DNA of 63,999 nucleotides, counting the filler, from Dirinaria sp. TL-2023a (taxonomy: Eukaryota): NCBI GenBank assembly GCA_051941275.1. It is 6 parts of 6 records of this genome, joined end to end, with 100 filler letters (N's around TTAATTAATTAA, not from the genome) between each part and the next. Parts side by side here need not be neighbours in the genome. Positions count along the whole stretch, not along the records: positions 32,819 to 43,614 come from JAVEBF010000904.1; 5 more parts are not named here. One strand, 5' to 3'. Of the stretch, positions 1 to 63,999 are shown piece after piece. Below the pieces are notes generated by a model. The model was not told the DNA's origin. It made no database searches and worked only from the letters and a program-made list of their open reading frames with translations. The position numbers were made by a program, and so were the translations under genes. Each line of letters opens with the position of its first letter. The stretch's first letter is position 1.

Positions 1-110
1 ACCTTGCCTGGAACCCACCATCCGTTCCTTAACTCAGTCCGTCCTCGACCATTGTTGTGTGATCTCTCCATTTCTTGCGCTGGTCTCGCGTCCAGATTTC
101 TCTCATTATT

Positions 111-1796
111 ATGCTGTTCTCATACTCTCTCTTAGCCCTAGAGGCCCTTACATTCCTTACTCTTGCCACGCCTTCTGTCGCTGGCCACGCAAGACTCCAC
201 CATTTCCAAGCTCGCCATGCGAAAACCGCCAACCCAAAACGAGACCAGCGGGCCAACGGCGGCCGGAGGTCGGTCATGCACGGACGTGACACCTCACCGG
301 TGGCTGTCACCCTCGGGGACCTGCAGTTGCTGCAGCAAGAGAGCACGGCCTTCACGGGCTGGATGAACTCTTGGTTCGCGTCCTCGCAATCCATCGACCG
401 AGCCACCTCGGCCGCGCAATTGAAGCAAGAGCTCCAGGCCTACGAAGGATGGATCAACGCCTGGCTCGATTCGGCCATGAACTCCACCGTCTCCGCGCCA
501 TCGCTTCCCTCCCAGGTCTCCGTGACCACCCCTGCAGGAGGAGCAAGCGTCAGCCTGGCAGTACCGACCACCATCATCTCTCCCATCAAAGCAAAGACCT
601 CCGCTACGCCACCCACCAAATCGTCCTCTGCTGCAGCTGCACAGAGCCCTGCTAACACTCCTTCGACGCCGGATTCCACATCGCCTACTGGAGGCGAATT
701 CTTCCAAGCACCAGCCACCAGTGCCGCAGCCTCTTCACCCTCCGCCGCGGCTCCTCAGCCCTCGGCCCCTCAACCAGTAGCGAGCAGCCCCGCTGCATCT
801 CCGTCTTCAGCTCCCGCATCGCAACAAAGCTCTTCCCCTCCCCCCTCCTCAGGCTCCTACCAATTCAACGCTGCCGCCTCCAACAACGTCGCGGTCTACT
901 ACGGCCAATCCGGCGCAACAGGCCAAGTGAGTCTTTCCAAGCTATGCCAAGACTCCTCGGTCGACATCGTCGTCCTCGCCTTCCTCACCACCTTCTTCGG
1001 GCCGGGGGGCATGCCCAGCATAAACCTAGGCTCGTCGTGCGGGGGGCAGACGGCGAAAATGCAAGCCGCCGGTGCCACGGGCCTGATGACCTGCCCGACC
1101 CTCTCCAGCGAGATCCAAACGTGCCAGAGCGCGGGCAAAAAAGTGCTGCTCAGCCTGGGCGGCTCAATCGCGACCTCGGCCTTCTCGAGCGACGCGCAAG
1201 CCACCGCTTTTGCCTCGACGCTCTGGAACCTCTTCGGCGGCGGGACGGGGCTCGACGCGGGGCTCCGCCCCTTTGGCGCCGACGTCAGCCTGGACGGCTT
1301 CGACGTCGACAACGAAGACCACAGCACGGCGCACTACGAAACCTTCGTCTCCGCGCTGCGCACCCAGCTGAACTCCAACCCCAGCACCGGTAAAAAATAC
1401 TACATCTCCGCCGCGCCGCAGTGCCCGCGCCCGGACGCCAGCATCCCGCTCGCGGCCATGCAGAGCATGGATTTCGTCTTCGTCCAGTTCTACAACAACG
1501 GCGACTGCAACGTCGGCCAACCGGGTTTCGCGGACAGTTTCAAGGCTTGGAGCCAGGATCTTGCCGCGAATGGGGCGGGACCGAAACTATACATCGGTGC
1601 CCCCGGATGCAGTTCCTGCGCCGGAAGCGGGTATGTGGCTCCTGCGCAGCTGGACGGCGTGTTGCAGAGCGCGATGCAGGCCGGCGTGAGCAATTTCGGC
1701 GGGGTCATGCTGTGGGATGGACCCGAGGCGCTGGAGAATACGGATGGTGGTGGAAAGGATTATTTGAGTACCGTCAAGGCGGCTCTGGGGTCTTGA
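111..1796 (+). CDS. Secreted GH18 class III (Cts1-like) chitinase with N-terminal extension
   Basis: Intronless ORF from ATG 111. Hydrophobic signal peptide, then an S/P/A/T-rich linker, then a GH18 domain: VAVYYGQ, KKVLLSLGG, intact catalytic DGFDVDNE (DxxDxDxE), ISAAPQCP, FVQFYNN, FGGVMLWD. Confidence 0.93.
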   Translation: MLFSYSLLALEALTFLTLATPSVAGHARLHHFQARHAKTANPKRDQRANGGRRSVMHGRDTSPVAVTLGDLQLLQQESTAFTGWMNSWFASSQSIDRATSAAQLKQELQAYEGWINAWLDSAMNSTVSAPSLPSQVSVTTPAGGASVSLAVPTTIISPIKAKTSATPPTKSSSAAAAQSPANTPSTPDSTSPTGGEFFQAPATSAAASSPSAAAPQPSAPQPVASSPAASPSSAPASQQSSSPPPSSGSYQFNAAASNNVAVYYGQSGATGQVSLSKLCQDSSVDIVVLAFLTTFFGPGGMPSINLGSSCGGQTAKMQAAGATGLMTCPTLSSEIQTCQSAGKKVLLSLGGSIATSAFSSDAQATAFASTLWNLFGGGTGLDAGLRPFGADVSLDGFDVDNEDHSTAHYETFVSALRTQLNSNPSTGKKYYISAAPQCPRPDASIPLAAMQSMDFVFVQFYNNGDCNVGQPGFADSFKAWSQDLAANGAGPKLYIGAPGCSSCAGSGYVAPAQLDGVLQSAMQAGVSNFGGVMLWDGPEALENTDGGGKDYLSTVKAALGS

Positions 1797-2347
1797 TGAT
1801 GATTATGAGAATAACGGAGTGAGGAGGGGAAGATGGGATGAATGCGATCCACAGGTCTGGACATATCACCATCTCTCTCCCCGTCCGAATATTGATATCA
1901 TCCGAGCGAGGGGATTTATACCACGCACATTTTTTTCGCCTCTGTAGATATTTAGGTGCTGGCTGCTGCTGCTGTTTCTAGCCATGTAGCTTAAACAAAT
2001 AACATGCCATTCACAAAAAGAAAAAAACAAAGCTTTTGAGAAAAAACCCCTGTTGGGGGGGTGGGGGAAGGTGAAGGGAGGGGGTTTTTCTTTTTTTATA
2101 TCCGGATATTGTTTCTTGGCTTATAACAGTCGAAGTGATACCTCACGGTACTTTGCACTCTTTTAGGTAAGTGTATAAAGGAAGCTTATACTATTATCCA
2201 ATCATAAATCGTGTACAACGCTAGGTATGAAGGGATCGTAAAATAAGTATGATAGCAGAGGCCCTGGATTGTATTCCCATTTTTTTTTTCTTCTTTTTTC
2301 TTACCTTGCCCTTGAAAATGGTCGACTCGTACCTGCTTCTTGGGGAT

Positions 2348-2477
2348 GTATGTATGTATGTATGTATGTTTGAGGTCTGGGGGTTACTCAAAGTACAAGT
2401 ACATGTGCATGCGTGGGATAAGGCCAGTATCAATGACTTTGGAAAAAAAAAAAGAAAAAGAAAAAGAAAAAGAAAAG
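2348..2477. repeat. Microsatellites (GTAT)n and (AAAAAG)n
   Basis: About 5 GTAT copies at ~2348-2368; A-run and AAAAAG copies at ~2443-2477. Confidence 0.85.
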
Positions 2478-2729
2478 GAAAGTTTAGAGCGAAGGATGCC
2501 TCGGAACCCCACGGAGCGATGGGGGGATAAGAGTTGAGGGTCCCAAAGCATAGTCGAACGCGCTGGAATACATTTTCAGCCAATGGCCTTCTTGTTTTCC
2601 CTGTTTTTGTTGTCGTACTGTTCTTCGAGATCTCAAGAGTGGAAACCGAAAGAAGAGCATCATGTGCTGATGTGCTGGTGATTCATAGTATGTTGAGATG
2701 ACATGGAACGTCATTTCTCTCCCAACCGT

Positions 2730-4675
2730 TCAAGCGTTCCAAATGCGTTTCTTGCCTCCCAGTGCGTCGGGAAACGCGAATTTGACCCATATGCCACAAG
2801 ACCTCGCGTACTCGACCGCATCGACGCCGACCGAATTGCAATACCAGAGATACAATTTCTGGAGCTTGGTCCCGGGTTTTTCGACGAGCGCTTTGACGCC
2901 GATGCCCGTGACCTTCGTTTCGGAAATATCGAGGATTATCAAGGAAGAGAGATTGGCCGCCAGGAGCTCTGCGAGATGGTCATCGACCCATGTGCGCGGG
3001 ATGCGTAGCTCCTCGAGCCTGGAAAAATAGCCCGAATTCGTGAGATGTTTCATGTCTTCGGAGCTCAGATGTGTACAGGACGTCAGGTCCAGCGAGAGCA
3101 GGTTCCCTTTATTAGGCTCGAGCAAGGCGTAAAGCGCAGCAATGGGGAAGTCTTGCCAGGGTTCAAAGTTCCCCATCACAAGTCTGCTTAAATTGTCAAG
3201 TTTGGCATAATTAATGATGTCATCCGAGCTGCAGTTATGGCAACCATTGATATTCAGTGTCTGAATTGACTGTGGAAGCCGTGGAAACCAGGCAAAGTGC
3301 ATATTAGCGAGGCCCAAGATCTCGAGCTCTGTTAGGGAGGAGAAATTAAGCATTCCCGTAGTGAAGACATCGGGGTTATTATTATCTTTAATGTCCAGTT
3401 CTCGGATACGCCCGAGTTTCGGGACGAGGGATGTCTTAGAGGTTAGCACGGTATAGCATCAATGACTGAAGCTAACTTACAAGCTCTAATGTGTCGCTTG
3501 ATGAGTTCCCCCTAATGTGTTCGCGTGAAGTTATTGATAACGATCGCAATCTTGATAGATCACCTGTCCAATAAGCAGGATAGCGAGCGAAAACAGAACG
3601 GAATTTTGCTGTCTCCAGACTGCTGCAGTGCGAAAGTATTTGACACACGGCATCCAAACTTATTTCCCCACCGACGTGCAATGTCTGCAGTCTTGTGAGC
3701 GCGGGAGCAGCATCAACAAGAGACATGCACGTGAGTCCGCCAGAGATCTCCAGGCGAGCCAGAGCTTTACAACGGGTAGCAATGCATTTGAGTATGCGAA
3801 GATCCGGTTTGTTCCCCAAGAGCTTGGCATTAACAACGCTACCGCGAGATCGTTTGATATACCATAACACTGTTCCGATTGGGGGACTCTTTTTCGCGCC
3901 TGATAAGTTAAGGCCGCTCCATAATTTAGGTGTCGAGTGCAAGAAGGAGCGCCAGGATCGAGAGACAGTTGAGAGCTTACTCGAATATAGTGAGTTCACA
4001 TTCACTAGTTTGATAGGGTAAATGCTTACACTATCGTCATGAAGTCCAAATATTCGAAGACCATGCTGTTGACCTCCGCCGGAAGGACTTGTAAAGGATC
4101 GACAGATTTGTGGGGACAGCATTGCTTGACGAGTTTATCGTACATAAGCTGTATGAGCTACACAAATAATCAGAATCTTTCTTCGATAGGGATAGTGTTT
4201 GATACCTCTCGGTTCGGATCTTTCGACGGCACATTTCGTAGACCATATTGATATATGTTCAACGCAGCGTCTTGTTTGCCGAGTAGACGTAAGATTTGGC
4301 CAGTACGAAGGTAACCCTAGTGGAATCAGCCTTAACTCCACACGGACGCTGTCCAGCCACAAAATACCGTGCAATTGATCTTGTACTCCTGGATCATTGT
4401 CCGTCCATCTCGCAGACCAGCCCGTAAGTCTCCCAGCTTTGCATGAGTAGCTGCTCGGCTGTCGAGCAAATTGAGAGATGGTTTCCGCCCCTCTTGGACC
4501 ACCTGCTCGGTCTCAGCCTTGACTTACTTCATCTAATTTGTGATGACACGATTACAGCATTGAAGCGCTGCAGCGCAGCATGGTATTTACCCTGCCGGTA
4601 GAGTTCCTGCCCTTGCCGCTGATACTCGTCAGCTTCAAACTCGGTCGGCTTCAAGCGTATCGTGCATATGCTCAT
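2730..4675 (-). CDS. TPR + F-box + leucine-rich repeat protein (Pof3/Dia2-like SCF substrate adaptor), multi-exon
   Basis: Manual minus-strand translation. TPR-like exons (GQELYRQGKYHAALQRFN, LLDSRAATHAKLGD, GYLRTGQILRLLG), F-box (DPLQVLPAEVNSMVFEYLDF...VSRSWRSFL...LW) and LRRs in ORFs 3472-4122 and 2730-3449. Confidence 0.85.
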
Positions 4676-4768
4676 GGTTTTCGCTAGTCGCTGGCGAGAG
4701 TAAAGCAGAGCTTGTTCATAACGGGAAGTATCGGACCTTAGGAATAGACCATGTTGAGCTCCTGAGAC

Positions 4769-4796
4769 ACGCGAAGCGCGTTCTCGAAGCGCGTTT
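4769..4796. promoter_or_regulatory. Cluster of MCB-like (ACGCG-core) elements in the divergent promoter
   Basis: ACGCGA overlapping/followed by two copies of CGAAGCGCGTT, about 100 nt upstream of the Pof3-like ATG. Confidence 0.45.
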
Positions 4797-5200
4797 TAGA
4801 TGGATGAAGGTACGAGCTTACATAATCTTGCCCTATTGAGTCTTACTTGGGAAGGCAGAGTGCGGGCGCCGAATAGGGTTAGCATCTTCTTGATGAGCCC
4901 TAAGGTAATTTGGCTTGCCCTTTTCGGGCAAACGTTGCCAAGACTTGTCCGGAGTTTAAGAAATTCCCAAGAGTGAAGGTAAAGTAAGATTCTTAAGCTC
5001 GCGCCAATCAACTTTTTTCCTGTCGATAGACCTCTATATTACCCTGTTTAAATGTTCTGATCCCGACCTTCTGCGCGCGCTACCGGTACATGCTGCAACT
5101 CCATGTTCTTTAAGATCATTCAGCTCAATTAGAAGTTGAGCTCTTTCAAATAGGCCCCAGAGGCCCACCAAACCACCAACGATCGCTGAGCAACCACGCT

Positions 5201-7432
5201 ATGACGACCATTGATGAACTATTCAAGGTGCTGCTCATTCCCACCGTACATGTATTATCAAAGCTAAATCACCCAGGGATCCTCTGCATCAAACAACAAA
5301 CGTAAATTAGACATCGCCCGTAACCCAGGTATAGCAGCTGCCTCTCTATCTCTTGATAAGACTGACGTTCAGAAGACGCTATCTACAAAGCGACTAAGAT
5401 TAGCGCGAATGGCGATGTGAAGAGTCATGGGAGAGCTGCAGACGATGATGATAATGTGGACGACATAGAAGCAGGGCCAGAGCTGCCGCCAGACTATGAT
5501 GGAGCAGAGGATGAAGAAGGTCGTTTCTTCGGCGGCGGGATTACTACGGACACTGCAGATGTTCTTGACTTCATCGATGACCGTGATAAGGACGGAGCAG
5601 CGGTAATCAGCGAGCAGTACAAATGTGAAGAAACAGTCTCTTACTGATATCGGACCACAGAAAGAGGAGAAGATAGACTCTGCATGGCTTCGGAAAATGG
5701 CGCTCAACTTTGAAAAGAAGATATCGAAAAACTCAGAACTCAGAGTCAAATTTGAAGACACCCCCCAGAAGTACGTGCTGGAAAAACGCGCGTAACGGTG
5801 GGTCTCATCTAACCTCTCGCGCAGGTTCATGAGCTCAGAGGCAGATTTAGATGCGGAGATCAAATCAGTGTCAATTCTCTCGGAGCATCCGGAGCTCTAC
5901 CCAGAATTTGCGAAACTCGGCTGTGTGGCTTCTCTGGTTTCGCTTCTCTCGCATGAGAATACTGATATCGCTATTGGCGCTATCGAGCTCATCAATGAGC
6001 TTACTGATGAAGATGTAGAAGCAGAGCAGGCTCACTGGGATGCGTTGATTGATGCACTGGTGAGTCAATACTGTAAGAATTGGCACTCGCGCTGATCGCT
6101 CGCAGCTCGACGCCGATCTTAGCAATCTTCTATTCGAGAACCTGAAACGAATGGACGAGAGCATTGAGTCAGATAGAGCTGGAATCTACCATATACTAGG
6201 TGTGTCATCACCATCCTTAACATATAAGTGGAGCACATTCACAAATTTTACAGGTGTCGTGGAAAATCTCTCATCACGCCTCTCTTTTGCAGCAAAGATC
6301 GCGGAGCAGACTTCCATTATCAGCTGGCTCTTGTCACGCATACAAAGGTCAGAGCCTGCAGTCAGCCAGAACAAGCAATATTCGGCTGAGGTCCTTGCAA
6401 TCCTTCTCCAGTCATCGGAGTCCAATCGGTCGCAGCTGATTGAGCAAGATGGAATCGACGTCTTTTTACAGTTACTTAGCGCGTATAGGAAGCGCGATCC
6501 AGCCAAAGGCAGTGAAGAAGAAGAATACGTTGAGAATGTATTCGATTGTATCACGTGCTGCGTAGATGAGGCAGATGGTAAACAGAAGCTTTTGGACGCT
6601 GAAGGGATAGAGCTCTGCGTCATCATGCTCAAAGAAGGCAAAATGAGTAGACCACGAGCCTTACGGTTGCTCGATCATGCGCTTGGTGGTGTACACGGAG
6701 CGCCTTGTTGTGAAAAGTTGATCGAGGCCGCGGGCTTGAAGGCTATATTTAGCTTGCTTATGAAGAAGGTATGAAATGAGAAGTTCCTCTTTCCTTGTTT
6801 CGGTCGCTGACAATTATTAGCACGATGATCAAATGGCTGAACATCTTCTTGGTATTCTGGGTTCCATGTTCCGCTCACTACCTGCAGACTCTGCGCTACG
6901 GATCCGATTGCTTGCGAAATTTATCGAGAAAGACTATGAAAAGATCGGACGCTTGATACAAATTCGGCAAGATTATCTATCGAAATTTTCAATCGTAGAG
7001 CAAGACATCAAGCAAGAGAGAGCTGGGCTCTCGTCGACTGAACAGGTAAGTAAAGAGGATGAATGGCTATCGAGGCGCCTCGATGCCGGTCTTTTCTCGT
7101 TACAGGTGGGTTCCTAATCAATAGCACATCAGAATGACCAATGGGTGCTAAAACGATACTCTTCAAGGCTGTGGATGTAATTCTCGCTTGGCTAGTCGCC
7201 GAGGACGAGGGAGCTAAAACTCAAATTCAAAACCTGCTCTCGGATCGAGATGAGACGCTGCAGGACTTAGGAGCAACGTTACAAGGTACATCGCGATTAA
7301 TAGATGATCATCCTCGTAATGTAGCAAAGCTGACATCAGGTAGATCAGCTAAACAGCATGAACGCGAGCCCAGACGACGAAGACCCGGTGGTCAAAGATA
7401 TGCTTGGCACGCTTCTGAGCTATTTACATTAG
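5201..7432 (+). CDS. CTNNBL1: Beta-catenin-like protein 1 (CTNNBL1/DUF1716, Prp19-complex spliceosomal protein), multi-exon
   Basis: MTTIDELFK start, EDEEGRFFGGG, FMSSEADLDAEIK...HPELYPEF...LLSHENTDIAI, NKQYSAEVLAILLQ, YRKRDP...EEEEYVENVFD, WLSRRLDAGLFSLQ. Canonical introns. Confidence 0.92.
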
Positions 7433-7524
7433 CATGAGTATCTACAGAATCTCTATCCTGGCACCATTTCCAGGTACGCTGAGGGTATATTCCTCGTTAC
7501 TGTCACGACCTTGGACATGGGCTA

Positions 7525-8674
7525 CTATAGCCTCTCCTTCTCTCGCCTGTCATCATGCGCACTGTCCTTTTCAGACTGTTCTCTGCTGTCTTTCTGGACA
7601 CTACTGCCTTCAGTGCGCCGCCTCTGCTTGATGACATCCTCTCTGCATCGGACTTCCAAGCTTTGCGGCCTTCCATCTCGGAGAATACAAGTGATCAGCC
7701 TTTTGCCGTCACCTTTTCTGCCAGTATCTTCGACTTCTGGGCCTGCTTTATCTAATGCCAGAAAGACCCGTTTACCATCCTTCCACGTCGGGTACGGACT
7801 AATACACTTTTCAGGCCAGCTGGGTTCGCCATTTTCTTGGCGCCTCCAAAAATCTACCAGTTTACTTCGCTGTGCGTTCAGGGCGTCGAAGTCTCCTGGG
7901 TCTGGAACAGGGTCTAGGAAAGGGGCAAGGACCGTCAAAAGGAAAAACTGCGGTGGGAAAAGTATTATCTCGTTCGCCTTGTAGCGAGAAAGCCAGTCGC
8001 AGACTGGTCGGAACTCTGCTTTTGTATGCTCGATACCACCATCCGACGTGGGAATTTGGGTTATGTCCGGGAGATCTGGCGACGAGGATAACGGCAGTAA
8101 GTATAGATACATCTGTGTGGAGTAACGTCGGGGAGCGGTGATGGGAGTCAACCATCGCGTAAACGGTGCCAAGGAGTTTAAGTCCGCCCTTGCTTCTATG
8201 GTATCTAACCATTCCGAGAATGTCGTCTTTCCGCTATGAATAGCGTGTCTGCCTTTCTCTCTTTCGTCGTTGCTTAGGTTTAACAGCGTTCCGCTCTCGC
8301 GCAATTTTTCTTTGGCGAGCAGAATCCCGCTCTCTTCGAAGCATTCTCTGATAGCCCCCATGCGGTAAGCACTGTTATCTTCGTGTCGCCTGGGGTCCTC
8401 TATAGGTGGCATATAGCCATCCTGCGGTGAAATATGTCCGCCTGGAAACACATGGGCTGAAGCGAAGGCGGTAGAAGTTGTGACTCGGTGGAGGAGCAGA
8501 ATGGTATTCTGAGGAGAAATGAGTAGGATACTAAGGCTTGTAAGTAGTTATTCCGGATTCCCACAAATTTGAAAAGAGCTAATTTTACCTTGCACTGGGG
8601 CTAGGTATTGGCGGAGATCTATCTTTTTTTGATGGTTTCGGCCCGTTTCCATTTTGAGTCCCCATATCCACCAT
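7525..8674 (-). CDS. NUDIX hydrolase (NUDT19-like)
   Basis: ILLLHR...FASAHVFPGG, Nudix box AIRECFEESG, FTRWLTP...RRYSTQMYLY, ILFPPQF. One intron at about 8533-8589. Start codon uncertain. Confidence 0.85.
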
Positions 8675-9561
8675 AGCGGCAGAGAACGAACGTAGACTTC
8701 GATAGGTCCAAGTATTGATACAGTCTATCAGATCTAGCCTAAGACTAACAGCCAAGTTGGAAGAGCTTAGATAAAGCGTTCGAAATCCTCGACTTCCTAC
8801 ACCCGTTGCAATGTACCGCTTCAGAGCAAATAGAGCCAGGGTGGCGAGTTTCAGCAAAAGAGCATCCAACAGAGAAATCGTGCCAAACGTATCTGAAACT
8901 AAATCGCAACGGTCAACATGAGCCCAGAATCGGTATTCTTTGGATAGAGTAGCCTTATTGAATGGAAGTCAAGGCACAAGAACTAGGTAGATGGACAGTG
9001 CTTCGTTCAAGTAAGTGACGTCCCTTGCCTCGGCTTTGCAGTTAAGCGAGCCGAGGCCCGATATTTAGCCACTGATCAGCATATCAGCATACTTTACCTC
9101 ACATATACCTTATGCGCAGCGAGTCAATATCAACTTCTTCTCATGATTGTTGCAGCTCTGACAGTGCTAATCCACAATATAGATCAGATATAGAACATGA
9201 ACAGAATCCAGAAAACAATGAACTCATACAGATGATCCCATTGCCTTGTTGTCAGACATTGTGCTTGAATGCAATGAACTGAGCTCAGGTTTGCAAGGTC
9301 TCTTATCGATGGCTCCACTCTGCTCGACACTTTTCAATTCACTGTTGATTAATGACAAATGGTCATATGATGGCTCGCTTAGTGCGCGCACACGATCTTC
9401 CTTTTCTGCTTCTGCCTCGTATACCTCAGTATTTACTACATATCGCTTCAACCTTGTCACCCCCCAATCTCGAGTATCTGTGGACGAGTATTGCTTACCT
9501 ATCAACCCGCTCTTCTATTGTACAGACAACCCTTACCTTTTGCTCTACCCTTCAATCACTG

Positions 9562-10207
9562 CTCTTCTGGGTTCGAGGAAATACATTGCTCCCTGAGTCG
9601 CGTCCTCTACTTCTGCTCCTCTGGGTTCGTGAAGAAGAATTGCTCCTTGTGTCGAGTCCTCCCCTCCTGCTCCTGAGAGTTTGTGGAAATACATTGCTCC
9701 TTGGGTTGGGTCCTCTACTCCTGCTCCTCTGAGTTCGTGGAATAGCACTGCTCCTTGGGTTGGGTCCTCTCCTCCTGCTCCTGAGAGTCTGTGGAAATAC
9801 ATTGCTCCTTGGGTCACGTCCCCTCCCTCTGCTCATCTGAGTTCGTGGAAATACATTGCTCCTTGGGTCGCGTCACCTCCCTCTGCTCTGAGTTCGTCGA
9901 AAAGCATTGCTCCTTGGGTTGCGTCCTCTCCTCCTGCTCTTTTGAGGTCGTCGAAAAGCATCGCTCCTTGGGACACGTCCTCTACTCCTGCTGCTCTGGG
10001 TTCGTCGAAAAGCATCGCTCCTCGGGTCACGTCCTCTCCTGCTCTTCTGAGTCCGTGGAAATACATTGCTCCTTGGGTTGCGTCCTCTACTCCTGCTCCT
10101 TCGAGTTCCTGAAAAAGCACTGCTCTTTGGGTCGCGTCACCTCCCTCTGCTCCTTCGAGTTAGTGAAAAAGCACTGCTCGTTGCGTCGCGTCCTCTCCTC
10201 GTGCTCC
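9562..10207. repeat. Degenerate tandem array of about 12 units of 54 bp (two units 51 bp)
   Basis: Approximate consensus ctcctctgagttcgtggaaatacattgctccttgggtcgcgtcctctactcctg. Appears as 18-aa periodicity in several ORF translations. Confidence 0.92.
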
Positions 10208-10267
10208 GTCACCAGACACTCGAAGCTTCCAACACACTCCATCACATACAACCCAGCTTCGCGAAAA

Positions 10268-10855
10268 ATGTCGAACCAAGCCGGAAAGACGATCCTGCTC
10301 CCCACCGCGCCGAGGCTCGAAAAACTCCCCGGTGAAATAGAACAGGACATTCTCGACCTGCCAGACCTATCACGACTAGACAGACTCAGTCTGCGAGCCG
10401 CGTGCGCCCCCGCCGCAGGATTCCTTTTCGTCCCGCCCTTCCAGCCTCACGAGCTCTTCCAGCTCGAGAAGGAGACCGCCGGCTGGCCCCAAGCCCCGCT
10501 CGGCTGCAGCGTGTGTCGACGGCTTCGGCCAAACAACAAGTTCACCGACCGAGCCGTCAGAAGCAGCGACCGCGGGCGCGGGGGCCCGTTTGCACATAAT
10601 CGCGTCTGCGTCGACTGCGGCGTCAAGCCCGACGAGGCCGGGCACCAGGTCTACGTCAAGGGGACGTACCTGAAGATCAGCAACCAGGTGCATGTCGTGT
10701 GCTCCCGGTGCAACCAGGTGCGCCTGGCGGGGATCAAGAGGGGCGGGTTCTGCGCAACGTGCGCCCCCGCGGTGGGCGCAGTCAAGGCCCTCAAAAAGGG
10801 CAAAGAACCCGCCGCCGCCAAGAAAGAAGCCCGTAAGTCTCTCTCTCTCCCTCTC
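10268..10855 (+). CDS. F-box-like protein with Cys-rich (CxxC) putative zinc-binding region; 3' end truncated by contig end
   Basis: LEKLPGEIEQDILDL...LSLRAAC resembles an F-box, followed by CSVCRRLRP...F.D, VCVDCG, VCSRC and FCATC. Confidence 0.65.
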
Positions 10856-10955
10856 NNNNNNNNNNNNNNNNNNNNNNNNNNNNNNNNNNNNNNNNNNNNT
10901 TAATTAATTAANNNNNNNNNNNNNNNNNNNNNNNNNNNNNNNNNNNNNNNNNNNN
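10856..10955. other. Artificial contig linker
   Basis: N44-TTAATTAATTAA-N44 (stops in all six frames). Confidence 0.99.
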
Positions 10956-13038
10956 AGCGGTCCGAGGAAATAAGTGATGTAGTCGATTACTCGGTTCAAG
11001 GCGGTATGGTACGTAGGGTGATGAGTACAATAGTATGTATGATTACCTATAGCTAGGATTTTCGTTCGTTCGGCCATGCTATTTCTTCGCTGAGAAAAGA
11101 GAATATGGTGCCGGAAGCTGTTCAGGCACGGTTTTTGGACGCAGTTCAGGCGTTGGTCTTTTTCTCTTGTTCTTGGTGGTGATTGTGCGCGGACGGTGCT
11201 GGAAGAGAAGGGAATATAAGAGGTATCTGATAGAGATTTCTGTAGACCTTGGTGGGTAGAGGCAATCAATACCAAGAGGTTGGAACTGGCGGATTGGTTG
11301 GAATACCTTAGAGTTAGCAGTACTAATGTTTGTCTCTCGGATGAGATACTTCGATATGGCCAGACATCGGAAGACCAGATCGCGACACTGTTAGAAATGT
11401 ATAATGCTCGTCAGACCAAGATTTCCATGCATGCCAAAGTGACAGTGCGGACTAGAACAGCAAGTTCAGGTATCAGACCTAAATTGTCAAACTTGGCCAA
11501 GCGGAGTTTTCGCTGTGTACCAAAATTGTTAAACAGGGAGAAGATTGGACGTCCTCCTTCCCCAACACATCTCTGACTAATTCCCAGAAATCCCGGGACC
11601 TCCCGTTTGTAGGCGTTCTGTTAAACACTGCGGAAAACGGTGGCTTTGCTCGTGGGCAAGGTAGACAATGTCCATGATTGGCTTAGCATCTGTTGGCCAG
11701 GGCAACTTGTAGGCTTGCCCTGGCATTTCATCCAGAGACAAGACAGTTCTGGGTAAGTAGCCAGTGTTAAATGTTAATTGCCATCTCAGATCAGCTTTTG
11801 AGCTGAGTGATGGTTGTTGCAGAGAGCAGTACCTTGGGGTCAGTGATCAATTGCGTTGGACCCATCCAGCTCTTCGGTGTAGCGAGTTCAACTGCTTTAA
11901 GATCTTCATAATTCTAATAAAGCTTACGGAGTTGGAACCTCTCTTCCTCGTCTGCCAACGCGGAGCCGCTTCGTGATACGATGCGAGACCTGGCACTTCA
12001 TCCCCCGGCGAGGGATTCATTAACATATAGGCATAGACTTACTAAACAGCAATTGCTTATATCAGTATGTAGAACGATTAGCTTCAATGCTCTTTTGAGC
12101 GATCAAAAAGCTGCCACGTAGGTGAGTAGGTACTCCTGGCGGCATCAGTCGCAAACCACGTTGTCATGCCATTGACTTGAGCACTCCATCTGCAGGAATC
12201 TCTCAGTAGAATCAGTCTGATCTAGTAAAAGTGCTCTGGAACCCTGGAAGTGATAGATCTAGAGGAATGAGGGTTGCCTACTTCGGATGGGCCGGAGCGG
12301 ACGTTCTGTGCAAAGAACTTTTTTGTGTGTTAGATGAATGCAGCTGCTTGTACTCAGCTTCAATGAAGCAGATTTGCATTGTGCTTATAAAGCTCTTCTT
12401 GCGCTCTTTAGGGACCGAATAGGTTGAAATATATCCTGCATGCCTGCGCAAATTCGTGTAGCTTTCACTTCTTTCTTGATAGCCGCGAAAAGTAGTTGGC
12501 ACATCCCTGCTTGAGGATGTAATAAGTTCGAATCTTACCTCCTTCATTATCTACTCGATTAAAAGGATACAGCTAGACCTGGGCTGTATAAAGTCTGTTC
12601 TGCAATTGCTTCATTCTTCTCTTAGAACTGTTCTGAGCGTAGGTTACATTGGCAAGTCATCTAGAAAGCGCTCATAAGGATTGATTCGGACTCACTGAAT
12701 AATTGTTGTCCCGTTTATCGCAGGTCTCTCATCGTCTTCAAAAGACTTGGTGTGGGCATACTATACCTGTCCTTTGCAGTGGTTTCTGTAGTATCGACTC
12801 TATTGATTTCAGGAGATAGAATCCACAAGTAATTCAAGTCCTACATGCTGGAAAGCTTTGAAAGAATTCAGGAAGAAGACCATGCAGGTCAACGAAAATT
12901 GGCAGAAGTGGATCCAGAATTCGACACGTTGAAGTAATGATTCAAGCTATCAAGAAGAGAAAAAGCCACCATCGCTGAAGCCTCCCTTACGGAAACACCT
13001 GCGTAGCACAGGTCCCTTCCAAGGTCAATAGAACGTAA

Positions 13039-13947
13039 TCACGGCAATGCTACGCATTCGATCTCGACCGGCACCCCTTTTGGCAGCTCCTTAACGGCCA
13101 CACAGCTCCGTGCAGGTTTGTGTGTGAAGTGTTTCTCGTACTCGGTGTTCACCTCCGCAAAATTCGTCATCGAAGTCAAAAACACCACGACCTATCCACG
13201 TCAGCAAGAGGGAGCTGCCAGCTACTGAACTGGGCGCCTGTTCGGCGAATCTATCTATCTTTATGAGAACCCAGCAATAGTCACGGGAGTTCTTTCACTC
13301 TTCTCGTTCGCTCATAGACCACTATGACGGAAGATAATAGCAGCGAAATTCGGGGCTTACCTTGACGACTTTTGACAGATCAGACCCGGCAGCATCCAAG
13401 ATGGCGCGCAGGTTCTGGATACACAGGCGAGTTTTCTCCCCGATACTAACATCAGGGAGTGAGCCGTCGGCGTATGCAGGCAGTTGGCCAGACACGTAGA
13501 TTGCATGCGGGGTCTTAAGTGCTTGGCTCTAGTCGCATCGAATCTAAAGGTTAGTAGATGCGACTAATTGTCAAACGAGATGGTCTCAAATAGATGGAAA
13601 AAGAGAGGTAAAATGAATTGGTGTCAAGCCATGGACGATATGGGAGGGTGGAAGAGTGAGAAGAATTGCGGTAGTGCTGAAAGGGGACTTACGTATGGGC
13701 CAGCAACTGAGGTATGATGCCATTAGTTACGTTGGTCTTATGGGCTGGCAGAAATACCTGGGCAAGCCTTTTCCGTGGAAATTGATTGCATATCGGACAT
13801 CGTACGGAAAGTCGGTTGAAGACGGAGCGATCGCACTGCAGGTTTAATGATGTAATGAGGGTAGCGTGGGACCAAAGGGAAGTGTCCCAAGGGCAGAGGA
13901 AACCAAATTGATTGTCTCGACAGGGCAAATGGGGAAATACGAGGCAT
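13039..13947 (-). CDS. RidA/YjgF/UK114 family enamine deaminase (Mmf1/Hmf1-like), 4 exons
   Basis: Spliced protein [36 protein letters not shown]...[33 protein letters not shown]...[26 protein letters not shown]. 14-nt microexon at 13693-13706. In-frame ATGs at 13800 and 13947. Confidence 0.92.
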
Positions 13948-14215
13948 GAACTTCAAGCGTTCACTGTACCTTATTCTTTGATGTTGGGAAAAACAAAAAA
14001 AATTGTGTGGGAAGCGAGAAGCGAAGCGTCATTCTTGGCGTGATCATTGCGGAGGTCGGTCATATTAGGCGTAGCGCCGGCAATCAGGCCCGCTATACCC
14101 GGCGAACGCTCGCCGAGAGCCATACTTGGACGGCCCTTCTAGTGCTTCCTCGACAATCCAATTCGGTGAGCTATAAAATCTGTCCAAACGTCTATATACG
14201 ACCATAGTTCTCGTA

Positions 14216-14962
14216 TCATTGACTTACCCCACCGCCATACCAAGCTCCCCCCCTTGCCCACCGAAACTCAAAGGCTGGCTCAAAATCCTCTCAATTCTCC
14301 TTTCTACTACAAACTTTCGCGACGTAATTTTTCTCCTCTTCGATTCATTTGAGCTGAAACTACACCTGGTTGATTTTTCGGAGGAAGACATGCTTCCTCG
14401 AGTTAAGATAAGAGCGTGCACGGCCCTGTTACGGGATAAGGTAAACACTGTTGTTCGTCAGAGTGGCGGAAACAGTCTAGGCCTAAATAAAGAAAATTGG
14501 GCTAAATCTGAAGTCAAGTGCGTTGTGGGAAGTCTTAAGAAGATAGACAATAATCTGTCGGGAATAAAAGAGGGAGGCAAGAGAGAAAGCGGTTGATTGA
14601 TATTGCCTTCTCGACAGCTAGCTATTTATTTACTTATTTTAATTCAATTCAACAATGGAAAGGGGGTCAAACCTTGTATTTACCAGCATTCTACCAGCAT
14701 TCTTTCTTTTTGCCACAATTAAAAAAGTCCGTAGTCTTGATCTCGAATTGATGATCAGAAGATCTAATTCGATTAGCGCAGATATTTCTGCATTTGATCT
14801 GTCCTGTCTCCTAGCAATAAGTAATCTAAATACTCTTCCGTGCATACTTTCGCTGCTTAAACTCATGCTTCGTGATGGATAGAAAATTTCTACTTGGCTC
14901 GCATTGAACATTCTGTAAATAATTTCAATCTTTCTGATGCAAAGATCGCTCTTGAACAACAT
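14216..14962 (-). pseudogene. Hypermutated (RIP-like) pseudogene, possibly the C-terminal half of an HXXXD/BAHD-type acyltransferase
   Basis: One reading frame of ~249 codons with no frameshift but ~9 internal stops at positions derivable from TGG or CAR/CGA. ALDFRFSP could derive from ALDFGFGP by G>A changes; followed by SVYLIP*QG. Confidence 0.45.
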
Positions 14963-15197
14963 CCGAGCAGCTTATTAGTCTCGTAGATTAGGTTGTGAGA
15001 TTATTATGATATTGCGCGAGGAACAGTCCGCGATTGCGCGCACCAGATAGGTAGAAACAAATGATAAAGCTGTCGAGATATTCCCTGGATAGTGATCCCA
15101 TTCCTTTTGAAGGGCCGTGTCCTTCTAAAACACCTTCGCTTAAACCAAAATTCGTCCATGATTCATGGCATCAAAATTCTCTCCATACTTCTTGTGT

Positions 15198-17450
15198 TTA
15201 CGGACCTCCAAGGTTCCCACTGTTTACCCTTTCACTGATGAATCTCGGTTTGCCAGAAGCATCGTCGAGAATATACCTTACCTTAGCCATCTTGGCTTCA
15301 TCGTCCAAGTTATCGAACTCGTGAGTCGGATGGTGTTCCAGGGCTGCGACGAAAAGCTCCACCGTCGAGTGTTCATGTCGGATGCGTAGCGCTAAAGCTA
15401 AGCCTAAGCGGGCGAGCACGCAGAGACAGCCGAGTATGGATACCACTACACCGAGCTTCGGGGTGCGGTCGCTAAGTCCATATGCCCAGACACGGAGCGT
15501 GGCCCATTTCTTGAACACAGGCTGGGCCTGGTTGAGCGATTTGGACGTGAATGGGGTTGTGTCATTGGTATAGTCGTAGTCGATCAGCGAGAGGCTTTGA
15601 GTTATGCTGTAAATGTGGAGGAAGGCAAATTCCTCAGTATCCTCGGGAATCGGATCATCACCGAAGCTGGTGGTGAGGTCGTAGTTACTTCCCACCACGC
15701 GTGCCATCTCTCTCCCAATAAGACGACTAGAGTCGACTGTCCCATTATTCGCGACTGACCATGCCGCCAATACCCAATCCGGGTTGACTGCTAGGGGTGT
15801 CGCGTTGAAGTGCTTGTCATCTTCTGTAGGAAGTCCATTCATATTTGCCAGGTGCAGTGGGTTGGCGGTTGCGGATGTGTCGACGGAGTAGGTTGGGAAG
15901 CTGCTGTAGACGATGGCGTCGCAGTAAAGACGTATGTCCACGAATTGACCAACCGCATACAGAGGACTGAAATATTCCGTCACAAGCGGATTGACAGAGG
16001 TATTTCTTAGCTCAGGATCTAGGGCAGTATCGAAGATCTGGTCCCAGTCACAAGGCGCCGAATCATCGTCAAGGCATTTCTCGATTCCGGAACCGAAATC
16101 CGTTGTCTGGTTGAAGAATGTAGCCTTGTCAGATGTGTAGACCCAGACAAGGGACTCGTTGCTGGCCGAAGTCGCGTCACCGAGGTAGAATTGCGCGACC
16201 TCGTTGGAGCCACCCCAGCCTTGTCCAACCTTATAGCATTTGGTATAGCTGCTATTTTCACTCACTGTGTAATTATCGAAACATCGAACCTGCTTTTCAG
16301 GACCAAGTATTTTGGTTGTAATGTTTCCCAAGGCACAGTTAGCCTGCGCACCGACACTGGGCCCCTCTCGCTGAAGGATAGTCTCTAAGGAGTTATTATA
16401 GGCAGGGCGCTTTCCGCCTGTGTAGGACTTGGTCAAATTACTTTCGCTGTATTCACCTGGAAGGACCAGATTGCCAAGGTCAAAGAGGTCCGCTGAAAGG
16501 TCACGGAGAACTTGGCGAGTGGGCATCCAGAATAGCTCTCCCGAGCTAGTCAGATTTGCAGTGAAGCTCACAGAGCCTTCAGGGGAGGTAGAGAAAGAAA
16601 TCTCGCCGTTGGTCCCGTAGGCCTGGGCTAACATTGCTTCCACTTGAGCGGCCCAGCTATCCATGCTTGGACCGTACACAGCCTGAGTGCATGTGTAATT
16701 TCGCCCCGAGAGTTGCGTCACATTGCAACCCGTGAGCGCAGCGGCCGATGGAGTATCAAAGGCGTTGTAAGAGTTGAATCTCTGGGTGGGCTCCTGCTTG
16801 GTATCCATCCATCGCAACGTGGGCAGGACCAGGACCGCAGTACCAGGGCCCATCAGATTCGTCAAGATTGTCAGGAACGCGGCCAGAGTAGCGAACAGAT
16901 AGAGTTTCCAGGTCCCCGAGGGTCTATGCGCGGGCAATAGATTACCATGGGGAAGTGGAGAAGTCCACATTAATGGATTCACCAGGTTGCGGATATCACC
17001 AAACTCGAGGTGTGTGAACAGATAGCCGATGGGGAGTCCTCCACGCTGCTTAGCCAGGCATAATGCGACATCATAGAGCAGCGCAGTCGCGATGAACATG
17101 AACCACACCTCCAAAGCTTTGGCAACAAACTGCAGAGCTCCCAAAATGTTATGGTCTTCCTTATCCAGCCTGTTTGCCCTGGCGATCGCGTTGGATGCAT
17201 CACCGTACGAGTCGGCATTGCACTTCCCTACAGGGCACCAGACGCTGGCGCCAATGATATGCTGTTTAAAGTTGAGGACGAGTAATAGGATAATCGGTAC
17301 GAGCCACAATATACCAAAGACGTGGGATAGAACGTGCACAGAAAGAGGCCATCTGCGCCTGTTCTTGGTGGGGCGAGGCGACTCCGCTACGGAAGTCGTG
17401 TAAGTTTGCACTTCTGGTTTGCCGGAGACCGGATGATAAGCAGTATCCAT
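15198..17450 (-). CDS. Uncharacterised multi-pass membrane glycoprotein (750 aa)
   Basis: Intronless ORF. Three N-terminal hydrophobic helices (including ALQFVAKALEVW...GGLPIGYL), a long Cys- and N-x-S/T-rich lumenal region, and a C-terminal TM helix. Confidence 0.85.
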   Translation of the reverse strand: MDTAYHPVSGKPEVQTYTTSVAESPRPTKNRRRWPLSVHVLSHVFGILWLVPIILLLVLNFKQHIIGASVWCPVGKCNADSYGDASNAIARANRLDKEDHNILGALQFVAKALEVWFMFIATALLYDVALCLAKQRGGLPIGYLFTHLEFGDIRNLVNPLMWTSPLPHGNLLPAHRPSGTWKLYLFATLAAFLTILTNLMGPGTAVLVLPTLRWMDTKQEPTQRFNSYNAFDTPSAAALTGCNVTQLSGRNYTCTQAVYGPSMDSWAAQVEAMLAQAYGTNGEISFSTSPEGSVSFTANLTSSGELFWMPTRQVLRDLSADLFDLGNLVLPGEYSESNLTKSYTGGKRPAYNNSLETILQREGPSVGAQANCALGNITTKILGPEKQVRCFDNYTVSENSSYTKCYKVGQGWGGSNEVAQFYLGDATSASNESLVWVYTSDKATFFNQTTDFGSGIEKCLDDDSAPCDWDQIFDTALDPELRNTSVNPLVTEYFSPLYAVGQFVDIRLYCDAIVYSSFPTYSVDTSATANPLHLANMNGLPTEDDKHFNATPLAVNPDWVLAAWSVANNGTVDSSRLIGREMARVVGSNYDLTTSFGDDPIPEDTEEFAFLHIYSITQSLSLIDYDYTNDTTPFTSKSLNQAQPVFKKWATLRVWAYGLSDRTPKLGVVVSILGCLCVLARLGLALALRIRHEHSTVELFVAALEHHPTHEFDNLDDEAKMAKVRYILDDASGKPRFISERVNSGNLGGP

Positions 17451-19397
17451 TGCCAGGGATGCCGATGGAAGGGATGGGCGACGCTACGCTCGTCTCCAAT
17501 GCGGTTCAAAAAAGAGTGAAATAGGAGCAAGTAGCGATGTTGAGAAAATGAAATGATGGCAGCGAGCGTGGAGGGGCACCAACATGGGGCGAAAGGACGA
17601 GGAAGGAGGGTGGGAGAGGAGGAAATGATATAAGCAGTACTTGATTGAGTATAATCCCACACCTCTCTGCCTTTAACGTATTATTAATATCGGGGCTTGC
17701 TTTCGGCACAAGAATCACTTCCATTGTGCATGCAGAGCTCAGCCTCGACGGCTGAAACGTTGGTGTGATTGGCTTTGGGGTGATGGTTTGGGGATGAGGC
17801 AAGGATGCTAGCTCATGCAAGGTCTCCCGCTTCGGGCGGAAGCTTCTTACATTACCTATCCGAGAAAGCTCCAGGCTGTGAAGGTTCGGCGTTGGCGATT
17901 CTTCATACTCTGTATCGAACATTATTATTTGCGCGAAAATCCGATTCAATTCATGCGCACCAACGTTGCTACCATTGGCCTAACACCATGCGAGCGAGCA
18001 TTTGAAAAGTTGGAAATTCTAATAGCATTATTATTGATATTCGGGAGAGGGTGTTGGACAGGGGAAAATGTAGCCAGCACCAACGAACCTACCTTAAAGT
18101 ATGTACCTACCTTAGCGGAGAATGGTTTGGAGGGTTGGAGGGAATGGATCAATGAAGGCTGTTCAGCTGGACGCGCTACTGCTGCAGACCGCGGACTGGA
18201 CCACGCTCGGATCCCTGCATCGGCCCATCAGCTAATCAGCTTTCCCTCATCCGGATAATGGTATCCCCTCTAAGGATCTGCCAAGCCGTGTCTTCGCTTG
18301 TAGAAGTCCGTGGCTTGGCATCACTCAAACTGAATAATAACAAAGTAACTCAATAATAATAATTATCCACCACGTCAAAAGGCCCCGAAGCAACTGCCGA
18401 TGGGCCGATAACTTGATCATTATTATTGCCCTAGCGTGGAATCTTCACCTCCATAGTTTCAAGAGCCGCATAGCTTCAAAAGCTCAAGGGAGCTTCCATA
18501 GCCTGCCTCACTGCCCAGTTGTGGCCATGAACGGAATTGATTGAACTCTATTGTTACGTGGGCTCATGAGATAACACTGCAACACCCCGATCCTCCGACT
18601 AGGAGAAGTGTGACCGCTCGCGAGCTGTCCAGCAGAACGTGGCTCTTCTATCGCAACGCCCCATCGTACGACACATACGAGTCGATTGTCGCAATACAGT
18701 AGAAGTAGTGTGGTGTCTATCGAGGACTTGTAGATGTGCCTCCGCCAAGCCCGCTAACCGGCTGATAAGCAGCCACCCAAAAGTACGTTACCTTAAGAGG
18801 ACGGTAGTATGTATGCTCAATGTCGACTAATAAAAGATGCGTGTTACTTCGACGTGGATGCAGGCAATGATGCTCGGCTGGCTGCCTTCCTCGCACGTGG
18901 ATATAAGGTAGGGTGCTTACAGTGCGGCGCCTTAAAGTATGTTTGAACCCACGGTAGAAGGTAAATTAAGGCTAATAGTGTGGGGATATCTTATGCCTTG
19001 AGACTTCCATGGAAAGGTGCACATGGAAACCACACAGACAGTCAAACGATGAACGACAAAAGCGAAAGCTGTCTGTCTTGGCACACCTCACGCCTATCCG
19101 GAAGGCCAAGGAGAGAGCTCTATTATTCAATCAAGCTATTACGCCGAATGATAAGAAGTCGTCAAAAACATTGCGCGATGCATATTTAACTTCATTCGCG
19201 GATAATAAGCGGATAATAATGCCTCAGCGTTCATTAGAGGATAAGATAAGTACAAACCTGCGATGCGCACACTCTCAACCGCTGCGGCAAGACTCTTGGT
19301 CTTTGCGACATGGGAGAAGATGTCATAAGCGCGTCTCCAGTGCAGTCGACCTTTGCTATACTCACATTCCTTCCACTCTAAATACATATCCCCAGCA

Positions 19398-20119
19398 ATG
19401 CTACAACCTATACAGCTATATATCTTCTGTTTCTTGCTTGGTCTCACGCTAGCCGCCCCTCCGTCCATTGAAGCAATTTCTCTCGCTCAATCTAATATAT
19501 CCAGGATTGGGGTCGAATTAGTCTGTGTCCCCAGCTTCCAGCCATGGCAAGGCACATTGGGCTCCGGTGACTGCTTAACGGCACGGAACACTCTGACCAC
19601 CGAGTTCGCCTCAATTCGCACTTTCTTGTATGGATTCTACACTGAATCCGGTGGCTTCGTCCCGCCCCCAGGTCCACACCAAATGAACTGGGAACTGCCT
19701 TTGACGCGGACTTTCGGTACGAGAGATACTTCCAATCCATCGGTGTTGAAAAGGTTTGATGGCCATTTACGGATGATGATGCTGTAGGAACCTGCACTGT
19801 GCAATTCCGCATGTTTCGAGACTTCGAGCCCCTAGAAATTCCAGCCAAGCACGGCAGGTGGGTCCTGCCCAGCGTGCTACCGCCGGCGGGCATCAGCACC
19901 TGGGGAAGCTTGCTGAGCGATGTGCTCACAATCGCAGACGAGTGTGGTGGAAGTCCAGGCTGGACCAACAATGGCTTTGCCGCTGTGGAAGCCCACAATT
20001 CGGCCCCGATTGGAGTGTTCATTTGGCCTGCGGACAGTGAAATCGCGGAGAAGTACCGGCAAAGCTTTCCACCTCCTGGAATGCCGACTGTGAATTCGAG
20101 TACTGTGGGTCTGCAATAG
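19398..20119 (+). CDS. Small secreted cysteine-containing effector-like protein
   Basis: Signal peptide MLQPIQLYIFCFLLGLTLA. Intron 19717-19787 joins LPLTRTFG to TCTVQF. Pattern C...DCxxA...LP...GTC...TW...EC. Confidence 0.8.
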
Positions 20120-20718
20120 CTATAACGGCTTGCATGTATGATTGCATTACTTGCGTCCAGAGGGTGTTGTATGGTGGGTATGTGGGTCGTCTCTTTGAAA
20201 TGGACTTGATATGTATGCGACACCTACATTCCTCTGCTCTGATTATTCGCATGCGGTATCGTTGATTTGAACGTCTATATCAAACTGGACTTTCTTCCTT
20301 TTATTTTCTACGCTCTAAATTTCAATTCTACATTTTTAGAAATATTTTCAAGAACATCGCCTATGCGGTCTGGAGCGCCCCTTGCGGGAAAGTAGAGAGA
20401 GAGAAGAATGCCATTGTCCTCAAACTCAGCCTTCGAGATTCCATTGTCAAAATATGTACGATGATTTGTCCACTAGCACAAAAAATGGCTTTGTCTCCTA
20501 CATACTCCACAAAGATACCCGGGCTTCTCAAAGGAACAAGCATCACGCATAAAAATCCCATTTTTGCAATTCCAAATTCCCTCCTCTTCCCTCAGACTTC
20601 GTCTCCAAATCTAACAGCTCTCCTACAAGCCAAAGCTCTTAACAAGCCTCTATATAGCATCCTCACTCAAACCAAACAATCTCTAATCCATAGCTCTCAA
20701 TCTTAAAAATCAGCAATA

Positions 20719-21794
20719 ATGGCCCATCGCCGTCCGTCTTCTCCGGTGGTACATCAACAAGAAAACACAGGAATCAACCCCCTAGCATCTGAGTACCATT
20801 TTCAGGAGCCTGGCGTCGACGAAGAGCAGCCTACCGAGCCCTTTTTCATCAACGGACTCCCTCAACCTTCTGCAAACCTCGAAGATGATATTGATCAATA
20901 CATTCATCATGACGCAATGCACATCGAAGGACAAATCCAACGATCAGCAACTTTTCTCCAAGAAACATTGCCGTCTCTCGAAGGCACAACTTTCGAATCC
21001 CTGTTCGCGTCCAACGCAGCCAGCATCGCCCAATTCCCGCGCGAAGAATTCCAATCCTTCCATACCACCACACAAGACCAGGAAGGGCCGATCCAGGATT
21101 TTGAGCTCTCAGACTTCGACGACAACGCCGACGGACCGGAGGAGTACTTCCGTAGCCCGGTTCTGCCAGCAACAACTAACGCATCTCAACTCTCTCCGTC
21201 GCATCAGAGCATCGATGATTTCATCGAATTCATGCACCAGGAAGCGATGCGTGTCGAAGAGCAACTAGGCCCCCAATCAAATCCACCCTACAGCACACAT
21301 TACACAGCCGCGACCGAACATTTCGAGCGCGAAGCCATGCAATACCTTCAGACTATCCAGATGACAGATCACTTCCCAAACCTTGAGCTCGGTTTGGATG
21401 TCGAGGACGGCGCCGACGAACCGGAAGAATACTTCCGCAGCCCAGTTCTACCATCCCAAGCTGCCAACCTTGACAACCTCCCTTCCCTCAATCATCCTGG
21501 CACAGCCCCCACGCCAGCATCCTTCCCTCACACTATTAACGAACCAGAACCCCCCTCCTTCCCCCCATCTTCTTCATGGTATCTACCCTCCTACGTCCCC
21601 TCCCCAGCTGCCCTGCAGCAGATCTACCCGCAAAACACGGAGGAGCTGCGCGCTCTCCACACGCGTATCTTCCTCCAACAAAGGGAACAGCGCGAGCGAG
21701 ATGCGATAAATGCGCTTTCTCCGGCGCCTTCGGCGGTTGATGATGGGGCGGATGAGGGCGCAGAATTTTTTCGTGGCGGGGAGGAGATGGAGAT
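20719..21794 (+). CDS. Acidic low-complexity orphan protein with internal repeats; 3' end truncated
   Basis: Long open frame. DDxADxPEEYFRSPVLP twice, plus a third degenerate copy DDGADEGAEFFR. Confidence 0.65.
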
Positions 21795-21894
21795 NNNNNN
21801 NNNNNNNNNNNNNNNNNNNNNNNNNNNNNNNNNNNNNNTTAATTAATTAANNNNNNNNNNNNNNNNNNNNNNNNNNNNNNNNNNNNNNNNNNNN
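21795..21894. other. Artificial contig linker
   Basis: N44-TTAATTAATTAA-N44. Confidence 0.99.
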
Positions 21895-22230
21895 CTCCCC
21901 ACCCTTCCCCAAACCATCATCGATCTTCTCCACGCTCTGCAGACATTTCCGGTATGATGCCTCGGCACTTCCCCCCGCAGACAGGATTTTGGTGGTGAGG
22001 AAGACTTCGGAGCGGGGAAGCCCGCTTTGCCGCACCGCTTCGCCCATCTCGCGCTCGTTGGCGTAGAATTGCGCGGAGTCGATGTGGCGGTAGCCCGTTT
22101 GGAGCGCGTGCAGGCATGAGGCCGTGCATACGGAGGGAGAGGAGAGGTAGATCCCGAAACCGAGCTGGGGGATTTTGACGGATGTGTTTGGGAGATTGAG
22201 GGTGCTTGTTAGGGAGAGTTTGGAGGCCAT
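21895..22230 (-). CDS. Aldo-keto reductase, 5' part only
   Basis: IPQLGFGIY...GYRHIDSAQFYANEREMGEAVRQSGLPRSEVFLTTKI carries the catalytic D, Y and K. Confidence 0.92.
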
Positions 22231-23108
22231 TGTTGAGGTTGTACGGTCGAGCTTTCAGAGAATGAAGGAGGGACAATTAATTATAGATTTCTTGAAGTAG
22301 AGAGATCTGAGATAGAAAATTAAGCTGGCAGAAATGCCTGCGCCGCATACTTGCGACGGACTAAGAATTGCATCATCTTGTGTTCGCGGATTTGAATTTT
22401 GGCCATGATGTCATGTGTTGATTTTCTTCAATAACCATATATCAACCCTAAATTGTAATAATGTGCCCCTGAGTTTCAAAAAGGGGCAATCATGCACGAG
22501 GTACTTGCAACTCGCTGGAGAGATGAGAGCCTTAACTACTGCGGTGCTTACCATCGAACGTTCGTTTTCTATTTTCTCACGATGAAGATATTTGCACTGA
22601 GTGTGTAATGAAGTCAGAGCTGCCTCATATCTGTACGAAATGTGAATGTCACAGCTTCGAGTGAGAGCATGCATCATACGCCTTTGTTGGCGAGAGGTAC
22701 TGGGACCGCCACAAAGTGCACCTTCATCTTAGGCTCTGAGTTTATAGTCCTCAGTTCCGGATGGATGCTCCTTACCATGCTCAAACGATCTCACGTGTGA
22801 CTCCAGCTAAAATGAACAAGCCAGTAAGCTGAGCGCAGTTTTCACCACGATTCAAACTCAGGAAGTATGTCTACGTAAAGCCATTGTACCAAATCTCAAT
22901 GCAGAACTTGAATTCAAAGTGCTTTTGTATCCTCTATCTACGTCCGTCTAATGTGCATTTTGTTTGAAAAGTAAAACTTTTGGTCATGCCATAGCATGGT
23001 GTGGTGCTGTAACTGATACTAGAATCGCTTCGCGGCATTGCAGCGCGATCAAATATCGCGCACCACACGGAAATGGCAATGTATGCTTCGAATCATTTAC
23101 GTGGATAA

Positions 23109-25750
23109 TCACATTCCATCTCTTCGTCTGGAGGGCCGCCCCAAAACGGCATCCAAGTTCGGCATATACGCATCGTATTCCGATTCAGTGTGCATTTGGC
23201 GGAATGGGTTCGACATGTCCTGACCTGCTTGTTGCCGTGATGCTGATGCTTGGTGAGCCGTATCGTTTTGAGATAGAATCTGAAAAGCGCCATGAAGAGT
23301 TGCTTGTGGAGCGCCGGCGCGTGGAGTTTCTGATTGCGGTAGTGACCTTGTATTAATCGGAAACTGAACCGACTGATGAGTTAGGAACGGAGATGGAGTG
23401 GCTGTAGGTTCAGTCCACAGCGGAGACCTAGTACCGTAATCCACGAATGTAACCGGCCACCCGCCATTACGATCAGTTGGCTCAGTAATACCTTGGTAGG
23501 GTGGTGCTGAAGGGTTTGCAATAGCTCCCGCAATACCAGCAGCGCGCATTGGTCTTGCCGCCTGGCCTGTAGTTCTAGAGCCGCTTGTAGCCTGAAGGCG
23601 GTCTTGAGTGTTCTGCTCAGAAGAGGGGCGGTTGGCTGATTGAAATACACTGCCAATACTGCTATCGTTTGGATGCTCGTCGAGAAAAGCGTATGGAGTC
23701 GTAAAAAGGTCATTCCCAGGTGGGTAGCCGTAATGCCAGCTTTCAAAGGGTATGCTCCAGTCATCCTGCGCCGCTCCTGTGACGTTGAATCCCTGATCAC
23801 TAGGCTGTGAACAGCGCTCAGGCTGAGGCAGTAAAGAAGCTGTACCAGCTGCGACAGTCTGCCTTGGCAACCGCTGTTGATACCCCAGGCTGAGATGGAG
23901 CGGGTTCTGAGAACCATATGGGGAATAAGAGGAAGCTGCAGGAGTTGCAAGTGAACTGTAAGCGTTTACATCTTGCATGTAGGCGCTCGTATTGGCCTGA
24001 TTGCTGAAAGCGGACCTGTTCCCATCCGCAATCATGGTTCTTCTGTCGCTAGTCTGAGTGTACCCTAACATATGGTCAGTTGAATCTTTTATTGGCGATT
24101 GAGCGGATTTGATACCTTGGGCACTGGGGTGCAAAGGCTGCGACATATGTGCTGCCACTTCGGCGTCCAGCTCTCGTTGTCTTTGAGCCCTTCTCTCATC
24201 AGCACGACGTCGGCGAACGGTTCCTGGAAGCTCCTGCACAGGCGGGCTACCATGAGCCGCAAGCCACTCGTTGCCACTGGCACGGCGGTCAACATCGTGG
24301 ATGACCATTGTCGAGGAATCCACAGGAACAGGTTGGTTGAGAGAGAACCAAGCTTGGTAAGGCGACTGGATTGAATTTGGCCTAGTTTCAACACTACGAC
24401 AAGGATTCTGTGGTGAAGAATTTAGAGTAGAATCAAACTCAGGCTGTGACCTATTCCGGAGGGTTGCCCGCCTGAAGGAAGGTGGAAGTGGATCAGGTCT
24501 AGATAGTGTGCTGCGTCGAGAGATGGGCTGTGAGGATGCAGATGAAGTTGTATCAGACCTAGTTCCTGCTCCACGCAGTGGATTTTTTTGTGAAGGAGCT
24601 CGAGCTGGATTAAGTGCAGGCCGTACTCTCCGAAGAGAATTTGATGATGCAGGTGATGGAGCTGGATCGAGTCTGGGTCGAACTCTCCGACGCGAACTTG
24701 ATGGTGAATGAGACCGCGCTGCATGAGTTCTGAGTCTTGTGCTATTTGGTAGATCCAATGGGAAAGTTGTTGGAACAGGTCTTGGCCTTGTCCTATCCCG
24801 AGAATGTTGTGTTGACGGTGTTGAGCTATGTTCATGCGAGGTGACAAAGAAGTGATCCAAGTTCTCTGCATTTTCTTGTCTAGCGGCATCGACATCTCTT
24901 TCACTGCTACTTGATCCCAAATCAACAATATCGACCGTGCTTGTTTTGTGGCTCGGCGGCTTCATGTTGACCGTGTCTGCACTTCGCTCAGCACGCGTAA
25001 GAGTTGTGAATGGTGGATTTGTCTGAGGCAATCGCTGCTCTATTGTACAAGTCAGACCGCTAAAACCTTGCGGTACACGTTTTTTGATAGGAAATCCTTC
25101 TTCCTTCTCGTTCTCTGGCAGTGGGACCGACCCTCCTAAACGTCCCATTGATGGATATAGGAGACCTGGTGTCGTTCCTCTGGTCGTGTTGTTGGCCATT
25201 TGGGCCGGTGACAAGTTATTATAAATTTTTTTATTTGGCTCGCTGGCCAAAAGATTTCCTTTGTATCTCCAGGAAAGAATTTGAAATGTTGGCCTCCAAT
25301 ACCGGCCCTGATGCATGTTCAGGGCATTAGCGCGCGGACGGCCGAAGCTCTGCATACGCATTGTGATATCGACCCACTCAATCCGCGGGTCGAGACGGCA
25401 CCAGGCTTCTAAGATCAAAGGGTGCTCCTGTGTGCATATCTGTAGAAAGTAAGTAAGCGTCTTTCCTTGGATATCCATAAGGTATTATACCTGGTCGATT
25501 TGAGCAAGGACCGCAAAGTATCTTAAAGGTCTTGGGTTATTTCGATCTTGTGGCCACCGCTCATACATGAGTCTTCCGTTGGCATCCCGCTTCTGTTCCA
25601 CAGTCTTTTGTTTATATTCCTTCCATTCTTCGCTTGGAGTCAGTTGGTACAATATCTTGTTGAGTGTTAGTGAAAGACATCAACCACTGACAGAGAGTTG
25701 TACCTGGGGAATACGGTCGAGACTGCTCATATTCCAGTCCCACTGCCTGC
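23109..25750 (-). CDS. Uncharacterised protein: short conserved-looking domain plus long disordered S/P/R-rich tail; 5' exons unresolved
   Basis: 789-codon ORF with EAWCRLDPRIEWVDITMRM...RPRANALNM...NNTTRGTTPG. Upstream exon ILYQLTP...PLRYFAVL and intron ~25442-25490 put the ORF-track ATG inside an intron. Confidence 0.65.
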
Positions 25751-28519
25751 GAATGCTCGTCAAATACTGCCATTTCATAAAAGAGCGACATATTGCTTAC
25801 CCTACTTGGAAGTCAGTTTTATCGCCTTCGTCGATCCCCTGGCGGCGTGGCGGCTCTATTAGGGATCAGCGGCCAACTCTCACCGACGGAACATTTCGAC
25901 TTACGATAAGCTGTAGGGTCACCATCCCTTCCCTCCGTCCTACAAGCCGCAAGATACAACGGATTTTGCTCCCATCGGAAACTCATTTCTGATTGATTGA
26001 TCCAGTGCTAAGTATCCTATAAAGATTTGTGAGGACTCTACTGAAGCAAAACCGCCGAATTCGATCTAAGAAATCTGGAGCATGCTGTCTAGAGAAAATT
26101 TGCGGATAATAACAAGGACTGAAGGACGGTAGATAAGCCGGCGAGTGGTGAGGCAATAGCCAAAATTAGATGCGGATAATGTGCGCACGAAGTCTTCAAA
26201 GACTCAAGCTATGTCAGCAAATCTGCGAACTCGAACTGGGTTTCCGTCTTGAACAGAGGCTCTGACTTGATGCTCAGAGGGATCAGGTACTTAACCCCTG
26301 TTGGGACGGTTAATAAAGTGGAGCTTGCCCTAACTGATAACGGTGATAAGATACCTTATAATGAGACAATGGCTCAACACAAGAGTGAAGAGAATCAACG
26401 CTGGGTTTCAGGATCTACCGCAAATTATTTCATTGTTCTGATTGGCCCGAAATACTTGTGGGTAGGCCTTTCATTGCTTCAGTCAGCACTTCACCTTGTC
26501 CACAATGAGAGATGTCCGATCGTGTGCTCCATTGTGAGGCCTACAAGAAAATTGGTACGACCACCTGCCCTGCTGATCTTAATCATTTCAACTTTCCATC
26601 ACATCTCGTCTGATAGCCTATTCGTTCGAAACTTGATATCAGAACAGACGGCCTTGACAACACTTCAACTATTCAAGGTCCTTATTACGCTGGCTGGTTT
26701 GACGAAGCACTGCCAGTTGGCTTGGAGACAGCAAGTATTATATTTTTCCTTAAAGATTTGGAGCCAGGACCTTTTTTCGTCGATATATTGCTGGATCTGC
26801 AGCATACGCATCAGACGGACTCACAAGCGTGCTGCTCAGGAAGATCAGAAAGAAACTAATTGTCTTCAGTGCTAGGCCAAAGTGGACTATTGAGATAGCT
26901 ATTAGGCGAACTACAGGCACCACAAGAACATTCCGCACTTATATCGGATCAAGCTGCTACTGATCTCATTCGACCTTATTCCGTAACAGCCCTAGATCTC
27001 TTTGACCATCCATCAGAATCTTGAGCCTTGATTTCAGCGTCCATCGTCGCTGTGGCCTTCAGCAAGTTACGCACCAGGTTTGAATCGATCGCGGAGTGTG
27101 AAATTAAACTTTTTCGTCTCGCCGATAGCACACGGATAGAAAATTTCGGCAGTCTTCTCTATTCGAAGGCAGAGACGGTATGAGGCTCAGGACTACTACA
27201 AAGCTGAGTAAAAACGCACACCAGAGGCTTGCAGCAACAAAGTCAACCTGTTTGGTCAATCTTAGAGAGCCCGGACAACGTGAGGTTTGTCCCAGCATAA
27301 TCAGTTCAGCAACACGAACGAGGAGAAGCTTCTTTGGCAGACGGGGTGTGCCCTGCCAGCGGATGCGAAGTATATGACTGCTGCCCAATATTGTATATCC
27401 GAAGTGCGGAAACATATTTCTCCGAGCTTTCCGAGGTTTAGTCTCAGCTCATGAAAAGTTTCCTTGCGTAGCATGAGCTACATTTACTTTACATTGGCTA
27501 CAGATCATGCGAGATCGTGCAAATCCGAGGTGACCTGAATGGAAATAAGCTTCGGTATAAGTTCCAGGACCTTTTGCTTCTTACGAATGATAATTATTCA
27601 ATGTGCCAATCTGGGCTCTTTTTCGCTCATTTCAGTCCAAAGTCTATTGGAGTCTTTCCAGATGAGTGGGTAAAATGCTGAGCATCTGCAATACTCCAAT
27701 CAGTTGAATAGGTACAAATGAGTATAACGAGGCAGATCACAGTGGGGAGGGGTGGTAGTAGTAGCCGAATTGGCACTCGCCGAAAAAGATTTTTCCAGTA
27801 GTGACCTAGAAGTGGCTTTCGATGAGCAGGGTGTACTGATTTCGTCGGGTTTCTCCCTCTGAAGTATGCAGTCTGAGGATCTTGCAACTTGCTTCCCTTG
27901 GTAATGTGTATTGATCTTATATACTTGTAATGACGTAGCGCTCGTCTCCTAATTCACTACACGCTTCTGCTAACGCCCCGAGGAGTTGAAGTGAACGAAG
28001 AGGAGTAAACGAAGAGAATAGTCCTACTCTTGCTATGCATTGATTCAGAATACGATTGGATGCATCTTTGGAGCTACTCATCAAAATGTCTTCTCCTAGA
28101 TCTTTACCCACGAGCTCCGAGAACTTCGTGTGGCTTTGGATGATCTTCTGCTTCACTGGGCACCAAAAACCAGTAATTTCCGTATGCATCCAGATCCAGT
28201 TCAAGCTGCCGTCTTCCCCATGTTCTTAGCCACGAAAGATTGCGTGTTGTTTCTTATGCCGGCCCGCGAAGAATCTCCAGAAGTTGGCATGTTGCTATCG
28301 GAACCTGATTAAAGGCCAGGAAAGGTGTGTCTCGGCTCATCAATATCAATGCGACTCCAACAAAAACGCCATTCAGAAACCATCTGCTCCTGGTGACCTG
28401 GTCCAGCAAGATTTGGTGAGTTTCAATCATAAATTATGAAAAGGTATTTGCAGGGCACATATAAGGTATTGCCTTCAAAAGCGCCAGAGAAAAACCCATA
28501 GCAAATTGAGATCCCCTAC

Positions 28520-29030
28520 TATGACTCGGGCAGCTCATCAATCCAGTACTCATCGCTATTTCCTTTGACAAGTTTTGTGACAGGGTACCTGCTTGCTTTA
28601 GACTCGAGTATCTTGAAATGGGCCGATTTTCCTATATTCTTTCCTGAGCCGAGGGCGAATGTTTCGACCTCCACCGCCGCCCGACTTGTAATAGAAATAG
28701 AGGGAGTAACTCTCATAAAACGGCGCTGTTGATAAATTACTTACCATGGCATGATTGGCATCGCTGTCCTTTCTATAGACCGCATTGACAAGAGAAAGCC
28801 AGCATGCTTTGCGCCTATCGGTGGCATTAAGATAATGATGCACGCCGCGGTAATTTTCCTCGCTCGTAAACACAAATCACCCATGTGGCCGTTCTGGTCC
28901 GCAGTTCGGGATGTCGCTTGACTACAGCACAACCAGGCTTGCGAGCACGCTCTTGAACAGCAATGTTAATTTTGTCTAGCGGCGCGAAGTCGCCATTAAC
29001 CGGCGAATCCACGTTCAATCCATGCACGGG
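28520..29030 (-). mobile_element. Degenerate MULE/FAR1-like DNA-binding domain remnant
   Basis: Frameshifted fragments DFAPLDKINIAVQERARKPGCAVVKR...VICVYERG / YRGVHHYLNATDRRK..ACWLSLVNAVYRK resemble the N-terminus of fungal Mutator transposases. No TIRs identified. Confidence 0.35.
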
Positions 29031-29607
29031 GATTGCTGATGTGGACAGTGGAAACGGTGAGAAAGCGTGTACAAGACGTAAAGGCGAAGTTTTATTTCCT
29101 GCTTTGGTTAGATCGGATTTCAGCCTTACTATCGCATCTGGTGTGCGGGGTGCAGTAAGGTACGGAGTACAGTAGAATTACACACAGGATCCATGAATGC
29201 CTGAGGTCATGTTCATCTGATTGGATATTGTTGTTCATCACAAGTGCTTTTGCTAGCCGCGGGGTCAGATTAGGCGCTACCCCACGGTTATCTGCCAAGA
29301 GTTCAGCCTTGCTGCTCACCAACGTCAACCTATGCTCCCAAGTATCGAGTAGCCATCCTGGAACGATGTTCTACCTTTGCGACCGCATATGAGTCAGTTC
29401 TAAGTATCTGGTGTCCAAGTGGTCGATGGGGACATCAACGCATATGGCTTCCGCTAGTCTCTACCATTCCCTGGATGGATGACGAGGCGTTGGAGCTCAG
29501 CCCCCTTATGGACGGTGCTAAGCCTTGCCGAAGACCTCTGAATGGTTTCAACTCTTTTCTTTGAAATGTTCGTCAAGGTAGAGAGCTGAGAAGCCTAATT
29601 GCTACCA

Positions 29608-31851
29608 ATGTCCTTCGGGTTCTCCATCAGCGACGCCATCGTTCTCACACAGATAGCCTTGCGTACCGTCCAAAATTCTCGGAACGCTTGCGGAGCCCAC
29701 GATGCGCTCACCCACGAAACTTCGGGCTTGCTTCTCGTGCTAAGACGTCTCAAGGATGAGACCGCCAAAGCGGAAAGCCCGATCAATCGACCGGCGGATT
29801 CTTGTCAGGAGGAATTGCAGTCCCTCGTCATCGGCTGCAAGAAAACATTGACGACGCTGGAGAACATCTTGGTCAAATACAACTCTTTGAGTGAGGAACA
29901 AAGAAGTGGTCGCAAGCTATGGCAGCGAATACGGTTCGGTAATGGAGAGATGCAAGATCTGGCAGACCTCAGAGGGACATTGGTCTATTACACCTCGGCT
30001 ATCTCGCTTTTTCTCAATGTGGTCTCTATGGGATCTGTTGGAAGAGTCGAAAAACAGATGAACGAAGCCGGTGGAGATCTACGAGACATTCGAGTCGCTG
30101 TGAATGGCATTACTGCCCACCTACTGGCTAGAAATAACCGTGACGGCTCAGTGTTAACGACATATGCGGACGACGACAAGGCTGTGTGGAAGGAGTTGAG
30201 GCGGGAGCTTGTAAAAGACGGTTTTTCGAGTTCCACGGTTCGCCAATACAAAGGACTCATCAAGGCTTACATCACTGAATTGGGTAGCCGAGGGGTTTTG
30301 GACGAACAGGACGTCTCTAGGTTAGATGAGGAAAACGCGAAGTATGAACCTGAGCCCGGTGGCGATCCTTCGTCAAAGTCTCTTGTAGATGCAACTCCGA
30401 GTCAAGAGGAGGTTACAGAAAGCACACATGTGAAAGAACAGGATCGTCCTGACGAGGAGCTAGTGAGGGCCGCTGAGGACCTGACACTTCAACCTGCATC
30501 CGAGCGAAAGGAGGAAGCTAGAGAAACTGCGCCGACCTCTGATAATCAAAAGACTGACCTCGCTTCCTCCGATGATCAAAAGATTAACTTCTCTTCCTCT
30601 AATGATCAAGAAACTGACCTCGCTTCCTCTGATGCTGTCTTAGCACAGAGTGTCGAGCTTGACTGTGGCCATCGAATCAGCCATGCACGCCTCCGGCAAC
30701 TCTTCGAGGTGTCTGTCAATGATGCTCGTTACATGCCGCCAAGATGCTGCGAAAATGGTCACATCCATCCTGACCAAGTTGGGAGTCTCTTCGACATTCG
30801 GTTCAAAGTCATGTGGAACCAGAAACTTCAAGAGAGTCTCGCGAATTCAAAAAATTCTGATCAAATGTTTGAAGAGGTGCTCGGAGAAGGCTCTTATACG
30901 CTTGAACATCCTTGCCGAATCTTCTTCAAAGATCTAATTGAGTATTTCAGAGCGAAGCTTCTAATTCTAGTCCAGGATTCAACTGATAAACACGTTCTCT
31001 GCGGTCGTGTTTTCTGCGCGCGGGGTTGTCAAGAGGCTTTAGCAGTGCCATCGGATCTCCATAAAGACCTCTTCAAGGTCCATGCCCTTACAACAAGTGC
31101 TTATTTAATCTTTGAACGAATGCTCCAGAACAGGTACCAACCTCCACTTGCGATATCAAATGGTATAGAAAATATTGTACGTGCCGTTCAGACTCGCCAA
31201 ACTGTGATACACAGATCGGAAATTGTGGACATCCTTTTCAGCATCAACGACTGGGTCCTCGACTTTGAAGCTAATTGCGTAGAGAGTTTTTTCAAATTGC
31301 AGCACTGGATGGACATTGCAAGCCTAGAGTGGTCAGCAAACAACGAATGCAAACAGATGGTTGAACCTCGTAATACTGGACGGTCAACCAGGCCAAAGCG
31401 GAAATCTAATCCATCTCACGGGCTTAAGAATCATCCTTTCAACAACCTACTTGCGCAGATTTGGGTACAGAATCATGACGAGGATTTGATAACCTTCATC
31501 GCAAGATTCCGTGCCGCTCAGACAATATTGTATGATCGTTACAAATGTTTAACGCAAATACTTCAGTTCAAGCTTTTGGAAAAATACTATCACGACGTGA
31601 TGTTGCCAAGATGTGAGGATTTCATCCTCAATGCACCCAACTGTCACATGATGAGAAATCAAAAGTATACAGCATTGCGCGCATGGGTCGTGGAAGACTA
31701 TCTATGGGAATTGAACTACGTCCGACTGGGTGGAGATGGGACCCTTCGAAGGCGAGTGAGAGAACGAGGTCAAGAAGCTCGAGAAACGCTGGGGAGGCTG
31801 GACGATGTGGCGCGAAAGAACAACGACACTGGTGAAGAACCTACTGTCTAG
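29608..31851 (+). CDS. Protein with fungal STAND N-terminal (HeLo-like/SesA-type) domain, degenerate RING/IBR-like segment and C-terminal BAG-like domain
   Basis: MSFGFSISD...LQSLVIGCKKTLTTLENILVKY...KLWQRIRFG...DDKAVWKELRRELVKDGF; then LDCGHRI...LFEVSVNDARYMPPRCC; C-terminal LPRCEDFI..AP...YTAL...LNYVRLGGDGTLRRRVR...RETLGRLD. Confidence 0.8.
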   Translation: MSFGFSISDAIVLTQIALRTVQNSRNACGAHDALTHETSGLLLVLRRLKDETAKAESPINRPADSCQEELQSLVIGCKKTLTTLENILVKYNSLSEEQRSGRKLWQRIRFGNGEMQDLADLRGTLVYYTSAISLFLNVVSMGSVGRVEKQMNEAGGDLRDIRVAVNGITAHLLARNNRDGSVLTTYADDDKAVWKELRRELVKDGFSSSTVRQYKGLIKAYITELGSRGVLDEQDVSRLDEENAKYEPEPGGDPSSKSLVDATPSQEEVTESTHVKEQDRPDEELVRAAEDLTLQPASERKEEARETAPTSDNQKTDLASSDDQKINFSSSNDQETDLASSDAVLAQSVELDCGHRISHARLRQLFEVSVNDARYMPPRCCENGHIHPDQVGSLFDIRFKVMWNQKLQESLANSKNSDQMFEEVLGEGSYTLEHPCRIFFKDLIEYFRAKLLILVQDSTDKHVLCGRVFCARGCQEALAVPSDLHKDLFKVHALTTSAYLIFERMLQNRYQPPLAISNGIENIVRAVQTRQTVIHRSEIVDILFSINDWVLDFEANCVESFFKLQHWMDIASLEWSANNECKQMVEPRNTGRSTRPKRKSNPSHGLKNHPFNNLLAQIWVQNHDEDLITFIARFRAAQTILYDRYKCLTQILQFKLLEKYYHDVMLPRCEDFILNAPNCHMMRNQKYTALRAWVVEDYLWELNYVRLGGDGTLRRRVRERGQEARETLGRLDDVARKNNDTGEEPTV
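30538..30633 (+). repeat. 30-bp coding tandem repeat, about 3 copies
   Basis: Encodes SDNQKTDLAS-SDDQKINFSS-SNDQETDLAS-SD. Confidence 0.8.
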
Positions 31852-32718
31852 ATGGACCGTCTGTCCTATCATGATGCTTCGCACCACTCCTAAGGCAAAG
31901 CGCCAAAGTTCTCCTCAATACTCAAGCAATCACCCTACGTGGACCGCACGAAGGCGGACCACTTGTCGATAAAAAACATTCTTCACGAATAGAGCAAGAA
32001 ACTCTATGCGCCGAGAAAGAAGACAATGCCGGTGTCTACGAAGCAGAATTATTGTGAATGACTGCATGCCCCTCTTTCCACATGACCTATCTACTGGAGG
32101 AAAGTTACTCGAGATGAAAAGAAGGCAGCGGTGAAAAAGCTAGCCTGTTATGGGCGAATGCTAGGCATACTCGTCCACGCAATATGGCGTGTAAAAGCTA
32201 TGGATACATCAATGATCGGTATAGAGGATGGCTGGACCAGGACTAGGTAGTGCCTCGGCAACCACACTAAGCCTAAACAGGCACAAATAGTCATCCTCCA
32301 TCTGTTATAGGACCTTTTCCTGGGATCCGTTTATAACATAGTCGCAAGTATTACTCGCATTGATTTATATACTTAAAAATCCAGAATCCAAGCAACAGAT
32401 AGGGCTCGAGCCAATTAATCGTACCGGTCTAACGCGTGGATTTGAAGTTGTTCCGTCTTCGAAAAAAGGTTCAGTTAACGCCTTCAAAACCTTAGAGAAC
32501 TTGATATAATGGATCGAAACTGCCAAAAAAAACATCCCCTCAAGCCCATCTGCGACATGAAAAAGCACAACCCGGCAAAATCACCATTCTTCCATTCCGT
32601 TGATCCTCAGCCTGGATTCAGCACATCTAAACCCCATCCCCCCCAATCTACTCTTCCAACCTGCTTCTCAAACCTCTTTGCAACAACAGAACCCACCACA
32701 TCACTCCCCCCCCAAAAC

Positions 32719-32818
32719 NNNNNNNNNNNNNNNNNNNNNNNNNNNNNNNNNNNNNNNNNNNNTTAATTAATTAANNNNNNNNNNNNNNNNNNNNNNNNNN
32801 NNNNNNNNNNNNNNNNNN
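32719..32818. other. Artificial contig linker
   Basis: N44-TTAATTAATTAA-N44. Confidence 0.99.
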
Positions 32819-34300
32819 CGATTCAAACTGCTTGACAAAAATCGCGTAATCTTTTCTGCAATGAAGAGTTTTTCGAGATTGTTAACAAAAATTTTAATTT
32901 TCTCGTTTCGAAAATTGACGATGAAATCTGAATTCGTGTATCGAAGTGTTTGAAATGAAAACTAAATGTTTTTGAACGAAAATTATAGAGTGAGTTTAAA
33001 AGAGATTTGCTCGCTGCGTTTTTTGTACGTTTAACGTTGACATATGTCAACTTCTGTAAACTTATTTACTGCACGTTGTCAGTGTTAAGAAGATAAGATA
33101 ATCTTTGAAAAGAAGATCATATTTATGATAAAAAGCAACAAGTCAGAGCTGAAACAATAGACTGCTATTAGTTCAACGAAATTTCTTGCTGTTCTTATTA
33201 TTATATTTGAACGATCTGGAAATCGGTTTCGCAGAGAATCTTTCATGACCTGTTTGTTTGAGTTCATCCCGGATTTTTCATCGTTGTGCATGTCTTCTTG
33301 GCATATTTTAGCCGCTCACGACGTCTCTGAATTATTCCTTGAGTCCCAAGACCCAGGACTTATTTCAAAGTCTTTTAAAGCAAGAAAGATTAATAGACAG
33401 ACAAAGTAATGAATTTCCTCGTTTAATCGTCGTTGTGTCCCAACATACTTCAGATTTTTGACTTCCCAGTCTCCTTTAGTCTCTCTCAAACTCTTGCAGA
33501 ATACCATCTGATAGTCGCTGATTCCGTGGGGTTTGGGGTCTTCGTGCTTGATCTGCTCTTTGTACGTGTTTTTCTTGCTGTGTTTTCTATTTACTTTTCT
33601 CGATCTCTGATGAAAATCATCGAGATTGGTATTGAAATATGAGTTTCAGATATCGATCTATGTTTTTGCTGCTCGATTTTTAAACAGAGTATTAGAGACG
33701 TTTTGAGTACTTCATCATATCGTCCCATTAATCGCATGTTCAGGAAGTCGTTGCGCATTTGAGAGTTTCTGATGCTATACCGCTCGATCTCTCAGAAATT
33801 TTGTTTAGCAGAGTCTTGAGTTTCTCGAATTTACTGTGTTGCATTCTTCGCTCAGTTTTTTTGATCATTGATCGATTTTTTGTCGAAATCATGGAGAATC
33901 GATATCGATCTATACTCTTCTTCTCATCTTCTAAGAGAATATCAGAGACTTTTTGAGTACTTCATCATAGCGTCTCATTAACCGCAAGTTTAGAAAGTCG
34001 TTGTGCACTTGGAAGTTTCTGATGCTATACTGCGCGATCTCCCAGAAAATTTGTTTAGCAGAGTCTCGAATTTCTCATACTCACTTTTCTCTTCTCATGA
34101 AGGCTAAAACATAGGTTGCAAATGCTTACCAGTCTCTCGTTGAAAGGGTGACAATAGGTCAGTACAAGTTTTTGATCACTACTTCTTCATCAAAAGCTTT
34201 CAGTATTAGTTGAAGAAGGTTAATTATAGAGCTCAAAGCGGCTGATATCAATCCATACTTATAAACTTGATCGAAAACTTGAATTAAAGATGCTCGTGAA
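32819..34300. repeat. AT-rich, CC/GG-poor RIP-like degenerate region containing a ~250-bp tandem duplication
   Basis: The ttttgagtacttcatcat...tttgtttagcagagtct block occurs at 33701 and 33951. The copies differ mostly by C/T and G/A transitions. Confidence 0.75.
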
Positions 34301-34353
34301 GAGACCAAGAAACGGCGACAATATTAAGAAACCGTCCATAATTCAATACCCCT

Positions 34354-35618
34354 TCATGTGCAGGCGACCGCACATCCTGTAGGTGCTGCTTCATTTGTAC
34401 ACCCTGCAGGTACGTCGCAGGTCGACGTTGGAGCAGGAGCGGCGGTCGAGCAAGCAAAGGTTGTGGTGGCTGGTAGAGTAGTCCAACCACAAACCGCACC
34501 CGTCGTCTGCGTCACATATTTCAAAGTCGAGTCCCCACACTCGCACCAACCTGTACTGTCTGCGATCGCTGCACACGTGTTTTGCGGATCCGCAACATGC
34601 TCGCACGATACCGTTGCCGAAGTGCCAGAAGATGACGTAGTGGTAGGAGTTGCCCCGGTGGCGGAAGCCCGATCAAGGGACTTCCCGCTCCAGGTGGACA
34701 GAAAGTCGATACATCCTTGGTAGTGGAGGCTTGCGTATGACGTGAAATAGGATTTCACGTCCGCATTACCTACGCTTGAGAGTTGATCACCGATGTCGTT
34801 CACTGTACCAGACATAAGGGCATCTTTATTGTCCGACAGATACTTCTGCACGGCAGGTCCAAAGAAATTGAAGAACGTAGCGCCGTCACCCGAGCTAGGT
34901 CCACCTTTACCCGTAAGGTTGCCGGTGAAGACTTGCTTCTTGAAAGAATTGAGGGCATTGGGAATGCCTTGCAAGTTTTTAAGATTGGTCACTGCGCTTG
35001 CAATCGCACTGTTTTCTGGACCCTTGGTAAAGACAGCGCTCGTCGCTGAAGCCCATACGCCGCTGGGAATGCTAGCTGGGCGAGAAGATTTAAAAAATTC
35101 GCCAATCACTTGTAGTTCGAAGATATGGTCCACGTTCCAGGGATTTGGGCCCCTTATCTGGTTCGGATCACTGGGCTTTGGAATCGGCGTATTCTCAGGA
35201 CCCGTAGAAGTAAAGGCGGTGAATGACGCAGCTGCGTCCGAGGCTGCGGTGTCAACTTGGAACCAAGTTGCGGTAGGCTGATTGGTGTAGACAGCCCGAG
35301 CAGACACAGCTGTGTCATCACGTAAGTCACTTGCACGTACGAATATAGAGAGGTATCGTCCTTACCACTTCTTAGTGCATCCGTGCCATCAGCAAGAATC
35401 TGCGCCGAATCTTCATCTTCAGGTTCAATTCCCGATGGGTCTTGGGCGCTCTGAGGGCCTGGATCTTGTCTTCGGAAATTCTTAAGATCTATAACATCTA
35501 GGGCCTTAGTGCCGCTGAAGGGTGACGCGTGTACAATAGAAACCTGTGCCAGAGTAGCAAGAGTAAGAAGAAGAGCAAGAAGGCGTCTAGAAAGAGCCAG
35601 ATTGACTTGAGTGACCAT
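34354..35618 (-). CDS. Secreted ~402-aa protein with HNH-like motif and Cys-rich C-terminal module
   Basis: Signal peptide and acidic propeptide. Intron 35310-35365 joins ORFs 35154-35618 and 34354-35307 in frame. VDHIFELQ...NLKNLQGIPNALNSFK motif, Thr/Ser linker, Cys-rich tail. Confidence 0.8.
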
Positions 35619-36868
35619 TTTGCGATATATAATATAGACGAGCCCCCAGTTCAGGGCGAAAGTCTTATTGTGAAGACAAGTGCAAAATGTACAAGCGGGG
35701 TGAAGATGACTTCAAATACTTATCTACATTCAGCTCAAAGAGCTGCGTAAGCTCGAAGGTGATTGAACCTCATTTTGAAACTCTCTCATCTGTTTTGTGG
35801 GTCATATAGCATAGCCGCAGTATCACTGTATCAAGAACATTCGTACTACATCAAGCCAACCGTTCAGGCAGGAGGAATCTCGGCGCAGCAGAGAAGATGG
35901 TGTGATGCCCGAGTCGAAGGAGGTGAGAAATAGCGAGCGTTACCGGCTGAACAAATGCCGAGCAATGAATGGAAACAAGCACGGAACTCCAACGTGCACT
36001 TCTTAATGAAGACGATCTGAAGCAAGCGCTTTAGAGTGATGACATCCTTCGCAGTTGGCTGATTCATTCTCTGCATGATGATCCCGTATTGATATAAGGC
36101 AGCTAGAATAATTGATTGCATGGTAGCCTCGCCTTTCGGATCATTGAAGTGCGCACGAGATATGTGGAAGAAAGGCTGAGCCTCCGCCGCATGACGAAGC
36201 CTGGAGTATCGTTTCGAATACTGATACTCAAATACGATCTTTATCGCGGGACTAAGAGCAACGATAGCATCTTTGTACAACTAATGACAGATAGTATTCG
36301 ATGCAAATTTCTTGATGATTCGTCCGATATACGATGCATTGATTATAGAGCCTCAGGACCGGCGCCTGTCGCATTGAAATCGCTGTCAAAAGTCAGGAGA
36401 AGGCAAGAAAATGTTGTATGGCGCTCGATGCCAATCTAAAATCATGTTTCAACACAAAGCGCCCCCAATACATTGTGGTGTTGGTTGAAGCTGAAGTGAA
36501 AAGTGACGGTCATGCATACCTTAGCGAGATTGCCTCACTTGGGAAGCGAGTTGATTGGATTTTTTGTACCGAGAATAGCAGAAGCCACCCTCCATCTTTA
36601 TGCACGCAGCCAATGACCGTCGGACCTTATGCAGCTGCGCCACATCGGCTTTCATGCGTCAACTTGAAACCGCGTACTCGTATCCATCACACACATTCTT
36701 TTTCGAGCCTCTTCATTCATTTGCGTGTCAGATCTGTAACGACAAATATTCTGTTTGTGCGTCGCGCCGCCAAGGACAGGTTGTCACTGTCATTGCGTTC
36801 TCATAAGCGTCCAGGCAGTTGAGAACCATCGTCTTCAGCACGATTATCAGTCTCAATACCATTACACA

Positions 36869-38855
36869 ATGGCTTCCAGAAAACAAATTGGGTGGACAGT
36901 ACCTGGTTTCGGCTTGCCGTTGAGATGGCCCGAGATGCGCAGTGTTCGATGGCAACCCTTATTTCAGCCTGACGAGAACACGCTGCTGTTGTCTGCGCTG
37001 GACGCGTCAGAAAATCCGTAAGCTTTTGATGAAGACCTTCCTTCCGTTTGGAGAGCAAGAGTAGATTAAACATTGATTATGTGAGCAGTAAATTCTGCTA
37101 TACCGTGCGAGAGCGCACCATGATAGCTCTCATTAACGAGCTGACTGATGCACCGGACTGGCAGCGCAAAGTCTTTGATCCAGAGTACACTTTCAAGTGG
37201 AAAAGCGGATTGGTGATGTCTGGAAGGGATATCACTAGATCAATGGCCGATTGGGTGGGCAGACTCATGAATTACCGCTCCGTACCAGTATGCTAAGGTA
37301 AATTAGTGTGTGGAGGAGGTAAAGTACCATGCACACTCATATCTCACATCTTTAGCCGTTCCTACCATAGACGGTGGTATCTCTAAGTCCGACACACGAG
37401 TCCCCCTTATCGATCATATGGAGCTCCAAAGAGCCATTTCTTCTCTCCCTCGAGGAAAGCGAACAAATGCCAGCAATCGCACAACCACAGACCTGGTAGA
37501 TCCATATTTATTTCCCTTTGCGTTTGAAAAAACGAAAACTCTGAGACGAGGCCAATTGCGGCTGTCTGACTGTATTCAACGTGCTGGAGAAGGCGAGCCA
37601 GTGAGAATGCCGTCTGAAGCAGACTGTACTCAGACAGATCCGGCCAAATATCCAAATGATATGGCGTGGTCGCGACTCTTTCAATATCTTCCTTTTAATG
37701 TTGAGTTTTCTAGCAAGGGTGAAGGGACTTGCCGGTAAATCTGGCACCAAAGAGATAATGCTCTCGCTGATCACGCACCACAGTATAACAAGCTACATCA
37801 ATGACGTAAACCCGGCATCATATCTGTCTTTCTACAGTATTCTGGAAAAGCTCATTGATACGACTATTCCGATGTTCAACGAAACTTTAATCGAGCTGAA
37901 GGCGCCTGGGTACCAAGATCAGCGGTTTCACGTCGCTGAGCTCGGGCGAGAGCCCATGATCGTGAAGGAGCCAGGCGCATTCCGTCCCCCAGAACAACGC
38001 ACACCGGTACGGGATTTTGTCGACTCAGAAGGTCACTACAGAGACTGGTTATTTATCAACCTGAAAAAAGAGTTCTGGAATGTAGGGTTGCAATTTGTCC
38101 TCAGAGTCACCGAAGTGAAACTCGACCCCGAGAAGACAAAGTACGAGGGCGAGGAGTGGCATATCGAAGGACAAGAGGTAAAATATCCTCCTTTTGTATC
38201 CCCCGCCCTTCTTTTCCGTAACCAGTGCAGATGATATTGACGCAAGGTCTTCGAAACGTAGAATGAGCGCATCTGCGCCACAGCAATCTATATCTCCTCT
38301 GTCCGTAACATTCACCCCGCACCAACACTCGCGTTCCGTCGCCGCGTCCACGTCGAAGAAGCCATGCTTGCTAAAGACTACATCCAGTCCCCGCCATGGG
38401 CACCCGATCTTTATGGAGCCCGCGACGGCGACCCCGTCATCCAGCACATGGGCGACATTGTGCTGCGCGAACGCCGACTTGTAACATATCCCAACACCTT
38501 CCAGACACGCCTCATGCCCTTCGAACTAGACGACAAAGCAAAGCCCGGCTACTTCCAATACATGGTATTGCACTTGATCGATCCTAACCGCCGCGCTATG
38601 AGTTCAGCCATGGTACCTGTGCAGCGGCGGGATTGGTGGGCTTGGGAGTTGAGGCGGTCGTGCGCCCCACTTTGGCGGTTACCGCTGGAGATCTTTGAAC
38701 GCATTGTAGATATGGTCGACGGGTACCCGTTGTCTGTCGAGCAAGGGTATGAGATGAGAAGGGAGTTTAAGGAGGAGCGAGAGCGATTTCGTGAGAAGCA
38801 TACACAGGCGATGATGGATTATCTGACGTGGGATCTCGATTGGAATGATGAGTAA
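36869..38855 (+). CDS. DUF4246 family protein (2OG-Fe(II) oxygenase-like fold), multi-exon
   Basis: PGFGLPL, TVRERTMIALINELTDAPDWQRKVFD, DLVDPYLFPF, WSRLFQYLP, ITSYINDVNP, YEGEEWHIEG, PFELDDKAKPG, LIDPNRR...VPVQRRDWW. Confidence 0.88.
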
Positions 38856-40875
38856 GTCCGACTCCTGTCTTTCTACAGCCGCAGAAGATGATAAGGTGGG
38901 GATATCTCTGTAAATGGTACCAGGTAGATAAAGAGACTAACTATCAATTAGATGGGTGCGAGTATAGATTTCCTGGACCGCGTAGGAAATAAGCGACTGT
39001 ATCATATCGGTAATACTGTAAAGATCGCCAAATACCTGCTATATTATAGTGAGGTCATCGAGAAATGCAAAGCAACGACTGTTGCTGTGACCGCTTTTTG
39101 GCGCGCTCTCGTAGTAATTCGCTTTCCATATCTTCTCAGCAAGAAAATATCCATAAGAATCTTAATACAAGACAAGATGTACTAGGTTTAGTCTGTCGAT
39201 CCGCCTTCTTAATTGCTTGTTCTCGAATTGACATGATGATGATCATTAGCGTGCTCTCTGTTTCTAAGTACCGATGTGATGCTCATGATAGTTATTGACA
39301 ATATAGAATTCCAGCAAGGTTTGAAATATATTGAAGTCTTCAAAATAAACAACATATTACATCCTTGTTGTATTGTATTATATACTGATCTTTGATCTCA
39401 TGAAGGCACTGATGGCCTTCCGACCTTCGGTCTAATGATGGCATCTCTGGTGCATCTTATACGTCTGATTTTCATTTGGGAGCATTTTTGCCGGATGTTT
39501 CGCTCCTTTGATCTCACATGCGCTTTCTACTATAGGCATGAATCGTGATTATGTTAGTCAAGCGCAGAAAGTGTGCAATAATCGTCCACAACGGAGTATT
39601 ATCTAGGCATAGGAGGGTATTCGCCGGACATGATACCAAGTAGGGCGTTGAGTAGCAGATGATGGATTTTTGGAGGCTATACGAATTATAGAGTCGGCAT
39701 CTCCGGCTTGTCTTTCTGTTGTAAGCTGCTGCTGCTCTGTTGCTTCTTTTTTTCAGAATAGTCGAAAGGCCATACCATCAAAGAGAAAAGGTGGAGAAGG
39801 CACTTCTTTGGGCTGGTCCAATTTTGTTCGAGTGGGAAGATGTTGCACCATGGCTTTATATCGATGATTCTCTCCGTTCAATGCTCGAATGCGTTGGAGG
39901 CGTGTTATAGTAGGTATATCATTCATGCATGTCCCGCCCTCATTTTTAAGACGATGCTTGCTTTGTCTGCTTCTCGTGCAATACACGAGGGAAGGCAGAG
40001 CGTGCTCCCCAGTCGTACAGGCTTGGATTAATCCTTCCATCTAGAGCCTGTGAGGTAGTGTTCAAGATTTGATGGCAGTTCAAATAAAAGGGAAGATGAG
40101 CCTCGGATGAAATCTTTGGTGCTTCAAATGATGCAATTCTTTCTATTTTGAAAAAGTCTGGAGCGAGGCGCAGCGTCACAGAAATTTGTCTTGTGGGCTT
40201 GGACCTCGGAGGCTGTATGCTAGTGATCATATATCTGGCTTCTTTCGGCGTGGTCAACTATGCGAAACACATTTGAAGCAATTCGGCTAAACCCATATCC
40301 AAGCCTTATCTTGTCCTATCAACGCGTAAGGATTCGCATTTTCGGCATGCGACTGAATGATCATTTACTCATCTTTCTGCATTCTTTCGAAACCTTGCGG
40401 AGGCCAATACGAGACTCTGTCTTTGATTTGCAAAGGTTTGTTCTATCGCTCAATCGCGGTGCTATCATTTCAAAATAGAGGGAGTAGACCACAACGCTTG
40501 CATGGCTTGAAAAACATAGCTTGGTCTTAGCCGTTGATTGCTTCTGTCATTTGAGCAAGCGCTGCGTCTCATGTCTTTCCAATACAAATAGATATTGATC
40601 CAACGACAGGTAACAACTACGTGGCTCCGATAATGCCACGAACCCGATCGTCGCTGCTGTCGCAAGCTAACATTGAAATTCCATGATTGGGGGTTCAATG
40701 AAAGCTCAAAGCATGTTTCGTCCACCACGGTCGTCTCCAACAAGACCTAAAAGTTTTCGTATTATCAGCTTAGTATAAGCTCATTACCCACACCCGCAAG
40801 GCAGCTCTCGACTTGGCTAGCTGTGGTGGAGATTAAAGTGCTTGGAGATGATATCAGATACATCCGAGCCGACCA

Positions 40876-41817
40876 TCAGTGACACCTTATGTCAATCGAG
40901 CGTGGCTCTTGTGGTTCCGAGCTTAGCTCTCGTAGATTGGACACCCCAGAGACCTCAAAGTGTGCAGTATTCTGATTTGCAGTCCAGAATCCTAGCTGCT
41001 CGATTTCCTTTCTATGGTTCTCGGATTCAATTGCTAACCGTTGCTTCTCTTCGGCCAAGGCCCGATTTTGCCGTTTCTCCCGTAAGAACATTATCGCAGT
41101 ACCGAGCAGCGCTATGGCCAAGGGTATTCCAGTGCCTAAAGCAGCAGCTATCAGCTTGCCAGTCGCTGCTGCTGGTTCGAACTGGGCTGTAGCTGGGTTT
41201 GTCGAGCAGAGAGGGGTTACAGTAGAGGTCAGGGTCGGTTCTGTTAACGCTGCCGTAGCTGTCGATACTTGAATGAATGACGCTGTCGTAGCTGTCGATG
41301 CTTGACTTGTTGACTCAACGGTAATCGTATCCAAAGAGCACAGAGAAGCTATGCTATCTTCTGGCCCGATTGCTGTTTGGTTGGGCCTTAAAGCTATTAC
41401 GCCATTAGGGATCGAAAATTTGCTGGAGTGACAGTCACCACACGACCAAAGGTCTTCCGAACACGTGTGGAGAATGAGTCCTCTGTTGGGGCTCGCTACA
41501 ACCCTTAGCGTCAGTAAGACGAGATGCGAATGATCGAAATTGGCATCCCAATACCTACACTCTCTGCATCCACTCGGGCAAACAGATGACACCCAGTTCG
41601 GGTCGGTGCAAGAGCCTCTGGCAGGTCTCAAGCCGGTCAAACAGAGGCCATTGTCAAGACAATAATCTTTGGCGCCACAACACACAGAATAGTTAGAGCC
41701 GCTGTTACAGGGAACGTCTGGACTTGGTGTGCCATCTGGAAAATAGCATTGCGTACAAAGAGAGACTTGAACACTGAATGAGACAGTGATGAGCCTGAGA
41801 GCAGTGTATAGAAGCAT
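40876..41817 (-). CDS. Type I membrane protein with Cys-rich ectodomain (Mid2-like architecture)
   Basis: Signal peptide; CYFPDG...PC...VCC...YCLDNGLC...RGSCTDPNW...CP..C; Thr-rich stalk; TM helix ALGTGIPLAIALLGTAIMFL followed by REKR. Probable 63-nt intron at 41496-41558. Confidence 0.85.
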   Translation of the reverse strand: MLLYTALRLITVSFSVQVSLCTQCYFPDGTPSPDVPCNSGSNYSVCCGAKDYCLDNGLCLTGLRPARGSCTDPNWVSSVCPSGCRECRYWDANFDHSHLVLLTLRVVASPNRGLILHTCSEDLWSCGDCHSSKFSIPNGVIALRPNQTAIGPEDSIASLCSLDTITVESTSQASTATTASFIQVSTATAALTEPTLTSTVTPLCSTNPATAQFEPAAATGKLIAAALGTGIPLAIALLGTAIMFLREKRQNRALAEEKQRLAIESENHRKEIEQLGFWTANQNTAHFEVSGVSNLRELSSEPQEPRSIDIRCH

Positions 41818-43101
41818 GCCTGTCCGTCACAGGCACAGGCAACAGGTGGGAAACCAAATAGAGATAGACAGAGGGTGAAAAAGCTCAGCGACTCCAGAAA
41901 CATACTATATAAACCATCCAAGGGAGTTCAACTCCGATTGGGCCATCAAGTTTCCAACGTAGGAGCTGAGGCGGCTTTTTGATTGATCTGTCGCATATCA
42001 TGAATTTCTTCATCTCGCTTTCGCTGTACAAATGATTGAGTTGCCGCTTTTGCAGTTCAGTATGGGGCTATGCACGAAATGTGCCCCACGTACGCAGCAA
42101 AAACGTAGAACAGGCAAGAGGTGAGACGAAGAAAAGACCAATGACTGGATGATGATACATCTGCTGCATATGCAGGCAAGGTATGTGCGCGAGGATCATA
42201 AACGGCAAGGCTGGATATAGCAGCAGTGCCTTGCTTTGCGTGTTCGTGAAACCTCATGAGCGATCAATCTCGGTCCATATTCCGATAAAGTACGACTGGT
42301 AAGCCCACGCCCAAGGCCTTGTAGATGAACCTACCTCGCAGGTTCTTGAGGACAATAGTGTCCATAACCGCCTACGGCATATTTCGGAGTCTGGTAGCGT
42401 CGCCTTGTGCCTTATATCACATTGACGCAATCTTACCTTGCTTCTATGTTCTATGCCAGATCTTCGGTAGCCTCTTTCTGCCTTGTCCTCATGCTACCTT
42501 ACGTAATGAAGTTTCAAACCCTGGATCAGCCCTACATCTGAGACTCTTGGTATTATGGGATCTGCGTCAGCACGGAAATGCTTTGCTTGCTCGTTTTGTC
42601 ATCATCGATCATGCTTCATCACCAAACAAGTTCGCCGATCGAGATATATGTCTTTTCCCCTCGTATCATCAAGTAATGGTATCGAGCGAATATCTTTCAG
42701 CCATAAATAAGCGACCGGAAAACTTGTACCTCAAAAGACCTCTCAGCGAACCACTCAGTGGCGTTAGTTCGTCGACCTCAAAGCAAAAGCGTGATCCTGC
42801 CTTCAAATACGCACGTCTCGCTGAGTTGCAAATGGAGAGTGATGAAGAAGGATTGAGAAGGTTGCTCGACTCGCGGTCTCGAGGCTCCTCCCCTGTTCTT
42901 GCCTTCCTTCATTTAACCCAATTCATCTGACAGCTTGTTGAGCATATGCAAGGTAGAGCTCCATGAACTCGCCTCATGAAAAAATCATGGATTTCAAGGA
43001 AATTTTTGATCGCTACAGAAGCCACGCAAGGCTCTCATCGCTGAGAAGGTTTAAATGCGATTAATCATGCAAACCTCCCATTCCCCTACATCAGCTAAGA
43101 A

Positions 43102-43614
43102 TCAGAACTTAATCCCACACCGCTGCAAACAAGCCTTCGGCCCATCCGAAAAAGACTTCGGAATCGCAGCATCAAACTGCCGAATATTGGTTCCATCAAG
43201 CTGATCCGGAAACCCCAAATCCGCATCGACAACATCCGGGTCCAAAGCGAAGAAATTCTTCCCGATCGTGCTCAGCCCGGGATCCTCATTACTGAACGCC
43301 GCAAGAAACACCGCCGGCTCGCAATTATCGTTGAACTCGTAATGGATGCTGCCCTGCGGGAACAGCGCGCCCTGGTACAGGGACAGGGTGGTGCTGAACT
43401 GGGTCGTCAGGCCGTTTTCGAGGATGAAACCCGTTTTCACATTGGCGCCGTGGGCCAGCGTAAGGAATTCCGTGGCGCGCGGGTGGATGTGCGGTTTGTT
43501 CATGCCGCAGGGGTTCATGAAGCCGGCGGACATGGCGACGCCGAGGTCGATGAGCGCGGGGAAGGTCTTGCGGTTCGCGAGGTCGCCCTGCCCGCCTACC
43601 CCTTTGCCGCCACC
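43102..43614 (-). CDS. Spherulin/germin-like cupin, 3' part only
   Basis: Germin box PCGMNKPHIHPRATEF and FPQGSIHYEFN...AFSNEDPG. Confidence 0.9.
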   Translation of the reverse strand, partial: GGGKGVGGQGDLANRKTFPALIDLGVAMSAGFMNPCGMNKPHIHPRATEFLTLAHGANVKTGFILENGLTTQFSTTLSLYQGALFPQGSIHYEFNDNCEPAVFLAAFSNEDPGLSTIGKNFFALDPDVVDADLGFPDQLDGTNIRQFDAAIPKSFSDGPKACLQRCGIKF

Positions 43615-43714
43615 NNNNNNNNNNNNNNNNNNNNNNNNNNNNNNNNNNNNNNNNNNNNTTAATTAATTAANNNNNNNNNNNNNNNNNNNNNNNNNNNNNN
43701 NNNNNNNNNNNNNN
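43615..43714. other. Artificial contig linker
   Basis: N44-TTAATTAATTAA-N44. Confidence 0.99.
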
Positions 43715-44284
43715 GGATATAGGTCATGGGGGGAAAGGAGGCGCGGGTATTAGACAGAAGTTAGTGGTATATACATGACATTTTTTTGGTAGAATCCCAT
43801 ACCATCGATGTGCGATGAAGAATTTTCTGAGGAAATTCTCTTTTTTCCTGACGCTTTTTTAGCCAGAGCCTTTTTATAGACCTACTTACAGTCTAGTGAT
43901 TCCCGTTCATGACACGCATCGGAAACCCCCAATTTCTCTCTCACTAAAGGCGAAGCCTGTTCTAAAGGCCGATATCGCTAGGGTTTATAGTATTCTATAG
44001 GGTTCATCGCGCTGTAAAATACTCCTAGCTCAGAATGAGTGCGGTTGTAGATCGTAGCATGAATTCCGGTTGGGATCGCTAGGGTTAATTTGTCTCTTTC
44101 TGCCTTACCTTAGGGTTCAGAAAGAATAACCCTGAGATATCCGAGAAGTGACTCTAGGGTAAGGTTTGAATGGTTGTGTTTTGGATGGGCGGGAATTTGA
44201 TTGGGGAGGGGGCGTTTATATGAACGCATTCAAACCCGCCAATCAATCTTTTCAAGGCATAGTTCCAATAGACGAAACAGTTTC

Positions 44285-44316
44285 ACTTCAAGACTTCAAG
44301 ACTTCAAGACTTCAAG
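44285..44316. repeat. (ACTTCAAG)x4 tandem repeat
   Basis: Four consecutive perfect 8-bp units. Confidence 0.9.
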
Positions 44317-46574
44317 AGACTTTTGTTTTCGACGGTACGCTCACTTTTTGGTTCAGCTCAATATATGGATTTACAGGGAAGTGAGCGCGAGATAATCGAT
44401 TACCATGGTTGCTTCAATTCAAGCGAAGGAGTAGAGTCTCTTGAGAAAGTCGGAGGCGGGAAAGGAAAAATTCTCGCGACCACTAGTGACTAGGGGACTT
44501 GCCCGGATTTCTTTCCCACCGCTTCAAGACATTCCCTCCTTGACAAGCTAAAAGGTAAGTCAAAGATCTTGAAAGAGAAGTTTTAGAACGCATCGAAATT
44601 TGTGAGTTGATCACGGGATGAGATTGAAGTGGCTGGGTTGAGAAGTTTCTCCTCGAGTGATTGCATGGAAGTACACCACCTTGGGCGGAGAATATCGTTG
44701 ATTCCGCTTATGCACTCATCAAACGATCGAACCGCAGAATCTCGAATATGCGAAGCGATTGCGTGGATGGCTTGACGCAGCAGCACACCATCATGTAAGT
44801 TTGATATATGTACGTTTCAAGGATACAGTGATTTTGGCGGAAGCAGCAACTGGAAGTACCATAAAAAGCCACTGCTCGCCAAGCGCCAACCAAGCGCCAA
44901 CTTTGACAGCGCTCCGGGCGCATACCGTATATCGTACCCAATAGGTGATCTACATACATACCAATGTACGTGGATCGATTCATCACCAGCGCCAATGCGA
45001 CCATCCGCGTCCTGCCGTCCTGCGTCATGTTCCCATCATCGGTTCCGTTCTACGAGAGTGCAAGTGTATCCGAGCCGTCAACTACGTAAAAAACGGGCCG
45101 AATTCACTCCATGTGCCCCGCCAAATCGGCCGAGAAGGCTGAACAGGGAGTAAAAGAAACAACATTGCTGCGGCGAGAACGTTCTACGCTCCTATTGAGC
45201 TTTGATGCGTTGAATGCCAGTACCTAGGAGCTGGAATGGTACTAGAATTTAGAGAAGGGGGGTTAATCTGTTGTAGCACTTCTATTGAGAGAGCTAGGCA
45301 CGGCTTGAAAGTGACAAGATGAGAGCAAGGGTAATTGAGTCGACACTTCGCCAATAAGACGCCTCAGGTGACTCGTCTCTCGTGCGTACCATCGCTCCAA
45401 GCGGTTCGGAATCCTGCGTCTTTAAATCCTTTACTGTGTGAGGGGGTCCTCCACATGGGAACTTGAGCGTTTGGGCGTCACAATTGTCAATATTGCTGCT
45501 ACCGTGATCTTGGATTAGGCGCTTGGGATCACCTACCTGCGCGCAGCTGTTTACGGATCCTTCGGGCGTCAGAGTGCATAATCGGTCACAAATCTCGTCT
45601 ACACTTGCACTTTCCCAAAACCAAAAAGCTCAACCGAAAAGAGAGAGACATCGTTGCACCACATGCAATTCGAATCACAAAACGACCGCATATATGCGTA
45701 TTGCTAGGACGATAAATGAGGTCATGTATGATATAAAGATGCATTTATTTTCGATCATCCGTTTTCTGGCAGTGTGCCACTATTACAGCTTCACTGACTT
45801 CGAAAACGTTCTCTAATGCGGTTTGCTTGTCTAGACCATTCGTTGGTCTTCCATACTTCCTAACAGTAAAGAAGCTCCTTCTGAGAGCATGGATTCAAAA
45901 GAAACATGTTGACGTCTAAGGGTACATACTAGTATCCAAGCGAACATATTGGCTGCGATGATCATCCCTGCTTCTGGCTAGTGATCTAAGACTCACACCT
46001 AACCGCCTCACGTCATCGAGGCGAGACTGCAAAAAATAGTGATCGTCGGTGGACGGTACCAGGATTCCCGGTAAGCCTCCGTACTCGAAAGGTTCGATTT
46101 AGATACCTTTGCAGCAAGAACAGGAGTTTCGTGCCGCAGCGGCAAACGCTTTGTCAACGCCAGTCCGACACCTGTTGTGTGACCCACCAACTTCAAAAAA
46201 TTGCTGCCCATACAATGGTGCTCTCTGGAACTTGGCAACCAACGGTATCCAACATGCCTTTCGACCCGCCGCATTCGACATGTGGTGTGGATAGAGAGAA
46301 GGTGATAACTCGAAGGAATTTTTTTTGGGACCGACTTTGTAGTCGGTAGTCTGTATGCAATTGACTGCTAGCGAGACTTGCCGCTCTATGCCTGTTTCGA
46401 TGGTAAAGGATTTTAAAGTCCTGCAGCAATGGCCAGCGTCTAGTTGTATAGTTGTATGCGTTTCTTTCTTCTTCTTCTTCTTTTTTTCCCTTTGATTTTT
46501 TAAATTCGTTTAACTCTTGCGATCAAAGTGTCGCAGTATTCTGATCGCACTGCAGTCCTTGCAAGACCACAACC

Positions 46575-47881
46575 ATGACTGCGACAATTCACATTGCCGA
46601 CAACTACAGTCAATCTCAAATGATTGGCATAGCAGTCTTTTTCATCATTCTTCCGATTGTTGCTGTAGGACTGAGAGTATGGGCAAAAATGCTAGGGCGA
46701 CGAGGCATTGCTGGCGATGATATGTCGATATTTTGTGCGCTTGTAAGTCAAGCTAGATTGATACCGAAGAACACTGGATTGAGGGAATACTTAGGCTTTT
46801 GCAATTGGTTGTGGAATTGTGCAACTTGTTGGTAAGCAAGCAACCCGCGCAAAACAATGAGTAAAGACTTACTATCCTGTAGCCGCCATCGATGGCCAAC
46901 TCGGACAGCATCAGACAGTCATGCCCGACGGCCAACCAATTCTAAACGATCCTCGATTTGAAAAATATGAAAAGGTGTGGGAACGCCTCTACGCACGTCG
47001 AGATCAGCCGTAGTGACCAATCGTACAGTGTAAATTTGCGGTCAACATCATTTCGACTGTCGGCCTGGGGTTCACAAAGTCGTCATTCTTGCTATTTTAC
47101 ATGGGCATTTTCACCACCAAACGTTTCCGCCTCTCAGCGCAAATCGTACTCGCACTAGTCGTATCTTGGGCAGTTGCTTTCTTCTTTGCCAATCTGTTCA
47201 CCTGCTACCCGGTTTCGCCTTTCATCGAAGCCTTCTACAAAAATCACTGTGTAGATGGGCTAGCTCTCTGGTACGCCATGGCCATATCCGATATTATCGT
47301 CGATTTTTGTATCCTCATCATGCCTATACCTATGGTCCTGAAGCTGCAATTGCCACTCCATCAGCGGATCGGAGTGCTAGCAATGTTTCTATTAGGTGCC
47401 ACGTTAGTAACCCAATGTCTTCGACGTATGCAGCAATTAATTGGTTCAGTGTGATCGCGTTCAGCATTGCCCGCGCTTTGGTGTATATCCACGTTGGCCA
47501 GCGCTTGGATGAACACTACGATGACGAAACATGTGAGTTGCCATCTTGCTTTGAAAAAGGACTTCCTGACCTGCCACTGATGACTGACCATTGCGGTCGA
47601 GCAAAGACTATACCTCTCCCGTTTTCTTCTGGCCTACTATTGAGCTCTCTACTGCCGTTCTGAGCGCAAGTCTACCGACGTACCGACCTATCTGGCTAAA
47701 CCTACGCAGCTGCGGGATCACCAGACCCAAATTCTCACATCGCTTACGGTCCTACTCTAGAGAGAATGGTGATGATTGTGAGAATGCTACTCATGATGGA
47801 AATCCTAGCGAGCATGACCACACATCAGCTTGGCATGACGCCGGCTCCCAAGGCAGTGCAAGAGTATTGTTCAACAACTGA
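46575..47881 (+). CDS. PTH11-like (fungal rhodopsin-domain) integral membrane protein lacking CFEM, multi-exon
   Basis: VAVGLRVWAK...GIAGDD, KSSFLLFY, FTCYPV, DIIVDFCILIMPIPMVLKLQLP..QRIGVLAMFLLG, WPTIELSTAVLSASLPTYRPIW. Confidence 0.9.
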
Positions 47882-48596
47882 TCCATTTCGACACACAGAC
47901 TTTGAGAGACACCGTTTAGATAAGACAATGCAGAGTATCAGACATTGGATCGTGGAAGCCAAAACCTATAGCACATATTTGGAATGTATGCTAGCCTAAA
48001 GGAACAAAACTCGAGGCGCATCCATACATCTGCTGCATTTCGGAAAATCTTTCCTGTTTACGGCCATTGAAGGTGTGGAACTGTGCGTTTGTTGTAGTAA
48101 GGTTTAGGCGGCTCGGTTCTAGAAGTTAAAAGCAGTGGTGCAGCCGCGGAACTTGCTCGTGTGATAGCGCAGGCGTCTTACGCATCCAGGAAGCCCACTA
48201 GCTCTGCATGCTGCAGGTTGCTAGGTTAGGCTGCATTATGCTGTCAGAGCAGTCTTGGATCTGTCCGAGCCCAGGTCGCATGGAACGATGTCAACAGCTA
48301 TGGGACTAAGCCGAAAGGCAGTGGTTCAATTCTCAGGACTTCCCTTCCGCATGTCAACCTGCAGATACTGGGTTTAAAGATCAGCTTACCATTGGCCGAC
48401 GGCATTCCGGTGTGCGTGCTGGGCGCTACCCGTGTCTATATGTATCCAGTCAACTTTCGCACAGATTTACTTTCTCAAAGTTGTTAGTATCCATCGCCTG
48501 TGCCCAGTTTTCACTAAGTGGTACGTACCTCGCGGAGCCTAAGGCCAATGCTTAGAGCACTGTATACTTCATGACTCACACTGACTCTTTCGCTTG

Positions 48597-50279
48597 ATGT
48601 CTAACTATGCTGCCGACTACGTCGTTGTGGGTGGAGGTCTGACGGGATGTACAATAGCCTCGCGCTTAAAGCAGAGTGATCCGGCCGTCTCTATCATCGT
48701 CCTCGAAGCCGGGCCTCATTCCGAAAAAAAGCACGATGTTACCACGCCAATGGGTGGCTTTGCCCTTCAAGACACAGAACTTGACTGGCATTACTCAACA
48801 GTGCCACACGATGGCACTCAGAATCGCAAACATACTTTGGCGGCCGGCAAAACCCTTGGTGGAGGCTCAGTGCTGAATTATGGAGGATGGAGTCGCGGCG
48901 ATGCAGCTGATTATGATTCCTGGTCAAAAACAACAGGTTTCGATCTGTGGGACTATCAAAGCCTGTTACCATATTTCCAGCGCAGTGAACGTTTCGATCC
49001 AGCCGTATACTCTCCGCCAGACTTGTCACAACCAGGGCTTTGCGGGCCTATGAAGATCACTAGCGTAAGTGTTTCAAGTTTGAAGCGGCTTTATCCCTTA
49101 AAAGAACCACTTCATGCCGCTTGGCGGGAGCTTGGCGTGAGTAAAATAGCGTACGGTTGTACTGGTAGCAATGAGGGAGTAAGCGAGTGGCTCGAGAACT
49201 GGGACAATGGTCGGCGACAACCAGCTCATGAAGCCTATCCTCTCGATGGTATCCATGTCTTATCGAACTCACTCGTCTCCAAAGTCTTCTTCGCGGAGAG
49301 AGTCGACGCTACGACAACCCAACGGCCGAAGGCAACGGGAGTGCTGCTACAAGACGGCCGTAGGATACAAGCTGATCGTGAAGTGCTGATCTGCGCTGGC
49401 GCACTTAACTCACCCACCATCTTGATGGCTTCCGGCATAGGCCCCAGGTCCATCATGAACGAAAGGAATATCCCGAGTGTGCAAGAGCTCGACGGAGTTG
49501 GCGCTAACATGATCGATCACTTTGCACTCTTCCAACTCTTCAAACTCCGGCCCTTGAATACGGGTCTCGCACTCGGGCACCCGGATTTGAGCGACCCAGC
49601 ATTTTCGCTGGGCATGCCGATCGACTGCGTTGTGAATGAAGGCCTGCCACGGGATTTATTGGAGAAAGCTCTTGATGAGGACGGTATCATGGGCACAGAG
49701 CGCGATACTCTGCTTGAACCGGGTCGTTGCTTCCTTGAGTTCCTCGTTCTTTACCATCCCTTGCATCCGGCTGTGCCTGCAGACGGAACGCACGTGTCGA
49801 CATCTGTCATGCTGACACTACCGACCTCGCGAGGCAACGTCTCCATCCCCAACAGAGCTGAAAATCCTCCAGTCATCCATCCCGGCTACTTCGCCACCGC
49901 ACTTGACCGCTTAGCCTTGATACACGGCGTACGCTGGATCTTACAGCTTATGTTGGGCACCAAAGCCATGCAGCCCTACGTTGAGGCGGAGGTTCCTCCG
50001 CCAGGTCTTCCAGCGCTGCATTGCGGCTCGTCGGATGCTGAAATCGAGAGTCGTATTCGGGCTGCCGGTGCGGCTCATTTTCACACCATGGGCACATGTG
50101 CGCTCGGCTCGGTGCTCGATGAGGAAATGCGGGTCTATGGTGTTGAAGGCTTGCGCGTCTGTGACGCCAGTGCGATACCGGCTCCGATCGGTGGGCATCC
50201 TCAAGCAACCTTGTATGGAATAGGCGAGCTTGCTGCACAGATGATTCTGCAGAAAGCAGCATCGAGATCAGGAGATTGA
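48597..50279 (+). CDS. GMC oxidoreductase (glucose dehydrogenase/alcohol oxidase-like), no signal peptide
   Basis: DYVVVGGGLTG, GKTLGGGSVLN, EVLICAGALNSPTILMASGIG, GVGANMIDH, catalytic HFHTMGTC and GHPQATLY. Confidence 0.95.
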   Translation: MSNYAADYVVVGGGLTGCTIASRLKQSDPAVSIIVLEAGPHSEKKHDVTTPMGGFALQDTELDWHYSTVPHDGTQNRKHTLAAGKTLGGGSVLNYGGWSRGDAADYDSWSKTTGFDLWDYQSLLPYFQRSERFDPAVYSPPDLSQPGLCGPMKITSVSVSSLKRLYPLKEPLHAAWRELGVSKIAYGCTGSNEGVSEWLENWDNGRRQPAHEAYPLDGIHVLSNSLVSKVFFAERVDATTTQRPKATGVLLQDGRRIQADREVLICAGALNSPTILMASGIGPRSIMNERNIPSVQELDGVGANMIDHFALFQLFKLRPLNTGLALGHPDLSDPAFSLGMPIDCVVNEGLPRDLLEKALDEDGIMGTERDTLLEPGRCFLEFLVLYHPLHPAVPADGTHVSTSVMLTLPTSRGNVSIPNRAENPPVIHPGYFATALDRLALIHGVRWILQLMLGTKAMQPYVEAEVPPPGLPALHCGSSDAEIESRIRAAGAAHFHTMGTCALGSVLDEEMRVYGVEGLRVCDASAIPAPIGGHPQATLYGIGELAAQMILQKAASRSGD

Positions 50280-52271
50280 ATTATGATCTGAATGATCAAG
50301 TCTCTGCCAGGTCTCATGCGCAAGTTCCGATTTTCCTCCTTAACACGTCTAGTAGACTTTTTACCTAGGAAGTGCTTTCGATGCCTCATGAAGTAATATT
50401 GACATAAGTCATTATATTAGATTTAGGGCCTCGTCGGCACCAAAGGCGGCTATATAGCAATCAAAATCTGTCTTAAAATCTCGCTGTCTCAAGCGTCATC
50501 AATTGCCTTTATCTACGCGGCCGATATCTGAAGTGGATGAATGAAAAAGCGTTTCCGCAATTCGATCCGAGTGCGATAATAAGCAGACGATGAAGCAAAT
50601 GTGAAAGTCAGAGAAGATGTCGATGGAGCATTATATGCTTTCTATCGATAAATCGACATCTCGTCATCGCCATCTCGGCAAAAAAACTGCTATGTATAAC
50701 GCGAAAAATCTCTGAAAAGCTTCATCGCTCATGTCTCTAATCCCATCAAAAAGGTTCCTCGAGACGAATATAATGACCACTCGAGAGTGACAACAATGGC
50801 ATGGCATCTAGACATTTCCCGTCTGCTCTGCATGGCACTCCTGGACAGCTAAGTTCACCGTGAAGGAAAGAAATTCCCTCGCGAATCAACACATCTGACA
50901 GATTGTAGAGAAGGTGGCTTCACAAGATGCAACTGACCGTGGCTTGCCCTCATCGGAACTCAACTGTTTGCTATCATCTCAGCCGCTGGATCCGGCTTCT
51001 TCATTTCTTCGCATGCCCAAATTTGGTCACACTCGCTTTCATAACCCTGGTAAAAGTAAGGATATGAGGACGCAATATCATTAACCCAATCCCGAGTACT
51101 TACATTTTCCAACGCATACTCTGTTAAGTTGCAGAGGCTGTTTGCGCCGATAAACGGGACCCTGCTTACACCACACTTTGATCCTGATCTCGATCATCCC
51201 ACTCGAATCTCCTGTTGATTTCAAGCTGTAGGATTGTATGCGCTAAGAGATTGGACTAGGATGCTGTACACATATGTCTGGCATCAACATATTAAGCATC
51301 AAAGAGACTTTTATTGGCTTAGGACATTTGGGAATCTAAAGTTGCTGTTATGGATTTTCCATGTGTTGGCACTCTGTGTTGCAGAGGGCATACCCGATCG
51401 CGTTTAGTGCCGGCCATAGAGTTTTTCCTTCGCCGTCACTGAGTATTTCACTTGTGTCTAAGCCATCATGTAGTTAGCATTCTCATCATCCATACAATTT
51501 AATCATTTTATTGACATTAATGGGCCCGTCATCATTAATTCCTAACAGTTGTCTTGTAGATATCACTGCCCCGCTGACATTACCAGTCAGCCTAGGGTGG
51601 CAAAAATGCAGTTGAGGTTCAATAGAGTCACTGAAGAAGATGAGTAAACACTTTGATTTCACTTTGATTCACCCAGCATATAGTGTTATGAAGTATAAAT
51701 TGTCTCATTCAGTTACTGTGACGGAAAGCTCCTCACACATAAGCGACAAGATCAACCCACACATTATTACTCTCTAGCTTGCCTTAAGTTTTCTTTCATT
51801 TTAGTTGTTTCGTTCCGTCCAAGAGCTATTTACATCCTTAGCTATTGATTTGATAACTTGGAGTTCATTGATAGATGACAAGTGGGAATGAGGGCTGGAC
51901 TATAATCATTTGGCGGAACTCAAGAACGAGATTGAGTTCAAGAAAGACTTTGTATCTCTACCACTATCTGATCTTTGTTTAGCGCCATGGATATATTAGA
52001 AACATTCTTCATGCACGCCTTAGAACACGATTTAGATGCCTGCTGATAGAAGATCCGACGAAACCGCCTCCCTCCTCTCTACCCTTCGCTAAAGCGATTC
52101 TTTGTTAGCAGGCAGTGGGGTCCTCCTTTAGAGCATAAGAAAAGCTGATGGGAAAGTCGTCGATGACACAATCTAGAACACGAAGCGGCTATGCGCGTAC
52201 ACAACAATAAACTAAATACACCGTGCTACAAGACCATCACATGATCCAGTGTTCATGAGCAAATAAAAACG

Positions 52272-52316
52272 AAGCAAACGAGGACTAAGCAAACGACGAC
52301 TAAGCAAGCACCGACT
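52272..52316. repeat. 15-bp tandem repeat, 3 copies
   Basis: aagcaaacgaggact / aagcaaacgacgact / aagcaagcaccgact. Confidence 0.8.
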
Positions 52317-52360
52317 AGACAAAGAAATAAGCGGGGCCCCCAATAGACACTTTCCTATAC

Positions 52361-52832
52361 AAGATCTTTGTTTTCTGGCCTTTTCTTCCACATCACAACT
52401 ATCACTCTCCATCGAGTCAGAGCCGCAACTTTCGCTCCAGAAGATCTTTGTTGTCTGGCCTGTTTTGTCACATCATTACTACCGCTCCATATTAAGCTCG
52501 CAACCACAAAACTGCTCCTGGAGATCTTAGTTGTCCGACCTTTCTTGCCACATCATTACTACCGCTCCACATTAAGCTCAGAACCACAAACCTGCTCCAG
52601 AAGATCTTAGTGATCTGACCTCTCTCCCCGCATCGTAAAGACAACTGTACATCGAGCTCCGAGCCCCAAAGTTGCTTCCGAAGAGCCTACTTGTCTAACC
52701 GTTGCTCCTACACCATAACCACCGCTTTACATCGAGCTCCGAACCACAAAAGTTGCTTCCGAAGAGCCTACTTGTCTAACCGTTGCTCCTGCATCATACC
52801 AACCGCTTTACATCGAGCCAAGAGCCGCAAAG
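52361..52832. repeat. Degenerate tandem array of about 6 units of 80 bp ending at a start codon
   Basis: aagatctt/aagagcct anchors at 52361, 52441, 52521, 52601, 52681 and 52762. Units 5 and 6 are nearly identical. Confidence 0.88.
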
Positions 52833-54487
52833 ATGTCTGACTCCCTAGCTGGTATTCGCGCGCTCATGAAAGCCCTGCCGACGATCCTCCCCAACGAGAA
52901 GATTCTGACGGGCAAACGCGACGGGTACGATGCAGCGTGCGTGAGATGGAGCCAGATCAATTACAAGAGCTCCGTCCCATATGTCATCGTCTTCCCTGCC
53001 ACCGCGGCCGAGATCGTCAAGCTGGTGAGTTTTTCACTGCCTCTTTCTACTTACTACCTGTCGTCGCGCGGCGACTCGTTGCAAATCTAACTATAGATAG
53101 ATCAAAGCGGCCCGCAAGAACGACATCCCTTTCGTCCCCTGCACAGGTCGGAATACTTCGTGGTCCATGATCGCGGAGGGCATGGTCATCGACCTGTCCG
53201 AGTACAAAGGGTTGTCGGTCGAGCCTGAGCAGGGGCAAGTGACTGTGGAGGGCGCGGTATTGATGGAAGAGCTGCAGCATCGTCTGGCTGAGAAGGGGCA
53301 ATTCACAGGTAAACACCTCCTATCAACCCCATGGCTCCAATATATTATCATCAAAAAAAACCCCGCTGACACCACAAATCTTAGCCGTAGCAAGTACCAG
53401 CACCATCGGCGTCATTCCTTTCATGATTGCCGGTGGCTACAGCTCGTACATGCCGCTGATCGGGTACGCGAGCGAAAACATCCTCTCCGCCGAAATGATC
53501 CTCGCCGACGGCGCCGTGGTCACGGCAACCGAGAGCCAGCACGCGGACTTGCTCTGGGCGATCCGCGGCGCAGGCCAATTCTTCGGCATCGTGACCAAGC
53601 TCGTGATCCGCACCTACCCCCTCTCCCTCATCGGACCCCGTGGCGAGCGCCAAATGGGCACCATGATCTTCCCTGCCGATCGTGCAGAGCAAGTGTGCCA
53701 GGCTCTCAAAGACATCCTCGCCGCCGCCGCCGCCGCCAACAACAACAACGGACACGTCTCCTCGGGCCATCTCAGCGTCGTCAAAAACATGCGCGTCGGC
53801 GAAAACAACGTCGAGCACGGCCACTACCTCCTCCTCGCGCCCGAATTCTTCGGGACCCTCGCCCAGCTCAAACAGACGTTCAAACCGGTGCTGGATCTGG
53901 GGCCCGTGGTGCAGGACTACGAGTCCCAGCCCTTCGAGAAGCACGGCGAGCAAAACAAATGGCTGGGCGAGAAGGGCAACCACAAGCGGCTCAGCCAGAT
54001 CGCGCTGAGGGAGATCGACCCTAAGAAATTCGCCCGCGTCGTAAGGCTGCATGAGAAATTGCTGATGATGGTCCCGGACGCCGGCCGCTCCATGTTCTCG
54101 ATCCGCTGGCACACCCCCGCGCGCACCGATATCGTGGCGCGCAAGACGGAGACTTGTTTGGGGCTCACGGGCGTCGATTTGTGGTTGTGAGTTCCTTCCC
54201 CCTTCCCTCTCCCCTTTTTGGTTCCTGGAACTAATATTCAACGTCAAAGCGATATCCTATCCTACTACACCGACGCCGCGCTGCACAGCAAGGTCCTCCA
54301 GTTCGACCAGCGCGCCCAAGACATCATCCGCCACGGCTGCAAGCCCGAGGAATCCGTCTCGTACACGGCCACCAACCGCGACGACCCGCCCGAGTGGCGG
54401 TACCCGGACCCCGTGGCGCTCGATCTGCTGAGGAAGTTGAAGAGGCGGTATGATCCGGAGGGGGTGTTTACGAGGCTGCTTTTGTGA
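52833..54487 (+). CDS. FAD-binding PCMH/BBE-like oxidoreductase, 4 exons
   Basis: IVFPATAAEIVKL, GMVIDLSEYK, GGYSSYMPLIGYASENILSAEMILADG...DLLWAIRGAGQFFGIVT, and C-terminal LRKLKRRYDPEGVF. Confidence 0.9.
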
Positions 54488-54505
54488 GGTGGGAGGGGTG
54501 GGAGG

Positions 54506-54605
54506 NNNNNNNNNNNNNNNNNNNNNNNNNNNNNNNNNNNNNNNNNNNNTTAATTAATTAANNNNNNNNNNNNNNNNNNNNNNNNNNNNNNNNNNNNNNN
54601 NNNNN
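54506..54605. other. Artificial contig linker
   Basis: N44-TTAATTAATTAA-N44. Confidence 0.99.
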
Positions 54606-55669
54606 GATTCGGATTTTGAGTGGGGGGAGGAGCGGGAGGAGGGGCACCGTAAACAAAATTTTGCAGAGCATTGTGTTTCTTTTTTTCGGGGAGATCTGAG
54701 ACATGAATACATGTAGGCTGACTTTTTGGATGTGTTTGCAGCACGCACAATGGGCCAGTAAATTGGGTTCCAAGCTGGGGAACGCGGCTATTTTCGGGGC
54801 TGGAGCGACGGCTGGGAGTGACCTTGTGAACTCGATCTTCTGAAGGTGGGAAGAGAGCAGGAGACTTCTTGCATTATTGCTTCATCGTTGGCCGAGTGGA
54901 GGGTATAGCATATGACTAATGATACATACATGTATAGAATGCCGATGCAAGAACTTGTGTCAAGACGAATCTGACATCCTCCAGGCAAATATTTGGACAA
55001 TGCCGAAAGGCCTGTTGGATGATATGGATAGCTCATTGATCATGAGAGCAGCTAGCAGATGATGACCATGCTCGCCCTCGGTACCAAAACTTTCATCATA
55101 TAGGGCCATTATATTCGCTTGTTTCTTCCGATCCTTTGTGCTTAGCTGAGCATCGTATCTTGAGGAGCGACGTGGATCGTAACGACCTGGTCTAGTGATG
55201 GCGTAAGCAGTCAGATCGATCACCTTCTCGTCGCCCTTCGCAGTGAACACTGAAGCTTCATGCCGCAAACCCTGAATCGAATTGAATTTTGCTTGAGCGT
55301 CAAGGCTGTAGAAGCTGTAGAAGGGTTCCACAATAGTTTGCCGTGGACATGGCTTTAGTGGCGACCACAATCATTGGCTCCCTCAGGACCAGCTTGGTAG
55401 GCGTATCGGGTTGGCAGCGGAGGATTCCCTGAGTGAGCAATAGTTGGCTGTGGAAGGCTTATGCAACACTCGGTGTGATCTACCCCTTCGCTGCTTGAAT
55501 ATGGGAATTTTTCTATCAGAAATAAATGCGTCACGTCTCAGTGGTCGTCCTTCGACAGCCGGTCCTCGCTCTAAGTCGTACGGGATTGTTGATTGTTGGC
55601 TCTCGTGGATGGAATAAAGGTGTCTATTTTTCTCGTAGGATTCTCGTAGCTAGCTCTAAATCTAAATAA

Positions 55670-56249
55670 TTAGGGTCTGGAAGGGAGCGCTGGGACTTCC
55701 AGAAGGCTTCTGGATGCAATTTGGATCGTACATTGCGCAAACCTCCCACTTGTCTCATTTTCGCACACGTCAGGCTTATCGAGGGGAGCTCGATACACAG
55801 ACATTTTTAACGAATCAAGATTAAAACATTCCTCCAATATGCGAAAGCAATCTTTGGTATGAGCTCCGGCTTCTTTCCAAGACCAGGCGAAAGTGATACT
55901 TGTGACATGCTGGCGTCGTAGATGTTTAGTATTCTTCGGGAATTCATACAGTACGTCTTAGTTGCTGAAGCGCAGCTTTTTGATACGACAAAACAACCAA
56001 TAAGCTTCGGCAAAAATCCGATTTGAAATTAACAAAAGAGAGAGAGACTTGGTAATAAGGCCTTCATCCTCCCAAAATCTGCTGACAGGAGGATAGGCCG
56101 GGGCCTCATCTAGCGATTGGGTAAGCACGACTTCATAAATACGCTGGCGTAATTCTGAAGACAGCGGAAGATGTGCTAGCTTTGACGCGCTCAACTGAGA
56201 TTGGCCGGTACATTCGACAATGTTTGGTCTCGATGGGGGCTTTAGACAT
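55670..56249 (-). pseudogene. Pseudogene of an F-box-like/DUF7730-type fungal protein
   Basis: LSSELRQRIYEVVL...LSLLLISNRIFAEAYWLFC...FSN*DVLYEF...RRQHVTSITFAW...FRILEECFNLDSLKM. Premature TAA at 55958-55960, and the ATG at 56249 is out of frame. Confidence 0.55.
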
Positions 56250-58567
56250 TCCGTTAGCGCCGATGACCTGCACTATATGTTGAGTATGTTGTGAGTCGAA
56301 CTATGATACGTTTGTCGGCTCAGTCTTTTGTAGATCGATATAGCCGGAGGATGCATAGCCCTCTATAGAGGAACCTACCACATCCGACGAATAGAAGTTC
56401 CAAATTTAGCGGGATAAATTGCCTTTTGATACGGAGAACCAGTGGTGCTCATCTGATGTGTTCAGATGAGCAGAAGTATCAGTGAAATAGTAAAGTGGAG
56501 GTACGAAACGAAACAAAAGGAGTCCAGATCCGGGATGCGAACTCTCGTGCAAAATGCCGGGCTGTTCGATACGCAGGCTGAACCGAAGCGTTACATTTAT
56601 GAAGTGAATTAGTCGAGATCAAAGGCACGACAAAATAGAAGAAAATGGATGTGACGAAATACCTGAGGAATTGAAATGTTCGACAATACGCGAACATGGT
56701 CAATATGAGAGGTTGGTACATGGATACAATGCCAATGAGGATAATAGTTTCAATTTGGGGTTTTGGGTATAACCGAGATAGGTACAGAAAGTTAAAGTCA
56801 AGTTCCAGAATGACACAGAGCATGAGAGCATACCGGAAAGGGAGATATGGAAGGAATGAGCGGAGTGCTGATGGGAGGCACGAAGAATAGGGTAGGGATG
56901 TATCTGGAAGGCAGGTAACGTTAAGAGTGTCCTACCTATGTTAATTAGGAGTCACATGTATGACAAGGTCATTCCGTTAAGAACGTTGGCCACAAGAAAG
57001 CTTTTTGCGGTACCTCAGAAAATTATCGACCCTATATATATGAGAATTAGAGATAAACTTTTCAACTAACTGTCCAGCAGGAATGGTCGAAGAATTTCGA
57101 TTCGCTAACTCCCCTTTGGGCCGACCTCTAACCCCGAGTCATGAGGTCTGGGACAAAAAAGGGTCTACCGGAGGGGGCGAGAGTTCGATTTCGAGCACTT
57201 TCCCAAAAACATCAAATTTGGGAAATGAAACAGGAATCCTCCGCCTCGAGTTCGAATCCGCGAAGGGCCCGAAATGAGCGCTCGAACTAGCCCGGTGAGC
57301 ACGGTAGAAGGGACCTCCTCCGCATCGAGCGACCGAACCCGTCGAGTTTCCCCTGGACCAAGGTAAGTATGGAATTTTTTTTTTTTTTTTTTTTTTTTTT
57401 GTGGTTTGATTGTTGTGGCATGCCTGTTTTTTCTTTCCAAATGTTTTCATGGCACAAGGGCTAAAATGCTAGACCTTTCTAGCTCCACTTAAGGTAATCT
57501 TACATGCACTTCATTGGTTTTGACAGGCTCAAGTCGCAACCCTCCTGTCTTAGCTACAATGGGAATTGAATCATGAGGAGCTACGCAATTGCAAATCCGC
57601 TCACATATACTACAGCTGTCTGACAGAAGAAAAAGCTTAGCAATTTGCCAGGAAAGACACAACATCCTTTATCACGTCGCCGAAATTCTTACTCCTCGCT
57701 CCAAAGCCATGCATGTACTAGTCTCAAGCTCTTGTGCAGCAGAGCGGCGGGTCTCTGGTCTACAATTCAACGTTGCGTCAGTATCGCCAGCCTGTCTGAG
57801 AAATTCCAGTGGATGGAAGATAGAGAGCTTGTCAGGTCGCCAATGCTGACGAAGAGGTAGGAATGTCGTTAAATTGCATGTGGAGCGACAAGATTGCGGT
57901 TTATGAATGTACCAGGTAATTGAGCCAGGCGATTCGAACCTGATTAGTGGCTGCAAGAGCGTTCGGACTATCCAAGCTCCCTGGAAAGCTTGCTTGAGCA
58001 GCACGATGACCAGGCACAATCTTAGTGGTTCGAAATTAGTGGCTTCCATTTTGTAAAGGTAAACGCCATGATGAGGACTGAGGCTGCGAAATCATAAAGG
58101 TGTTCAAATATTGTTGTTGTTTTGTCTTGTGATTCATCATCAATGTGATATCGTTGCCTCGATGTACCGCGTGGAAGGAAACGAATAGTGCTATTAATAT
58201 TATGAGCCGAGATTTCTAAGCTTCATGGCAAGCTTCTTTAGCAACGGGATGAAGGACCTCCACTTTGTTCTGACTCCACATGAACGGACGCGAAGCTAAG
58301 CGCAACGGCGTCATACCATGTGCGGGTGGCTCCGAAAGGCTCGTTTATAGAATGCTGCGATAGGAGCGCAAATAGGCGCAGAGGCCGTCGTCTGTCCGTG
58401 CATCTATAGCTGGCAAAAGGATCATCTAGTAGGGAACATACGGTTAGTTAGACTTAACTAAAATATGGAGTACTGAGTACTGCACAACTCGAACCCCTCG
58501 ACGATCTCAGGATCGACCTTGTAAGTAATGAATTTTCAGCCTTCACCAACGTCAACACGAGTTCAAA

Positions 58568-60591
58568 ATGTACGCTGACGAAAAAGTAACACAAGACACG
58601 ATCAAAAGCCGCGACAGCTCGAGCGAAGAGAATGCGCCAATTGTGGATCTTGACAATGACCCTGTGTACTCGTACGCAGAGCAAAGATCCATCATCCACC
58701 GCATCGACCGAAGGCTTGTCACGACATGCGGGTTTCTCTACTGCTTCTCGATCATCGATCGAGGCAATCTCGCGAGCGCGTCAATTGCAGGGTGAGTTCT
58801 TCTATTATTCCGACACCAATTTGAGGGTCTCAAGATTACTGTATAATATGCTGACCCTGTTGTTTACCGTACTTAGCATGACTGAAGGTCTTGCTCTGAA
58901 CGTCGGGTTTCGATATGTAAGTCGCTAAAGAGGGAGGTTGGGCACCGAGAACGCTTATCGTTGGACACAGTCAAGTGTTATACTGGTTTTCTATGCAACC
59001 TACGTGTTCTTTCAACCTCTCGCAGCGATCTTGGTCCGCAAGTTAGGTCCGCGGATCTTCATGCCATTGATATCTTTCGGCTGGGGGGCGACGATGATTG
59101 TACGAAATGTTCTTCCTCCAAGAGTTCGTAATGACTCATTGACATTTAGGGGTTTGGCTTCGTCCACAGCTGGGCTGATATGCTTGGTCTTCGGATCGTG
59201 CTTGGGATGTTTGAAGCCGGGATTTTCCCAAGTATCGCATATCTACTTGCAACGTGGTATTCTCGATGTAAGTGAAACAGCCTAGCACTTCAATGATGGA
59301 TCTGAGAAATGCTTTCAGATGACGTTGGCAAGCGTTTCTCGGGCTTCATCATTATCAGCTGTGCTGCGAATGCGTTTGGGGTATTCTTGCATATGGTTTG
59401 ATGCAGATGGATGGTCTTTCCGGCGAGTCTGGCTGGCGGTGGATCTTCATCATGGAGGGCATCGTAGGTTTTCTCCCGCCTGTTCCAATCTTTTACGTAC
59501 CTGACAAGCGCTTAACCTTCTTAAAGTTCACCTGCATAGTTGCTGTCATTGCATATTTCTCTCTTGTAGATTTCCCTGAGAAAGCACCGCGATCGTGGAA
59601 ATTTTTGTCCAAGGAGGAGAGCGACTTTGTCGTTCGACGAATCAACAGAGATCGGGATGATGCGCTCCCTGAGCCTTTCACACTCAAGCGCTTCTTGAAA
59701 CCTGCCTCAGACTTCAAACTCTGGGTCTTGGCTTTGATGGATTTGTAAGTCCTAAACCCTTCTTCTCAACTTGGTCAATCACATCATGACTTGCGGTTCC
59801 CGCGTTCTAACCTTGTAGCAGCTTCATTGTCACTGTGCCCACCTCCATCACGGTTTTCCTGCCCATCATTCTAAAGAACGGTATGGGCTTTAGCATTGCA
59901 GCGTCGCAGTGCCTGACTGCTCCTCCCGTACGTAGCAACATCTCCGCTTCCTCACAAAAGCCGCTTTCTGCACTAAAACAGGCGAGATCCTAACGGGCGC
60001 CCTCCCACACTCACTGACAGACTGCGTGCACAGTTCGGTTTTGCGGTAATAGTCATCTATCTGTCCGCCTACCTCGGAGATCGTTACCACCTCCGTGGAC
60101 CTATCTTGATCGTCAACGCGCTCATTGCCCTTATTGGCCTGCCGCTGATGGGGTTCGCGGCCTCCAGCGCTGTGCGCTATTTTGGGGTTTTCCTCGTTAC
60201 AGCCAGTACGAATGCCAATATTCCTGTAGCGCTGGCATACCAAGCGAATAATGTTCGCGGCCAATGGAAGCGATGCTTTTGCAGCGCGCTGTTTGTGGCT
60301 TTTGGGAGTATGGGCGGGATTAGTGGGGGGACCATCTTCAGGTCGCAGGATGCGCCGAGATATGTTCCTGGTATCTGTGGGGCTATTGCGTAAGTCTTGC
60401 GGCTATTGCTTCACTTGCGAATGTGGTTTCCATGAAAGGGACGTCGCTAACCGGCATGATTGGATAGGTGCAATTGCCTGGTTATCGTTTGCGTAATTGG
60501 GCTCAGCGGATATTTCATAAGAGCGAACAGACAAGCTGACAGGGGGCAAAGGATCATCGAAGGTTTGGAATCATTCAGGTATACATTGTAG
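58568..60591 (+). CDS. MFS transporter, anion:cation symporter family (allantoate/nicotinate permease-like), many introns
   Basis: IIHRIDRRL...IDRGNL, LVRKLGPR, GMFEAGIFP, GWRWIFIMEGI, LVDFPEKA, YQANNVRGQWKR, FRSQDAPRY, C-terminal FRYTL*. Confidence 0.93.
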
Positions 60592-62430
60592 ATTTGTTTC
60601 GTTATATCGAGAGACCAGGTATAGTTTTATTTGTTAACAGTCCGATTGGGGTCAATAATATAACAAAGTTATCTGTTCTAGCGCCTTAGCTGAGGCAGTC
60701 TGTGCAAGGAATGTAGCTGAATGACAGCATGTCAAACGTAAATGATTTCTTACTGTCTGCTTCGATTCGGCTTCATGGAAACGCCCAGCTTTTATCTTCG
60801 TGCCTTTATCGTCTTCCGCTTGCAGGGAGTATTGTATGCTCATGTCACATTCAGTGTCTTGGTCCATATGGCTGTGTAGAATTCGCGAAAACGATTCACC
60901 ATATACGTGATTAGAAGCCGTATCATTTTGGCCATATCATCCACTTTGATTAAGTTCTCTTGGTCTTTGCTTGAGCGGCAACCTATATGGCTGGCTGTGC
61001 AGTGGCATCAGCTGAAGGATAAATCATAAGTGGTAAATGGTATCTTCCGTTTGGTTTGGAGATCCTCCTAGACGGGTGAGCCCTCTACATTCGTTGGACT
61101 GTCATCTTATCCATGCAGCGAGCAACAGGAGGTCTCAACATTTTCAGTTTCGTTCGTGGGGCCGCCTTGCCTTGGATTGCCGAAAGTGACTTCGAAGAGT
61201 ATTTTGAACGGCTACTTGCGAAATACAAGCTCCTTTTCTGCAAAATAGTTGAGAACACATGATACATGGGATCACGCATCATCGAGAATCAGCATGGAGC
61301 TGAAGAAAGATGAGACGAGTAGCCTACCTACTAAGTTCTCTCGAACTAAAGGGGCGGCCATGTGCAACTACAAAGTAACTACAATATTTTTTAGGGGTAG
61401 TCAGCTTCGTGTACTTAGCTCTCTTAAAGCATGATTGGGGCGGCCTTGGGCTAGGGGCAGATGAGAGCTTTTCTACTTACCTACAGTTCAAACACATGAA
61501 TAAGACATGACGTTCAGGGAGTGTTCTGTACCTTACCTTAAGGTAGATAGCTAACCCTAACCCTATAATCAAGCCTGAACCCTCCACAGGAAATCGATCA
61601 AATGCAAAGCTTGGCGATATCTCCACGTAACCACCTTCCTACATAACATATGTACAGTATGATGCTTTGAAGCAAGTATCGCAGTCAGTCTGGCTCGAAT
61701 TGTGCCTGCTTCAAATGCATACTGTACTCGCCCCCACCGGCTTCATTGAAGGATCTTCGGCACTTTGAAACAGTTTCGCGGCTGGCCTGCTAGTGCAAAG
61801 GAAAGTTCCCGTCATGTTTGACGGATGGACTGAGCGTAGGTAGATCTCGTCTGAGATTCTCTGGTCTCCATTTCTCGAGCCTCTCCATTATTGCTGTGTT
61901 TAGCTTTCCCATCTCGAATGCAACATAATTCGGCCTGGTTGTGTATGCAGCAGACCTTCAAATTTCCTTTCCTGCAGGAAACAATCAAGTCCAGTATGTA
62001 CTCGTGCAAATCCCTAGCAGTGCGGCTGGATCACTCGTTTCATGTCATGCTACCTACCTTACTTTCCATGCCGCACCTCCAGCCGGGAATCCCAGGCCAT
62101 CTTTCCAAGGTAGTGAGGCTCACGCTTGAGCTAAAAGAAGTAACCACTGTCTCAGTCCCTGACTCAGGTACTATCTCCGTCTCGCTTCATGTTTTGCTCC
62201 CTCCCGCGTTTTGTGGTGTGTGCATGAAGGTTTCGAAGACTACTTATGTAGGTCAAATGGGCCCTAGTAGCATGCATCTCCTACACGTGAGAATTCTTTT
62301 GCAGTTCTGATTGAAGTGCACTTTTTCTTTTGGCAAACAATCATTTCACGACTCAATAAGAGACTTTCCCTGCATCTCAACTCCACACACATTCATTTAT
62401 TGAGCCCTCGTGGGCTGCGATTTATCAATC

Positions 62431-63408
62431 ATGTATCCCCTCACCAATATTCTCCTCTTCGCCCTCACAGTTTCAGCAAGATGTACTCGTCGAGAAGCAT
62501 CAAACGCGCAACAACAGTCGCCGGAAAAACTGGCCCTTCTCCCCGCGAACAATAACTTAACAACACCACCGTCTCTAAACAACGAGGGAGGAGCAGGTTC
62601 TCCGACCCCCACAACGACCGCCTCCAACTCCAGCGGCGCGGTGGGTTGCCCTCCTCTAATGAAAGCCGTAGCCTTCAACGGCGGCATGAACGCCGGGATG
62701 TTCGACACCATCGCCGCAGCCCAAGACTGGCTCACATTCAGCCCCAGCATTCCGGGGCCCCCCGCATCCCCTCACGCAGCCGCCGGTTTCGTGCCGATGA
62801 TGGCCTTCGCATCCGACGTGCCAACAGCCATAAACCTGATCAACAGTCCCAACCCTCCAGCATGGCTCCTCACCTTCAACGAGCCCGACTACTCCTACAT
62901 GGGCTCGACGCCCACCATGTCGCCCTCAGAAGCAGCCTCGGCAATCGCGCCCCTGATCTCCGCCGCCGCAGGGAAACAAACGACCAAATTGGTCGCGCCC
63001 GTGACGGCCGACCCGATGAATCCCTGGCTGGACCAATTCTACGCTGCGTGCAACTGTAAAGCGTTTTTCTCCGCGTACAATATCCATCAGTACCACCCTA
63101 CCTCGGCGGAGGTGATCGACAACATCAATTCCTTCCGGGCCAAGTTCTCCGACAAGCCGCTGTGGGTGACGGAGGTGGCGCCCGGAGGATCGGGTTGCAC
63201 GACGAGCTGGGACGAAGCCGGGCAGTTCATGAAGGAGATCTATGCTTTCGCCAAGGGTTCGGGGTTCATCGATCGCGTGTTCTGGAATACGGGGAATGAG
63301 ATCGGCGGCGGGGATCAGAATGTGTGTAATTCGTATCTGCTGGACACGAGCGGGAACCCGAGCCCGTTGCTGCCCATGTATCAGGCGATTGATTGTTCGT
63401 CGTCTTGA
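62431..63408 (+). CDS. Secreted GH128 (Asl1-like) beta-1,3-glucanase
   Basis: Signal peptide, VPMM, catalytic LLTFNEPD and PLWVTEVA, NIHQY, IDRVFW. Confidence 0.9.
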   Translation: MYPLTNILLFALTVSARCTRREASNAQQQSPEKLALLPANNNLTTPPSLNNEGGAGSPTPTTTASNSSGAVGCPPLMKAVAFNGGMNAGMFDTIAAAQDWLTFSPSIPGPPASPHAAAGFVPMMAFASDVPTAINLINSPNPPAWLLTFNEPDYSYMGSTPTMSPSEAASAIAPLISAAAGKQTTKLVAPVTADPMNPWLDQFYAACNCKAFFSAYNIHQYHPTSAEVIDNINSFRAKFSDKPLWVTEVAPGGSGCTTSWDEAGQFMKEIYAFAKGSGFIDRVFWNTGNEIGGGDQNVCNSYLLDTSGNPSPLLPMYQAIDCSSS

Positions 63409-63999
63409 ACCTACATTGTAAGATTACATAGAAGACAGAATATTCTTAATCAGGGAACCCCCTTATTTCGTATATAATTGTATACTATCTTCGCTATGCA
63501 TACATACCCTAAGGCACCCCAAAACCACTCACCAAGGTGTATCGCCTCCCTCCTTCGTTCAAAAAAAAAATTTTTTTTTTTTTTTTCACATATCCAATCT
63601 CCCAAAAGAAAGCCAAAACCAAAAAGACATCGATCATCCCACATCACTATCACCGCTAGTGTAAAAACCTTACTATTACAAACAGCCCATCTAGCTCCAT
63701 ACCCAATCCTCCCCCCGGCAAAAAAAACCCAAAAAAAAAAAAGCGTCCTAATCCCTGTCCTCGCACACAGCCCTCGAGAAATAAGAAACCAACCTCGTCC
63801 TCATACCCCAACAACAACAAACCCGTTAAGGTACTCAGTATCCCAATAATACGTCCTCCTGTTAGAAACCGAGATTAACAATTAAAAAAAAAAAAAGACC
63901 TTTTTTCTAAGCAAACTTATCTCTACCTGAATACCTAAGGTAAGAGGTACCCACCACCTCCAATACAAAGAAACAATAAGCTCATTCCTCTTCCCCTTC

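What the first reader, a model, noticed from the sequence alone, without database searches (positions are those of the whole stretch)
34354..35618. Secreted HNH-like (His-Me finger) putative nuclease effector with Cys-rich tail
Seen: after removing a 56-nt intron, a ~402-aa protein with signal peptide, a dibasic RR site, an acidic propeptide, a core WNVDHIFELQ...TNLKNLQGIPNALNSFK, a Thr/Ser linker and a ~10-Cys C-terminal module. Established: HNH/HNN nucleases have DH...NL...N/H-x-x-K spacing and are common toxin domains. Inference: a processed, exported nuclease-fold toxin or effector with a targeting module, lying next to RIP-like repeat DNA as accessory effectors often do. The ORF track splits it in two, so it is easily missed.
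Basis: partly seen in the sequence, partly recalled or inferred. Interest (0 to 1): 0.72.

Follow-up and report, generated by a model that had tools for sequence, protein, structure and literature searches.

The report
Lichen-only secreted protein with nuclease-like motif
This is a real two-exon gene of a lichen fungus for a secreted, modular protein found only in lichen-forming fungi, whose conserved core carries the residue pattern of a small class of DNA/RNA-cutting enzymes but matches no known family or solved structure, so nuclease activity is likely but unproven.

Summary
The gene is real. It lies on the minus strand: exon 1 at 35618-35366, a 56-nt GT..AG intron at 35365-35310, exon 2 at 35309-34354, giving 402 aa. 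The intron sits at the same place in 11 of 11 related metagenome loci.

The family is small: 64 of 1.84 billion representatives. Every named member is a Lecanoromycete lichen fungus. It has no Pfam, NCBIfam or PDB sequence match.

D-H, N, N and K are near-invariant in HNH spacing, and language-model neighbours are all HNH-clan. However, profile comparison with Endonuclease_1 does not beat shuffled controls.

Verdict: a plausible new His-Me-finger-like secreted nuclease, about 50% likely. A toxin role is untested. The "RIP-like" flank is not RIP-like. A DUF4246 gene is a conserved head-to-head neighbour.

The parts
35366..35618 (-). Exon 1 (253 nt): start codon, signal peptide, pre-dibasic segment, acidic segment
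   Evidence: tblastn of the exon-1 peptide finds the matching exon in 11 of 11 related loci.
35526..35618 (-). Predicted signal peptide (aa 1-31; hydrophobic core aa 12-24; cleavage after VHA inferred)
   Evidence: Hydropathy. N-termini of homologues are likewise hydrophobic. No dedicated predictor was available.
35469..35525 (-). Segment between leader and dibasic site (aa 32-50), ending in RR; probable kexin-removed propeptide
   Evidence: R50 is in 19 of 19 sequences, mostly [KR]R followed by Q. Cleavage itself is inferred.
35367..35468 (-). Acidic segment aa 51-84 (9 D/E, 1 K/R), ending in the conserved T-x-x-L-R
35310..35365 (-). 56-nt phase-1 intron, GTAAGG...ACACAG
   Evidence: Same position in 11 of 11 loci, with intron sequence unconserved and exon flanks conserved. 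Homologue proteins are contiguous across the junction.
34354..35309 (-). Exon 2 (956 nt including stop codon 34354-34356)
34660..35309 (-). Conserved core domain (about 217 aa; P0001 residues 1-215), confidently modelled, no known family
35110..35139 (-). WNVDHIFELQ: strand ending in the D-H pair (candidate general base His, full-length residue 146)
   Evidence: D 37/38, H 38/39. Strand 56-59 then helix 61-72.
34939..34989 (-). TNLKNLQGIPNALNSFK: N-x8-N-x2-K (candidate hairpin Asn, metal-ligand Asn, phosphate-contact Lys; full-length N196, N205, K208)
   Evidence: N 54/55, N 55/56, K 55/56. Strand 112-115 then helix 116-131. This is the only stretch hhalign pairs with EndA's NLQ...N..R, and that pairing is not significant.
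34606..34659 (-). Thr/Ser-rich linker (probable O-glycosylated spacer)
   Evidence: Composition. pLDDT below 50. Glycosylation is inferred.
34450..34605 (-). Cys-rich module A (6 Cys: C-x-H-x-A-D-P...C-A-A-I-A...G-W-C-x-C...C-x-W-T-T...F-x-C)
   Evidence: Also at the C-terminus of GDSL lipase-like proteins P0060-P0062. tblastn of P0060 hits 34611-34450.
34357..34419 (-). Cys-rich module B (4 Cys: C-x-V-P-x-G-C...G-C-A-x-x-C-T), C-terminal end
   Evidence: Regex found it in 19 of 112 family proteins. In relatives other modules take its place.
36740..38855 (+). Divergently transcribed neighbour: multi-exon DUF4246 gene (approximate limits)
   Evidence: Pfam DUF4246_N and DUF4246. Same head-to-head arrangement in 9 of 9 related loci that have upstream flank.
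32820..34300 (.). AT-rich flank (36% GC) with a 2-copy 160-nt direct repeat; not RIP-like

Best explanation
The gene encodes a member of a small family that, among named sequences, is found only in lichen-forming fungi of the class Lecanoromycetes. It is a secreted, modular protein.

Likely route (inferred steps marked):
1. The leader sends it into the secretory pathway (inferred).
2. A kexin-type protease cuts after the conserved [KR]R (inferred).
3. The mature protein has three parts: (a) a ~215-residue, almost Cys-free, mainly helical core whose conserved polar site looks like a His-Me finger (HNH-type) metal-dependent nuclease; (b) a Thr/Ser linker; (c) a 10-Cys C-terminal module that probably tethers the enzyme to a wall, matrix or target surface.

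In the proposed site, His146 at the end of a strand is the general base, Asp145 and Asn205 hold the divalent metal, Asn196 braces the hairpin and Lys208 contacts the phosphate.

The most likely job is cutting extracellular nucleic acid in the thallus matrix, either to scavenge phosphate or nucleotides or to act against surrounding microbes.

Shown here: gene structure, conservation pattern, lineage restriction, modularity and a confident model.
Inferred: secretion, processing, fold class, catalysis and role.
For: Gene and splice.

Family size and range:
- 60 hits.
- 64 of 1,835,955,588 representatives at E<=1e-3.
- 53 hits with a profile, no new taxa.
- All 19 named source organisms are lichen fungi. 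I checked three lineages in the taxonomy.

Catalytic-type signature:
- D59 37/38, H60 38/39, N110 54/55, N119 55/56, K122 55/56; also E63 34/37 and Q65 34/40.
- H60 is invariant in the 39-sequence alignment.
- The most divergent members (P0099, P0104; 22-24% identity) keep D-H, N-L, N and K.

Structure:
- AF2 core pLDDT is above 90, with the order strand 56-59 / helices / strand 112-115 / helix 116-131.

Language-model neighbours among named clusters are all HNH-clan: DUF1524 0.84, GmrSD_C 0.83, AHH 0.82, GmrSD_C/HNH_4 0.79, GH-E 0.79.

Against a 30-sequence Endonuclease_1 profile, the best local hhalign alignment pairs W56/W82, D59/E83, H60/H84, N110/N121 and N119/N130 of E. coli EndA.

Modularity:
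- Module A also ends GDSL lipase-like proteins.
- C-terminal modules differ among relatives and are scattered on the core tree. Module C needs 3 changes, all forced by well-supported branches.
Against: - No Pfam family at E<=10 for the protein, and no nuclease family for any of the 57 members.
- NCBIfam and PADLOC gave nothing relevant.
- No PDB sequence match.
- Foldseek found nothing at E<=1e-3 in PDB or BFVD.
- The hhalign score against Endonuclease_1 (13.0; probability 0.13%, E 0.44) is matched or beaten by 43 of 150 column-shuffled controls and by the reversed alignment at 19.0.
- Atlas scores under 0.9 are leads only, and one clan filling the top ten occurs for a third of shuffled proteins.
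- The closest Atlas clusters (0.93) are bacterial, carry no Pfam family and are auto-named 'Chitin-binding protein'. I cannot explain them.
- The core lacks the Zn-binding Cys/His of classical HNH domains and the eight conserved Cys of EndA.
- I could not see coordinates, so strand pairing and site geometry are unverified.
- There is no expression or activity data.
Confidence: 0.5

Rival explanations
1. The core is a secreted enzyme or ligand-binding domain of a truly new fold. Its conserved D-H / N / N / K / E / Q site acts on something other than nucleic acid, for example a wall or matrix glycan, a phosphoester or a metal. The HNH-like spacing is a coincidence.
For: - Profile similarity to a real His-Me nuclease family is at shuffle level.
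- The nearest Atlas clusters (0.93, 189 and 183 of 256 features) are unnamed-family bacterial proteins auto-labelled 'Chitin-binding protein'.
- The tail module is shared with GDSL esterase/lipase-like proteins, which usually act on wall or surface polymers.
Against: - The exact N-x8-N-x2-K spacing after a strand-terminal D-H is the HNH hallmark (recalled from the HNH literature). It is kept down to 22-24% identity.
- The only structural neighbour covering the whole domain is a His-Me nuclease.
- Every named language-model neighbour is HNH-clan.
Confidence: 0.28
2. One reading: a processed toxin or effector that enters or attacks bacterial, algal or fungal cells. The C-terminal module aims it and the nuclease core kills or reprogrammes the target.
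For: - Lineage-restricted family.
- At least two family members in one named assembly: Heterodermia P0036 and P0052.
- Repeated swapping of C-terminal modules on a constant core, as expected for aiming parts.
- Secretion signals.
Against: - No translocation domain, no immunity-like small gene next to it, and no expression data.
- The flank is not RIP-like, so the accessory-compartment argument falls.
- The conserved neighbour is a DUF4246 gene of unknown function.
- An extracellular matrix nuclease explains the same features without cell entry.
- This reading also needs the nuclease reading to be true first.
Confidence: 0.15
3. A non-catalytic structural or adhesive matrix/wall protein of the lichen thallus. 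The conserved polar residues serve folding or partner binding, and the Cys-rich tail cross-links it.
For: - Thr/Ser linker plus Cys-rich terminus is typical of wall-associated fungal proteins (general knowledge).
- No enzyme family match.
Against: Near-invariant D-H, N, N, K, E and Q over deep divergence is unusual for a purely structural domain. The core itself has no conserved Cys.
Confidence: 0.07

Closest known systems
Endonuclease I family (Vvn / EndA, Pfam PF04231 Endonuclease_1), secreted or periplasmic His-Me finger nucleases
   Same: - Exported.
- [D/E]-H-[V/I] at a strand end; then, after an insertion, N-L-Q-x6-N-x2-[K/R].
- Similar H-to-N distances: 37 and 46 in E. coli EndA against 50 and 59 here.
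- The best hhalign local alignment pairs the catalytic columns.
   Different: - No Pfam match.
- hhalign score at shuffle level.
- None of EndA's eight conserved Cys.
- Eukaryotic and lichen-restricted.
- Extra N-terminal hairpin, long C-terminal helical hairpin, linker and Cys-rich tail.
HNH/EndoVII-clan toxin and restriction domains (GmrSD_C/DUF1524, AHH, GH-E; Tox-DHNNK of Zhang et al. 2012, PMC3482391)
   Same: - D-H ... N ... N ... K signature. Passages of PMC3482391 seen list Tox-DHNNK as HNH/EndoVII fold with 'DH, N, N, N, K', present in bacteria, archaea, ascomycetes and basidiomycetes.
- All named Atlas neighbours belong to this clan.
   Different: - Those domains are short (about 50-140 aa), usually C-terminal toxin tips in bacteria paired with immunity genes.
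- Here the candidate finger is split by a ~45-residue helical insertion inside a 215-aa domain at the N-terminal end of a eukaryotic secreted protein.
- No profile match. No Tox-DHNNK model or sequences were available to test.
Kexin-processed secreted fungal proproteins with a Thr/Ser linker and a Cys-rich binding module (as in fungal enzymes carrying carbohydrate-binding modules)
   Same: - Leader, conserved [KR]R site, linker and a terminal Cys- and aromatic-rich module.
- The module is shared with unrelated catalytic domains, here GDSL lipase-like.
   Different: The tail matches no Pfam module. Its ligand is unknown, and AF2 could not model it (pLDDT below 50).

Membership tests
His-Me finger (HNH/EndoVII) superfamily | Beta-beta-alpha-metal topology: a strand ending in the catalytic His, a second antiparallel strand, then a helix carrying the metal-ligand Asn/His | tested here: inconclusive
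His-Me finger (HNH/EndoVII) superfamily | Invariant His preceded by an acidic residue, plus Asn ... Asn/His-x-x-Lys in canonical spacing (spacing recalled from the HNH literature) | tested here: met
   D59 37/38, H60 38/39, N110 54/55, N119 55/56, K122 55/56. N110 to N119 is 9 residues and N119 to K122 is 3.
His-Me finger (HNH/EndoVII) superfamily | Significant sequence or profile match to a curated HNH-clan family | tested here: not met
   0 Pfam families for P0001 at E<=10. None of the 20 families hit by any of the 57 members is a nuclease family. NCBIfam and PADLOC gave none.
His-Me finger (HNH/EndoVII) superfamily | Divalent-metal-dependent nuclease activity | not testable with these tools
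   Needs a recombinant protein assay.
Endonuclease_1 (PF04231) | Match to the family profile | tested here: not met
   No hmmscan hit. hhalign against an 18-sequence and a 30-sequence family alignment gave probability 0.12-0.13% and E 0.44-0.47. 43 of 150 shuffled controls score as high.
Endonuclease_1 (PF04231) | Conserved disulfide-forming cysteines | tested here: not met
   Eight Cys are invariant in the EndA alignment. The core here has one non-conserved Cys.
Endonuclease_1 (PF04231) | Shared overall fold | tested here: inconclusive
Tox-DHNNK (Zhang et al. 2012) | DH, N, N, N, K conserved residues on an HNH fold | not testable with these tools
   D, H, N, N and K are conserved here. No model or member sequences of Tox-DHNNK were available.
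Kexin-processed secreted proprotein | N-terminal signal peptide and a conserved dibasic site | tested here: met
   Hydrophobic core at aa 12-24. R50 in 19 of 19, mostly [KR]R-Q. Actual cleavage is not testable here.
RIP-affected repeat DNA (flank 32820-34300) | TpA/ApT high and (CpA+TpG)/(ApC+GpT) low (usual thresholds about 0.89 and 1.03, recalled) | tested here: not met
   0.67 and 1.22, like the whole window at 0.70 and 1.29.

The most novel reading that the evidence does not exclude
Lichen-forming fungi have evolved their own branch of His-Me finger nucleases on an otherwise unseen ~215-residue scaffold. They deploy it as a family of secreted, surface-aimed enzymes with interchangeable C-terminal aiming modules, to police the bacteria or algae living in the thallus. 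The gene is co-regulated from a shared bidirectional promoter with a conserved DUF4246 partner, which could be a maturation or self-protection factor.
Probability: 0.15. Interest if true: 0.8.

Novelty: new variant of a known kind. Interest (0 to 1): 0.55.

Why it matters
Very few proteins are known that lichen fungi use to manage their algal partners and resident microbes. This family has four features that make it a concrete candidate for bench testing:
- It is lineage-restricted and secreted.
- Its aiming modules have been swapped repeatedly.
- It carries a plausible nuclease site.
- It has a confidently predicted fold with no solved counterpart.

If the core is a nuclease, it extends the His-Me finger class to a new eukaryotic scaffold and gives lichen biology an extracellular nuclease to study in matrix turnover, phosphate scavenging or antagonism. 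If it is not a nuclease, the fold and its conserved polar site are new in themselves.

The conserved head-to-head pairing with DUF4246 gives that uncharacterised fungal family a first functional lead. No paper in the searched library mentions DUF4246.

Tried and rejected
- **Whole genome:** none is held for this window.
- **Earlier findings of this scan:** nothing near, by sequence or by words.
- **RNA evidence for splicing:** no RNA holder was listed, so no reads were laid.
- **Foldseek:** nothing at E<=1e-3 against PDB or BFVD, for the full and the 1-140 model.
- **VIA-wide on the 1-140 model:** only three-helix look-alikes. Endonuclease I is not among the 50 rows shown.
- **hhalign against E. 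coli EndA:** tried alone, with an 18-sequence alignment and with a 30-sequence alignment. None was significant. Shuffle control: 43 of 150 at or above the real score.
- **GmrSD_C comparison:** only one marginal E. coli sequence was obtainable, so no profile was built.
- **The search for related loci with alignment A3 in genome contigs:** The single scan was later spent on EndA to obtain genome handles.
- **Other C-terminal modules (P0063, P0014) against PDB sequences:** only low-complexity noise.
- **DUF4246 exon translations against PDB sequences:** none.
- **Tox-DHNNK details:** main-text passages only.
- **Bacterial promoter/terminator scan of the intergenic region:** not applicable to a fungus; ignored.
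- **Rejected, pseudogene or chance ORF:** excluded by 60 homologues and the intact frame.
- **Rejected, classical Zn-finger HNH:** the core has no Cys/His cluster.
Full report
**Observation**

The finding lies on the minus strand. Stop-to-stop ORFs split it into 34354..35361 and 35154..35711 in different frames. Removing 35365-35310 (56 nt, GTAAGG...ACACAG) joins a 253-nt exon 1 (35618-35366) to a 956-nt exon 2 (35309-34354) and gives one open frame of 402 aa.

The protein has these parts:
- A hydrophobic leader. Residues 12-24 have a 9-residue hydropathy mean of up to 2.86.
- RR at residues 49-50.
- An acidic stretch, residues 51-84, with 9 D/E against 1 K/R.
- A core of about 215 residues with a single Cys.
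- A Thr/Ser-rich linker.
- A tail with 10 Cys.

The splice is supported in three ways:
- The junction reads ...ALRS-A-VSARAVY. Homologue proteins P0007, P0008 and P0012 read ...GPLRSAVSAR... straight across it.
- In 11 of 11 related metagenome loci, the exon-1 and exon-2 matches are separated by 49-66 nt at the same spot, in some with a frame change.
- Read by eye, those gaps begin GTAAG, GTAGG or GTGAG, hold a CTAAC/CTGAC-like box and end in AG. The flanking exon sequence is conserved and the gap sequence is not.

No RNA run was listed for the stretch, so there is no direct transcript evidence.

**What the family is**

- A word-indexed search found 60 proteins at E<=1e-3, the best at 3e-156 and 77% identity from Physcia stellaris.
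- An exhaustive phmmer scan of 1.84 billion representatives with the core found only 64 (45 at E<=1e-10).
- A 16-sequence profile found 53 and no new kinds.

Every hit that carries a name comes from a lichen fungus:
- Physcia, Heterodermia, Protoblastenia, Teloschistes, Lepraria, Loxospora, Loekoesia, Usnea, Pyrenodesmia, Lasallia, Bachmanniomyces and Cornicularia.
- Squamulea, cf. Caloplaca, Psora, Varicellaria and Kuettlingeria.

The three lineages I looked up are all Lecanoromycetes. That the others are Lecanoromycetes is my recollection. Unnamed hits come from metagenome and run assemblies whose taxa I do not know.

Only one copy lies in this window. One named assembly (Heterodermia) has two members.

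**No known family by sequence or structure**

- Pfam gives 0 families for the protein at E<=10. None of the 20 weak families seen over all 57 aligned members is a nuclease family.
- NCBIfam and PADLOC give nothing relevant.
- PDB sequences give no match to the protein. The family profile gives only two hits near E of 1.
- AlphaFold2 with a 57-sequence alignment models residues 1-210 of exon 2 at pLDDT above 90 (mean 80.3 because the linker and tail are below 50). A second model of residues 1-140 reaches 91.1.
- Foldseek finds nothing at E<=1e-3 in PDB or BFVD.

**Evidence for a His-Me finger (HNH-like) site**

| Position | Conservation |
|---|---|
| D59 | 37/38 |
| H60 | 38/39 |
| N110 | 54/55 |
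| N119 | 55/56 |
| K122 | 55/56 |
| E63 | 34/37 |
| Q65 | 34/40 |

- The exceptions are single, probably mispredicted or decayed sequences (P0035, P0070, P0064).
- H60 is the only invariant column in a 39-sequence alignment.
- The most divergent members (P0099 from Bachmanniomyces, P0104 from Squamulea; 22-24% identity) keep D-H, N-L, N and K.
- The spacing N-x8-N-x2-K is that of HNH motifs. This is my recollection of the HNH consensus.
- The predicted order of elements is strand 56-59, His60, helices 61-72, 81-92 and 96-105, strand 112-115, then helix 116-131 with N119 in its first turn. A beta-beta-alpha-metal finger with a helical insertion between its strands would look like this.
- In the ESM Atlas the named nearest clusters are all HNH-clan: DUF1524 0.84, GmrSD_C 0.83, AHH 0.82, GmrSD_C/HNH_4 0.79 and GH-E 0.79.
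- Against a 30-sequence Endonuclease_1 alignment drawn from 301 Pseudomonadota genomes, hhalign's best local alignment pairs W56/W82, D59/E83, H60/H84, N110/N121 and N119/N130 of E. coli EndA. The strings are TNLKNLQGIPNALNSFK against SDMHNLQPSVGEVNGDR.

**Evidence against, told in full**

- The hhalign result is not significant: probability 0.13%, E 0.44, score 13.0. In my control, 43 of 150 column-shuffled versions scored as high, and the reversed alignment scored 19.0.
- Atlas scores under 0.9 are leads only.
- The closest Atlas clusters (0.93; 189 and 183 of 256 features) are bacterial proteins of no Pfam family, auto-named 'Chitin-binding protein'. I could not retrieve or explain them.
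- The core has neither the Zn-binding residues of classical HNH domains nor EndA's eight invariant Cys.
- I could not see model coordinates, so strand pairing and site geometry remain unchecked.

The three weak leads are the motif, the language-model neighbours and the best structural neighbour. I put a His-Me-type nuclease core at about 50%. It cannot be filed as a member of any curated family.

**Processing**

- R50 is present in 19 of 19 aligned N-termini. It is usually preceded by K or R and followed by Q. This is the pattern of a kexin site (general knowledge of fungal secretion).
- The acidic stretch lies after this site, not before it. It would stay on the mature protein unless a second cut is made at the conserved T-x-P-L-R just before the core (T79 and R83 at 90% or more).
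- Whether the acidic stretch shields the active site is an open idea. The complex prediction meant to probe it never ran.

**Modularity**

- The tail has two parts. Module A (6 Cys) also ends three GDSL lipase-like proteins: P0060-P0062. Pfam GDSL is above cut-off for P0062 and weak for P0060. P0060's tail maps to 34611-34450.
- By regex over 112 family proteins, module B follows in 19, a different module D in 3, module E in 3 and module C in 5. Many gene models are truncated.
- I built a core tree of 35 sequences; 22 of 57 with fewer than 170 core residues were left out. Module C needs 3 changes, all forced by well-supported branches. The labels as a whole need 13 changes against a minimum of 6.
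- C-terminal modules have therefore been swapped repeatedly on a constant core.
- None of these modules has a Pfam or PDB sequence match.

**Surroundings**

- The AT-rich flank (32820-34300, 36% GC) has TpA/ApT 0.67 and (CpA+TpG)/(ApC+GpT) 1.22. The whole window gives 0.70 and 1.29. It is not RIP-like by the usual indices (thresholds recalled).
- That flank holds one 2-copy 160-nt direct repeat at 83% identity.
- On the other side, about 1.2 kb from the start codon and on the opposite strand, lies a multi-exon DUF4246 gene.
- The same head-to-head pair occurs in 9 of 9 related loci that have at least 3.2 kb of upstream flank. These cover all five distinct sequence types, at 48-66% identity to this protein. 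The two remaining loci have no flank to judge.
- This may be retained ancestral synteny or a shared promoter. DUF4246 has no PDB sequence match and no mention in the searched paper library.

**Literature**

- Passages of Zhang et al. 2012 (PMC3482391) list a Tox-DHNNK clade of the HNH/EndoVII fold with conserved 'DH, N, N, N, K', reported from bacteria, archaea, ascomycetes and basidiomycetes. No model or sequences were available to test kinship.
- Full-text searches returned no paper whose title or abstract describes this family. The searches were lichen-forming + secretome + effector + nuclease, lichen + HNH + secreted and Lecanoromycetes + secretome + lineage-specific. I saw listings and abstract starts only.
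- A 2026 preprint on antimicrobial repertoires of lichen fungi (10.64898/2026.09.03.749242) could bear on the family.

**Verdict**

The HNH-like reading is plausible and remains the best single explanation, but it is unproven. The toxin or effector role is untested. The RIP remark is wrong.

The family is lichen-restricted, with a confident and unmatched fold. It also has shuffled C-terminal modules and a conserved DUF4246 partner gene.

Noticed in passing
window 36740-38855 (+) and loci L005-L013: A DUF4246 gene is a conserved divergent (head-to-head) neighbour of the family. It occurs in 9 of 9 related loci with enough flank, covering five sequence types. No paper in the searched library mentions DUF4246.
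   Followed up: partly
window 10856-10955, 21795-21894, 32719-32818, 43615-43714, 54506-54605: Paired 44-nt runs of N recur about every 10.9 kb. They look like masking or assembly padding rather than biology. One pair lies in the AT-rich flank of this gene.
   Followed up: no
P0003 (Physcia stellaris homologue), residues ~79-103: The public gene model carries an extra ~25-residue insert exactly at the conserved intron position. It probably reads through an in-frame intron.
   Followed up: no
L008/L009 (4234-4423) and L010/L011 (4210-4297): In these relatives the exon-2 match is broken again inside the core, between residues ~71-101 of the query. This suggests an extra intron inside the helical insertion in some lineages.
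   Followed up: no
P0060, P0061, P0062: GDSL lipase-like secreted proteins of lichen fungi end in the same 6-Cys module A as this protein. The module is therefore mobile among secreted enzymes.
   Followed up: partly
P0063, P0065, P0052, P0078, P0094; P0014, P0015, P0079: Relatives carry other C-terminal modules with no Pfam or PDB sequence match. One is of about 130 aa beginning Y-A-T-G-x-C-S-F-H and ending ...D-C-x-F-P-C. Another ends ...A-W-K-x-C-x-N-Q-G-R-G-G.
   Followed up: partly
ESM Atlas result for P0001 residues 1-215: The nearest clusters (0.93) are ~226-aa bacterial (Pseudomonadota) proteins of no Pfam family, auto-named 'Chitin-binding protein'. No HMMER search recovered a hit named from a bacterium. 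I cannot say whether they are kin.
   Followed up: no
window 29599-31848 (+); 43150-43662 (-): Other neighbours: a 750-aa ORF with a PigL_N domain (E 1.6e-7), and a Cupin_1 protein (E 4.3e-18) interrupted by an N run.
   Followed up: no
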